A stretch of DNA of 64,000 nucleotides from Octopus vulgaris (taxonomy: Eukaryota), in contig OX597815.1 in the NCBI GenBank assembly GCA_951406725.2, forward strand, positions 140,926,001-140,990,000. The letters are read 5' to 3'. Both the position numbers and the translations under genes were made by a program. Shown piece after piece: positions 1-64,000 of the stretch (its first letter is position 1; each line of letters opens with the position of its first letter). Below the pieces are notes generated by a model. The model did not search any database, was not told where the DNA came from, and saw only the letters and a program-made list of their open reading frames with translations.

Positions 1-199
1 ATTGAAAATAAATACAAAAATAATAATGATAAAACTAGAAACTCAGATACTCACAAAGTAGAAATGAAAAGTCTCAATAACAAACATAAATATTACAAAC
101 ATTAAACGAGGCAATTATAATAAAGAAGTAAACTAAAACATGAGAAACATAATATCAAAAATGAAATTTAAAATAAAAACAAGCATCATAACAATTCTC

Positions 200-510
<311 letters not shown>

Positions 511-511
<1 letters not shown>

Positions 512-903
512 TTTATTTTGTTTGACTTTTGCTTTATATTTGTACAGGTTGGCTGCAAGTCTCACCCAGAGACCTCAAGAGACAACAAGTTGGAAGTTCA
601 TGTTGTTGTTATGCCTAGAGTGCCATATATTTGGATTTTTTTGTGTTGTACTAGTGAATGTCTAAAGAATGTTTGTTTTAAACCTTGAGATTACGTAGAA
701 AGTATTTTGCGTAGGATATGAGCAGTTCCCATGTGTACTATCTTTTGAATTTCTGCCATTTTTGGATTTCCTGGTATCTGAGTTAGGTACCAATCAGCCC
801 CTTTCGTTATCATTCCCAGGGTACCTATGACAACAGGTATTGTTTTAGTCTTCAGGTTCCACATTTTGCTGATTTCTATTTCAAGATCTTTATATTTGCT
901 CAG

Positions 904-906
<3 letters not shown>
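511..906 (-). mobile_element. 5'-truncated R4/Dong-clade non-LTR retrotransposon (endonuclease C-terminus + 3' UTR)
   Basis: Minus 906-691 translates KLSKYKDLEIEISKMWNLKTKTIPVVIGTLGMITKG...EIQKIVHMGTAHILRKILST*, homologous to the end of ORF 47562..49562. The 3' UTR is shared with 52128-52405. Flanked by (ATT)n on both sides. Confidence 0.92.
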
Positions 907-966
<60 letters not shown>

Positions 967-970
967 GTTA

Positions 971-1065
971 TTTTTTTTTCTTCTTCTTTCAAATTTACTT
1001 TCATTTCTTGCCGGGCGTCTTCCCGACTCCTAGGGCAAAGAAACTCATAGTATACATTGGTAGGC

Positions 1066-1070
<5 letters not shown>
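971..1070 (-). mobile_element. ~100-bp 3' terminus of the Dong subfamily seen at 47522-49750
   Basis: Reverse complement matches 49640-49737 (taatggcctaccaatgtat...gccctaggagtcgggaagac...aaatttgaaagaagaa) with a few mismatches. Flanked by (ATT)n. Confidence 0.93.
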
Positions 1071-1161
<91 letters not shown>

Positions 1162-1679
1162 CATTTTTTTATAACACAAATGTCAACAAACCCCAAAGTA
1201 ATACTTGGGTAAATAACGACTATTACAAACTTAAAATAAAGATAAGAATGAAATCATAATGTGAAGAAAAGCGAAAAATATGAATAGCCCGATCTCGATT
1301 ATTAACAATAAGAATAACAATAATTATACGAATAATAATAAAAGTAATAATGATAATAAAAATATAGTTAGACAGAACATTTTATTAAATCTAATAGAAT
1401 GATTATTAATAAAAGATTTATAAACACAAGATATGCAAAATTATTTAATAAAAAACGTGAGATGTGAATTTTCATTTTCTCCCAACTGTTTTAAGATATA
1501 TTCACTTAATAATAGAAATCTTCATTTATTCTATGAAAATTTAAAAATATAAATTGATACTAAAGCACACTAAAATACAAAAGTTTAACTTAATGGAACA
1601 AATAACAATGTAAACATCCCTACTGACAATATCTTATATAAATTAACAAAGGTGAATAATAGCATACCATTACCTACAC

Positions 1680-2060
1680 ATAATAACTGTAATTGTAGAG
1701 ACCCAAATACATGCAAATTAGACAGGGACTATAAAAGAAAAAATGTAGTATACCAAGAAAAATTATAACATAGGATTCGAAAAAATACCATTATACCGGA
1801 TCGACAGAAAATTGGATTAAATTCCGAATAGCGAACCCCGAATCGACATTCAGGGTCCAAAACAAAATGAACTGTGCCGGACTCTCAAAAAGAATATGGC
1901 ACCAAAAAAAGAAAGAAAAGAAAAAAATACAAAGTGAACTTCATAATCAAATGAAACATCTTAGCACGTTACAAAATTAACAATAAATTCCGTAGATTAT
2001 GCTTAGAAGAAAACAATAAAATAATGAAAAGGAAAGGGAACCTAGTTAATGAGAGGGGTG
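1680..2060 (+). mobile_element. Degenerate Penelope-like element, GIY-YIG endonuclease region
   Basis: Broken frames give CNCRDPNTCKLDRDYKRKNVVYQ...YTGSTENWIKFRIAN...GLSKRIW...RLCLEE...NLVNER. This matches the CxC-C / VVY / Y(I)GxT / R / LSxxIW / LCxxE / LNxR layout of PLE GIY-YIG domains. Confidence 0.75.
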
Positions 2061-2557
2061 AAAAAGATTTTATTATAAACACATGGCAAGGACCTCTTTA
2101 TTAAACGAAAACAATATATTGATATTATTTAATATCATCCGAAAATCTTCAATTCAATTTTTAAAAGCATTACCATTATCATACTATATATTAATTGCTT
2201 AATTCAATTATACAACTTAATTCTATATAAAATCCAATAGCTAAAATTATCTAATTGACTTACATCTAAATATAATGACTATAATAGTGTTTTGACGAAT
2301 CTTTTGATTATTTTCATAAAATTTGAATATCCTCACGTATAGGATCGGATTCAATTCTCAAGGTATGTGTATGTAAATTTTTCTAATATTACATCCAGAG
2401 GACCTCAACACACTGATCGTGAATTCACGATATTTTCATTTCTATATTTGATGACATATAACTTGTATGATATATTTCAAACTTTTGTGTACCGATGTAT
2501 ATATATATAAAATAATATGTGTATATCTCTATGTAAATATGTTTATATATATATATA

Positions 2558-2706
2558 CAACTATGAGAGAGAATCCACTATGAGGACGCTCTTACGCTAG
2601 ATATAGATCCGCAAAGGGACTCAACCACTAAGAATTGTTCTCAAGAAATAAGTCTACACACCAAGAATGTAAGAGCGTCCACATAGTGGATTCTCTCTCA
2701 TAGTTG
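2558..2706. repeat. 38-bp inverted repeat with 73-bp loop
   Basis: 2558-2595 is the reverse complement of 2669-2706 with one mismatch. The left arm abuts a (TA)n tract. Confidence 0.95.
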
Positions 2707-2805
2707 GGTATTAATAATATTTACTGAATCTCAGTCTTTTATACGTTTGACTACTGGTGTTTAAATTGATGTTATCCAATTTTTTCACCCTCATTTTGAC
2801 TTTAA

Positions 2806-2840
<35 letters not shown>

Positions 2841-3134
2841 TGTATATGTAGGATGGGCCTCTCCACTGCCAGTATATGGGTATGTGGGTGTATATTCCAA
2901 TATACAGGCACAGTAGAATATTTGGACTTGTACTTATATGAGTATGCCTGCGTACTTGTGTGTATATGAATATCTATATTTGTATTAGCGTAGGCACCTC
3001 TTTTTAACTATCCGTATGTGGGTGTATGCATATCAATGTATATGGTCGTGCATATATGTGTATGAATGTGAATCTATATATAATTGTATGTGTATATACG
3101 TATATATATATATATATGTATATATATGTATCTA

Positions 3135-3303
3135 TATTTCGTCTGTCGTTACGTTCTGAGTTCAAATTCCGTCGAGGTTGACTTTGCTTTTCATCCTATC
3201 AGGGTCGATAAAATAAGTACCAGTTTCGTACTGGGGTCGATCTAATCGGCTAGCCCCCTCCCCAAGAATTTCGTGCTTTGTGCCTAGAGTAGAAGAGAAT
3301 ATT
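3135..3303 (+). mobile_element. SINE family 1 (Deu/Nin-like core), 5'-truncated
   Basis: gttctgagttcaaattcc...tttcatcctatcagggtcgataaaataagtaccag aligns to the copies at 39074 and 57361. Confidence 0.88.
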
Positions 3304-4629
3304 GAAAATTTAGACAACGTTAAATCGAAAATATCAAAGTTACAGCATGAGTGAGTAGCTGATATTTTTTAGTTCCTTTCACCGTCTGTCTTTAATCTTT
3401 CTTTCTATGTCAGCAACTACCATATATATATTTTCTCATACTACAAATATAAGTACGCATATAACTGCAACGTACATACACACATACATACACATATATA
3501 TATATACGTATATGCCACAGGAACACACACACACACGCATACACACGCACACATTCAGTATTTGCTATTAAAATTCCGCATTTAAAATAGCTGTCTGTAA
3601 AACCTTATGACGTAGTTTCAGATAACTAAAGAGAGAGAAAATGATTTGTTCTTTCATTGCCTGATTTGCTTTTAAATATTTATGTTTGTAACATAACTGG
3701 GCTTTATGAGTTACAAATTATCTTAACTATTATAATGTTGAATATATTTCAAATTTGAAAGGTGGTAGCAATCTCGTTTGGAGAATATAATTGCTGGATA
3801 TAAAACCTAAATGTGTAACAAAGAATGAAAGATAAACTGGTTTCTGTGTTTCATGATATTTGAAACCATACCTTCTGAATTTCTGAATTTTTTTTCCTTT
3901 AACTGAAAAGTTATATCGGGAAATATTAACTATTTATTTCGCGTGAAATATCATGGTTTCCCTATATTGTTTCAGAGTCAATTAAAGCACTTTAAATATT
4001 TATAATTCGACAAGCGTATATACAAATTGATATGTGAAATAATGAATAAAATATCTTATTTCTGTTTTCCGAAAACCTTTCTCGATTCTCAAATATTTTC
4101 ATTTGTGTAAGATACTTATATCGCAAACAATTCTTGCATGATAATTTTATTCCAGCTTCCTACTTGACCTCAAACATGTTGCATCATATATCTATGTAAC
4201 GTACGCTGGCTATCCAAAATCCATTTTAGATGCTGGTGCAATGGGAAACACTACTGAGAAGAGGATGTACCATAGCAGATTTTCCATGCTTAATAACTCG
4301 GAGAGCACGATGGAAAATGTATTGCATCAACCAAAACACGAATAAATAAAATGAACCTAGAGTTTACTAATACAATGTACAAGCAAGCTCTAGCCCCCAT
4401 TGTGCAAACAATAGCTTGTAAGTTTCTTGGACTATCAACCCCTTTCAAATTACACTGTGACTCTTACATAAGAGATACTTCAAGCTCATTCAACTGCTGA
4501 AATCAAAATGATCTGAATGAAAATAACTTATACGGGTATCAAATAGTGACTTCTGAATTGGAATATTTCGTTTTACATGTAGAAAAGCCAAAATGATTTG
4601 ATGAATTGGTTCTGAGGAAAATATTCATA

Positions 4630-5370
4630 TCCGCAAGCAGCTTCATATTGCAATTAATTCATTTGTAATTACAGCAACATTGGCCGCGTATGGCAAGAGA
4701 GATCATTCTCCTTTTGAGCCTTTACTAAATCTTACAGCCATTGATAATGCTGTGCCATTAAACTGGCAAAAGGTCCAGATAGGTAGATGTCCTAAAGCAG
4801 GTTAAAAAGAAAATATGAGACTAGAGCACAATAAGCCCAGACACTGGAATTTTGTGACTGCCTATAGTACCATTCAACATTTCTAAGTAGATACTAACAT
4901 TTTCAAATGGGCTCCAACTGGGTTCTGGACTCACACCGAATTATAGAAAGTATTAGTGGTATCTTAATTGTAACATCTTAACTTCCAGAAACAAACAATG
5001 AGCAAGATATTAATGTCACCACCGTTTCGCTTAGTTGTACCTGTAGTTGATGTTATAGATGACATCGCTAAATGTCAGTCGCACTCTCTCAACTTTCTTT
5101 TCTCATCTGTTGTCGTTTCTTACAATGTAGCATTGAACATAAAAGACCAATTATATTCCTCTGAAATTTGCTTTCCCACTATTTGCCATATTTAATCCGA
5201 TATGCCATTTCCTTTCTAGTACATTCAGATTCCAGTGACTCTCTTTTTGTGGCCCCATCGGTAAGTCCCAGGGACAGACACTCAGGGTTGTTGGATTTGA
5301 ACTGACACATCAAAGTTCCTTCACTGATTAGCTCCATACTACATTCTCACGTGTTCGACCGAATACATAT
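4630..5370 (+). mobile_element. Helitron RepHel fossil (PIF1-like helicase motifs)
   Basis: LHIAINSFVITATLAAYGKRDHSPFEPLLNL resembles ALAVASSGIAATLLxGGRTAHSxFKLPLNL. ICFPTICHI*SDMPFPF*YIQIPV and GKSQGQTLRVVGFEL...TTFSRV resemble IPRI...LPFxFxRxQFPV...INKSQGQTL...YVAxSRV. Many stops and deletions. Confidence 0.78.
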
Positions 5371-5747
5371 ATTTTTATGAGAATACTAAACCACAGAATA
5401 AGAAATGTTTTCTAATCCAGATATCTGTCTGCGTAAAACACATTTTTCATAAAATTGCTTCTCTTTTATGTGTTGCATATAAATTTAGAATTAGAAGAAA
5501 ATATATAAATTACAACATAAAGATATTATTTCTCAAGTCATAACATTAAAATTATCAATGAAAACAGTCTCCGAAGCTTCACGCATCATAGAAAGCGGGA
5601 GAAATTCAACTTTAGACATGAATCTGCATTACAATAAAGGTTATATGCAAATATAATCACTCACACACAATAAAACAATACATAAAAGTATTTTAATCGT
5701 TTAACTATAAATGTTTCGACTTATTCAGCCCTCGGACTGAGGTAAGT

Positions 5748-6068
<321 letters not shown>

Positions 6069-6389
6069 CATTTTCTCTTTCACTATCACACGCACACATA
6101 TACTTTAAATTTAATCATAATATATAACATATAATATACCTATCAAGCACATACACATATACATACACACACATACATACATACATACACACATCCATAC
6201 ATGTATACATATAAATACAAGCAAACATGCAAAGATACATACATACATACATACATTTAAACACACACAGACATAAAATTAAATCCATTATCATTCCCAC
6301 TACAAGACTCAAATGGCTACATGCTAGGATCTACAACTGTTAGAGCTGTTAATGTAACAAATAATTTCGCTGTGGGAGATCGCATAATT

Positions 6390-6810
6390 TTGGCTAAAAT
6401 TCTGACAAAGATTCTTTGCTGACATAGGAATTGAATTTGGCCAAAGGAAATGTTCATATTTGATTATTGAACGAGGAAAATCAAACCCTAGACCAAATAC
6501 CTGTGCATCGAAATCATTATTTCTCCTGTCTCACACGAAGTAGGCTACAAGTATTATTCATTGGTGAAAATATACACGCAGGTACTCTTAATAAAAACTT
6601 AGTGACCCAAGAATATTATACCAAACTTAGAAACATATAGCAGTCGGAACTCTCCTCTTACAACAAGACAATATGCCACAATACATTTGCAGTCGCAACG
6701 CCGATTCCATCATTTGTGGCACTTCACTATTCTGTACCAGAAATCCACTCCATAGTCATTAAAATCCTCAGGATATGGACATCAACTTGAAATCTCCACT
6801 CCTAACAACC
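6390..6810 (+). mobile_element. Old R4/Dong RT-thumb fragment
   Basis: DIGIEFGQRKCSYLIIERGK and YYTKLRNI*QSELSSYNKTICHNTFAVA parallel DIGMEFGLEKCAKATFQKGK and YRRVRAVLKSELNARNKVLAINSLAV in the 666-aa ORF. Confidence 0.72.
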
Positions 6811-8290
6811 GCACACGTATACATAACTGACTTGAAGAGAATGAAATAGACGGGTAATGCAGTGCAATTAAAATATGTTCACCGAAATTACCTTTATTGA
6901 ACAACTAATTTGCTGCACCCTTCAATTCACTACGATTTTAGTGATTATTATTAAATTTCCCTGTATCCAGAGAGCGATTGTATTTACCCAAGCGTGTAGG
7001 ATTTTATCGCTGCATATTTTATTTACTTTCATGAATCAGGAATTCTCGGACAGCAACACCTGTTTCTTGGTTCCCTGACCAAAAGCTAAGTGATTCTAAT
7101 ACTCAACCTAGCTAAGGATCACGTTCGTAGCTCAACTGATGATATATAAACTACATCTTAAAAGTAAAATTAGATGTGTAATTCATTTTCGAAAAATAGA
7201 ATTTAATTTACATTTATATATCTAAGACTGCATATAGAGCTCCTAATATGTTCTTTAAACGTCTGACCGAATTTAACAAAGCTAACCCTTATCGAACCAA
7301 AAAATACATAAGCTTATTCAATCGTTCAAATTAATATGGTTGATGGAAGTAAATGGAGAGCATTGGTGGTGATTCAACCAGGGTGGGATTTTAAAAAAGC
7401 TCTTCTGTTAATGCCACTGACTAAGGAAATACGTATGTTTATGTAATATAGACATCACAGTTTCTCCTAGACAACGGTAGTTATCGTGATCAAAGCATGC
7501 CCCAGTCGATGTGTTTTCTTTTTTTAGACTGCATCGTTTAATTTTCGTTCAGTTAATTTAAGAACATATACATCTACACTTTACTTGATCTTAGATCAGT
7601 GTGCAACAAATAGGAGATTTCTTTTTTCTTTTCAGATTATATATGGCATTTATTCTCTGGTTGCCGCATTAATGATAGAGTATTTGCTCATATGTCGGTT
7701 GCAATACTTCCTTCAATTTAATTATTGTGTTTGATTATTGAAAATTCTTACATCATGCTGACAGAAGATTTCTTTAATATGACTCCTATGAACTTTTTCT
7801 ATTCTCTCACACTACTTGGAACCCAATTTTAATCCGGCAATCTTCAGAAATGTTATATGGCTTCAACAGCTGTTCACGACAAGTATTTATGAAGATTTAT
7901 TTGACAGATATAAGATTAAAAACTGGAAGTGTTTTTGATTCTCTCTGTGTGAATGCATTACAATTTTCAATAAGCTTTATTCCCAAGTTCAGTTATATTT
8001 AGATAGAGATGTAACTGAAATAAGAGATGGAGTTTAATCAATCTAGATATTTTTATATGAGTATTCAAATGAGGTACTGGATAATATTTATACAAGTGAT
8101 CTGATGTACACAACGAATACATTGAGAAAGACAAACAATTATATATGTGTATAATTATTTAATAAACACAATATGTTTTTATGTGCTATTATTAGATTCG
8201 TACGATGAGACCATGTTGCACATTACTTTATAAAACATATCTGGGAGTCTCAGTTTATGACACTGCCCATATGGCATAAGAATCTTATAA

Positions 8291-8347
<57 letters not shown>

Positions 8348-8449
8348 TATATAGTTAATCCAAACAAGAAAGCACAAAAACACATCAACGCGAGGACGTG
8401 GAACAAATATAGTATTATTGGACGCTTAGGAAAGAAGGAAATAAGGAGG

Positions 8450-8484
8450 ATCTAACGTTTCGAGCGGAGCTCTTCGTCGGAAAC
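8450..8484 (-). ncRNA. Minimal hammerhead-like motif (Penelope type) in a ~180-bp insert between (TA)n tracts
   Basis: Minus: guuu-CCGACGA-a-gagc(ucc)gcuc-GAAAC-GUU-agau. Stem II and a wobble-rich stem I pair, and palindromic AACGUU replaces stem III. U4C deviation in the core. Confidence 0.55.
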
Positions 8485-8528
8485 ATAGGAGAAGGAAAGA
8501 TCCAGAGAATGGAAGACAGAGGAACAAA

Positions 8529-8563
<35 letters not shown>

Positions 8564-8703
8564 TGTCATATATTTCAACTGCTAAAGGCAAATACACTGC
8601 AGTTACGTGCAGAAAAATCTCTTTTATGGTAAAAAGGTGTGAAAGCACCCCCTTCGTTCATTGTCCCTCTCTCTCTCCCTCTCTCTCTCTCAGGAATCTC
8701 AGA

Positions 8704-8738
8704 CACCGATGTTTCGAGTTTATTGACTCTCGTCGATG
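8704..8738 (-). ncRNA. Decayed minimal hammerhead-like motif
   Basis: Minus: ca-UCGACGA-gagu(caauaa)acuc-GAAAC-AUC-ggug. Perfect 4-bp stem II, but the core deviates at positions 3-4. Confidence 0.4.
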
Positions 8739-8949
8739 AGATGAATCTAAGAGATGATTTTTTATTACGATAATTATGTATCATACATACATGGGACAAC
8801 ACAGGACGTTACAAACAAATGTTGCGTTTATGAGTTCTTTTTAAAGTGGTTTTAAAAATATGATGATGGTTATAGTTGTAAAATTTACAAGTTTTACAAG
8901 TTTACCCTTGCTCATGAAGCCCAACAGCTACACCGTACTTTTCTACCAT

Positions 8950-9335
8950 GGATGGGATTAAGTAGGGTCATTCATACCCAACTTACTTGCTACATCCTTC
9001 TATCTTTTCCCGAATATACTTTGCGACAGATGTCTCCTCTCCAGCCCTATCTTGCTCTTCAGATGATACCTGAAATAATATAGCAAACCAGGACCGGAGA
9101 TGAAAATTCCAGTGACGACTCTTTCATTCTAGTTTTCCATATACACTCTTTCAATACTGCGACTGTGCATAAAAACATGCCTCACCTTGCATTGATTGTC
9201 CGGGTGGCAGTACTATCTCGATCATGGACTCAGCAGACAGCTGTACTCTTCCTAGATGCGACAGCACATGTTCTACGTAAATTATCGAGCCTGAAAGCTC
9301 CGGACACAGTACAAGGGCATGCAGAACGGTTTCTA
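8950..9335 (-). mobile_element. Tx1-like LINE 3' coding fragment
   Basis: Minus gives GMFLCTVAVLKECIWKTRMKE, homologous to AVFLCLVAVAIKVAWWSRLKG in ORF 45987..46421. Confidence 0.65.
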
Positions 9336-9512
9336 CGCTAATCTAAACATTCTAAAGTCACTACTAATCTAAACATTTTCGGCTTCCTACATGCTTGTCT
9401 CGAAGTGTGCTGGAGAATTTCTATTTTGGATGTATTTGGGGTACTTAAGTGTGCTCACAACTTAGTGTTTGCTTCTTCCATGGGTATAAGTGAGTATTTC
9501 ATCTATTTCTTA

Positions 9513-9585
9513 CCGTATTTATCGCTGACGAAGAGAAAATTCTTATGAATTAACTCTGAAATTGGGACCGATAAGATAATAACGG
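9513..9585 (+). ncRNA. Type I hammerhead ribozyme motif
   Basis: ccguauuuaucg-CUGACGA(9525-9531)-agag.aa.aauuc(uuau)gaauu.aa.cucu-GAAA(9558-9561)-uug(ggac)cgaU-A(9573)-agauaauaacgg. Canonical core and all three stems present. The first stem I pair is a G-A mismatch. Confidence 0.72.
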
Positions 9586-9720
9586 AATTTTTTAGAAATT
9601 TCTGTCGGCTTACTTCGAGATGCGTGCATATAGTGATAAATTATATTGACGATTATTGACGATTTGTCTATTTTCGGCATATTTGGCATTATAATTTTTT
9701 CTTTTGCCCTTGTTTATAAG

Positions 9721-9752
<32 letters not shown>

Positions 9753-9912
9753 AGATGCTAAGGCCGATATATTTAAAGAAAACATCTTAATCTTCTAGTC
9801 TGTTTTATTTTCCGGTTACTAGAATTTTCGATTGCGAACAGTATTGACTCTACATTAACCGCCGGAGATGTTAGGGAATTGTTCCCGGAGACAGTTAAGT
9901 TGGTAACAACTC

Positions 9913-9988
<76 letters not shown>

Positions 9989-11734
9989 ATAGGAAAACGA
10001 AAATAATTCTGATATATTTCTTTATGCATCTTCAGGACAGTGGTGAAAATACACTTTTTCCCGTTGTAACGAATAGAAAAGTGAGTAAACACAGTGAAAT
10101 AGGTGTATGTACAAAGGCAAAGAAGAGAAAATGCTGTATATTAGCTTGTCCTTCTAAATGATAATTAAATTTATACTTCAGAAAGATATAGTCGTTCAAT
10201 GCACAACGGAGTACTAACCACAAACTTTGCTTTTTAGCCTTCTTGTGTGGTGGCATGAGAGAACACACAGTATATACATACATACATACCTAAATACATC
10301 GCGAAGCAACTATAGATAAGCAATTTCATATTTTATATTGTATTCACTTTGAGATACACCGCACAATGATTTAAGCATTATCATAGGCCTACATGCTCAG
10401 ATTCATATACACACCAGCACAAACAAACATACATACATGTGTCAGGTAGGTATACGTTCATATGTGTGTATACGTACACGCGCACACATTGTATATAATT
10501 TTTTAATGTATTGAAGAGAAAAACTAACAACGTTGTTTAACTAAGGGTGGGTGCTACTTCCCATGACTATGAACAAGTGGTCTATGGGACACGACAAACA
10601 CAAAATGACTTGCAAATCGAACAAGACAAGGGAGATGGTGAACTCGAGGTAATGAACATTTCATGCTTTCATTTCTAGCACGAAATGCATAAATGCATAA
10701 CTATATATACAATGTAAATACATATATATATATATACACACACACACATATGTATATACATATATATACATATATATATAGAATATACATGTATATATAC
10801 ATGTATATATAATACACACGCACACACACGCACATATATATGTATATGGTGGTTCATCTTACATGAGACACAGTACTCGGAGTTACATGGAACGTGAAAG
10901 AAGCTGGTTAAGCACGGCTCAAACTATTGCCATTCCCCTAACCATCATTTTTCAAGGCTATAAGAAAAGAAAGCTACTTAAGGTTAAAACTTATTTTGCT
11001 TTGAATAGACGTAAATCAGCAGAATTTAAAGTTTATATAAAACTTTCCCTTCCCCTTGGAGCCTTGTCAATTTAAATAGTTTAAAGAAATTTTAACATGT
11101 CAAAAATATTGTAAATAGCAGAAAAAAATTTAATTTGTTTTTGCAAATGTATTTTGTTGTATTTAATGTACATGTTGTGGAATATGTTAACTGTGCTCGG
11201 AATTTTGAAGTATAAAATTATCTACTGGTTGTGTTTTTGGAGAAATGTCCCGTGTGTAGGTACTCTCTCGCTTTACTAGTTTTTATGACGTTATAAAAGT
11301 GTCAATGGGTGCATTATGCATGTACTTTTAGCAGGTTTATTGGCAAACAGTAAAGATGCTTAATACAGTCACTGAAAATTACAGTCACTATTAATATAAA
11401 CATTTTCGGCTTCCTACATGCTTGCCTCGACCTAGAATCGAAACCATTTTCTAAGCCAAATGAGAATGTTAAATGAATTATTAAGCAATTCCTCCGATTC
11501 TGAACCAGCATCTCTACGAATGTTTAAAACTATCTGAACTAATATTTGTGCGAGTATACCTGGACTCTTCGTTTCTAAAGAAATCGAACAGATCAAGAAG
11601 AAGAGCAGGGGCAAGCCAAACCTTTCTCACGAATTAGACCACGGGAGCTATAGATAAAGAAAAAGTTGTGAATAGGTGATCTGTTAAGACAAGCTATAAT
11701 TGCGTACCCAGCATAAAGAAAACAATAGTTTCAA

Positions 11735-11908
11735 ACTTTGGCAGAAAGTCAGCAGTTTTAGGGGTGGGTAAATCAATTATATTGAATTCTGCGCTCAATT
11801 GGTACTTATTTCATCGATCCTAAAAGGATGAAAAGCAAAGTCAACCTCGGAGAAATGGACGAAATTTTTCCCGGCGTGTTAACGATTCTGCCAGCACGCA
11901 GCCTTCAA
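11735..11908 (-). mobile_element. SINE family 1, degenerate
   Basis: ggtacttatttcatcgatcctaaaaggatgaaaagcaaagtcaacctcgg is the reverse complement of the family core. Confidence 0.8.
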
Positions 11909-12823
11909 TATTAAGAAAATAATGTCACGTAGATCCACCAAACGGACTACTCCAAACTTTACATATGGAAATACAAAAACGTTGTCCTTGAAATCGCGTA
12001 TGGAACGCCTAGTGAGGAGTATGCGCAAGACGAATTCATCCCAAACAGGCTAACCCAAATTGTCAGCATGGACTAGACTTCAAGACAATATTTTAGAATC
12101 ATTATTCGGAATTCAGGAAGATTGGGGAAATAACACCATGTTATCAGCTATATCTGGCAAATAAGTGTCAGCAACGTTGCTTTGAGGTCGCTCGAAAGAA
12201 ATTCATATCAGAATAGATCAAAGCATTGCAGCATAGCGAAAAGGAATAACAAACCACTCATCCTGTTAAATCCAAGTGCCACAGTAGCTACGTGAATTCC
12301 AGAACTGAATATCCACCATATTTGATCATAACGACACGTTTGTCTACTTGTCCACGTGAACAGACTCAAATCCTTTTGTCTATTAATCAAGAAAATCGCT
12401 CCTTTTGTTCACTAAACCAATTAACCAGCCTAGTAAAAGCAACTCGTCTACTTTCTCAAACCATCTCTGATATCACCCCATCACACAGACACACACACAG
12501 ACAACCACACACAGACACACAGAAAAACTCACAAACATACATACACACACACAAACGCACGCATATACATGTATTTCTCTATTAGATATAGTAATCTGAG
12601 CCTGAAGTAACCAGGCTAGAAGACTGCAAGTCGCATGCAACCGAATCAAAGTGCTTAAAATATTTATGCATTCACATATATTCACGCGCATACACCTACA
12701 CACCTCTGCACACACGGAAATAGATAGATAGATGAAAATAGATATGGCTGTATCTATCATTACCTATATACTCTACTTCTCCATAACTTAGTATCCTTCT
12801 TTATCAGATTTATGATTTAGTGA

Positions 12824-12859
<36 letters not shown>

Positions 12860-12861
<2 letters not shown>

Positions 12862-14051
12862 AAGCCAGCCCCATGCTCAATTCGTCCTGTCGAAAGACCC
12901 TTGTCCTACGTCCTGGTTTTGTTTTGTTGTTTATTTTTTATACTTTATTTTTACCGTTATTGTTTTTACGTTTTTGTATTCTTATTGTTGTCACGTATTC
13001 TGTATTTTTGTTCGTGTACTTCGTTCGTTTTCCGTCCTCGTGTTGTATACATTCGAAGCTTTCTTCCAGGGGATCTAATGCACTTGGCTTAGATTTCCCG
13101 TGGCGGGCTGCCCATATCGGAGCAATCTCAAGATTAATCAGCCGAAATTGCTAAGATGATCTGGTTCTTGACTGATGACTGAGGGCTTCGAATGTCCCGT
13201 CCTGTGGTTCTTGTGTCGTCTCTGTGGCGTTTCATGTTCTTGTCCATGTCTGTAATTATTTTTACTGTTTACCTATATAATCGGCGGCTACGTATCCACA
13301 ATTGTCCTTATACGATAAGTATATTTTTTTCTCAAGCATTGATACGACTCTTAATCTTTCTTTCTCTCTCTCTCTCCTCCCTTATTCCCCCTCCTTTCTT
13401 TCCCTCTCCATCCGTCCCCCCCCCCCTTCTACGTTTCTCTATCTCTCTCACCTCCAGCCCCCTCGATCTGTCTCTTTCTTCTCCTCCCTCGTCCACCTTC
13501 TCTCTCTTTTCATCTGTCCCTTTCTCTTGTCTTTTGTTCTCACGTGACCGCTGACCGCTGTTGAGCGCTCTTTTCGTTCCAGCAGCCGTTGAAGCAACAC
13601 GTACTTGTTCGTCTCCCTGTGGCCATAAGGCACAACTTCATAAGCCAGCCCCATGCTCAATTCGTCCTGTCGAAAGACCCTTGTCCTACGTCCTGGTTTT
13701 GTTTTGTTGTTTATTTTTTATACTTTATTTTTACCGTTATTGTTTTTACGTTTTTGTATTCTTATTGTTGTCACGTATTCTGTATTTTTGTTCGTGTACT
13801 TCGTTCGTTTTCCGTCCTCGTGTTGTATACATTCGAAGCTTTCTTCCAGGGGATCTAATGCACTTGGCTTAGATTTCCCGTGGCGGGCTGCCCATATCGG
13901 AGCAATCTCAAGATTAATCAGCCGAAATTGCTAAGATGATCTGGTTCTTGACTGATGACTGAGGGCTTCGAATGTCCCGTCCTGTGGTTCTTGTGTCGTC
14001 TCTGTGGCGTTTCATGTTCTTGTCCATGTCTGTAATTATTTTTACTGTTTA

Positions 14052-14059
<8 letters not shown>
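12860..14059. mobile_element. Non-coding element: 1.5 tandem copies of a 780-bp unit (identical 420-bp direct repeats) inserted in (TA)n
   Basis: 12860-13279 equals 13640-14059 by line-by-line comparison. The 360-bp spacer is pyrimidine-rich and (TA)n lies on both flanks. No TG..CA termini and no credible ORF. Confidence 0.85.
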
Positions 14060-14095
<36 letters not shown>

Positions 14096-14232
14096 CAGAC
14101 TCGAGCCCCGACTGCTGTATTCTTGGGATATTCTTTTTTTGTTTTTAAAATTGCAACGAAGTTATGCTCGCATTCTTCTATTAAAAATCAGCAAGAAACA
14201 CCTGTAATTAACATCGTCTGTTATTATTCATT

Positions 14233-14287
<55 letters not shown>

Positions 14288-14414
14288 GCAAAATAATTGA
14301 GATTCAGATAAATTAAGTACTTGAGTTGCGGCACCAAAATTTAGTGCGGAATTATCCGTACAGTTTCAAAAAAGGTGAATTAAGTTCAAACAAATAACAG
14401 GATATCTACTGGTG

Positions 14415-14502
14415 ATGCAGTACGATCGTTTCAAGCGACTCCATTTAATTGAATAATGCAATCATTACATCAATTTAAATGCAGAGCTGCCCTCAGCTGC
14501 AT
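14415..14502 (-). ncRNA. Type I hammerhead motif with palindromic stem III loop, in a ~330-bp insert (14285-14614) between (TA)n tracts
   Basis: Minus: augcag-CUGAGGG-[long imperfect stem II]-GAAAC-gauc-GUA-cugcau. Perfect 6-bp stem I, GUA cleavage triplet and GAUC palindrome. One core change (A9G). Confidence 0.75.
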
Positions 14503-14605
14503 AAAGAAATGTATACAGCATGGGTATTGTCTGTCTTTTTACCCTCTTAGAGGATTTAGGTAAAATTATACAAATGTGTTCGACTGATTAAATAAATTAT
14601 ATTTA

Positions 14606-14671
<66 letters not shown>

Positions 14672-14678
<7 letters not shown>

Positions 14679-14887
14679 TATATAAAATCCGTTCTGTCTG
14701 TCTGTGTGTGTGTTCTAGGATCTCGGGCATCCTCCATCCGACTGCGCACAAATTCGATATGTAGATACCTACGGTATCAGGGTGTGTATAAATCTTTAAA
14801 AAAATACAAAAATCGATTGTAGGTGAGAATGTGATCGATAAACCCGTGAGAATGTGCATTTGTACGCGCAAGTACGTGCTCCACTAG
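14672..14887 (+). mobile_element. Possible non-autonomous mini-Helitron
   Basis: Starts with tatataaaatccgttctgtctgtctg, typical of Helitron 5' ends. Ends with an imperfect hairpin gtacg(cgcaagta)cgtgc 4 nt upstream of CTAG. No clean 5' TC or 3' T. Confidence 0.45.
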
Positions 14888-16003
14888 ATTTCCCATGCCC
14901 TTGAACATCCCGTAAAGTATCTTAGCTTAAAATCAGTTACTTAGTTCCGTAGGTTGTTGGTTTTCATCAAAAATCGCCCCAAGTTGATTTGCTACATGTT
15001 TTATTGGATAAACGTATTATTGTCCCAGCTACGTTCTCATAAATTCATCATGCTTTTCCATCTAAATTTACCTCCAGCTAACCCATTTGCATGCATCGTC
15101 TTTGTCCTGCTTTTCTTCCGTCAACCTGTACATAACTGCACCTTCTATTTTATGTTGTTTTTGTACTTCTTAAAGGCACGTTTATTTCCTGCCAAGCTTA
15201 CTGTTTAAACCATGTTTGTGTTCTCGTAGTCAACAGCCTTATTATTACTGGTGCTTTAAACTGTTCGGTTGCATATTTGTGTGAATAAAATAATTTTTCT
15301 TTGGAATAGAAAAATGTTTATCTTTATTTCTTCTTTTGCTGGTGTCTCAAATTTAGGTTAAATCAGCGTTTCTCAAAGGGGAGGCCTATGGGACGGTCGG
15401 ACAAGTTGTTTTGAGAAAATTCGGTTTAAATGTTTGACAACTCAGCACCGTCCATTGGACGGGAGGCATTATATATATATATAGTTCAAATAATGTAATT
15501 CATCTATAATCTTCCAGAGAAGAACCCTTGTTCAGACACCCAATTAATTTTCGCTTCAACTCTTCCTTATTCCTGTTTCTCTTTTGCTCGAGGACAGAAT
15601 ATCGGAAACTAGAAACACAGCAATAATTTAGCTCCCAATTAAATTATGTTTTAATTTCGCTCTTGAATATGGTATGCTACTTCTTTCTCATCTACAAAAC
15701 TTTAGACACGCACACATGCAAACGCACGCGCGCGCATACACACATACACACATACACACACGCGCGGGCGCGTACGTATACAAACGTGTATTCTATCGTT
15801 CATGGATATACGTATAAAGTCACATACGTATTTTTTTCTAATAGAATATAAGGATTAGTGAAAAGATTATCTGAATTTAAATGATTAAGTATGGAACTAG
15901 ATCAAGAATATCTACAGCAATATGATGGTTGGCATGAATTATTAAAACATCCTGCACTTATTCAAACATTCAAGTGCCAGACACTGAAGTCATCACACAC
16001 ACA

Positions 16004-16065
<62 letters not shown>

Positions 16066-16461
16066 CATTCTTTTATTCTTTTATTTGTTTCAGTCATCTG
16101 ACTGTGGTCATGCTGGAGCACCGCCTTTAGTCGTACCAGTTGACCCCAGGACTTATTTTTTGTAAACCTTGTAGTTATTCTATCCCGCTATCTTTTGCCG
16201 AAACGCTAAGTTACGTTGACGTAAACGAACCAACATCGGTTTTCAAGCGATGGTGGGGGGACAAACACAGACACACAGACATATACATATATGAATGTAC
16301 GACGGGCTTCTTTCAGTTTCCGTCTACCAAATCCCCTCATATGGCTTTGGTCAGCCCGAGGCTATGGTAGAAGAAACTTGCCCAAGGTGACATAGTGGGA
16401 CTGCACTCGGAACCATGTGAATGGTAAGCAAGCTACTTACCACAGAACCACTTCTGCGCCT
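16066..16461 (-). mobile_element. SINE family 2 (tRNA head + CORE-like ccttgggcaagt), near full length
   Basis: Reverse complement of the 40806-41210 copy along its whole length. Confidence 0.9.
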
Positions 16462-17786
16462 ATATATATATATTCATACGTGGAATATAATATGGGGAAG
16501 ACACGCTTACATACATAAACGCACATAGAAAGCAACCCCTGTTAATGAGAAGGGTGTGTTGGTCATCATCTGATTTTTCCTTACAAATATGTATTTACCT
16601 CTGAGGCTATAATACGCAAAAAATTAGGTGTTTTGAGTATTTGATATACATATACAAGAAAGTATTTGCAAAATTATCACAAGTTCTGATGTTTTACTCA
16701 AAAATGGCAAAGGATGATAAATGTTATAATTGCCTTTCATAATTTTCCGGTAACACATGTATTATCATGACGTAATCCCCAGCCACGAACATTTATATAA
16801 TGGCTAAAACCATATATTTTGCACTGTCAAAGAAATATGTCCTCTTAAAGAATTAATTTCTAGACACAGGGTCTGGGTGCAAATAGAAGTGAAACAAAAT
16901 GCGTTATAACGCTTACGTAAAAGGCATTTAAAAAATATTAGCGCTGTATATGCAAAATCAGAGTATTAGAAAGACATCCTGGCCCACGACGTTCCAAATA
17001 TATCTGGAGTTCATATAAATTTACATATATCCAGACACACACACACACACATACACACACACACATGTATATGCATATGCATATGCATATATATTAAAAT
17101 TCATTATTACGCATTTGATTTTTGCTTGTACGTGAATATGCGACCGGGTGTGGACATATGTTTTGCGGATTAATTTACATCTTCTATTTGCAGAACCAAT
17201 CTTTTGTGTAGGTCTTTCAATTTCACTTGAAATTATCATATTGCAGAGATTATGATTGGTAGTCCAGAGCATATATCAAATATCTATTTCTGCTATTTCT
17301 TTTACTTAAACACACGCACAAACACGTAATCACTGACAGTTATGCATAATTGTGTACATAGATACACACAGACATACACACATGTGTGTATATACACACT
17401 CACATATATATACATACATACATATATATATATATATTATAAATATATATATATATGTATATATGTATATATACACCTAAATATGTATGAATGTATATTT
17501 CAACGCGTGCTCGTATACAAACGTACAGTTTGATGCCAGAGTACTTGATTCTTCACATCAGGGTTCCCCGTGTTGTTAGAACATCAGAGCAACGACACAA
17601 ATCTACGTGAAATCACAATGATATTTTTCTCCATAGGGGAGATAGAACAGCGATAAAAATATTCACGCTGAAACTTGCTGTAACATGTTCCGAATGAAAA
17701 TGCACTCCATCGCTCTGATTCCTGCTGTTTCTACATGCGCGTGAAGGTATTCTACATACATACATGAAAACGACAGAAGCTAAATG

Positions 17787-17840
<54 letters not shown>

Positions 17841-17877
17841 TATATGTATATATATATATACATATATATATATATGT

Positions 17878-17908
<31 letters not shown>

Positions 17909-17930
17909 ATATATATCTATATCTATATCC

Positions 17931-17961
<31 letters not shown>

Positions 17962-18007
17962 ATATATGATATATATATATATATATACACACATATATAT
18001 ATATGTA

Positions 18008-18090
18008 TATACAAAAGCCAACAACGACCGTCAAGCGGGTTGAGGATACAGAAACGCAAAGACAGACACACAAACATATAAGAGGAGAGG

Positions 18091-18138
<48 letters not shown>

Positions 18139-18312
18139 TTTCAGTTTACAGAAACCAAAGACAGACACACCATTTACATTTCAAATCCACGCACAAGACC
18201 ATGGTAAGCTCACCGGGGCTACAAGAAAAGGCACTTACCCAAGGTGCCGCACAGTGTGACAACCAGAGCCATGTGGTTAAGAAGTAAACTTACTACAGAT
18301 CCACGTCCGCGC
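18008..18312 (-). mobile_element. SINE family 2, degenerate, with internal (TA)n expansion
   Basis: cacttacccaaggtgccgcacagtg...agccatgtggttaagaagtaaacttactac aligns to the family 5' head. Confidence 0.72.
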
Positions 18313-18356
18313 TTTTCTCTTTCACTCTCTCTCGTTCTCTCTCTCCATCTCTCTCT

Positions 18357-18397
<41 letters not shown>

Positions 18398-20379
18398 TGT
18401 GTGTGTGTGTGTGTGTATGCATATGGATATACTATTTATTTTGACAAATGAATAAACGCTTTTATACATAGAAGCATACGTACTTGTACACACGTTTACG
18501 TTATACTTGAAATGATGCTGTATTTCATTTCAAACTGACTCTGTAAGATATTCACAATTCACTTCTAAAATGTGACTAATCTCAACGTGGGAAATTATAT
18601 CGATATGTAAATAATCATTATAAATACTATGATTCTCACCAGCAGGAACTGCGGCACTTCAGTCTTCATTTTGGTCGTCTTCTCCGTCGATGATATAATT
18701 TTAGTGTTAATTTTCGTCATTACCAACACCATCATTACAACTGCCATGGAAACCACCACCAATACCCTCACTACCGCTGTCTCCACCATCGTCTCTAACA
18801 ACAACGACAGCAACGTATCCTTCCCTCCTCATCATCATCATCTTCACTAAGTACAGCCTCATTGATCGGAGGCGGAAAGAATTGTTCCCGCTGGATCTAC
18901 TACAATTATTAACCAAATCACATGTCATCGCTTTAAAAGCTTTGCGTTGGCTCATGAGTTCTAGGTACAGGCATATAGATATAGCCGAGATGAGCACGGC
19001 TGATGATAGCTCTCCTGGTCGGGGCTAAATAAATGCAGCACATTTCACATTCAGTATACCACACCACCCGCAACGCAGCATTACCACCTTTATTATCACG
19101 ACTAATACTACAACAGCAATTTCAATACTTCCAACTCAATAACCACCATTACAGACTTCTCTTTTATCTCCTGTCCACACTAAAATCTTCACCATCATCA
19201 CCATTATCGTTACCTTCCCCACCGTTATGCCTCACCATCACCGTCCTTTTTTACACCATCCGCTAACAGCCATCTATTATCATAACAATCGTGCTTTTCC
19301 TACTATACCCATTATCTAACATCAGTATCACAATCACGACCATAAAAGATGCTCTATTTTAACAGTGTAATTTTGTTTAGTTGAGTTATTTTTTATGTAT
19401 TCGAACTCCAGTTTTATTCCAGCAATTAATGGATCTTTTGAAAATAGATTAAAACGAGAAAAACAAATCTTTATTTTAGTTAAGCTGTTTTCTTTTCCTT
19501 AATTAATTTCCACAAAAATGTAACATTCTCTCAATAGGATTACACGAAATTAAATATTGTTTTAGAACGATATATTCTATTCTAGAAAGCTATATTCACC
19601 GCTTTACATTATTGTGTCTCTACATTAATATGAATGTTGTATTTAAATGATTAGGGAGCTGTAATACTACGCTTGATATTTGAGGAAATAGCCGTTTTCT
19701 TTTTCGTAATTACCGACATTAGAAACTTAATGAAACAGAGGATTACGTAAGGAAACATTGGATCAGTTGTATATTTCATATGGGATTACAGGGATATTTC
19801 CTTATTTCATGTTCCATGTTTATATCAGTATTTAAACTTCACACAGCAGATTTACAAAACAATCACAAGTTTATTTTCTTGATCTGCATCGCTTACAAAT
19901 TAATCATAGCACTGTTGTTTAGTATATTTTAGACTTGATCGAGGGAATGTTTTATCAAACTAATGTCAGCCATGTTATGCTGGTGTTTTCTTTTCCAAAC
20001 ATTGTATTGATACTACATTCCCCAGTCATTTGTACAAGAAGATGATTTTGCTGGTAACCCTAGGTGGATTCTTCTCATGTAGCACCTCTTCGTATGGCTC
20101 ATAAGGTTCTGTATATCTAAATATGTTAATTATGGTGTTTACATATTCTGTTATTCTTTTATTTTACCTCAGTTAATTTTCCTTCTGTTTTGTTGTTGCT
20201 TCATGTCTGAAATAATTGAACTGGTAGGAGCTGATTTTCCCCGAGTGTATCCTTGAATACTTGGCTGGTGTCATACCGTCGTTAGTTTATTTATTTATTT
20301 TTTATGTTTCAGTAGAGTTCCCTATTCTATTTCTAATTTCTTTAAGTAAGCAATGGAACGGATTAAGACTTCTAAATAT

Positions 20380-22340
20380 CGGATTCGTACAATAGAGTAA
20401 TTTTTCTGGTGATTTCGAAAACGGTATATTTGGAAGCTGACGGTATCTACCAGTTCATGCATTAAAATTTTGTTTAGTGTCGAAATCTGGAACAGTACTC
20501 TCAGGACTTTCCACACGTTTATGATAGCATATCTGTCTCTTCAGCGTCCAAAGGAGTAGAGACGCAAAGCTTACAGACATTTCCAGCAATGTAGGCTTTT
20601 AACCGCAGTTATTTTACTGGTAATCATTTTTTGTAACCTTTCAATCTCTTGTATGAATTTGGAGACTAAAGATATGAGCAGCAATCTAATCTGCTCAGAA
20701 TGCTCAGAACTTAGGTTTTCAATAAAGTGAGCATAACTACCGGTTCTCTTGCCAAGGAGGTTGTAGGGTCCGTCCTATGAGATGTCTGTATTTAGAGGCC
20801 AGTTTAGTGATGTGGCTAATGAAGGATACATCATTTGGCATAATTACTCCTAAGTCCTGTATGTCATTAGCATTATTCGTCATCGAATCATCTGTTGTCA
20901 AATAATGTGACCTGTCTGTACTCCATCCGTAATACGGAGCCTGAAATTTTGATAAACTAAACTTCATATTTTCATGTCTACCCATTGATAAATGAGGTTT
21001 GGCTCATTTTGGTGTGTGAGGGCAAATTCAGGCTCATGGGCAGTGAAACATGTTTGATATTATTTGTGTGTGTTTCCCTCTTTGAATCATGCAGAGATAA
21101 TTGTATAATGATGTTGTCAGAAACAGCTGTTCAAATGATTGAACAGTGAATAGAGTCTGCTTCAGTGGTAAAGACTAGGTCGAGTATAGTTTTTCCCCTA
21201 ATTGCTGAAGTAATGACTTGCATCATGAGGGAGTTTTCGAAAAAAAGTATTTAGATCTCTTTTGTTTAGTTGTTTAGTTCCAGGTTTGATATAACCCCCA
21301 GGCCAGCTGGGATTAGCGTAATTAGATTCGTCTGTTAAAAGTACATTGGATTGTGATTATGAGAGACAAAGTATCGCTGAAGTGATCTCCGTGAATAGCC
21401 ACATCAGGAGAGCAGTAGGCAATACCTATGATCAAATTAAGGTCGATAACATACGTTTTTAGTACATCGTGCTCTGTGTTGGAGTAGGAGACGAGGACAT
21501 TGATTGCTAGATCTTCACGCACGAAGAGCACGACTTCCCCTTGTTTCTGTATCCTGCGTTTAGCACTGTGTAGAACTTTAACCGGCCCGTGTGTTTCTGC
21601 ATCCAATATGTTTGGGGTCAGGAGTGTTTGGGGTCAGTTGTGCTCTTCGTGCGTGAAGATCTAGCAATCAATGTCCTCGTCTCCTACTCCAACACAGATC
21701 ACGATGTACTAAAAACGCATGTTATCGACCTTAATTTGATCATAGGTATTGCCTACTGCCCGTGTGTTTCTGCATCCAATATGTTTGGGGTCAGGAGTGT
21801 TTCACTTAGTGGTACACATATTGTCTTTTCTCTGTGTGCAAGGACTCTGGGGTATGACATTTTTGTTCGATTTGTGTAACCTGGTAATTCAATATTATTG
21901 AATTTGTGAGTTAATGATAGCAATATTGTATGTTTGAGTATAAGGGTAACAGCAGTAGTTGGTGCTGTGTGAGAGATAAAAGGTTTCTTTTGATTTATTA
22001 TGCCAAATTCATCATGGGTAAAAAATAAGTTTCTTGTTTTGGAAGGGGCTGGTGTCAGGAATTGTTATGGTTTGACTACTGGATATCGCTATGGTTATCT
22101 GGTTTGTTGCTGTTGATTTTAATCGGTGGATATCTGGGTGACTTGTGAGTTTCTGGGAATGGCTAGACCAAGACAACCACTCTAAGGGGTGTTATTACTG
22201 TGGACTTAGTGGTGTTTTGGAGTCATGTGCTTCGTATTGCGCCCAGTCCATGGAAAATGAAAGAAGGGATAGTCAGGCTTAAGGCATAATCTCTCGCTTG
22301 GGGAATAGTGGCAGATTTTATAATTCCATGCTCGATGCAT
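20380..22340 (-). mobile_element. CR1/L2-group LINE fossil (ORF1 remnant, APE endonuclease, post-RT region; RT core deleted)
   Basis: APE-like ETLLTPNILDAE...GEVVLFVREDL...IAYCSPD. Post-RT DLGVIMPNDVSFISHITKLASK and ERYAIINVWKVL. Cys/His-rich ORF1-like remnant near 22250-22320. Confidence 0.75.
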
Positions 22341-25114
22341 CAACGCTATTAAATTTGATTTACCATTTCATAGTGGTGTTGGTGGTGGAGTAAGATGTGT
22401 GTTTTGGCGTTGGCTTGTGTTGCTTGTACAAATTATGCGTGTCTATGTAATAGATATTTTAAATTCCCCACTACTAGTCAGTGGAATACAGATGTGTTAG
22501 CCAATGATGTATCATTGACAGCGGAGAACTTTTGAAATTTTAGTTTGTACGACTATGGAGCTTGATAAACTTCTCAAGAAACAAAGGTCTTCCAAAGGTT
22601 CCAAGCGCAGAATTCGGGAATCGAGTCATGTAGACGATCTTGGATAAAATTTAAGTCATTGTAAAGTACACTATCAGTGAACTGGGGCACAAATATATGC
22701 GCAATATCATGGATGCTAGGAACATGTATAATCGACAAAATTGGAAGTATTCTTTGAATAGAACTTATTGTAGGTTGGAATCATAAATTGGAAACTTCGA
22801 CTGTATCGTAATATGACTTAATGTTGCTATAGCTAAATAGTGCAAGGCATTGTGCCTTTCAACTTTCCTTTCCTTACCTGTAATATCACAATGTTTCAAA
22901 CAGCTACGTTTTCGCCGTCTATATAAACATATTTCGTCACAAAGAAATACATCATTGTTAATGTTTTACATATAATATAACGTTATTCAACACGCTTTTT
23001 TATGCATGTTTTCTCTTGAAATATATATTATTGTTCAGGACACTCTACTTTTCGTTGGTCCACAAAACTTGATATTAATTAAATAACAAACTATGGGCCG
23101 ACAGGAAGCGATATGCAGTACATGTCATATTTATTTCAGTCGCAATATTTCAGCTACATTCGCACGTATTGAAATATCGAAATAATTTAAACATCTGGGT
23201 AATTCAACACCTTCAATGTGTATGGTATTTCAAGTTTATGTATAATTTAAACAATTGCTTTACGTCAATTACTCATTATAAATATCAAATCTCATTGTTT
23301 GCTGGCGGTTTTCAACGTGCAAAATATTAAAAGGGAAATCTCTGTGATAAAAGCCAGAAATTTTGTTTTCAATTCATATGTGGGAAATTCTATACTACTT
23401 TCTGCAATGTTTTCATAAACTATACTCGCAGTAACGTTAAACGAGATTCCACTAAGCATCATGAGACGGCTATTTATTTGTTCTCTTATGGAAACTGATT
23501 TAATACGAAATAGCTTTCATTTCTAAAATTTTAGGTTCAGAAGAAAGGAAACACACTAAATGCTACATTCACATATATTAATCTATAAGTAATATATATT
23601 GAAAACAGGAACTACGCTACACAGAAAAACATGCAAACATAGGTAGCCAATCGGTTACAACTTCACGTGAGATAGATATTAATGCCACTGCAATTAATTG
23701 ATTGTCTCTAAGTCTAATGAATGTGGGTTGGTTACAGAATTGATGCTTTGAAATTTTTAAATTTGGCTTCTATTGAAGAATCGGTGGCGTACCACTTTAA
23801 TGAGAAGCATACTCCTGTGAACTATGAGCTAGCGTGTATGCGTGTGTATGTGTAGCTATGAGTGTGTGTGCGTGTGTGTGTGCGTGTGTGTGTGTGCATG
23901 CATGTGTGTGTGTGTGTGCATATTCGCCAGCGTGTGTGAACTTTGGGAATTTTATTGAAGATATCAGTCGTCAATGTGTTGTGTGAATACACTGCTATGC
24001 ATTCAGCTTCGAATTACGTGCTAAGAGCAAGGTCACAATGACATGGCATCTTTATTTCTGCAACCTTTTAATTGGAAGTTGAATTATCTTAATCTCATAA
24101 ACTAATGAGATTCTTATGTCATGCCATTAAAACAGGAACGCCTCCTTAAATATCTGAATATTATGATTAATTTCGCACGTGATGTAAGACTTATTTTATT
24201 AGACCATACTTTATATCATAGATAAAATATTGATCAATGGGGAATTTACATTTCTCATGAAGTTTTTAAATTGAAACTGGCGGTGAGGCTGAAAATGAGA
24301 GGTTATAAGGATATTTTGAGGGTATAAAAGTACCGTTTCATTACACCGTCTATATTAATTAGAAGGAATGTATTAGAGTTGGGAATAGAATGTAAAGGGT
24401 AAAACTTAGTTCACGTAGAAAGGTTACATTTATTTCGATATCATTAAATTTTTATTTCTTTCATGAGAGGAACTCGCTGTTAAAATATCCTAGTAGGACA
24501 CTATATTGTGAATTTAGTGAAAAGATCTGGATGGTTTTTCAGATAGTAATCAAATTAATATGATATAGCTTTATTTAACGAGTACTACTGAGTCAAATAT
24601 AAGGTTGGAGAAATCGTAAATCGCAAATGGTTTAAGCAATTCCATTTCCTAAATGTTACTAGCATGGCTGAAAGACATGAATAAAACGGTTTCCATTTCA
24701 CTGTATAAAATATTTCGGATCTTTGTATTCTATCAAATCGAATCGATTAAGCAAGATTCTCTGAATACTGTAGAGTCGGGTATAAGCTTATATTGTATCA
24801 TATTAAATGTCTATACATCCACACAGTTTGGTTTCTCATCAAATAGAACCCCACAGAATTTCAGATCTTAAGTAACATTTAATTGGCAAGTGCTAAAATT
24901 CGAGATCATGTTTTGGAGAAAGTAAATCAATGGATAGGTTATAGGATCGTCAGGCACGCTCCAAATATACATGTAGTGTAATAAAGTGTAGAGCATACTT
25001 CATATTTTAATGGCATCAATAGTAATCTTATCGATAATTTTAGGTGTGTGTATATGTATGTTCGCGTGTGTCTGTGTTTGTGATTGCGTGTATGTGTGTT
25101 TGCGTGTATATATA

Positions 25115-25280
25115 TTCTTTTATTCTAATGTTTGTTTCAGTCATTTGACTACAGCCATGCTGGAGCACTGCCTGTAGTTGAAAAATCAACCCCAGGACTG
25201 ATTCTTTGTAAGTCTAGTACTTATTCTATCGGCGTATCTTTTGCTGAACCGCTAAGTTACGGAGACGTAAACACACACCG
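25115..25280 (-). mobile_element. SINE family 2, 3' part
   Basis: tttcagtcatttgactacagccatgctggagcac...ccccaggact...gctaagttacgg matches 16090-16225. Confidence 0.85.
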
Positions 25281-25289
25281 CTCGAAGGA

Positions 25290-26510
25290 TTAGCTGAAGT
25301 TCCTCACGGCACTCCAATTGCCATCCCCCAGCCTAGGTCTCTGTTTTATACATGTACCAACATCCGTTATGGACTTTAACTGCGGAAAATAGAACCGGAT
25401 ATGCGGTGCCCACACCTGTTCTCCATCCAGGTAAAGCCATAGGTGCCTCAACCTTAAAGCGAATTTTCGCATCTTCAGTCAAGGCAACCCTAACCCACGC
25501 TTTAGCGGTTTCTGGCAGCAGATAGAGTGCTTCACAAGAGGCTCTCCTCCCTTCCACAAAAAGCGGAAAAAGATTCTCTCCAACTTATTCAGTCACAAAT
25601 CGGGACAAGGCACCGCGGTCAGACAGTAGGTGATTACTGATGCTATAAACATCTGTACCACCTCCGCCCCTCCTAGCAAGGATAACGCCCACCCAGTCCA
25701 GGTCTGGGTTAGAGCAGTCACTTTGCTGGCCACCTCACTCCAATTTTTCTGTCTGGAGGTCTGGATCCAATCTAAACTCCGGGTAGCTTAACGGCACCTT
25801 CCGTTCAACGCCCCACGAAGTTATACGGCATCGGCTTGCGCCTCCAGGTGCCGAGTTGCAAACCGACCAACTTCTCCTTGTTAACTTTTGCTCCTGTCAC
25901 AGCCTCGTAAGTTTCGATGGCCTTTTCCACCATAGGAAGCTGGCCCTCATCCGCCACTCTGATGGAGATGCCATCCGCGTACGCCGTAGCTCATCTTCTA
26001 CACCATAGATTATGCCGCGAGCCCCCAACGCCTCCATCTTCCGCAGCAATGGCTCAAGGGCCAGTACATATAAAAGCGCAGATAGGGTAGAATCCTGACG
26101 CACTGCTCGTTTGATCCTTCTTGGCCTGGAAAAGAAACCATTCACTTTCCACGACAGACTGGATGTCGCTGTACAACGCAGCAATCCAACCGCGGAAGGT
26201 CGGACCCAAGCCAGCCTTCTCGAAGACCGACGCCAAATACCGATGGCCGACCCTATCAAATGCGTTAGGCTAGTCTAAATGTACTAGTGCCCTCCTACGC
26301 CAGAAATTTTCCTCACCCTCTCTAAGGAGTACTGTATAAGATGGAGATTGTCGTGGATCAATCTGCCCGAGATGGCGTACTTTTGCGCTTCCCCTACAAG
26401 TCCGTCTACAACGTGCGCCAACCTTTTCACTAGCACCTTTAACTCTGTGTTCAGCAGAGTTATGGGCCTGAAATTTCCTGTAATAACCAGCACTGAGCCG
26501 AGATAACATT
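25290..26510 (-). mobile_element. Tx1-like (L1 group) LINE RT fragment
   Basis: NFRPITLLNTELKVL, LD*PNAFDRVGHRYL, VRQDSTLSALLYVLALEPLL: RT motifs with frameshifts. Confidence 0.88.
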
Positions 26511-26519
26511 GACAATTAT

Positions 26520-29500
26520 TTTTACTGGCGCATGCTCAATATGGGTGCTTTCACACTGACTATTTTTCCAACATTCACCCACCTTTCAACAAATTTGCTA
26601 GATGACAAAACTTCCATCTCCACCCCCATTTTCCTTTTTAATTGAAACTTGAAAAGTTTATGGGGATTGACTAGAACCACCAGAAAATAAAAATTGCCTG
26701 CCCCTCCCAGCCAAAGGAAAGCGGTGTGGCAATCTTCACTATGGATTCAACTGATAGTGGGAACCGTACCACATGCACCAGCAGGTATTCGATGTAAACC
26801 CATAGGTCAGCCATGTTCGGGCACTGGACGTGTGCGCGCAGAACGGTTTTGTCACTCAGCGTACAGCTCGGGTAGGATCGGTTGTCGGCACTTCTATGCC
26901 GGTAAAGTTTATCTAGAACGAGTAGCACCCCTCGTAACTCTGCTAAGCCAGGGATTTCTGGAAGTTATCCATAGACCTCAGCAGGAAAGTCCGCCGGAAC
27001 AAAGCGGTAAGCTGACCTCGTCGACGCCCAGAGCTTCCCCGAGAATGTCGTCACACTTTTCCTCTAAAGAACGCTAGAGTGGAACTAGCACCAACCGAAT
27101 TGTCTGACTGGCAGATGGCCGTGATCGCTTGACGGCGCTCGAGGTATCAAGCGCCCCTGCTCAGTCTACGCCTAATCTGGGATTGCAGCTCAGTCAAAGA
27201 ATCGAGCTGTGGGAAGCGAGTCTAACAGACGGTGACCACAGTCGCTCACCGTCAAGGAAACGCTGGAGATGTCGCAGCCTGAGAGAATGCCCGCGAATCA
27301 GCAACCACGGCATGCCCGGACCCCTATTCAGCGGCTGTAGACAGCAGATGGAACGCCTGATCAGCAGCACGCGTCCCTCCACAGAAATCAAATGAGGAAG
27401 CCCACCAACTTGTTCGGCCAACATATAGGGTAAATGACGACGGTCAAGCAGTAGTAGATGACGGGTGCGATATCCGCATTCGCCATCTCAGCTTGTCCTT
27501 TCAGGGACAGCTTCCTCTCGGCCCATTTCTGAGTGAGATTGGCCACGCTGTCCACCACCTCGTCCCAGTTTTTCTCCACCTGGAGGTCCGGAAAAAATCA
27601 GATCCCGAGCAGTTTAAACGAACCATCTGTCCAGCGCCCCACGACGCTGTTGGACGGCATGGACTTACCTCTCCAGCCCACCGAGTTTTCCAATGATAAT
27701 GATAATAATAATATTAATAATAGTAATAAAAATAGATGCCCTGATGCAGTACTAGGCACTGGCTGTCATGGCTTTTGATCTTAACTGGTTGTAAGCGCTA
27801 TCATGTACAAGTTTTGGAATAGAATATGAGCTACAGGAAATATTCTGCTCAATACCACAGATTTGCTTGTCAGTTGAGCATGTCCCTTTGTGGTTAACGA
27901 TACGTACATCTATGACCACGAGAAGTAGTGGGGCGGATCATAGCCATATGTTGAGAAGAATTCTTTGGTGTTTGAACAATTCACCCCTGAAAAATGGGTG
28001 TTTCGTTCAACATCCTTAAACAACCGATATTCCTTCAGATTGGTGCCGACCGTCTCCACTTCTGATGCGTCCAACAACATGACGGTGACGTCGTCCGTGT
28101 ACACCGACTCTGCTCTCCCGTAACCCAGTTTGACAGTATACCCTTCAACTGTTCCAACTTCGGCAGCAGTGGATTAAAAGCCAGCACATAAAGAAGGGGT
28201 GACATCAGGCAGACTTGACGGACCGACCGTGCTGTCTCAAACGATCCCGATATGTTTCCGATTACTTAGACTACCAAATAGGTGTCTCTGTGTAATGCAG
28301 TGATCCATCCTCTGAAATTGGGTCGGAAACCGACCGCATTCCGGACAGCTTCCGAGTTGTGATGGTGCACCATATCGAATGATTTGGATTGGCCCAAATG
28401 GATTGAAACCCTATCGATGCCAATTTCTGTCTCCTGTGATATATCGCTTGAGGGGAAGGTTGTCGAGGTTAGACCCGTTCGAGATAGCAGTCATTTGCGC
28501 TTCCCCGTCGAAACTACTGAAGAAAAGCGCCAACATTTTCGCTAACACATTGGCCAAAATCTTAAACTCTGCATTTAGCAGACTTATGTGACAAACATTC
28601 TGTCGCACGTCCCCACTTTCGACTTCCTTCTTCATCACTGTCACTACTACCTGGTTAACAGCTGAAACAAGTCTCTAGTTCTGTTGCCAGTTACGGTAGA
28701 TGCCTGCCAAAAGGCCACAAAGCAAATCTAGCATGACTCATACAATTCACAGGGAAGATGATACTAAACATACAATCTGCGACATGTGCAATCGCTCATC
28801 CCCTCCCGTTGTTCAGTTGCCGTTATCGGCTTTTCGTAGAACTTCACGTCCGCTGCTAAGAGCGGTGGCGGACTGTCCAGGTATAAACTAAAGTCTGCTA
28901 CTGTCATTGACCCATCGCTATACCACAAAAGCCGCACCAAAGTGGTTCTAGACAAGTGAGCCCTCTGCTCGTAACCGAATAGCACGCATTTGTCCCGATC
29001 CATCAAAGATCTGACCATGCCTTTGTTACCATATTGCATCTCCATTGTTTGGTTCCATCGAAATATTTTTCGTTCCTTGGGGTTCGAGCGCTCTGACAAC
29101 GCAGCCATCGTGTTTCGTCTCAATGAAGTGGTCAGTGGCTTTTCTCGCAGCTAGCTTGTCGCCTTGCCTGATCGCCTTTAGCAATCGCCTTGCTAGCCAT
29201 ATCTAAATTTACTGTGCAGATCACAAACTTGTAGTCTGTGCAGCAGACCAGTTTCAACTGTACACAATCTACGCTATACCTACCCACTGACATAACAAAT
29301 ACTCTATCCAGATAGCGGTTGCTTCATGTCCACATCGGAAATGAGGGAAATGCTGTTGACACCTATCAAATAAATGGAAGTTTCTGAGCAGGTTTACGGG
29401 GCTTTTGCACCCGCTTCTGAAATGTATTAGCCCCACACAATCTTTCTGTGCATTGAAAATTCTATTCCTTTCCGCTATTATTGCTAAATTGCGAGATGCT

Positions 29501-29880
29501 CTTAGGAATGTTTCTAGACGCCTGAAGAAATCTGGTTCTTCAGCCCCTCTCATGGCATAAACGCCTACCAAACTAAAGGTACCACCTTCGCTGTCATTCC
29601 CGTCCGGGTCATAAAGATTGCGATTTCTTCGACATGTAAAGATTTTCGGAATAGTACGGCTATCCCACCGCCCGCTCCCTACAGTCAACGAGGTGAGAAT
29701 ATTTCATAGTCATCGAAAATGGCCACTAGTACTTCCACATTTGGAATCCATGTCCTGATAATTTCAGCCACATCTACATCCAGAAATCTGAGATCATTGA
29801 GCAAGTGACCTTGCTTCGAAGCTGACTATAAGGCACGTAGATTCACGCACTCCACTCTGTAAACAGCTATATTTATCGGA
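26520..29880 (-). mobile_element. Tx1-like LINE, near-complete decayed ORF2 (APE + RT + C-terminal domain)
   Basis: VECVNLRAL...DVDVAEI (APE start), FSLVGVYA, HISLLNAEFKILANVLA, VYTDDVT (RT catalytic motif), WAERKLSLKGQAE, and Cys/His-bearing YPSC...HVQCP. Interrupted at ~27690-28030. Confidence 0.88.
27690..28030 (-). mobile_element. Retroposon 3' end with ATT-rich tail, nested in the Tx1 copy
   Basis: Non-Tx1 sequence breaks the RT frame shortly after YTDD. It carries an (AAT)-rich run at 27692-27733. Family unassigned. Confidence 0.55.
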
Positions 29881-32800
29881 GAAACAAACAGGGAAGAAGT
29901 CACTTAATTGAGGTTTTGAGCAGGGAAGAAATGAACTAGATTCCAGCTATAGTGCTTATGTTTTACCCGCCTCGAAACTTTGCTGTTGTTGTTATCGTTG
30001 TTGTTGTTCTTGCAGTTCGTAGTGGTCGTGGCTGTAGTGGCAATTTTGATGGTGGTCGTGGTGGTGGTGATGGTGTTGTTGTTGGTGACGGTGGTGGTGT
30101 TGGTCATCTCTTCGTTTTGCGTGCTTGCTACCATTCCAGTAGCATAGCCAAAAAGCAACGTGATCACCCTCTCTCTTCGTCGTCATATAACCCTGCTCCA
30201 TCTCTCTCCCACTGTCTCATTGACAATTCAACTGGATCGCTATCGAATATTTCTATTACTGCTATTCACTGAAAATTCAATAGGTTTTTCCACGAGAAAA
30301 ATAAATTTCAAATCCCACAAGAAATAAGGGGACTTTAGATACAAAAAGAACTCGCCAGTAGAGGAAATGCATAAATATCTCAGCTGATCACTCTCTATGC
30401 CACCAAACCAAGCGGAAGTAGAGATCTCGAGGAGATGCCCGGATACTGTAACTGAAGGAGGAATGATATGCATTAATATATATAAGCAGTTTTGAGTTGT
30501 AGAACTAATGGAATATATCAAAACGGAAACCATAACGTTTATAAATGTTATATATATATATATATCCTCAGAATGAGGATGTTACATGCTTATCTGATGA
30601 ACACGATATTCGAAAATTACTACGGCCAGCAGGCTCGACAGTTTGAATCTAATGTTTAGAACTCAAGTCTGTTTCTGTGGAAAAGAATCACGCCAAATAA
30701 TATTATATCGACGACGATGGATAAGAACTGAAAGATATCAAGAGTGGTGGCACCCAAAAATTACTGACCATTTGGAAGAGTTTATGCCAGTGAAACTTTT
30801 ATTGATGGAACTGTGATACGGTTGTTTTGAGTGAGTCAGTGTGAAAGTTAAAGCCATATCCGATGCATTTGATTTTGGGGGGGTAGAGAATGCACTGTCA
30901 TTTAATAACATTACCGGTTCATTTGGTGTCTTCAGAGAGTGTTTTTTTCTATGAAATCCTCAATTTGAAATAATCACGAGAGGAGAAAGAAAATGTGGGA
31001 TATATTTGCTAATATTGCTGATCGTTATGAAAACATATATATTAAGAACTCTACATCATTAAAGCACCGGACTATAGAAGAGCTGACAAAGGTAAATCTT
31101 CTGACATATAGTAGAGTATATACCAAGGAAATTACTTACTATTGTTTACTCGGTAAAATCTTTCATCAGATCTAGTAGTTTTAAATTCATCAGTAGCTGG
31201 CAGAATGATGCTTTGAACAGCCATCGGTTAGTATGCAAAATGGGAAAGTTTGATAAAATTCCGGCTTATCTTGAATGTTTTGGAGAGATCTTCGTAGGCG
31301 AAACAAGACGAGGGAAATGTTCCACATGGTTATTAATTTTAGGGAGCAACGACTTCTTAAAAGATTAACAGTATAACATACCGAGAATATTTCCCTGCAA
31401 AGTGTACTATGAAGTTGAATATAATATTGAATAATGAGAAGGCGATATCTGCAGTCCACGACATTTCAACTCTTAGCGATATGCTATGCTTGGGTTTCTG
31501 CTTATGAAAAAACACTAATGTTTTTACGTAAGTATGATGCCTTCCAAGTTAGTTTTCTGATTAAGACCACGAGTGTCTGCATATTTTTATAAGCATTTGA
31601 GTCAGAAACACTTTCCTGTTTCTGAGGAAATATTTATAAAATATGTATATTTATTTTCATGTACGCCTTGATTTATTTTCACGTGTCATTTAGTTTGTAT
31701 TACTTTATATAATATTGAATAACATCTCTGAATTCGACGGAATTCTATACCCTATTCAACTTCATGGAGAATTTTAAGTGATATATGCACCAATATTATT
31801 CTCGCGATATCAGAGGAATATTTATTTCTGTCTTATACACGTACGTATTACAAGCACACGCGCGTAAACGCATATATATCTATACTCATACAGAATTTCC
31901 TCTGGAAATCTATTCTGTTTCTTAGGTAAGTTTATTAGTTAGATATTAACTTCTGTATGTGAGTTCAATACAATCCTGCCTTAACGTATGATTTAAACAA
32001 CTCAGTAATTTTTATGATACAACATAAAAATAAACACTCTTATCTCCTGCTACTCCAATCTTAATAGAAATCTTTCCAGCTTCGCTAATGTCGCTGAGGC
32101 TTGAACATATATTGATTTGGAACAATATAGATCATAGAAAAATATGTTTATCTCGAACAAATGTCAAATAAGAAAAAAAATGCTGAGAATATTAGAGAAG
32201 AGAGATTAGCGGGCGTTTGCAGTTTTCAAATGCATTTATGACATAAGTGAAAAGAAATTGCTTGTCACAAAGAAGGATTCCATGTCAAGAAGTCAGCTTA
32301 TTTGGCCGTTGAAAAACAATATAAAACATATGGCTTATGCATGACATATCGAGAGATTAACATAAGTCTTTGTGGTATGAACAATAACGACAGTATCTCA
32401 CCAACATTCACACAATGTTAATACAAATGAAGTTGAAGCAGCAATAGCTGTAAAGGCAGCAACAGTTTTCTAGGCATGTGCAATTTGAAAACGTCAAATA
32501 AAAAATAACCGAACACCTTTATGATCCAAGCAATCTATAACCTTTGGGATGTAGCTAAGAGATAGGATAAGTTTTCAATTGAGGAAAATTTCCTCATATA
32601 TCTCAATATCTTCCAAATGGATAAAGTGGTACGATGACGCAGTTCTTCTGTGATTAACCATTTATCATTCCGTTATTTATATTACATAAACGACGCATTT
32701 TCATTGAATACACCCGTTTGTATTTGAATTGATAGAAAGAATACTTTAAGTGTTCTCCTCCTTCTCCCTAAACTAGCCTTTGGCATTCGAATAAATCAGT

Positions 32801-34437
32801 GTAAATAGTAATATGAATCTTATTATTATTCCAACAATTCGCAGCAAAGTATGCTATGGTCAAATAATTACTGCAAAATTGCATACAAGTGCCATTCACT
32901 TAAACGTGCGCTCATATTAAACAGTATATACTACAGGCGTACAGATATAAAACATATATGCACTTTAATATGCACATATTTAAAGTATGTACATATACAT
33001 ATTTACATTCACATGCTACACATATGTACATATATATGTATATGTAAATCTGACTGAGTATAATTTTAAACATCTGGTTTACATATATACAATTGTAAAC
33101 ATCTTTAAATCAACATACGTTTAATGTCTAAAATAATTCGAACATATATGCGGTTCCCCCAAATATACATATATGTACACAAACATAATGGATCCATACA
33201 TATATGTACACAAAAATAATGGATCCATACATATATACATAAATAAAGGGACATATAAATTCATACAAACATGCGTGTCTGTGTCTCGGTACGTTTATAT
33301 GAATACGTGTGTAATACATGTTTATACGTGTTTATATTATAGGGAAACGCAACTATAAATATATTTGTCATAATACACATTACGGCTGTTCATGTATTCA
33401 AATGCTTCACATTTAACAAATAGAATATATACAATGTAGTGATATCCGTCTTATCGAAATGAAGTGGTCCGAGGATGGGGAGGAGAACATATTAGGTGAA
33501 TAAATGAAAGAACGTCAAGTGGGTATCCATATTCTGTTATAGGATCATCTAACCAAGTAAAACTTGCTACATCCACACCGATACACTCGCATACATTCGA
33601 GCATTTGGTTGCACACATATATCTACGCACACGAGCGGACAGCTATAAATACATCCAACGTATCTATGTGTTTAGCAAAAGTATGTAGGCATATAAACGT
33701 ATCTATGTATACATAGTAATTCAGAGGTATATATACAAAAATCTTCGTACTTACATGCATGTGTTTACATCCAGACATCCATTCCATAAATGTGTTATAT
33801 AATAAGGGCATATATTGGCATGTAGACATAAAAACAGATTTATGTGTAGTTAGTTATAAGTTAAAACGTGCTTATACACGTATACACATATATCCGTACT
33901 TGTAAACACGCATACTTCTTCATATAAATCGGTAGAAACATTCAAAATTATGTGAATAAAAATATCCAAACCTCTGTGCTTAACTTCATACATATTCCGG
34001 TCTTGTTGCTATATTCTAATAACAAAAAGTGCTTCTGTGTTAGAAATGAGCTTTTTATCCATTAGTAAGGAATGCGAAAAGTGAAACCAGAGGTACGTGC
34101 GTACCTATATGAATGTATATAGGAACATTCTGCAGAGCTGGTCATTATAGATATTTCTTCTTTCATTAGAACAGTTGTATTACGTTCTAACAAAGCCGGC
34201 GTTTATTGAAATGGATACCGTAACTCCTGAAACATTTCGTACCTTTCCTTTGTACATGGCCATACGTACATATTTTGTTTTGGTGATTAGAACTTTTGAG
34301 CACACAGTAGTAGTATCTCAACACGTGTTTGTTATGATGCATGGCGGTTTTTAGTATGCTGATCTTGCTATATAATCGCGGAAATAACTGTTTTATATGA
34401 GTACACACACACACACACACAAACACACAATCAACCG

Positions 34438-34469
<32 letters not shown>

Positions 34470-34482
34470 CAAAAATACGTAC

Positions 34483-34513
<31 letters not shown>

Positions 34514-34729
34514 CTCAACATATCGTTGAAACATTAAATATTATCTTAAATTGAAGATTAGCATTTAATGCAGAAATTGTACAGTATTTAAAATTCTTTA
34601 AAGAGAGGACACAAAACCAAGATGGGCCTCTGAAAGAAATTTCACCACAGCCGTTTAGATAACTCCTCCTAAATATGGTCACCAGAGTGTAAAATTAACG
34701 CGAAGCAATCTAGCGAAGCTGCACAAAAT

Positions 34730-35230
34730 GTATCATCTCGATGCGACATGTCAGTTACTGGGAGGAAATGAAAATGTTAAGACTCTGCTCCCCAGGACAA
34801 AGGCGGAAAAGCTATGCAGTGACATACATCTGGAAAATCCTTGAAGAACTTCGCCAAATTTGGCATTGAATGTTACACAAAGAGGAGAACGGTGCGCCAC
34901 TGCATAGTGCCAAAATCCCAACATTGCTATCAGGATACAGGATCAGAACCTCAACAGCGCGGGTTTCAATGGCCCAGATCTCTTCAATATCCTCCCAAAA
35001 AGCCTAGGAGACCGAAATGGGGTGGTTTAGTTATTTTTAAAACAAAACTGAACCTCCTCCTGTCAACAGTTCCAAATGATTCTACCGCGCAGCAAGAAAC
35101 GCAGATGAAGGCAGCAACATCAAACTCGCCCAATCACCGAATGGCACATATCAAGTAGTGAAAGTGTAACAAAGCTAATGACGCTCAAGCGTGCCACAGC
35201 TCTCGAGATGAAACTAGTAAAGAAAAACAA
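34730..35230 (+). mobile_element. CR1/L2-group LINE 3' end
   Basis: YAVTYIWKILE...FGIECYTKRRTVRHCIVP...GPDLFNILPKSL...FKTKLNLLLSTVPND...AATSNS. Same type of C-terminus as 20380-20560. Confidence 0.75.
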
Positions 35231-35297
35231 TGAAGAAACATATTGAAGAAATACAATGAACCATTAAATTGTTGTATATGTATGTATAAATAAATAA

Positions 35298-35341
<44 letters not shown>

Positions 35342-35345
<4 letters not shown>

Positions 35346-35407
35346 ACTGGATTTATAATATACGCATAACTTATTCAATATGAAATACGTTTACATCATA
35401 GCAGGAG

Positions 35408-35449
<42 letters not shown>

Positions 35450-35515
35450 CTCCTGCTATGATGTAAACGTATTTCATATTGAATAAGTTATGCGTATATT
35501 ATAAATTCAGTCAAT
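35342..35515. repeat. 174-bp palindrome centred on (AT)n
   Basis: Arms of ~69 bp with one mismatch, and a self-complementary AT centre. Confidence 0.96.
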
Positions 35516-35910
35516 TTCCCTTTAGATTCCGCACTGAGAATATGGATGACGTCGATGTTGCTATAACTTACAATGAGATGTAAAGTTTTCTTTTTCTTAC
35601 TTTGCACCCTTTGTTGTGGCACTAACTGCTTAATAACGTATATATCAATCTCTCAGTAGGTACCGATATAGCTTACCACAGGTGTTACAACTGAACTATG
35701 GAAAAATAGAAAAAAAACAATCATGTTTGTAATATATACATACGAGGAATAACTCCTAGATACGTATATTCTACAAAATGACTAAAAGCCAAATATAATT
35801 TAACTTTTCTCGTATATCTTTTATCTTATAGCAGTCACGTTAATTATAATAATTTAAGTTCCACACCTATCAAAATTGTGAAACTAGAATAGTGTATGTA
35901 TTTTTAAATA

Positions 35911-36782
35911 CGAGGTGTACGCAAAAGAATCCGGAATTTTGCAATTTTATTGTTATTCACTTAGTTTTCATGTTTACACTTTTATCGCCTTCAAAGTATT
36001 CTCCATTTGAAGCAATTCGCCAGTCCAGGCGCGTTTTCCACTGTTCGAAGCAGTGCTGGAACTCTTGCGAAGGGATGCCTTTTAACGTCCCCGTCGTTGC
36101 TTTCTTCACTTCTTCCACATCTACAAATTCCGTACCGTCAGCTTTAATCACCAGTGATGAACTTCGAAGAAAGGTCCAGATCAACTTCTAACTGTTCTTT
36201 CAGTTCACGATACGCATTTAGACATGACTGCTTTTGATCATCCGTGAGCAAGTGAGGGACAGATTTTGCTGAAACTCTTTTCATTCGTAATTCCTCGTTC
36301 AAAATTCATTGGCAGAAGCTCCAGGACACACCAGCCATATCAATAAGTTCGTCAATTGTTTGGTGATGGTCTTACAAGAGAAGTTCATGAATTCTCATGA
36401 TGTTTTCATTCGTTCTGGAGATCGACTTTCGACCTGAACGAGGTTCATTTCGACAAGTGACCATTCCTAAAACGTGGAAACCACTCGTCATTGAACGCTG
36501 TTTTAAGCATATCAACTATTTCGGCTGCTGTTTTCCCCAGCAGAAAACAAAGTTTCACGGAAAGCACTCTATTCCTTCGTTTCAGCCTCTCCAAAAATCG
36601 ACGAATAGGGAGAAACACCGCAAAACAAAGACTTAACACGTGGCAGTACGACCTAGCAGACAATGCGGTCGGCAGACTGATGCCTAAAGGTCGCATTAAG
36701 TGGCTTCTAGCGGCAAAAGCCTGAAATACAACGAACTTACCCCCACAGAGTGCGTTTCCGGTTACCTTTGGGTATCTCCTCG
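35911..36782 (-). mobile_element. Internally deleted mariner (Tc1/mariner) transposon
   Basis: Imperfect TIRs (cgaggtgtacgcaaaagaatccggaa / reverse complement cgaggagatacccaaaggtaaccggaa) with TA on both sides. N-terminal VKLCFLLGKTAAEIVDMLKTAF...EWFPRFRNG and C-terminal FQHCFEQWKTRLDWRIASNGEYFEGD. Catalytic core missing. Confidence 0.9.
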
Positions 36783-39073
36783 TATAATACTTAGTTACGT
36801 CTAATAGTTCGCCAATATATCTACTTTTTTTCCATATAAAACATTGAAATAAAATACTCATTACGTATATTTTATCTAATTGCTCTCGTTAATTAATAGA
36901 TGTGTATTTCAATTTCATATTTTATTGATAGTCAATTATACTTCAATTTACAAAATTAATTTTCAAATTCAACAATTTTGTAACATCAGCAAAATATCAG
37001 TTTTCAAATTTGACACTATTTTAACATTATTAATGGAGCATTACTTCGTGACTAAAACATCAGTAATATATTTCAATAATTAGAATAAAAATAGAAATAT
37101 TCTAAAACATATTTTGTTCACAGATTAGCCACAATAATAATTGTAACTTTTACAGGTCATTCTACTCTGGAAAATTTGACATGGTTAAATATGTACTGCA
37201 TGCTAAACATTGTAGGGATTATTGTGGTAAGGAGATATTTCTATGTTGTTTGAAGTGTTTCCCAGGAAAAAAATGTGGATGTATTCAGGTTTAAAATGAC
37301 AGCCTACTTTGTCTTTAGCATGTCAATATAACCAGAGATTATTGCGTAAATTTACTATTCCTTGTAAGTAGAAAATTTTGAAATTGTGATAGAAATTTGT
37401 TTGCAGAACTAAGTATACTTTAAAGCTGCAATCAGAATTTATTCTAGGTCATCACGGAGTAATTAACCTAATATAAGCGAAGCGGCAATTTGTTGGTCTT
37501 TTGGTATATTAATTAAGCTATCAACATGCACATTCATTTCCGAGAATATTCTACCAGATATGTTCGCACCCAAGACGACAAAACAGTCCATGAATCCAAT
37601 GCCCTCATAGAAACTCAATATTCACAAAATTCTTGGGGTTGATGAAAATTCAGGTGAGGGGAGTTTCCATAATATTTGTGAGAAGCGATAACATAAGCAT
37701 GGTGTGCTACACAAACTATACGATTTTCTGAAAATAATGTTCTCAACTGTAAGTTACCAAAATACCACCCTGGTCATAGATCTACAGAAAGTTTAATCTC
37801 GATTTTTTGTACAAAGTGTTTCAATTTGGTTATGAAATATCAGCACTTGTTACAAATGTTAGCGTTATTGAATAGGAACGAAAAAACTTATTTGCGAAAG
37901 GTGTTGGTTATGATGTACTTTCGTTTTTTAATATGTTTATTATTTAATAAATGGACACTTCTGTTTAAATATAAGCGCATATACTGAAGTGGTTAATGCT
38001 TATACGCTACTTGTGGCGAAATGTATATTTGAAATAAATATGTAAAATAATCTATACAGAGAACAGCAAATTTTAAATACTATATATTCAGTCAAAGCAC
38101 TTTTTTCATTATAGAAAACAAAACAAAGTTCACAATTTTCAACAAAGGTCAGAATTTTCAACAAAATATAAAAAAAGAGCAAAATATTGAGGTAGCTGAC
38201 GAATATCATCCAGCAACAATAAGTGAAAATACAAAATGTGCATTTGTGCCTTGCTGTGCTTTGTCGTATAAATCTCAGCCAACAGCACGCTAAGAGGACA
38301 TCCGTCGTTATTGATAGAGGAAAACAATGACAGAGTGATCACTGATATGGTAATTTGCCGCGCAGTTGAATAAATATCAATTATAAGCAACAGAAGCAAT
38401 ATGAGATAAAAATAGCCAACTACGTATCATACTTAATGGAAATACCTTGCAAAAATGCAAACTTGCTATGGTATTTGTCCTGAGATAGTATATGTTACGG
38501 ATGTACTCTTTACAAAACACTATCGGTTTTGGTAGAATGAAAACACGTAGAGCGTCAGAAGGTGAGAAAGCACATAGCATTTGCTGCAGTACACATATAT
38601 GGATCGCACAGAGGCATTCATATATAGACAATTACATAGAAATATTTCGATCACTGAATGGGCAATGCAGTGACTACTTGAAGAAGCACAAACTAATTAG
38701 TATTTGTGTTCTGTTCTTTATAACTATTTCATTAGTAACAGCAATCAACGGATTCTACAACGTTTAACTGGAACAAATATTTCATTTCATATTTCAAACA
38801 CCGTATAGTTTCCATGACATAACTTTTAATAAATGAAAACTTTCTTATGTAAATTAATATTAATGTTTAGGCAGCACAGAATTGTCTAATGAGTTTTATT
38901 CTAATTGACGATTTCTTTCCTGGTTATTTAAATCTAATTTAGTGGGAGAATTTTTGATATTTTAATAAGTCCTTGATTATAACTTATGAAGAAATAAGCA
39001 AACTTCCTGGAATAGTTATAATTTAGATTTTTCATAATGTCTATTCTTTGTTCATTGTTTCTGTAAGTGCTAA

Positions 39074-39690
39074 GGGCGGTGAGCTGGCAGAAACGTTAGC
39101 AAGCCGGGCGAAATGCTTAGCTGTATTTCGTCTGCCGTTAGGTTCTGAGTTCAAATTCCGCCGAGGTCGACTTTGCCATTCATCCTTTCGGAGTCGATAA
39201 ATTAAGTACCAGTTACGCACTGAGGTCGATATAATCGACTTAATCCGTTTTTCTGTCTTTGTTTGTCCCCTCTGTGTTTAGCCCCTTGTGGGAAGTAAAG
39301 AAATAGGTATTTCGTCTACTGTTACGTTCTGAGTTAAGAATTTCGCCGAGATCGACTTTGCCTTTCATCCTTTCAGGGTCGATAAATAAGTACCAGTTAT
39401 GCACTGGGGTCGATGTAATCGACTTAATCCTTATGTCTGTCCTTGTTTGTCCCCTCTATGTTTAGCCCCTTGTGGGCAATAAAGAAATAAGAATCGTTAG
39501 CAAGCCAGGCGAAATGCTTAGCGGTATTTCGTCTGCCGTTACGTTCTGAGTTCAACTCCGCCGAGGTTGATTTTTGCCTTTCATCCTTTCGGGGTCGATA
39601 AAATTAGTACCAGTCACACTGAGGTCGATGTAATTGACTTAATCCCTTCCCCCAAATTTGAGGCCTTGTGCTTTCACTAGAAAAGATTAT
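39074..39690 (+). mobile_element. SINE family 1, tandem trimer
   Basis: tRNA-like head ggcggtgagctggcagaaacgttagc, then three ~190-230-bp units each with gagttcaaattccgccgaggtcgactttgcctttcatcctttcggggtcgataaa. Confidence 0.92.
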
Positions 39691-40805
39691 TTCTGTACGT
39701 GGCGGACTGCAATATTATTTTCAACTTCTGAATGAAGAGCTAATTTAATGCATTCTCTTACAGACGAGATGATATAACCTTGTTTATGTTAATACAAATG
39801 TGATGTTCTGAAAATTTTGATTATAACTGGTAACAAAATGACTATATTTCTACAAATAGTTACATATAGTATATTCATTGTTTATTATTACTGTAAGATT
39901 TAGCACTGCTAAAGTAGCAGATCTTAGAAGATCTGATGCAAACCTGTTTAGTACTACAAATGTGTTCTGGCATAATCTTTATTGTTCATTTATGCCTCTA
40001 AATCTTGTCTTTTTAAAGTTATTAGAAATTAAGGGTGTATAGAAGATAGAAGCAGATGTATTTTATTGATTAACAACGTAAAGATTTCCCATTACACAAT
40101 GTTGTTGGCTAGAAAAATATTTTCGATGACAGTTTAAAGTGAACTGCAAGGTAGATAGTGAAAGTTGATCAGATTAATGAGCTTTACTAAACAGATTACG
40201 AAGATTGAACATGTTGTGTGACGGTGTGTGAACGTAGAAACGAATTTAACGCATAAGGACAACGAAGATGACAACCATGTTGATGAAGGTGATGATAACC
40301 ATGATTATGATAATGAGTAAAAAGAAATAATCTGGACTTGCTTTCAATGATACCTGTGTTATATGAAATATTTAATATCAAATTTATCAACATGCTTCGT
40401 TATAGTAAGTAGACAGAGCTATTCATTTGAATCCTAACAATAAATAAATCTTATCGGAGAATTTTAATTTAGTTAATTTAGAGAAACAACTGACTCTTGA
40501 TGGTCAAACACGGCGAAACTTTGAGTTCAAATGAAATCTTTAGAAAGGTAAATCAAAGTACCAACAGCGTTTGAGAAATAGCAATATCAAGATTTCAAAG
40601 GTGCATTAACTTACACGTTACAAGCCCTGACGAACTTAACATTATCGTTTTTGTTACCACTGTAATCATTATAGTCATGTCCAGAATTATTATTATCTAA
40701 ATCATCTTTTCCACCTGCACATAATCTTATAATAATTATAGGTGATTCCATTAACATTATATTGTTCTTTCCTAAAAAAATAACGTTTATCTGAAAGTTT
40801 GTAAA

Positions 40806-41210
40806 CGAGTGGCTGTGTGGTAAGTAGCTTGCTTACGAACCACATGGTTCCGGGTTCAGTCCCACTGCGTGGCATCTTGGGCAAGTGTCTTCTACTATAG
40901 CCTCGGGCCGACCAAAACATTCTTAGTGGATTTGGTAGACGGAAACTGAAAGAAGCCCGTCGTATATATGTATATGTATATAGATGTGTGTGTGTTTGTG
41001 TGTCTGTGTTTGTCCTCCCCAACATCACTTGACAACCGATGCTAGTTTGTTTACGTTCCCGTAACTTAGCGGTTCGGCAAAAGAGCCCGATAGAATAAGT
41101 ACTACACTTACAAAAAATAAGTCCTGGGGTCGATTTGCTCGACTAAATGAGGTGCTCCAGCATGGGCACAGTCAAATGACTGACAAAAGTAAAAGAGTAA
41201 AAGAGTAAGA
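40806..41210 (+). mobile_element. SINE family 2, near full length
   Basis: A-box-like tggctgtgtggtaag, B-box-like ggttcagtccc, CORE-like cttgggcaagt, and an (AAAGAGTA)n tail. Confidence 0.9.
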
Positions 41211-41789
41211 GTATATCTGTTAAAATGACCGTAACTTCTATCATCTACATGCACCATACAAACAGTGACTGGAAAGCTGTATTATGGCAAACATGCCAAG
41301 TACAACATAAATAAAGGTAGTAGTTTTGTTAGAAACTATACAGTCAGTGGGGTCACGCTTGGCTATTATTTCTAGCAGATTGGGTGACTTTGCAGAAACT
41401 CTATCGTAGAGATTTTCGTGTGTACAAGCTCTCTCCTCGGGATTTTCTCGTTATTATACTAATCAATCAATAGCAATTTTTTGATGAGCATAATATTGAA
41501 ATAAATCAGATATAAAGCCAGATATGCAGGGAATGGTATTGGGCATTTTGGGCATCTTTGGTTTATGCTAGAGATCATGGCGCTCTCATACCCCTGAGCC
41601 TGCGACTCATATTGGCACCAGGCATCTTGCTCTGGATTGTCTCTGGATAATATCAATAAAGTGGAGAGGGTCTATGAAGTGTTGTGCAAGCCTCATTGGA
41701 CCTAAAACTTTGCACAGGCATTGCTGAACTCTGCTCGATATGTGTTTTTTCCCTATATATATTTAGTTTAGTTTTAGTATATGCGTATT

Positions 41790-42182
<393 letters not shown>

Positions 42183-42194
42183 ATTTTTTATTTG

Positions 42195-42860
42195 GAAGTC
42201 CTGCAGTGATGGGAAAGTGGTGAAGCATGCATACCTGACGGGTCGGAAGCATGTATTCAGCGACATGCACATAGGCGGCCCATGCTAGATATAAAGTCTT
42301 CTCGTTGTTGCCCAAGACAACGGTAAGAATCGGTTGCTGCATGGGTGTCTGGGCAGCTCCATTTGGAGAGGGGACTGCTTACCCGGAGGCCGGGGGTGGT
42401 TCCAGAAAAGGTGAACCAAAAATTGCCTGTCTTTCTATATGTGGTCAGTTTAGCCGGACTGACGGAAGTCCATCCTGCGATCGAAAAATAAAGATAATTT
42501 TATTTACAAAATCTGGATGGAACTTGAAATTTCATGTTGAAATGTGCGCACTCTATTGGATAACAAGAGTGATTGTAGGTCTGAAAGACGCACTGCCCTT
42601 GTTGCGACAGAAGCGGGGACGCAGAGAGGCTGGTGTTGGCTTGCCAGTTCGATCTGATATCCTAAGAAGTTGGAGGAGTTTCCTGTTTCTAAAAATGAAC
42701 GTCTAATGACTCTGCGAGTGCACCTGAAAGGTGGGCGGTTTGCTACTCTAATAAGTGCCTATACACCTACTTTGACTAGCTGTGATGAAGATAAAAGTAC
42801 ATTTTGTATCCAGCTGAGAGCCATACTTAGGAAAATCCTCAATTCGGATAAATATTTGAA
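42195..42860 (+). mobile_element. RTE-clade LINE 5' fragment (5' UTR + APE N-terminus)
   Basis: *NVRTLLDNKSDCRSERRTALVATE...REAGVG...NERLMTLRVHLKGGRFATLISAYTPTL is typical of RTE/BovB-type endonucleases. Confidence 0.82.
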
Positions 42861-43735
42861 CGGTATCTTGGATGCTCACTTATGCTTTGCGGGGCTAGCC
42901 AATGGAAAAGAGGGTGAAAATATGAGGTAAACATGTGCAGGCAGTATTAAATGCCTTGGAGGTGCAGAATAGGGTTTCGTAATATTAAATTTGGGAAATG
43001 TGTGTATTTGAAAATTTCTTCCTTTCAGACAAACTTTTAGAGAGAATGCATTCTAATGACTAGTATATTGCACATATGTTTGTTATCTTTTTTTTATTAT
43101 TCTAATACTTAAAGTGTAGGAGCTAATTTTCTTGTCAGATTGGGTCGATATGCGAAACATATAGAGAAATTCATCTCTATATGTTTATTTTGGATTTCTG
43201 TTTACACTAGTAAGTATTTTCATAGGTAGGACTGATGTGTATTTTTAGAATTGAGCGTAATTTAATCATGCAATGTAAGTCAAGTTTTCAGGAGTGTGAA
43301 ATATACTTTTGGATACATAATCCAAGCTATGCTAAGGCTGTCTTCTATAATCATTCAGTCCATCAGTAGCTAAATTTTACAATAGTCATATACTTCTTTC
43401 CTGTACTCTTTGCGTTTCTCTTGTAATATATTATTTACCTCCTCATCAGTAAGGAGCTACTTAAGGATCTAGAGACATTGTATGTTATTTGAAAGAAGCG
43501 TTTAATCATTGGATATTATGGAAAATAAAATACAGACTCATGAAAACAGAATACTAAAGAAAAATCTAAGCGTTAGGAATGTTGTCTATCAACGTTTTAA
43601 TGTAGGTGAGAAAGTTATTAGAGATTATAAGAGGCTGAAACCTAGCATTTGTTGCAAGTATGTGGCGGTTAGCAGCTGTTTATTTGTACTGTGATAAGAA
43701 TATAATGAATGTCAACTAAAATTATTATACCGAAT

Positions 43736-43945
43736 AAGGCGGTGAGCTGGTAGAATCATTAGCACGCTGGATAAACTTCTTAGTGGCATATCCGTTCACA
43801 CATTCTAAGTTCAAATTCCAATGCGGTAGGGTCATCTTTTACTCTTTTGGTGTAGATAAAACAAGTACCAGGTGAGCACTGGGGTGGAGGTAATCAAATT
43901 ACTCCTCCCCGAGCTTGCGGGATTTGAGCCAAAATTTGAAACCAA
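43736..43945 (+). mobile_element. SINE family 1 monomer, degenerate
   Basis: aaggcggtgagctggtagaatcattagcacg...gttcaaattcc...aagtaccag. Confidence 0.82.
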
Positions 43946-44284
43946 TAAGTATAGATAAATGAGATTTAATAAGTGACACGTCTATATATTAAATTCATAT
44001 TGCGTATATTTTATATGCGTCATACATACACTTTCATATATCTAATGCAAAATACTAAATATTTTTTTCTTCTCGATCGTCCAAACCTTATCCAGAATGA
44101 TATTCTTCATACGATTACAATATATAAGATTTTTGTCCGAGTCGCATGGTTAACACATTTATAATATATAAGTCATATGATATGTCCTTCATTTAATTTC
44201 ACTAAGCACCGTTGAATTCAATGAAATTTTACTTTTATTTCAAGCGTATCAACTGGTAACTACATTTGGGTCATATTCTTATCA

Positions 44285-44676
44285 ACTCTAGGAACAAGAC
44301 CCGAAATTTTTGAGGAAGGGTGCAGTAGATTAAATCGACCCTAGTACGCAACTGGTACTTAATTTATTGACCCCCGAAAGAACAAAAGGCAAAGTCGATC
44401 TCGGCGGAATTTTAACTCAGAACGTAGCAGCAGACGAAATACCTATGTCTTTACTACCCATAAGGGGCTAAACACAGAGGGGACGAACAAGGACAGACAC
44501 ACGGATTAAGTCGATTATATCTACCCAGGTGCGTAACTGGTACTTATTTAATCGATCCCGAAAGGATGAAAGGCAAAGTCGATCTCGGTGGAATTTGAAA
44601 TCACAACGTAACGGCAGACGAAATACCGCTAAGCATTTCGCCCGACGCGCTAATGTTTCTGCCAGCTCGCCGCCTT
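44285..44676 (-). mobile_element. SINE family 1 dimer
   Basis: Reverse complement of the 39074 array. Head at 44676 (aaggcggcgagctggcagaaac). Confidence 0.9.
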
Positions 44677-44679
44677 ACG

Positions 44680-44890
44680 TATTAAGAATATTGGAGCTGC
44701 TGTCAGCCTCGAGGTGATCCAGAAGACAGCATTGTTGGGTATAGCTCGCATTCTAAGGAGAGTTTTGTCTCTTTGAATCGGAGGAGAAGGCACTACTTGA
44801 AACTTCTGGTGATTTGTTATTGCCTGCTTTCAGGTAAAGAATAGCCCATATTGGCCCATATTGAATTCTATAAGCGTTTGCGTCTAAGGC
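44680..44890 (+). mobile_element. R4/Dong extreme C-terminus + 3' UTR fragment
   Basis: KNIGAAVSLEVIQKTALLGIARILRRVLSL* resembles QKIVLTGTSHVLRRALSM*. Confidence 0.75.
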
Positions 44891-45739
44891 TTTATCGTGG
44901 TTAATCATTTATTTCTGATTTTGAATATTGTATTTAACAAACGTATCACGTATTCAATTAAATTATGTTTCAAAAACCTTAAATAATTCCTTTCCTTATC
45001 GTTCCTGCAAATATGAAAAATCCATGAAATAATTGCCAACTAATAATCGACTTGTATCGTGTAAGTTATACTACTGATATCAAGTGTGCACGTATGCATA
45101 ATACCTAGCCTTAGGACATAGACACGAGGAAGTGAAAGTAATTAAATTTCAAAAGCCAACTGAAGCCGCTGTAATTTTTTATTGTGTTAGAGCGGAGAAA
45201 ATGTCTTTTAATTTTATATCATGATACTCATACGAGCAGAATTTATATTGAAAAAATGATTTAATTATAATTAAATTCAACATGTCTCTGGAAATACAAT
45301 TCTCTATTTGTATAGTTTTTCGATTGCTGAGTTAGATGAAAGCCAGAGCCAAGACTTACTGAAGGAGTTATCTTCAGAAAACTTATCTAGCTTAGATGCT
45401 GCTGTGTGAATATACTAAGATAAATTAACAAAAACAAAATGGCCAACTGTTCTTGCGAAACATTGGCGTGTAATACCCGTTACTACGCAACAGGAAAAAT
45501 TCTACAAGAATTTCATAATATTTCTGCCCAAGAATTTTCACTCGTGAACCTTTGGCTAATGGCTAGGCTATGGCAGTAAACATGTCTCCTATCTGTCTCG
45601 AAAAGGGATCGAATCCCATATTATATAGTTTTAACACGAACGTGTGAAGATTACGGTTTTGCCAGGATTCCTATATAATCAAGAATTGCAGACTTTATAG
45701 AGCCAAAATAACAAACCAAAATCTATTACGAAATTTACA

Positions 45740-45985
45740 TCTTGTAAAGCCCTTTCTTTTTTCGGTCTAACAGAATTTTCCTCCGAGAGCATATCTAACC
45801 CTGCCTGTATTCTTCTTATCCACCATTGGTCTTTTCTTTTGTCACTCCCATTGTATTTCTTTTTCTTGACATCAAGACCTACATTTTCTGCTACAAAAAT
45901 ACTTGCTGCCTTGATCAAGTTATTTGTTTCTGTGATGTTTGTTTTGATGTATTTCAGAATATCATTGACATTTTTCGTTCCTTAG
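45740..45985 (-). mobile_element. R4/Dong N-terminal region fragment
   Basis: NITETNNLIKAASIFVAENVG...KDQWWIRRIQ corresponds to TNLLIYA...KEQMWKRRLQ near 53760-53870. Confidence 0.65.
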
Positions 45986-45989
45986 TTTA

Positions 45990-47425
45990 ACTTCCACCGG
46001 TCAAACTTTTTAAGGTTGCAAATAATGTTGTTATCCACTGTCCACAGTCCAATATTTCTCTGAAACCCCAGGAGCAAATGTTCTCTCCAATTCCTTCTCT
46101 CCGTCTTACAGGCCCTACACTTAGAGAGGTACCATACACTCTTGCCATTTTCGCAACTTTCACACACATTTTAATAAACTCACTCAGGGACAACACTGCA
46201 CTCTCTGATCTCAATTTATTTTTCAAGTGGAACCTGAAAAATTCAATGAGAACTTTACCAAAGAGGAATGTATCGGTCCTCATACCTTTCAGCCTTGACC
46301 ACCAAGCAACCTTTATTGCTACAGCCACCAGGCAAAGGAAAACTGCCTTGCCTGCCCGATGAAAGGTGGGCGGCGCTAAAATCATCACTGCAGACACGGC
46401 TGATAGATGGACCCGTCCCACACGTGACAGCAGCTGTTCAACATAACCTCACAATTCAGCAGTGCCCGGACACTGAACGAGGGCATGTACAACGGTTTCA
46501 TCACTGCGCGCACCTTGCACAAGACCGTCTGACAGCACATACGTGCCTGTAGATTTTATCTCAAACCGGTTACGCCCATCCCCCAGTAGCATTGCCAAGC
46601 AAAGAATATCTGGAAATTATCCATGATAGTTCCCGACTGCAAAGTCCCCCAGAACAGATTAGTCAGTTCATCCTCGTCGGCGCCCAGAGTCTCCCCAAGA
46701 AATCGTCACACTTCCATGTCACTAATCCTATATGAATTTCTAAAGAAGAACATCCACCGATCCTAATTCCCGACTAGTAGAGGGTTGTGACCGCCTGACA
46801 ACATTCTAGATGGCAGGCGCCAAATCTCGGTGTTGTTTTCATTCAGGACTGCAGCTCCATCAAGGCACGAGCTGCGGAAAGATGAACCACACAAACGGAG
46901 CCCACTCACGCATACCGTCCAGAAATCGTTGCAGCTGGCGTAACAAAAGAGCGTGTCTGTGAATTAGGAGCCATAACTAATCTGCCACTCAAAAGATGTT
47001 GGCAACAGACTGATCATCTGACCATTCGAATGCGTCCCTTCCACAAGAATTTAAATGAGACGCTCCAACCTGGTCAGGCATTAATCGGGGCAAGGAAGCA
47101 TGTTCATCGGATAAATGATAACGGAGGCAATGTAAGCATTGACCACCTCTGCCCAACCTTTCAGTGACAGCTTTCTTTCAGCCCATTTCTGAATAAGACT
47201 GTACAGCCTGTTTGCCACCTCGTCCCAGTTCTTATCAACCTAGAGGTGGGGACCAAACCAGACCCCGAGCAATTTAACTGGTCCATCGGTCCACGGTCCG
47301 ACGACGCCATACGATGACATCTTCCTGCCGCTCCAGGAGCCCAACAGCAAATCAACCGATTTCTCACCGTTGATTTTAGCCCCTACGATCGACTCATATT
47401 TTTTTACGATGGTGCTGAAAACAAC
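45990..47425 (-). mobile_element. Tx1-like LINE 3' portion (post-RT and C-terminal domain)
   Basis: YESIVGAKINGEKSVDLLLGSW...KLLGVWFGPHL, and ORF 45987..46421 FLCLVAVA...FFRFHLKNKLRSE. Homologous to 26520-27690. Confidence 0.85.
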
Positions 47426-47483
47426 CATGTTTATCGGATAAACAAAATGGAACAAAACAACAACAATGATGTTAATAATAATG

Positions 47484-47521
<38 letters not shown>

Positions 47522-47525
<4 letters not shown>

Positions 47526-49749
47526 TCCTAACATCTATCCTGGCGGAGAAAACATGCATTCATGGAGAAGAACGATATTTTCCCCATTGAACAAAAAGGG
47601 TGCCGCCGAAGCTCTTACGGATGCAAAGATCAACTGCTAATCAATCGTATGATCCTTGAGAACTGTCACAACAAGCGCAGAAATCTCAGCACCGCATGGA
47701 TTGACTATAAAAAGGCCTTCGACAGTATACCGCATCCATGGATCTTGAGATCGCTGGACATCTTGAAAATTTCTCCTGTTGTTTCAAACTTCCTAAAGCA
47801 CAATATGTCGTTGTGGAATACAAATCTCCAATTATACCACTCTAATGGAGTACTTGCCTCAGAAAATATAAACATCAACTGTGGAATTTTTCAAGGTGAC
47901 TCACTTTCACCTTTAATATTCTGCATAGCCCTAATACCCCTTACAAGTGAATTAAACAGAACAGGGTATGGGTATAAAATTGCCAATAAAAACATAAGCC
48001 ATCTATTTTATATGGATGACTTAAAACTTTATGGTAAAGACAATAATGAACTTGAAGGCCTATTGCGCACCGTGAAAGCATTCAGCGATGACATCGGGAT
48101 GGAGTTTGGACTTGAGAAGTGTGCCAAGGCCACTTTCCAGAAAGGGAAAGTGAAGACCACAAATTCAGTCGTGTTAGATGTTGACACAGTCATAAGAGAG
48201 CTTGAGCAAGAACAAACATACAAATATTTAGGGATAAATAAAGGCTCTGGTATTCAGCATGCAAGCATGAAAGAGAAAATCAGGAAGGAATGTTATAGGA
48301 GAGTTCGTGCAGTCCTGAAATCTGAACTAAATGCACGTAACAAGGTGTTAGCTATAAATTCCTTAGCAGTTTCAGTTGTTACTTATAGCTACAATGTGTT
48401 GAACTGGAATATGAGTGAAGTAAAGAATATAGATAGGAAAATACGCAAGCTGCTGAGTTGTAATAGGATGCACCACCCAAAGGCAGACGTAGATCGCCTT
48501 TACCTTCCCAGAGCCCAAGGAGGTCGAGGCCTGATCCAATTTGAACTAGCTTACAAAACAACCACAATTGGACTGGCCAAATATCTCGAAATATCGAATG
48601 ACTGGATGCTGAAGCTCGTGGAAAATCACGAGAGACGAAAGAAGCTTCATTCTATAATAAAGGAAAGCAAAAAAATTGCTACTGATCTCGTGCAGGATAC
48701 CCAAACTGAACAACCCGAGGGAAGTACGGCAACTATTGTTGCAAAGAAAGTGAAAATGATGGCAATGAAAAAAGCGCACGAGCAATTGGCTGATAGGTGG
48801 GAGGAGAAACCTCTGCACGGCAAATATGTGACCCGCAGCAAACAAGCTGATGTTGACCAGAAGCAAACCCATCAGTGGCTACGGAGCTCAGGGCTAAAAG
48901 CAGAGAGCGAAGGTTTCATCCTGGCTGCTCAAGATCAAAGCCTATTAACCCGGAACTACCAGGCCAATGTGATGAAAAAGGGAGCAGACCCAAAATGCCG
49001 ATTCTGCAACGACATGATTGAAACAGTGGACCACCTAATCTCTGGATGTAAAGTCTTAGCACCAGTGGAGTATAAATTAAGACATGACAGAGTTGGCCAA
49101 TATCTCCACTGGCTAATAAGTCGGCATTACAATATCAAAACTGCCGACAAGTGGTATAATCACCACCCAGAGGCTGTAACTGAAGGAGAAAATGTAACCA
49201 TTCTGTGGGACTTTCCAGTACATACAGACCGAACCATCAAGGCCAATAAACCAGATATTGTTGTGAAAGACCAAAATAATAAAGTTTGCTTATTGATCGA
49301 CATGAGCATCCCCTGTGATCATAATATCTCAGCGAAAGAGTTTGACAAGCTCAGAAAATATAAAGACCTACTCATTGAAATTGAGAAAATGTGGCATCTC
49401 AAGGCGGTTACAATACCAGTGATCGTAGGAGCACTAGGAATGATCAAGAAGGGAACCGAAAATTATATGAGAATGATCCCTGGCTTACCATCCCTGCAAG
49501 AAGCGCAAAAGATTGTCTTAACTGGTACATCACACGTATTGAGAAGAGCATTGTCGATGTGAGAACTGTTGCTACTCATGTATTTTAATTTAACTTAAAA
49601 ATTTTTTTTTTTTAAATGAATGAACTACTAAGTTTGGTTTAATGGCCTACCAATGTATGCTATGAGTTTCTTTGCCCTAGGAGTCGGGAAGACACTCGGC
49701 AAGAAATGGAAGCAAATTTGAAAGAAGAAAAAAAAATAAATAAAAATAA

Positions 49750-49750
<1 letters not shown>
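47522..49750 (+). mobile_element. Young 5'-truncated R4/Dong-clade non-LTR retrotransposon inserted in (TAA)n
   Basis: Begins inside the RT region (KILTSILAEK) directly after (TAA)n. A ~190-bp 3' UTR ends in an A-rich tail merging into (TAA)n. Confidence 0.95.
47562..49562 (+). CDS. Reverse transcriptase - CCHC knuckle - restriction-like (PD-D/ExK) endonuclease, N-terminally truncated
   Basis: Uninterrupted 666 aa: QKGCR, WIDYKKAFDS, GIFQGDSLSP, FYMDD, GMEFGLEKC, YKYLG, CRFC..ETVDHLISGC, RHD, KPDIVV..LIDMSIP, KYKDL. The start Met is internal, not the native start. Confidence 0.93.
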   Translation: MEKNDIFPIEQKGCRRSSYGCKDQLLINRMILENCHNKRRNLSTAWIDYKKAFDSIPHPWILRSLDILKISPVVSNFLKHNMSLWNTNLQLYHSNGVLASENININCGIFQGDSLSPLIFCIALIPLTSELNRTGYGYKIANKNISHLFYMDDLKLYGKDNNELEGLLRTVKAFSDDIGMEFGLEKCAKATFQKGKVKTTNSVVLDVDTVIRELEQEQTYKYLGINKGSGIQHASMKEKIRKECYRRVRAVLKSELNARNKVLAINSLAVSVVTYSYNVLNWNMSEVKNIDRKIRKLLSCNRMHHPKADVDRLYLPRAQGGRGLIQFELAYKTTTIGLAKYLEISNDWMLKLVENHERRKKLHSIIKESKKIATDLVQDTQTEQPEGSTATIVAKKVKMMAMKKAHEQLADRWEEKPLHGKYVTRSKQADVDQKQTHQWLRSSGLKAESEGFILAAQDQSLLTRNYQANVMKKGADPKCRFCNDMIETVDHLISGCKVLAPVEYKLRHDRVGQYLHWLISRHYNIKTADKWYNHHPEAVTEGENVTILWDFPVHTDRTIKANKPDIVVKDQNNKVCLLIDMSIPCDHNISAKEFDKLRKYKDLLIEIEKMWHLKAVTIPVIVGALGMIKKGTENYMRMIPGLPSLQEAQKIVLTGTSHVLRRALSM

Positions 49751-49811
<61 letters not shown>

Positions 49812-49818
49812 CAACAAA

Positions 49819-49998
49819 ACCGGGCCCCACCTGTAGGGTTATGCGCTGTTTATCTTGATGTGAGATCACCATCTTACGCACATGTGATTGTGATGCCTGT
49901 GCATGGTGTACCCTTATCAGACGTGTTGTCATGATGGTTATACTGGCCCCGTATATTTTACCCCAATGCCGCTTTAATGACATTCACTTCTGTCTCAA
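49819..49998 (+). mobile_element. Unassigned ~180-bp retroposon end within the (TAA)n train
   Basis: Unique non-coding segment bounded by AAT/AAC runs. Orientation is inferred from the downstream AAT-rich run. Confidence 0.4.
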
Positions 49999-50049
49999 TA
50001 TTATAATGATAATAATGAGAGTAATAGAAGCTGGAAGGCCTTTAAAATT

Positions 50050-50412
50050 TAGATTCACAGAGTAATGAAAGCTAGAATGCCTGATTTATTAGTAGTAGAC
50101 AAAGAGAATAGAAAGTGCCAAATAATTGATTTTACTGTCCCAAATTATCAAAAAATCCATACAAGAGGTATAGAAAAAATAGCAAAGTACCAGGACATTG
50201 TCATTGAATTACAGAGACTATGGAAAGTGCGGGTTAAATGTTTCCTAGTAGTTATAGGTGCATTAAGAACTATCCCTGAAGATTTGAACATATGAATAGA
50301 GGAAATAGGTATAAAAACCAATTTAGTACAGCTACAGAAAACTGTTATTTAAGACAGCTAGAATAATTAGGAGGGTTCTTATCATCTAAGGTTACTTGTT
50401 GTATGTATAAGA
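50050..50412 (+). mobile_element. R4/Dong endonuclease-domain fragment (older subfamily)
   Basis: ARMPDLLVVDKENRKCQIIDFTVP...KIAKYQDIVIELQRLW...VVIGAL...LQKTVI*KTARIIRRVL. Confidence 0.88.
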
Positions 50413-52101
<1,689 letters not shown>

Positions 52102-52127
52102 GTAATAGTAATAATGATAATAATAAT

Positions 52128-52405
52128 TAACAGCAAAAGGGGTTAATTGTTACCTAGCTCAGTTACCAGGAAACTTGATATTGCTACCTAAATCAGATAC
52201 AATGGCAGAAATTCAAAAGATTGTGCTCATGGGAGCTGCTCATATCCTACGCAAAATAATTTCTATGTAATCTCAAATTTTAAAACAAACACATAATTTT
52301 CTTATGGTTTCTTAAACATTCTCTAGAACAATACTATGTACAGAACCAAATATATAGCACCCTAGGCATAACACCAACATGAAATTCTAACTTGTCTCTT
52401 GATAA
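52128..52405 (+). mobile_element. R4/Dong 3' end, same subfamily as 511-906
   Basis: MAEIQKIVLMGAAHILRKIISM* plus a matching 3' UTR. Confidence 0.88.
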
Positions 52406-52818
52406 AAATGGCAATAATGATGATGATAACAACAACCTCAACAACAACAACAACAATAATAATAATAATAATTAACGGAACCCATCATAAAAGCAATCAG
52501 AACAGTGGACGGATAATCATGAATACTATAAAATAGTTGCTTTAGTAGTTACACACACACAGAGACACACTACTATGCAACACCTCCCAAAAGCATACAA
52601 AAGTAAACTCGTACTGTAAATATCCAATAAAAGTAACAAAATTCACGTGTCGTAGAAGGCCGATACGCGACAGAAAATCTCAACCTGCGCTACACCACAA
52701 AACTCACTGATGCAATACAATATCGCCCCCACCAAAAAAGAAAAAATGCAGCACACCCCACTCCATCAGCACAATGGTGCAACAAATGATGCAATAGAAA
52801 GTTACTTGAAACTTTCAG

Positions 52819-54110
52819 ATGTCGAAAAATAATGGTGGTGATAACGATGTTGACGAACGTTACTTTACCTCAGTTTATGAGACACTGGAGTTTCCGAAGA
52901 ACTCTGGTTGTAACAGCGAAAATGAAGCTGAACATTTAAGAGAAGACCTCTCGCTGGGCAGTGGATCAGTAAAGATGCAGACTGATAACAGCTGTCATCC
53001 TAGTACAACATCAGCAGATACTAGAGCAAGGAGGGGGAAGTGGAGCAGCGAGGAAAACAGGATAGTGATGCAGTGCTTCTTAGAAAATGAACCTAAAAGA
53101 AGGGGCTATAGAAAACGGATGATAACACTTTGGGTAGAGAAGGATAAAATAAAAATGATTGATCAGAGATTATTTGATCAAGCTAATGCTATTAGGAGAA
53201 GAAAGTGGATGACAGAAATTGTGGTAGTAAGATATCACAAGAGGACTGGAAAGCAAAAACCAGGCAGTGGGAAAGACAAACGACAACATATGAGATATAA
53301 CTCAAACCAAAGAAGAACTTAAAGAAAAAAATAACAATAGCGTTACCAATAAGGAAGAGACAACTAGCACCAACGACTTTTCAACTATAGGCACAAGCTC
53401 CGAAATTTGGGGGGACGGGGTCAGTCGATTAGATCGACCCTAGTACGCAACTGGGGCTTAATTTATCAACCCCGAAAGGATGAAAGGCAAAGTCGAACAT
53501 CGGCCAAATTTGATCGTAAAAAGAGACAAAATACCGCTAAGTATTTCGCCCGGAATTCTGACGTTTCTGCCAGCTTGCCTTCCAGCGACTTAAGTACTTT
53601 AAGTGAGGAAGATCAGAAGATTTTAGATGACTTGCATGAAGTATCAAGAGAAGTAAGAAAAAGACTGCACACATTAAAAAGCAGCAACACAAGGAAGCTA
53701 CAAGAAATGATTACGAAAGTAGATACTGTTCCCAGGAGGCTAGGTTCTAAAAAATACTGAAAACACTAACTTATTGATCTATGCACGAGGGGTAGTAGTC
53801 ACCAGAAGATTAGATATCTCATAGGGAAAGATTAGAAAAGAGCAAATGTGGAAAAGGAGACTACAAAAGCGAAGGCTTTAAAATGAGATCTGAGAAGAAT
53901 AGAAGCCTGGAAAATAAAAAAGTTAGGAAACACAAGATGTAAATATTGCCTCGCGGAAAGGATTTTGGGACAATAATAGAAGGGTTGAAACAACATATCC
54001 TAGCAGTAACTGGCAAGCTCTCCAGATATCAGAAAATAATAAATCAGTATCAACTGAATAGATTATTTGAGACAGACCAGAGGAGATTTTATAACCAAAT
54101 AAATAGTGCA
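52819..54110 (+). mobile_element. R4/Dong 5' (N-terminal) region, decayed and split by a SINE
   Basis: RGKWSSEENRIVMQCFLENEPKRRGYRKRMITLW...DQRLFDQANAIRRRKW and LKQHILAVTGKLSRYQ...NRLFETDQRRFY are typical R4-clade N-terminal blocks. Confidence 0.8.
53375..53582 (-). mobile_element. SINE family 1 monomer nested in the Dong N-terminal region
   Basis: gtcgattagatcgaccctagtacgcaactgg...cccgaaaggatgaaaggcaaagtcga...gtttctgccagcttgcc. Confidence 0.87.
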
Positions 54111-54164
54111 GAGCGATGTACTTATCTTAGTGACCCCGAAATGATGACGGCAATAGAACAGTAT

Positions 54165-54735
54165 TTAGGGGTTCAAATTTTGGCACAAGACGCACAAACC
54201 CAGGTTAAGTCGATTATATTGATTTTAATGTTCAGCTGGTATATAATTTATCGTCTCCGAAAATACGAAATACAAAATCAATCCGGTGGAATTTGCACTC
54301 AACTCAGAAAAATGATACTAATTTCAAAGTTTGATCAAGGCAATTTCATGGGAGGAACTAATCGATTACATCGATTCCAGGGTTCAGTTGATCATAATGT
54401 TATCGAGCCCCGGAAGGATGAAAGGTAAAACTCAACTCCTGCGGTATTCGAAACCCGAACGTAAAGGCAGTCAATATGCCGCTGAGCATTTTTCCCGGCG
54501 GGTTAACAATTCTGCCAGCTCACATCCTTCACTCAGAACAATAATATTGGTGTCACATTCTGGCAGAAGGCCTGCGATGCTAAGTCGATTACATCGACTC
54601 CAGTGTTCAATTAGTACCTATTTTATCGACCCCGAAAGTATAAAAGTCAAACTCAACCCCTGTAGAATTTTAACACAACGTAAAGACGGCCGAAATTGCC
54701 GGCCCGAATACAGGACAAGATTACCAGCAGAACGG
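54165..54735 (-). mobile_element. Cluster of ~3 degenerate SINE family 1 copies
   Basis: Repeated gtcgatta..tcga, ccccg.aagga.gaaagg and tctgccagctc blocks at ~54210, ~54365 and ~54585. Confidence 0.7.
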
Positions 54736-54750
54736 TAACAACTCTAATGG

Positions 54751-54751
<1 letters not shown>

Positions 54752-54826
<75 letters not shown>

Positions 54827-54846
54827 ACTGATGATGATGATGATGT
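54752..54846. repeat. Compound (CTA)n-(CTG)n-(ATG)n microsatellite
   Basis: Direct reading. Confidence 0.95.
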
Positions 54847-55603
54847 TGATTACTTTACTGCTGCTAATACTTCTACTAGTACACATAATTATCTTAGTAA
54901 CAACAATAGTGACAGTAAATTATATATATATTCAATTATTGAAGTTATAGGTAAATAAATAGCAAAATACAATTATACCATAATCAATAAACTTAATACT
55001 TTTCATCAAACACTTCACAGAGCAACACTTCATGCAACTAAAAAAAAAACATCAATAACATATTTTGTGATAATTTAGGTACAAATGAATATTTTTTTGT
55101 TATTGTTTGAGATTTGATTTGATTTACGTTTTCATATTCTTTATTGGCGATTACAATTATTCTATAATATTTCAGTTAGGATAGGAAATGGAAATAAGTA
55201 GAGAAAGGAAAGGCAGAATATTGAAAAGCTTGTTGAATAATGCAATGGAAGTTTAAAAGTTTCAAGAAGTGTAAGAATGAAAATTTACAATGTCGTCGTG
55301 ATAGAAACACTTCCAAGAAATTGTCCAGCGGCGATATAGCTTGGGATAGAAAACAGAATTAGCTGAACGTAGATCTTGTTCAGGAGGATATCTCCCGAAG
55401 CTAAATCTCACAGAAAAATGTACCCATCTGTAAACATACTGAGAGGAATTCATGACTGTATTAAATATGTGGCAAGTTAATCAATTGTACAACACATGAC
55501 TAGCTTGTCAGAAAGATTGCAATTACTACTCTCTTCCATACACAATCTATCACCGATTTCACTTCTCTGCTTCCATGAAATCCTCCTGTATCTCGCTACC
55601 TCC

Positions 55604-55645
<42 letters not shown>

Positions 55646-55982
55646 GCTAATAAATATAAATATGTAGGAATACAAACATGTATCTATGAATGGAGTGAAA
55701 TATTCGTAGCAATGTGCTGTATTTTTCACACGTATGTTTATGCAAATATACATCTTTAAACTTAAATATATATATATAAATGTAAATGCAATTTTTTTGT
55801 ATGTGAACATATCAAACGACCTTTTATGTAAACACATATAACTTTTAATGTATATATGTTTTCTTCTTAAATTACTCTAAACTGATTATGCACATGCATA
55901 ATTTCGTAGATACAAATACGCTTACATACATACAGGCACACATGCGTACGTACATACATAAATAAATGCATGCATCACGCAA

Positions 55983-56066
<84 letters not shown>

Positions 56067-56373
56067 TGATTGATATACAAAAGGAGAGAGATAAGTATAT
56101 ATTGAAATACGAATATAAATGTTATCTATTTCACTTCATTAACATTTAGTATTTGTTTTTCATGAACTTTATTTTATCTTCCTAAAAGATTATTGTCTTC
56201 TTTTTGCTTGCTCCTACTGAGAATTTGATATTAATAAAATCGTTTGCCTCTTCAATATTTTCCAGAAATATTCCTGAATTCAAAGCAGAAGGTTTTAGAT
56301 ATAGAAGCGATCTTTATTAAACATGCCAGCGTGCTCACAGTCTCAGATTCGCTTACCACTGTATATAGAATCA

Positions 56374-56458
<85 letters not shown>

Positions 56459-57360
56459 CACCTTACCGTGTGTACGCGCGTAATCCACATATATAAGCAC
56501 TACCATTAAACACGGGTGAAAAATAAAGTGAATATATAACAGAAAAGAATCGAGAAAACATAAATAAGCCACAATTTATGCGTTCTCTGGGCTACAGTAC
56601 TTTCTAAGTGATGCAATGAATAACGTTAAAAATATAAAATGGCGTAAACGCATATAATATATATGAATCACTTTAATGTAGAATAAAATTGCCTTTTTAT
56701 GTAGGCATCGTATTTGAGGTTTTAGGATAGTGGAAATTAAGAGATTATTTTTGTTTACTTTTCAAAATAAAATTAAATACTTTCGTGAATAGTTCTAAAC
56801 AGAACCTGAATCATTTTTACGGCTGAAGCTTTGGAGAGCAGTAAATTCAATGCTACATCTAAAACCTGAAGCCTAAAGATACGCATTTTTTTTTACCGCT
56901 TATGCTTGTGTTTACTTTTTTTAAACATTTATTTAATCTTTGCACAAAGTATGGAATCTTAAATTGACAGTAAAGCGTTCTCTTCATCATATTGAACGCA
57001 ATGCAGTTTTAAATAACTAAGGCACAGTGGATAAAGTGTTGATGTAGTATATCAGAAATAATGAAAAGAATTCCATCGAATGCTTTTGCTGTTGCAACAA
57101 AAGAAAATTAATTACTGTAAAATGCTTGCGATTTAATACAGGAATTGATATTTAAGAGAGATCTTGATATTTAAAAGCGCCGGTGGTGCTGCCCAAATCA
57201 GTTGTTACTTAACTTAGTTGATGTAGAGCAGATCTGCTGATACTCAACGGATATAATGAGTAAATCAACTGATAAATCAATTGAAGAAATGGGTTGATTT
57301 TCGAGTGACCACTCAATACTAAACCGATCAACAGATCAGTCAATATCTAACAATTTTTAT

Positions 57361-58135
57361 GGTGGCGAGCTGGCGGAAACGTTACCACGCCGGGCGAAAT
57401 GCTTAGTGGTATTTCGTTTGCTGTTACGTTCTGAGTTCAAATTCCGCCGAGGTCGACTTTGCCTTTCATCATTTCGATGTCAATTAAATAAGTACCAGTT
57501 ACGCACTGGGGTCGATTTAATCGACTTAATCCGTTTGTCTGTCCTTGTTTGTCCTCTCTGTGTTTATCCCCTTGTGGGTAGTAAACAAATAGGTATTTCG
57601 TTTGCCGCTACGTTCTGAGTTCAAATTCCGGCGAGGTCGACTTTGCCTTTCATCCTTACGGGGTCGATAAATTAAGTACCAGTTATGCACTGGGATCCAT
57701 ATATAATCGACTTAATCCGTTTGTCTGTCCTTGTTTGCCCCTTCTCTGTGTAGCTCCTTGTGGGCAGTAAAGAAATAGGTATTACGTCTGCCGTTACGTT
57801 CTGAGTTCAAATTCCGCCGAGGTTGACCTTGCTTTTCATCCTTTCGGGGTGAAGTAATTAAGTACCAGCTATGCACTGGGGGTCGATGTAATCACCTTAA
57901 TCCCTTTGTCTGTCCCCTCTATGTTTAGCTCCTAGTGGGCAATAAAGAAATAAGAAAGGTTAGCATGCCGGGCGAAATGCTTAGCTGCATTTCGTATCTC
58001 TTTCGTTCTGAGTCCATATTCTGCCGAGGTCGACTTTTCCTTTCATCCTTTCGGGCTCGATAAATTAAGTATCAGTTGCGTACTGGGGTCGATCTATTCG
58101 ACTGGCCCCCTCTCCCAAAATGATTAGAAAAGTAT
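57361..58135 (+). mobile_element. SINE family 1, tandem tetramer
   Basis: One head followed by four ~180-230-bp units starting at ~57361, 57591, 57779 and 57956. Confidence 0.92.
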
Positions 58136-58784
58136 ATTTAACAATTCATATAATACATTGCATGTTATTTCGTGTTATTTGTTAAGGTAGATGATCATCC
58201 TAATCGATTAAGTTACTGATTTTTAAAAAAATGTTAGGAAGCATTTCTCTAGAAATCCTTGAGTTACAAAGTTCCAATAATTGAATTATATAGTTTGTAT
58301 TTGTATTGATGCAAACTCTTAGAATACAAATGGCCTAGATATGATAATACCAGCATTTGTAGTTTTTTCACCCAGGAAATAAGTACATATGATATAACAA
58401 CTTATTATATAACCTAGGCTACACAATCACTTTTATATTGCAAATTAGACTGCGAGCTTACTTTATATATTTTTTACCAAAAGGATATTCTTTTTTAGTT
58501 TTCTTCCTTTTACATACTGAGCAGAATATTGACATTTATTGGTATTAATATAGACGAAATATTTGCCGCGGATACTGAATAGATTTCAGCAATATATTGT
58601 AATAACCTTGCCGAAAACTATTTACAGTCGGCATTGACGTTCTTATATTGACATGCTTTAATGCTGTTTCATTGATTAAATTGTTTTAACCTGCATTTCA
58701 ATATAATTCCAATTTTCCTATCTCGGCTATCAATGTATTCAAGAAGAATGCCATCTTTGATGAATATAGGGTACACTAACCAGC

Positions 58785-59125
58785 TATATGGATTATTTCC
58801 AGGTTTAATAACTAGCTACATATCTTATTACAACACACAATAACTAACTACGTGGAATATTTTATAGCCATCAATATGGATTATTTCCAAATATAATAAT
58901 AATGTATATGGATAACTTCAGAATATAATAATTAGCCCCATAAAATATACTTAGATATAATAACTGACTGCGTGGATTATTTCGAGATATCATATACAGC
59001 CATGCAGAGTATGTCCAGAAAGAACTAGTAATGCAGAGTAGTTCCAGATACGTTAACTCTTATATGAATTATTTCCAGGCGTATTAAGTAAAACTAGTGT
59101 TACTGGCGAGCAAGATACATGGATT
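58785..59125. repeat. Decayed ~32-bp minisatellite, ~10 units
   Basis: Recurrent (a/g)tggattatttccagatataataactagc-like units. Confidence 0.6.
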
Positions 59126-59342
59126 ATTCTTTTCTACTCTAGGCACCAGGCCCGAAATTTTTTGGGAGGGCGCCAGTCGATTAGACCGACCCCAGTACGC
59201 AACTGGTACTTAATTTCTCGACCCTGAAAAGATAAAGGGCATAGTCGACTTCGGCGGAATTTGAACTCAGAACGTAAGGACAGACGAAATACCCCTAAGC
59301 ATTACGCCCGGTGTGCTAACGTTTCCGCCAAATAGCCGTCTT
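59126..59342 (-). mobile_element. SINE family 1 monomer with 13-bp target-site duplication
   Basis: agatacatggatt (59113-59125) and agatacatagatt (59343-59355) flank a complete copy. Confidence 0.9.
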
Positions 59343-61221
59343 AGATACATAGATTTTTATGAGAAGTAATTGGTGAGTAATAACAGTTATCGCTCGATTA
59401 AGCTTCGGTATTTGAAAAAGAAGCGAGTTTCTGGATAATGCAGTCCTGGATATTTAATTTTGTTTTATAGATACTTAGCACCAGAAAGACGACAGGGATA
59501 CTCACGAAGAAACCTCTTCAAAAATATTTCTGCTTCTGTAAGGAGGCTTTGTCAAAAGTGAAACCGACGACAAACATCGAATTGAATATGGCAATTATGT
59601 GTAATGCTGTTTGTAACAGCTAAGCGATAAAATAACCTACTTATAAATCAAGTATAATAAAAACGATATTTGAAAAGGTAGAATGAATATTTTTTATAAA
59701 ACTTAATTTTTTTTCAAGTTTACACGACTTAAATTGTTCAACAATAACACGTGAAATATATTTTATCATATGATAACCTTTTGTAAAATCTTCTTATATA
59801 AGCGCGATGTGATTTCGTGAGAAGTTAATTTCCTGACTAAATTGTAATTTTCAGTTGCAGAAGCAATCTCCTTCAAATGAACCAAGAATCCGTAACCTAC
59901 TGAACTGAGTTTTTGTAGTATTATTAGAAATGAATCGCAAAGACTTACATTCAGAATATTCTAGAAAACTGTACAAAACGTTGAATCAGAACGTGTCTGG
60001 CTTATTTTGAATAAGCCAGTTAATACGTAACATGTTATCAATTACTGACGTAATTTTGGGAACGGGGAGAGATATTTCATCGTATCTACCAAAAGTCAAT
60101 AACTTGTAAATATTGTATCCACTCAGAGAAAGAGAGAAATAAATATCGACTTCGGTGGTATACGAACAACTAACACAACTAAATTCTCCAAATTATTTGA
60201 GTCTGTCACTCAAACATTTAGGCCAACCCACGGTCCAGGTATTGCTATATTAGAAATCATCCTTATTCACGGTATTTTGATATTTTCCAAGTTCTTAGAA
60301 GGTTCTCAAGAAAAGAATTTATAGATGACACTTAGTTACAAATTTCACATTCGTGTCTTTGGATCATTGCACGTTGTATTCTCGGTATTTGTTACTTTCA
60401 GTGAAAGAAGGGTCATGTAATTCTCTGAATTATCCAATGGAATCTTATTATAAAATAAATGAAACCAATACCGAGGTTACCCATATTCTGACATTTGTAT
60501 TTTACAAAAGAGTGAAAGCATATGGTATAGAATATTATGAAATACATTTCAACTATTTTTCTTTGACATATAAGTTTTATTAAAACCTGAATGTACTTTG
60601 AACTTCTCTATCTCAAGTTCCTTTCAAAGTTTTCCCATAATTATATGGCAGTGTATCACCAGATGTAAATGCCAGCAAACAGATTTGGAACACTAGAATC
60701 TTATTTAATATAACTCTAGATTAAATCCCAAAACAGGTTTCTGTGATCTCTGTCGCAGTCAGATCAGATGTTATTTTCTTATACATTGCTGGTTCGAATC
60801 CGATTTTATTTCGTTTGTGTATTTTATGCTTAATTTTACATTCAGGTTGAAGAGATTTTTTTTACTCCTCACCCTAATCAAAATATTTCTTTACAAAAAT
60901 AAAACAACAGCAATCATACCATTGGCAGATTTAAGTAAACTCGGCAGAACACTAGTAATCATTTGAAAAACAGCGAATGTTCAAAAAATAAAATGAATAC
61001 TCAGACATGCACTAGCTTATTAAAGATATATTATTAAATCAATACATATTCACACACAACCTTACTAACGCACACATTTGTATAGCTCTATTTACATGCA
61101 TATATGTTAATATATAAGTATGAATATGTATATGTTTATGTATATATGTATCTTTCTCTATATATGCATACATACATACACGCAAACATATATATAAACA
61201 TACATACGTACATAGATACAC

Positions 61222-61253
<32 letters not shown>

Positions 61254-62079
61254 CTTTACATATCTCTCACTATATATCTGGCTCTCTCTCTCTTCCTTTT
61301 TCTATTTTTCTATGTTACAACCTGGTATTAATTCGAACGTGTATTATTTAATGTTAGCAAGTATATGTGTGAGTCTGCGTGCGTGCGTGCGTGCGTGAGT
61401 TTGTGACTAACTGTGTGCACAAACTGATATATTTTTTCAAATGTCGATAGATGATCTCCATAACCTCTAACCATTTACGTATCTCAATGATTTGGTTTTC
61501 GTCCAAAATAGAATGGAAAAAATAATTATTGGAAGAAAGCAAGATTAAATTGCTACTTCCCCGTAATATGACCCCTAACACACCTCTCTTCCTTCATTTT
61601 GTTTTCATTTCTTTCATTTCTTTTTTCCTACATTGATATGAACACATCCAACAGAAAACTAGTAAATTATCATTTTTCTTCAGTATATTGTAAACGAAGC
61701 TGTCCAATTGATTATATGATGTTTTGGTAATATATTATATTTACCAGATTCAATTGAAGCCATTTTATATAGTTTGTTATCTCTACTTTAAGAAGTAGTA
61801 GAGTGTTTTGATTCTTTAATGTAAATGTGAATAGAAATATAAAACAATCTCTACAATTCTAATATTGAAATAAATACTCTATTTTCATTTTATTCCTGAA
61901 TCAATTATTTATTAGAATGTTATTTTCCATCTGAAATATATTCAAAAGTCATTTATTTATATAATAGCTGTAACAGAAATTATCAAATTCAATGGATATT
62001 TCCAAAATACAAGTTTCCCTTCAATTAAAATATCATAGAAGGGTATTCAGAGATATTATTGAAAGCTTTAACTTTTAAA

Positions 62080-62335
62080 TTGCTTGCTAAATGATAAAAG
62101 ATAGTGACGTTCGGAACAATCTCTAGATTGATATAATTGAAAACAACACCACCCCGCCAAGCTGATATAAAAATCCCAAAGTATTTGATTTTTGCTAAAC
62201 AATCCATTGTTGCTTGCTGAATGATAAAAGGTACTGGCATCCAGAACAATCTGTAGATTGATATAATTGAAAATAAAGCCCCAAGCTGATATGAAAATCC
62301 AACACTATTTGATTTTTGTTTAGCCATCCATTGTT
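62080..62335. repeat. Diverged 130-bp tandem duplication
   Basis: Units start at 62080 and 62210 and share gaacaatct.tagattgatataattgaaaa and ccaagctgatat.aaaatcc. Confidence 0.85.
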
Positions 62336-62734
62336 TGTTTTGCATCCATTTAATTTAGTCCTGAACCTCTGTCAAGTCTGACACATCAATCTTCTTGATG
62401 TAGATTAATAACCTTAGTTCTTATACTACACTTGGATAAAAACGTTAGCACTTTTTCCAATATTATCTTTAAACTTTCTATGCATATCGGTTAGATCGCA
62501 CACTCCACTATCGAAACAATTTACATACAAAGATAATACATAATAGTCTTTTCTAGTAAGTAGTTGCCACACATATCAGAAATGGGCTGAGGAATATGTA
62601 TTTGAAACAAAGTCTAGGAAAACGAGTTGATGATAGAAGGCATATTGGCAGAAAGACATTGGATGCAGGACCAGTTTAAACATTTTTAACACACACACAC
62701 ACACACACATACGTGAATACATATAGGAATAGCT

Positions 62735-62885
62735 ATGTGATAAGAACTTGCTCACTAACCCCATGATTTCGGGTTTAGTCCCACTGCGTTAAACCTTGGG
62801 CAAGTGTCTTCTACTATAGCCTCGGGCCGACGAAAGCCTTGTGAGTGGATTTCGTAGACGGAAACTGAAAGAAGCCCGTCGTATA
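62735..62885 (+). mobile_element. SINE family 2, 5' half
   Basis: gtcccactgcg...ccttgggcaagtgtcttctactatagcctcgggccgac...gaaactgaaagaagcccgtcgtata matches 40858-40966. Confidence 0.88.
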
Positions 62886-63329
62886 ACGCACACATATATA
62901 TACTAATAAACCCGCATTTACATACGCTGCCACACACACACGCGCGCAACAGAATGGCACACAGAGATAGGTACACACACACATTTATACAGTGAGAGAA
63001 CACACGACACAATGACACATGAAGATAAACACACACAGACACACATACACCTGCACACACGCACATATACAAATTTCCACTCCGTCGATACACACATGCC
63101 AACACACACACTCACACCACCGCCACCAGCCTCAGCCATTCACACAGCCACTCCCACCCATTGACACACCCTTCAGATAACGTGCCCACACTCCAGCTCA
63201 CACCTCTCTACCTCTCACACACGTAAAAATACACACATGCACGCAGACTATGTATATGTATGTGTGCGTGCATATATATGATTGTGTGCGTGCGTATCTG
63301 CGTGTGTGTGTACGTATGTGTATGCTTGT

Positions 63330-64000
63330 GTGTATGTGTGTGCATGTATGTGTTTATGTATATGCATGTGTGTGCATGTATGTGTGTGTTGAGTGCTTTG
63401 AGCTATATATGTGCGTTCATGATTGTGTGCGTGCATGTCTGCGTGCTTGTTTGTTCGTGAGTGTATGTGTGTGCGTGTATGTAGGTGTGTGTATGTATGT
63501 GTGCACAACCACATACACGCACACACACACGAACGCACATGTACGTCCGCACACACAACACACACCCAACAGACACATACATGCACGAACATACACGCAC
63601 ACACTCACACTCACACGAACCCAGACATACCTCCACATGCACAACACACACACAGCACAGACTTACATACATACACATACATACACACGCGTACGTACAC
63701 ACACACATGCACAGACATACATACATACACATACATACACACGCGTACGTACACACACACATGCACACACATACATACACACGTACATAGCGCACGCAAA
63801 CACACACACGCTTGCATACAGATACACACACATACATACACACACCTACATACACGCACACACATACACTCACGAACAAACAAGCACGCAGACATGCACG
63901 CACACAATCATGAACGCACATATATAGCTCAAAGCACTCAACACACACATACATGCACACACATGCATATACATAAACACATACATGCACACACATACAC
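63330..64000. repeat. Long inverted repeat in degenerate (CA/TG)n DNA, running off the window end
   Basis: 63330-63503 is the reverse complement of 63827-64000, including non-repetitive words (gagtgctttgagctatatat). Spacer 323 bp. Confidence 0.92.

Follow-up and report, generated by a model that had tools for sequence, protein, structure and literature searches.

A young non-coding tandem element of Octopus vulgaris, likely a retrozyme with a predicted split-core hammerhead ribozyme

Results

We report a recently inserted copy of a non-coding repeat family with a 780-nt unit in a 64,000-nt stretch of Octopus vulgaris DNA (the window). We consider it probable that the family is a retrozyme whose plus strand RNA folds as a hammerhead with a split core and a non-circular permutation, with cuts after C13127 and C13907, that the monomer is circularised, and that a Penelope-type enzyme copies it into (TA)n. 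With clearly less assurance, we lean towards a broader reading. The ribozyme would be an active hammerhead outside the six permutations thought possible, with a core that is interrupted between A9 and G10.1 and enclosed by a kink-turned helix. It would be the missing ribozyme of the Naiads across phyla, captured by thousands of octopus retrozymes. The genome would record both RNA states, the stubs standing for the cut linear form and the arrays for the circle, and some circles may stay closed because A-to-I editing has altered their catalytic GAAA.

An insertion of 1.53 units between (TA)n tracts

Positions 12860-13279 and 13640-14059 form an exact 420-nt repeat with a period of 780 nt and 0 mismatches, and the element is flanked by (TA)n tracts at 12826-12862 (left) and 14054-14092 (right). 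The last 6 nt of each repeat read TATATA, which is also the start of the next unit and of the target tract. Since these letters serve twice, the element proper spans 12860-14053 (414 + 780 nt), corresponding to 1.53 copies of a 780-nt non-coding unit. The first-pass annotation of this DNA had claimed a 1.5-mer with identical 420-bp repeats and a 780-bp period, (TA)n flanks and no ORF, together with a list of core motifs (among them GAAA at 13144-13147 and CUGAUGA at 13172-13178); we recovered all of these, the motifs at exactly these places. The only frame above 120 aa within the element is a low-complexity stop-to-stop frame (13183-13554), hence no credible ORF is present. An Rfam scan of the locus returned no ribozyme match at E<=10. 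The 420-nt repeat is 100% identical at several other loci, so its identity is not peculiar to this locus (L001). The locus is organised as follows.

12826-12859, no strand: left (TA)n target tract, with GT at the junction (sequence)
12860-13273, plus strand: partial unit, 5'-truncated, unit positions 367-780 (locus L001)
13274-14053, plus strand: full 780-nt unit, its 3' end being the one that is fixed in the family (locus comparison)
13274-13279, plus strand: internal TATATA at the unit junction (sequence); putative annealing site for the nicked (TA)n primer
13128-13907, plus strand: predicted 780-nt RNA monomer between two cut sites, which would circularise (from two intact ribozymes)
13358-13535, plus strand: pyrimidine-rich spacer, length variable among copies (sequence)
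13886-13958, plus strand: second, identical ribozyme copy, predicted cut after 13907 (repeat identity, descriptor match)
14054-14092, no strand: right (TA)n target tract (sequence)

The window contains further mobile elements. The plus strand at 47532-49562 holds a 676-aa frame of a restriction-like-endonuclease non-LTR retrotransposon, which we take to be R4/Dong/HERO-like; a short 3' end and (AAT)n come after it, and a descriptor scan of the window found no split-core fold in its tail. Tandem SINE units of 184-186 nt, presumably of an octopus family, lie at 39123-39489 and 57408-57915, and pieces of a second non-LTR element at 51049-54738.

Copies share a fixed 3' end and differ in their 5' truncation

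A genome search with the unit gave 2,489 candidates and a search with the core 2,165, of which 40 each were scored. We examined 56 loci, 40 from the unit search, which is biased towards copies of more than one unit, and 16 from the core search. The 3' end lies at unit position 778-780 in 55 of the 56, TATA follows directly 3' of the copy in 55, and TA repeats are found at most 20 nt to the left in 44. The 5' ends are scattered over unit positions 1-663, with lengths of 0.46-5.52 units, and the length of the repeat differs from locus to locus, being fixed by the truncation point. None of the 56 loci is an array with a non-unit leader sequence. The variable unit number that the first-pass annotation had proposed to look for is therefore present, whereas the circular permutation of copies is not free, because all variation lies at the 5' end and the 3' end is constant.

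The (TA)n target, fixed 3' end, 5' truncation, partial tandems and some inverted 5' arms (head-to-head in L083, L232 and L241) are features of Penelope-type insertion; Craig et al. 2021 (PMC8557442) give the same set, including occasional head-to-head arms, as Penelope-like traits. The earlier view of a retrozyme-like, Penelope-type partial tandem thus agrees with the fixed 3' end, 5' truncation and (TA)n target at the 56 loci. A 23-nt S-G pattern over the conserved core has 6,644 exact matches in the genome and its reversed control 0. The same end behaviour is seen in another young subfamily, whose unit measures about 855 nt, and two older subfamilies were sampled. Contigs from three other organisms contain the unit, with depth greatest over the core. 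Contigs of four sequencing runs, which are RNA only by guess and in which strand, ends and circles are not visible, cover most of the unit and are given no weight on either side of the argument. The element is a member of a family and not an assembly error.

Some loci have a composite structure. At L047:2160-3845 an array of the 855-nt subfamily abuts one of the 780-nt subfamily via a short TA run, which may reflect insertion of one at the TA tract of the other or a template switch of the enzyme. The L217 locus carries a tail-to-tail pair and extra short 3'-end pieces with TA runs between them, suggesting repeated priming at one site. Short conventional minimal hammerhead pieces that end in (TA)n adjoin split-core copies at L047:1620-1660 and in L133. 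An unrelated non-coding, (TA)n-flanked family with the same split-core wiring was seen in L035 (minus strand, 373), L057 (plus strand, 1350) and L279 (minus strand, 256).

The core is predicted to fold as a hammerhead with a split block C

The predicted ribozyme comprises the following parts, all on the plus strand.

13049-13063: outer helix P0, 5' strand, pairs with 13181-13195; repeated at +780 (sequence, core alignment)
13070-13099: hairpin H1 between P0 and stem II (93.6% paired; 1/6 pairs changed on both sides)
13106-13110: stem II 5' strand, relocated to a position upstream of the cleavage block; partner strand 13139-13143 (3/5 pairs compensatory)
13112-13118: 5' strand of a helix tying stems I and II, pairs with 13158-13164 (90% paired; 2/7 pairs compensatory)
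13120-13121: GA of the non-bulged strand of a predicted kink-turn, with bulge 13152-13154 and GA 13155-13156 (consensus match)
13122-13133: block S, with stem III 5' strand 13122-13126, C17 at 13127 (predicted cut after it) and stem I 5' strand 13128-13133 (motif, covariation)
13139-13151: block G, with stem II 3' strand, GAAA 13144-13147 and stem III 3' strand (motif, covariation)
13166-13178: split block C, with stem I 3' strand and CUGAUGA, and no stem II strand after it (covariation, 118 cores)

Stem III is thus formed by 13122-13126/13147-13151, stem I by 13128-13133/13166-13171, immediately 5' of CUGAUGA, and stem II by 13106-13110/13139-13143, immediately 5' of GAAA. The blocks follow one another along the RNA as S-G-C, a non-circular permutation.

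We assessed covariation in 26 author-chosen cores from four (about five) related subfamilies, whose kinship inflates the counts, so that few independent events underlie them. The split-core structure is 95.3% paired in this set, and 12 of its 29 pairs are changed on both sides. Its covariation score is 0.325 compared with 0.159 +/- 0.011 after shuffling (0 of 500 shuffles reach it), and slid controls score 0.02-0.07. Both-sided changes affect 2/6, 3/5 and 4/5 pairs of stems I, II and III, respectively, which are 97.7-98.5% paired. The first-pass annotation had read the same letters as a type II hammerhead, with AUC at 13159-13161 and ucag/cuga as stem II. That model is 67% paired over the 26 cores, outer stem included, its covariation is 0.131 versus 0.134 after shuffling, and its stem II is 49% paired. 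The type II order G-S-C with conserved nested stems is rejected on this absence of covariation and the poor pairing of stem II, and the predicted cut falls after C13127 instead. The two pairings ggcug/cagcc and agcaau/auugcu, noted earlier as an alternative pseudoknot, do exist; they are no alternative and correspond to stems II and III of the ribozyme. Likewise, the long-range stem noted as 11 bp is present and extends to 15 bp in L001, where it forms P0. Only the 5-bp centre of P0 is conserved across subfamilies; P0 shows no compensatory change among the 26 cores, and its median duplex z over 118 cores is only -1.8.

The wider set consisted of 118 distinct cores anchored on the core letters (CUGANGA, GAAA) and stem I. 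CUGANGA, GAAA and NUH are present, and CUGANGA and GAAA are also seen in unanchored copies. The upstream strand pairs in at least 4 of 5 positions with the bases before GAAA in 109 of the 118 cores, whereas the strand after CUGANGA does so in just 1, which excludes a contiguous type-SGC fold with the stem II strand right after CUGANGA. Position N7 is free (U42 A35 G33 C8), and H17 is C or U. A 3-nt bulge separates stem III from the tying helix, with GA on the two strands in 115 and 109 of 118 cores, an arrangement that matches the kink-turn consensus as abstracts on kink-turns give it. Among stem II variants fetched later, pairing is kept in L198, L225, L226, L228 and L231, partly in L230 and not in L229; L227 has lost the upstream stem II strand.

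Within the 64-kb window, a sequence-independent fold descriptor had matches at the two copies and nowhere else, and it found nothing in 20 shuffled windows. Minimum-energy folding recovers P0, H1 and stem III, pseudoknots being outside its reach. HDV-like, twister and pistol folds were compared by eye with their consensus orders and did not fit.

In the proposed fold the chain would leave A9 into P0 and re-enter at G10.1 from H1. We infer that P0 and H1 may stack as a nicked rod that would hold A9 near G10.1. One viroid reportedly tolerates an extra base between A9 and G10.1. A sharp bend, which Eckert et al. could hardly reconcile with the crystal structure, would be provided by the predicted kink-turn.

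5' ends accumulate at the predicted cut site

If cut RNA served as template, insertions should begin at the cleaved bond. We searched the genome for junctions in which six A/T letters are followed by eight unconstrained letters and a 14-nt anchor. There were 659 such 5' junctions around the predicted cut, compared with 57 for the same design just upstream, the upstream window being the only control. The effective window is estimated at about 15 positions for the cut and about 9 for the control, with a per-position step of roughly tenfold or more. Among the first 100 junctions listed, judged by eye, 31 start at +1/+2, 15 at +3, 11 at +4, 2 at +5 and 32 later, while 7 lie at -1 to -4 and 2 are unclear. 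Junctions remain high to about +10 (60 of these 100). For 30 starts at +1 we asked if the T could belong to the phase of the TA tract: it cannot in 9, and it can in 21, which hence may be starts at +2. All 20 fetched loci with a +1 start are single stubs of 83-168 nt, and one of the stubs, L362, is an exact 146-nt piece of the 780-nt subfamily. The pile-up of 5' ends supports the predicted position of the cut, self-cleavage itself being predicted from the fold.

Units of one array appear to share one template

Substitutions were counted outside the pyrimidine-rich spacer (13358-13535). They amount to 0.0015 per site within arrays (71 pairs) versus 0.0158 between arrays (5,705 pairs). Locus-private substitutions, private being defined against the 56 loci except for the edited haplotype below, which was compared with the whole genome, are common to all covering units in 21 cases and not in 31. 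Of 92 units, 35 have their strictly nearest neighbour in their own array and 40 are ties. No variant tied to one unit position across loci was seen.

The array at L058 carries five A>G changes in 4/4 units, a haplotype found at no other place in the genome; one other single copy has two of the five. Clustered A>G changes in a stem are a mark of A-to-I editing. The cluster thus indicates that the plus strand is the RNA, and its presence in all four units indicates about 3.5 rounds of copying of a single edited molecule, the outcome expected from repeated copying around one edited circle of RNA. Two of the edits convert GAAA to GAGG, which would stop recutting. The earlier proposal that reverse transcription ran more than once around one template is supported by the low divergence within arrays and by this haplotype.

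The split core recurs in Naiad 3' ends

According to the available text of Craig et al. 2021 (PMC8557442), Naiads lack a canonical hammerhead, a 'HHR_half_core' is flagged in several including Naiad_Ovul, and cephalopod Naiads are inactive. By eye, we recognised the split-core strand order, in differing sequences, in Naiad_Ovul, Naiad_Obim, Naiad_Plae and the consensus printed before Naiad_Plae; in the consensus of Naiad_Dcar and Naiad_Omin no such order was visible by eye. The end motif of Naiad_Ovul has 246 matches in the genome, where the Naiad end has the fold, and in L304 a Naiad 3' end is contiguous with an RT fragment. Neighbouring Naiad stubs in L292 and L293 begin at their own predicted cut, right after (TA)n, and are ambiguous by TA microhomology. 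The octopus family shares with Naiads the (TA)n target, 5' truncation, partial tandems and an occasional inverted 5' arm (PMC8557442, as far as its available text describes them), as well as the ribozyme strand order of the 3' ends. It differs in having no ORF and in being very young, whereas octopus Naiads are decayed; beyond the fold, no sequence likeness to the octopus Naiad end was noted by eye. The split-core fold most likely descends from Naiad 3' ends.

Naiad copies in the genome are 83-92% alike with broken RT matches. Among close matches to the Naiad RT, for which 150 of 2,115 candidates were scored, no open frame exceeds 292 aa. Two young families have intact ORFs with RT and C-terminal GIY-YIG, and at least one has copies truncated into (TA)n. 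Because the Naiad copies found are decayed, a young C-terminal GIY-YIG Penelope-like family is more likely the present helper, and our best guess is a Neptune-like enzyme. In 51 loci (L194-L244), the sequence immediately 5' of the family core contained no linked autonomous ORF. The two young families can be described as follows. That of L275-L280 is intact, with many near-identical copies, a Cys motif before the C-terminal GIY-YIG (Neptune-like) and a minimal hammerhead variant in its 3' end. In that of L337-L341, L337 carries a 367-aa frame upstream and L338 an inverted arm. The 3' ends of the loci examined from both families contain no split-core fold.

Discussion

A cycle of cutting, circularisation and reverse transcription can be proposed from these features. 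A locus with two ribozymes, such as L001, would be transcribed, and the ribozyme is predicted to cut after C17; covariation backs the fold and the 5'-end pile-up the position, the chemistry being predicted. The monomer would be ligated into a circle. A nicked (TA)n end would anneal to the internal UAUAUA and prime cDNA synthesis, consistent with the fixed 3' end that we observed. On a linear monomer the enzyme would reach the cut end after 146 nt and leave a stub, a product found in the genome. On a circular template it would continue, and the 1.2- to 5.5-mers with scattered 5' ends are the products that such copying would give.

Arrays might also form without any circle, from uncut linear multimers of an active ribozyme or by tandem duplication after insertion. 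The 31 private changes that are unshared within arrays fit such an origin, and unequal crossover can expand direct repeats. Furthermore, the available text of Eckert et al. 2023 (PMC10085705) gives slow rates for non-circular hammerheads (0.004-0.19 per min), so that multimers may escape cutting. Against this stand the five identical A>G changes in every L058 unit with no donor copy in the genome, the absence of variants tied to unit position across loci and the absence of non-unit leaders, and we regard an origin without a circle as unlikely. To the same degree we doubt that the fold is a conserved, hammerhead-derived element that binds protein or protects the RNA without cutting it, the pile-up then resulting from stalled reverse transcription or a host nuclease. 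The split core, the spread of the junction excess over about 10 nt and a control confined to the upstream side would suit this idea. However, the step in junctions sits at the very bond that hammerhead geometry predicts, the core letters are found again in Naiad ends that are unrelated in sequence, and an enzyme moving 3' to 5' on the RNA should have unwound the downstream strand of every stem before it arrives at +1.

DNA rolling circle replication also yields head-to-tail arrays with one fixed and one variable end, and a Helitron-like element would explain that much of the architecture. It is very improbable given the clustered A>G changes on one strand, which point to an RNA template, the covariation of an RNA structure and the stubs that begin at the ribozyme cut. 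Helitron ends read TC...CTRR, and none of the 56 loci has them. Least credible of all is a TRIM/LTR element or an assembly duplication, for which the two identical 420-nt direct repeats at L001, as read from the assembly, could be taken. The repeat length differs per locus and is set by 5' truncation, and the 56 loci have neither TG...CA ends nor a target duplication, which disposes of the TRIM-like alternative that the first-pass annotation had raised. The joint from 13639 to 12860 also occurs in a contig from another organism's run (X17), which argues against duplication by the assembly. The retrozyme with a predicted split-core hammerhead remains our preferred reading.

If this is true, the hammerhead, the best-studied small ribozyme, gains a wiring that the permutation scheme of 2023 excluded by assumption, and a non-circularly permuted hammerhead is placed in animal genomes. 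It would also explain the seeming lack of a hammerhead in Naiads and mean that many animal ribozymes escape standard descriptors. From the stubs and the edited array, two long-proposed retrozyme steps could be read in genomic DNA, namely germ-line cutting and the copying of one RNA circle several times over.

Comparison with known hammerheads and retrozymes

Eckert et al. 2023 (PMC10085705) assumed, in the available text, that CUGANGA and its flanking stem strands are inseparable by more than 1-2 nt, and the available text of Perreault et al. 2011 shows only short core insertions. The octopus core is opened at A9/G10.1, where by their account no more than these 1-2 extra nt occur, and activity is therefore not guaranteed. 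No description of the split-core wiring was found in the open-access literature searched, and the supplements of Eckert et al. could hold related variants. The type-SGC examples presented in the available text of that study come from metatranscriptomes, none from the genome of a known organism. As described there, type-SGC (HRIMA-1 and variants) shares with the octopus ribozyme the order S, G, C, all core letters, a short linker between stems I and II, and an extra helix joining the other sides of these stems. In the octopus ribozyme, by comparison, block C is broken, the stem II 5' strand lies upstream of block S, P0 and H1 are inserted after A9, a predicted kink-turn links stem III and the extra helix, and thousands of copies reside in an animal genome.

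Metazoan non-LTR retrozymes (Cervera and de la Pena 2020, PMC7229834; Li et al. 2026, 10.64898/2026.07.22.740005), as the available texts describe them, likewise consist of non-coding tandem units with one ribozyme each, lack LTR features, are dispersed as monomers to multimers and are proposed to arise by reverse transcription of a circle. Their ribozymes are type I hammerheads in units of mostly 150-450 nt, and their circles have been demonstrated, whereas the octopus family is known from DNA sequence. Its ribozyme, judged by strand order and covariation, is not a type I hammerhead, its unit measures 780-860 nt, and its pseudoknotted fold is one that the descriptors used there would miss. 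In summary, the family works like a non-LTR retrozyme and a type-SGC hammerhead combined, each minus one defining feature, the type I ribozyme of the former and the intact block C of the latter.
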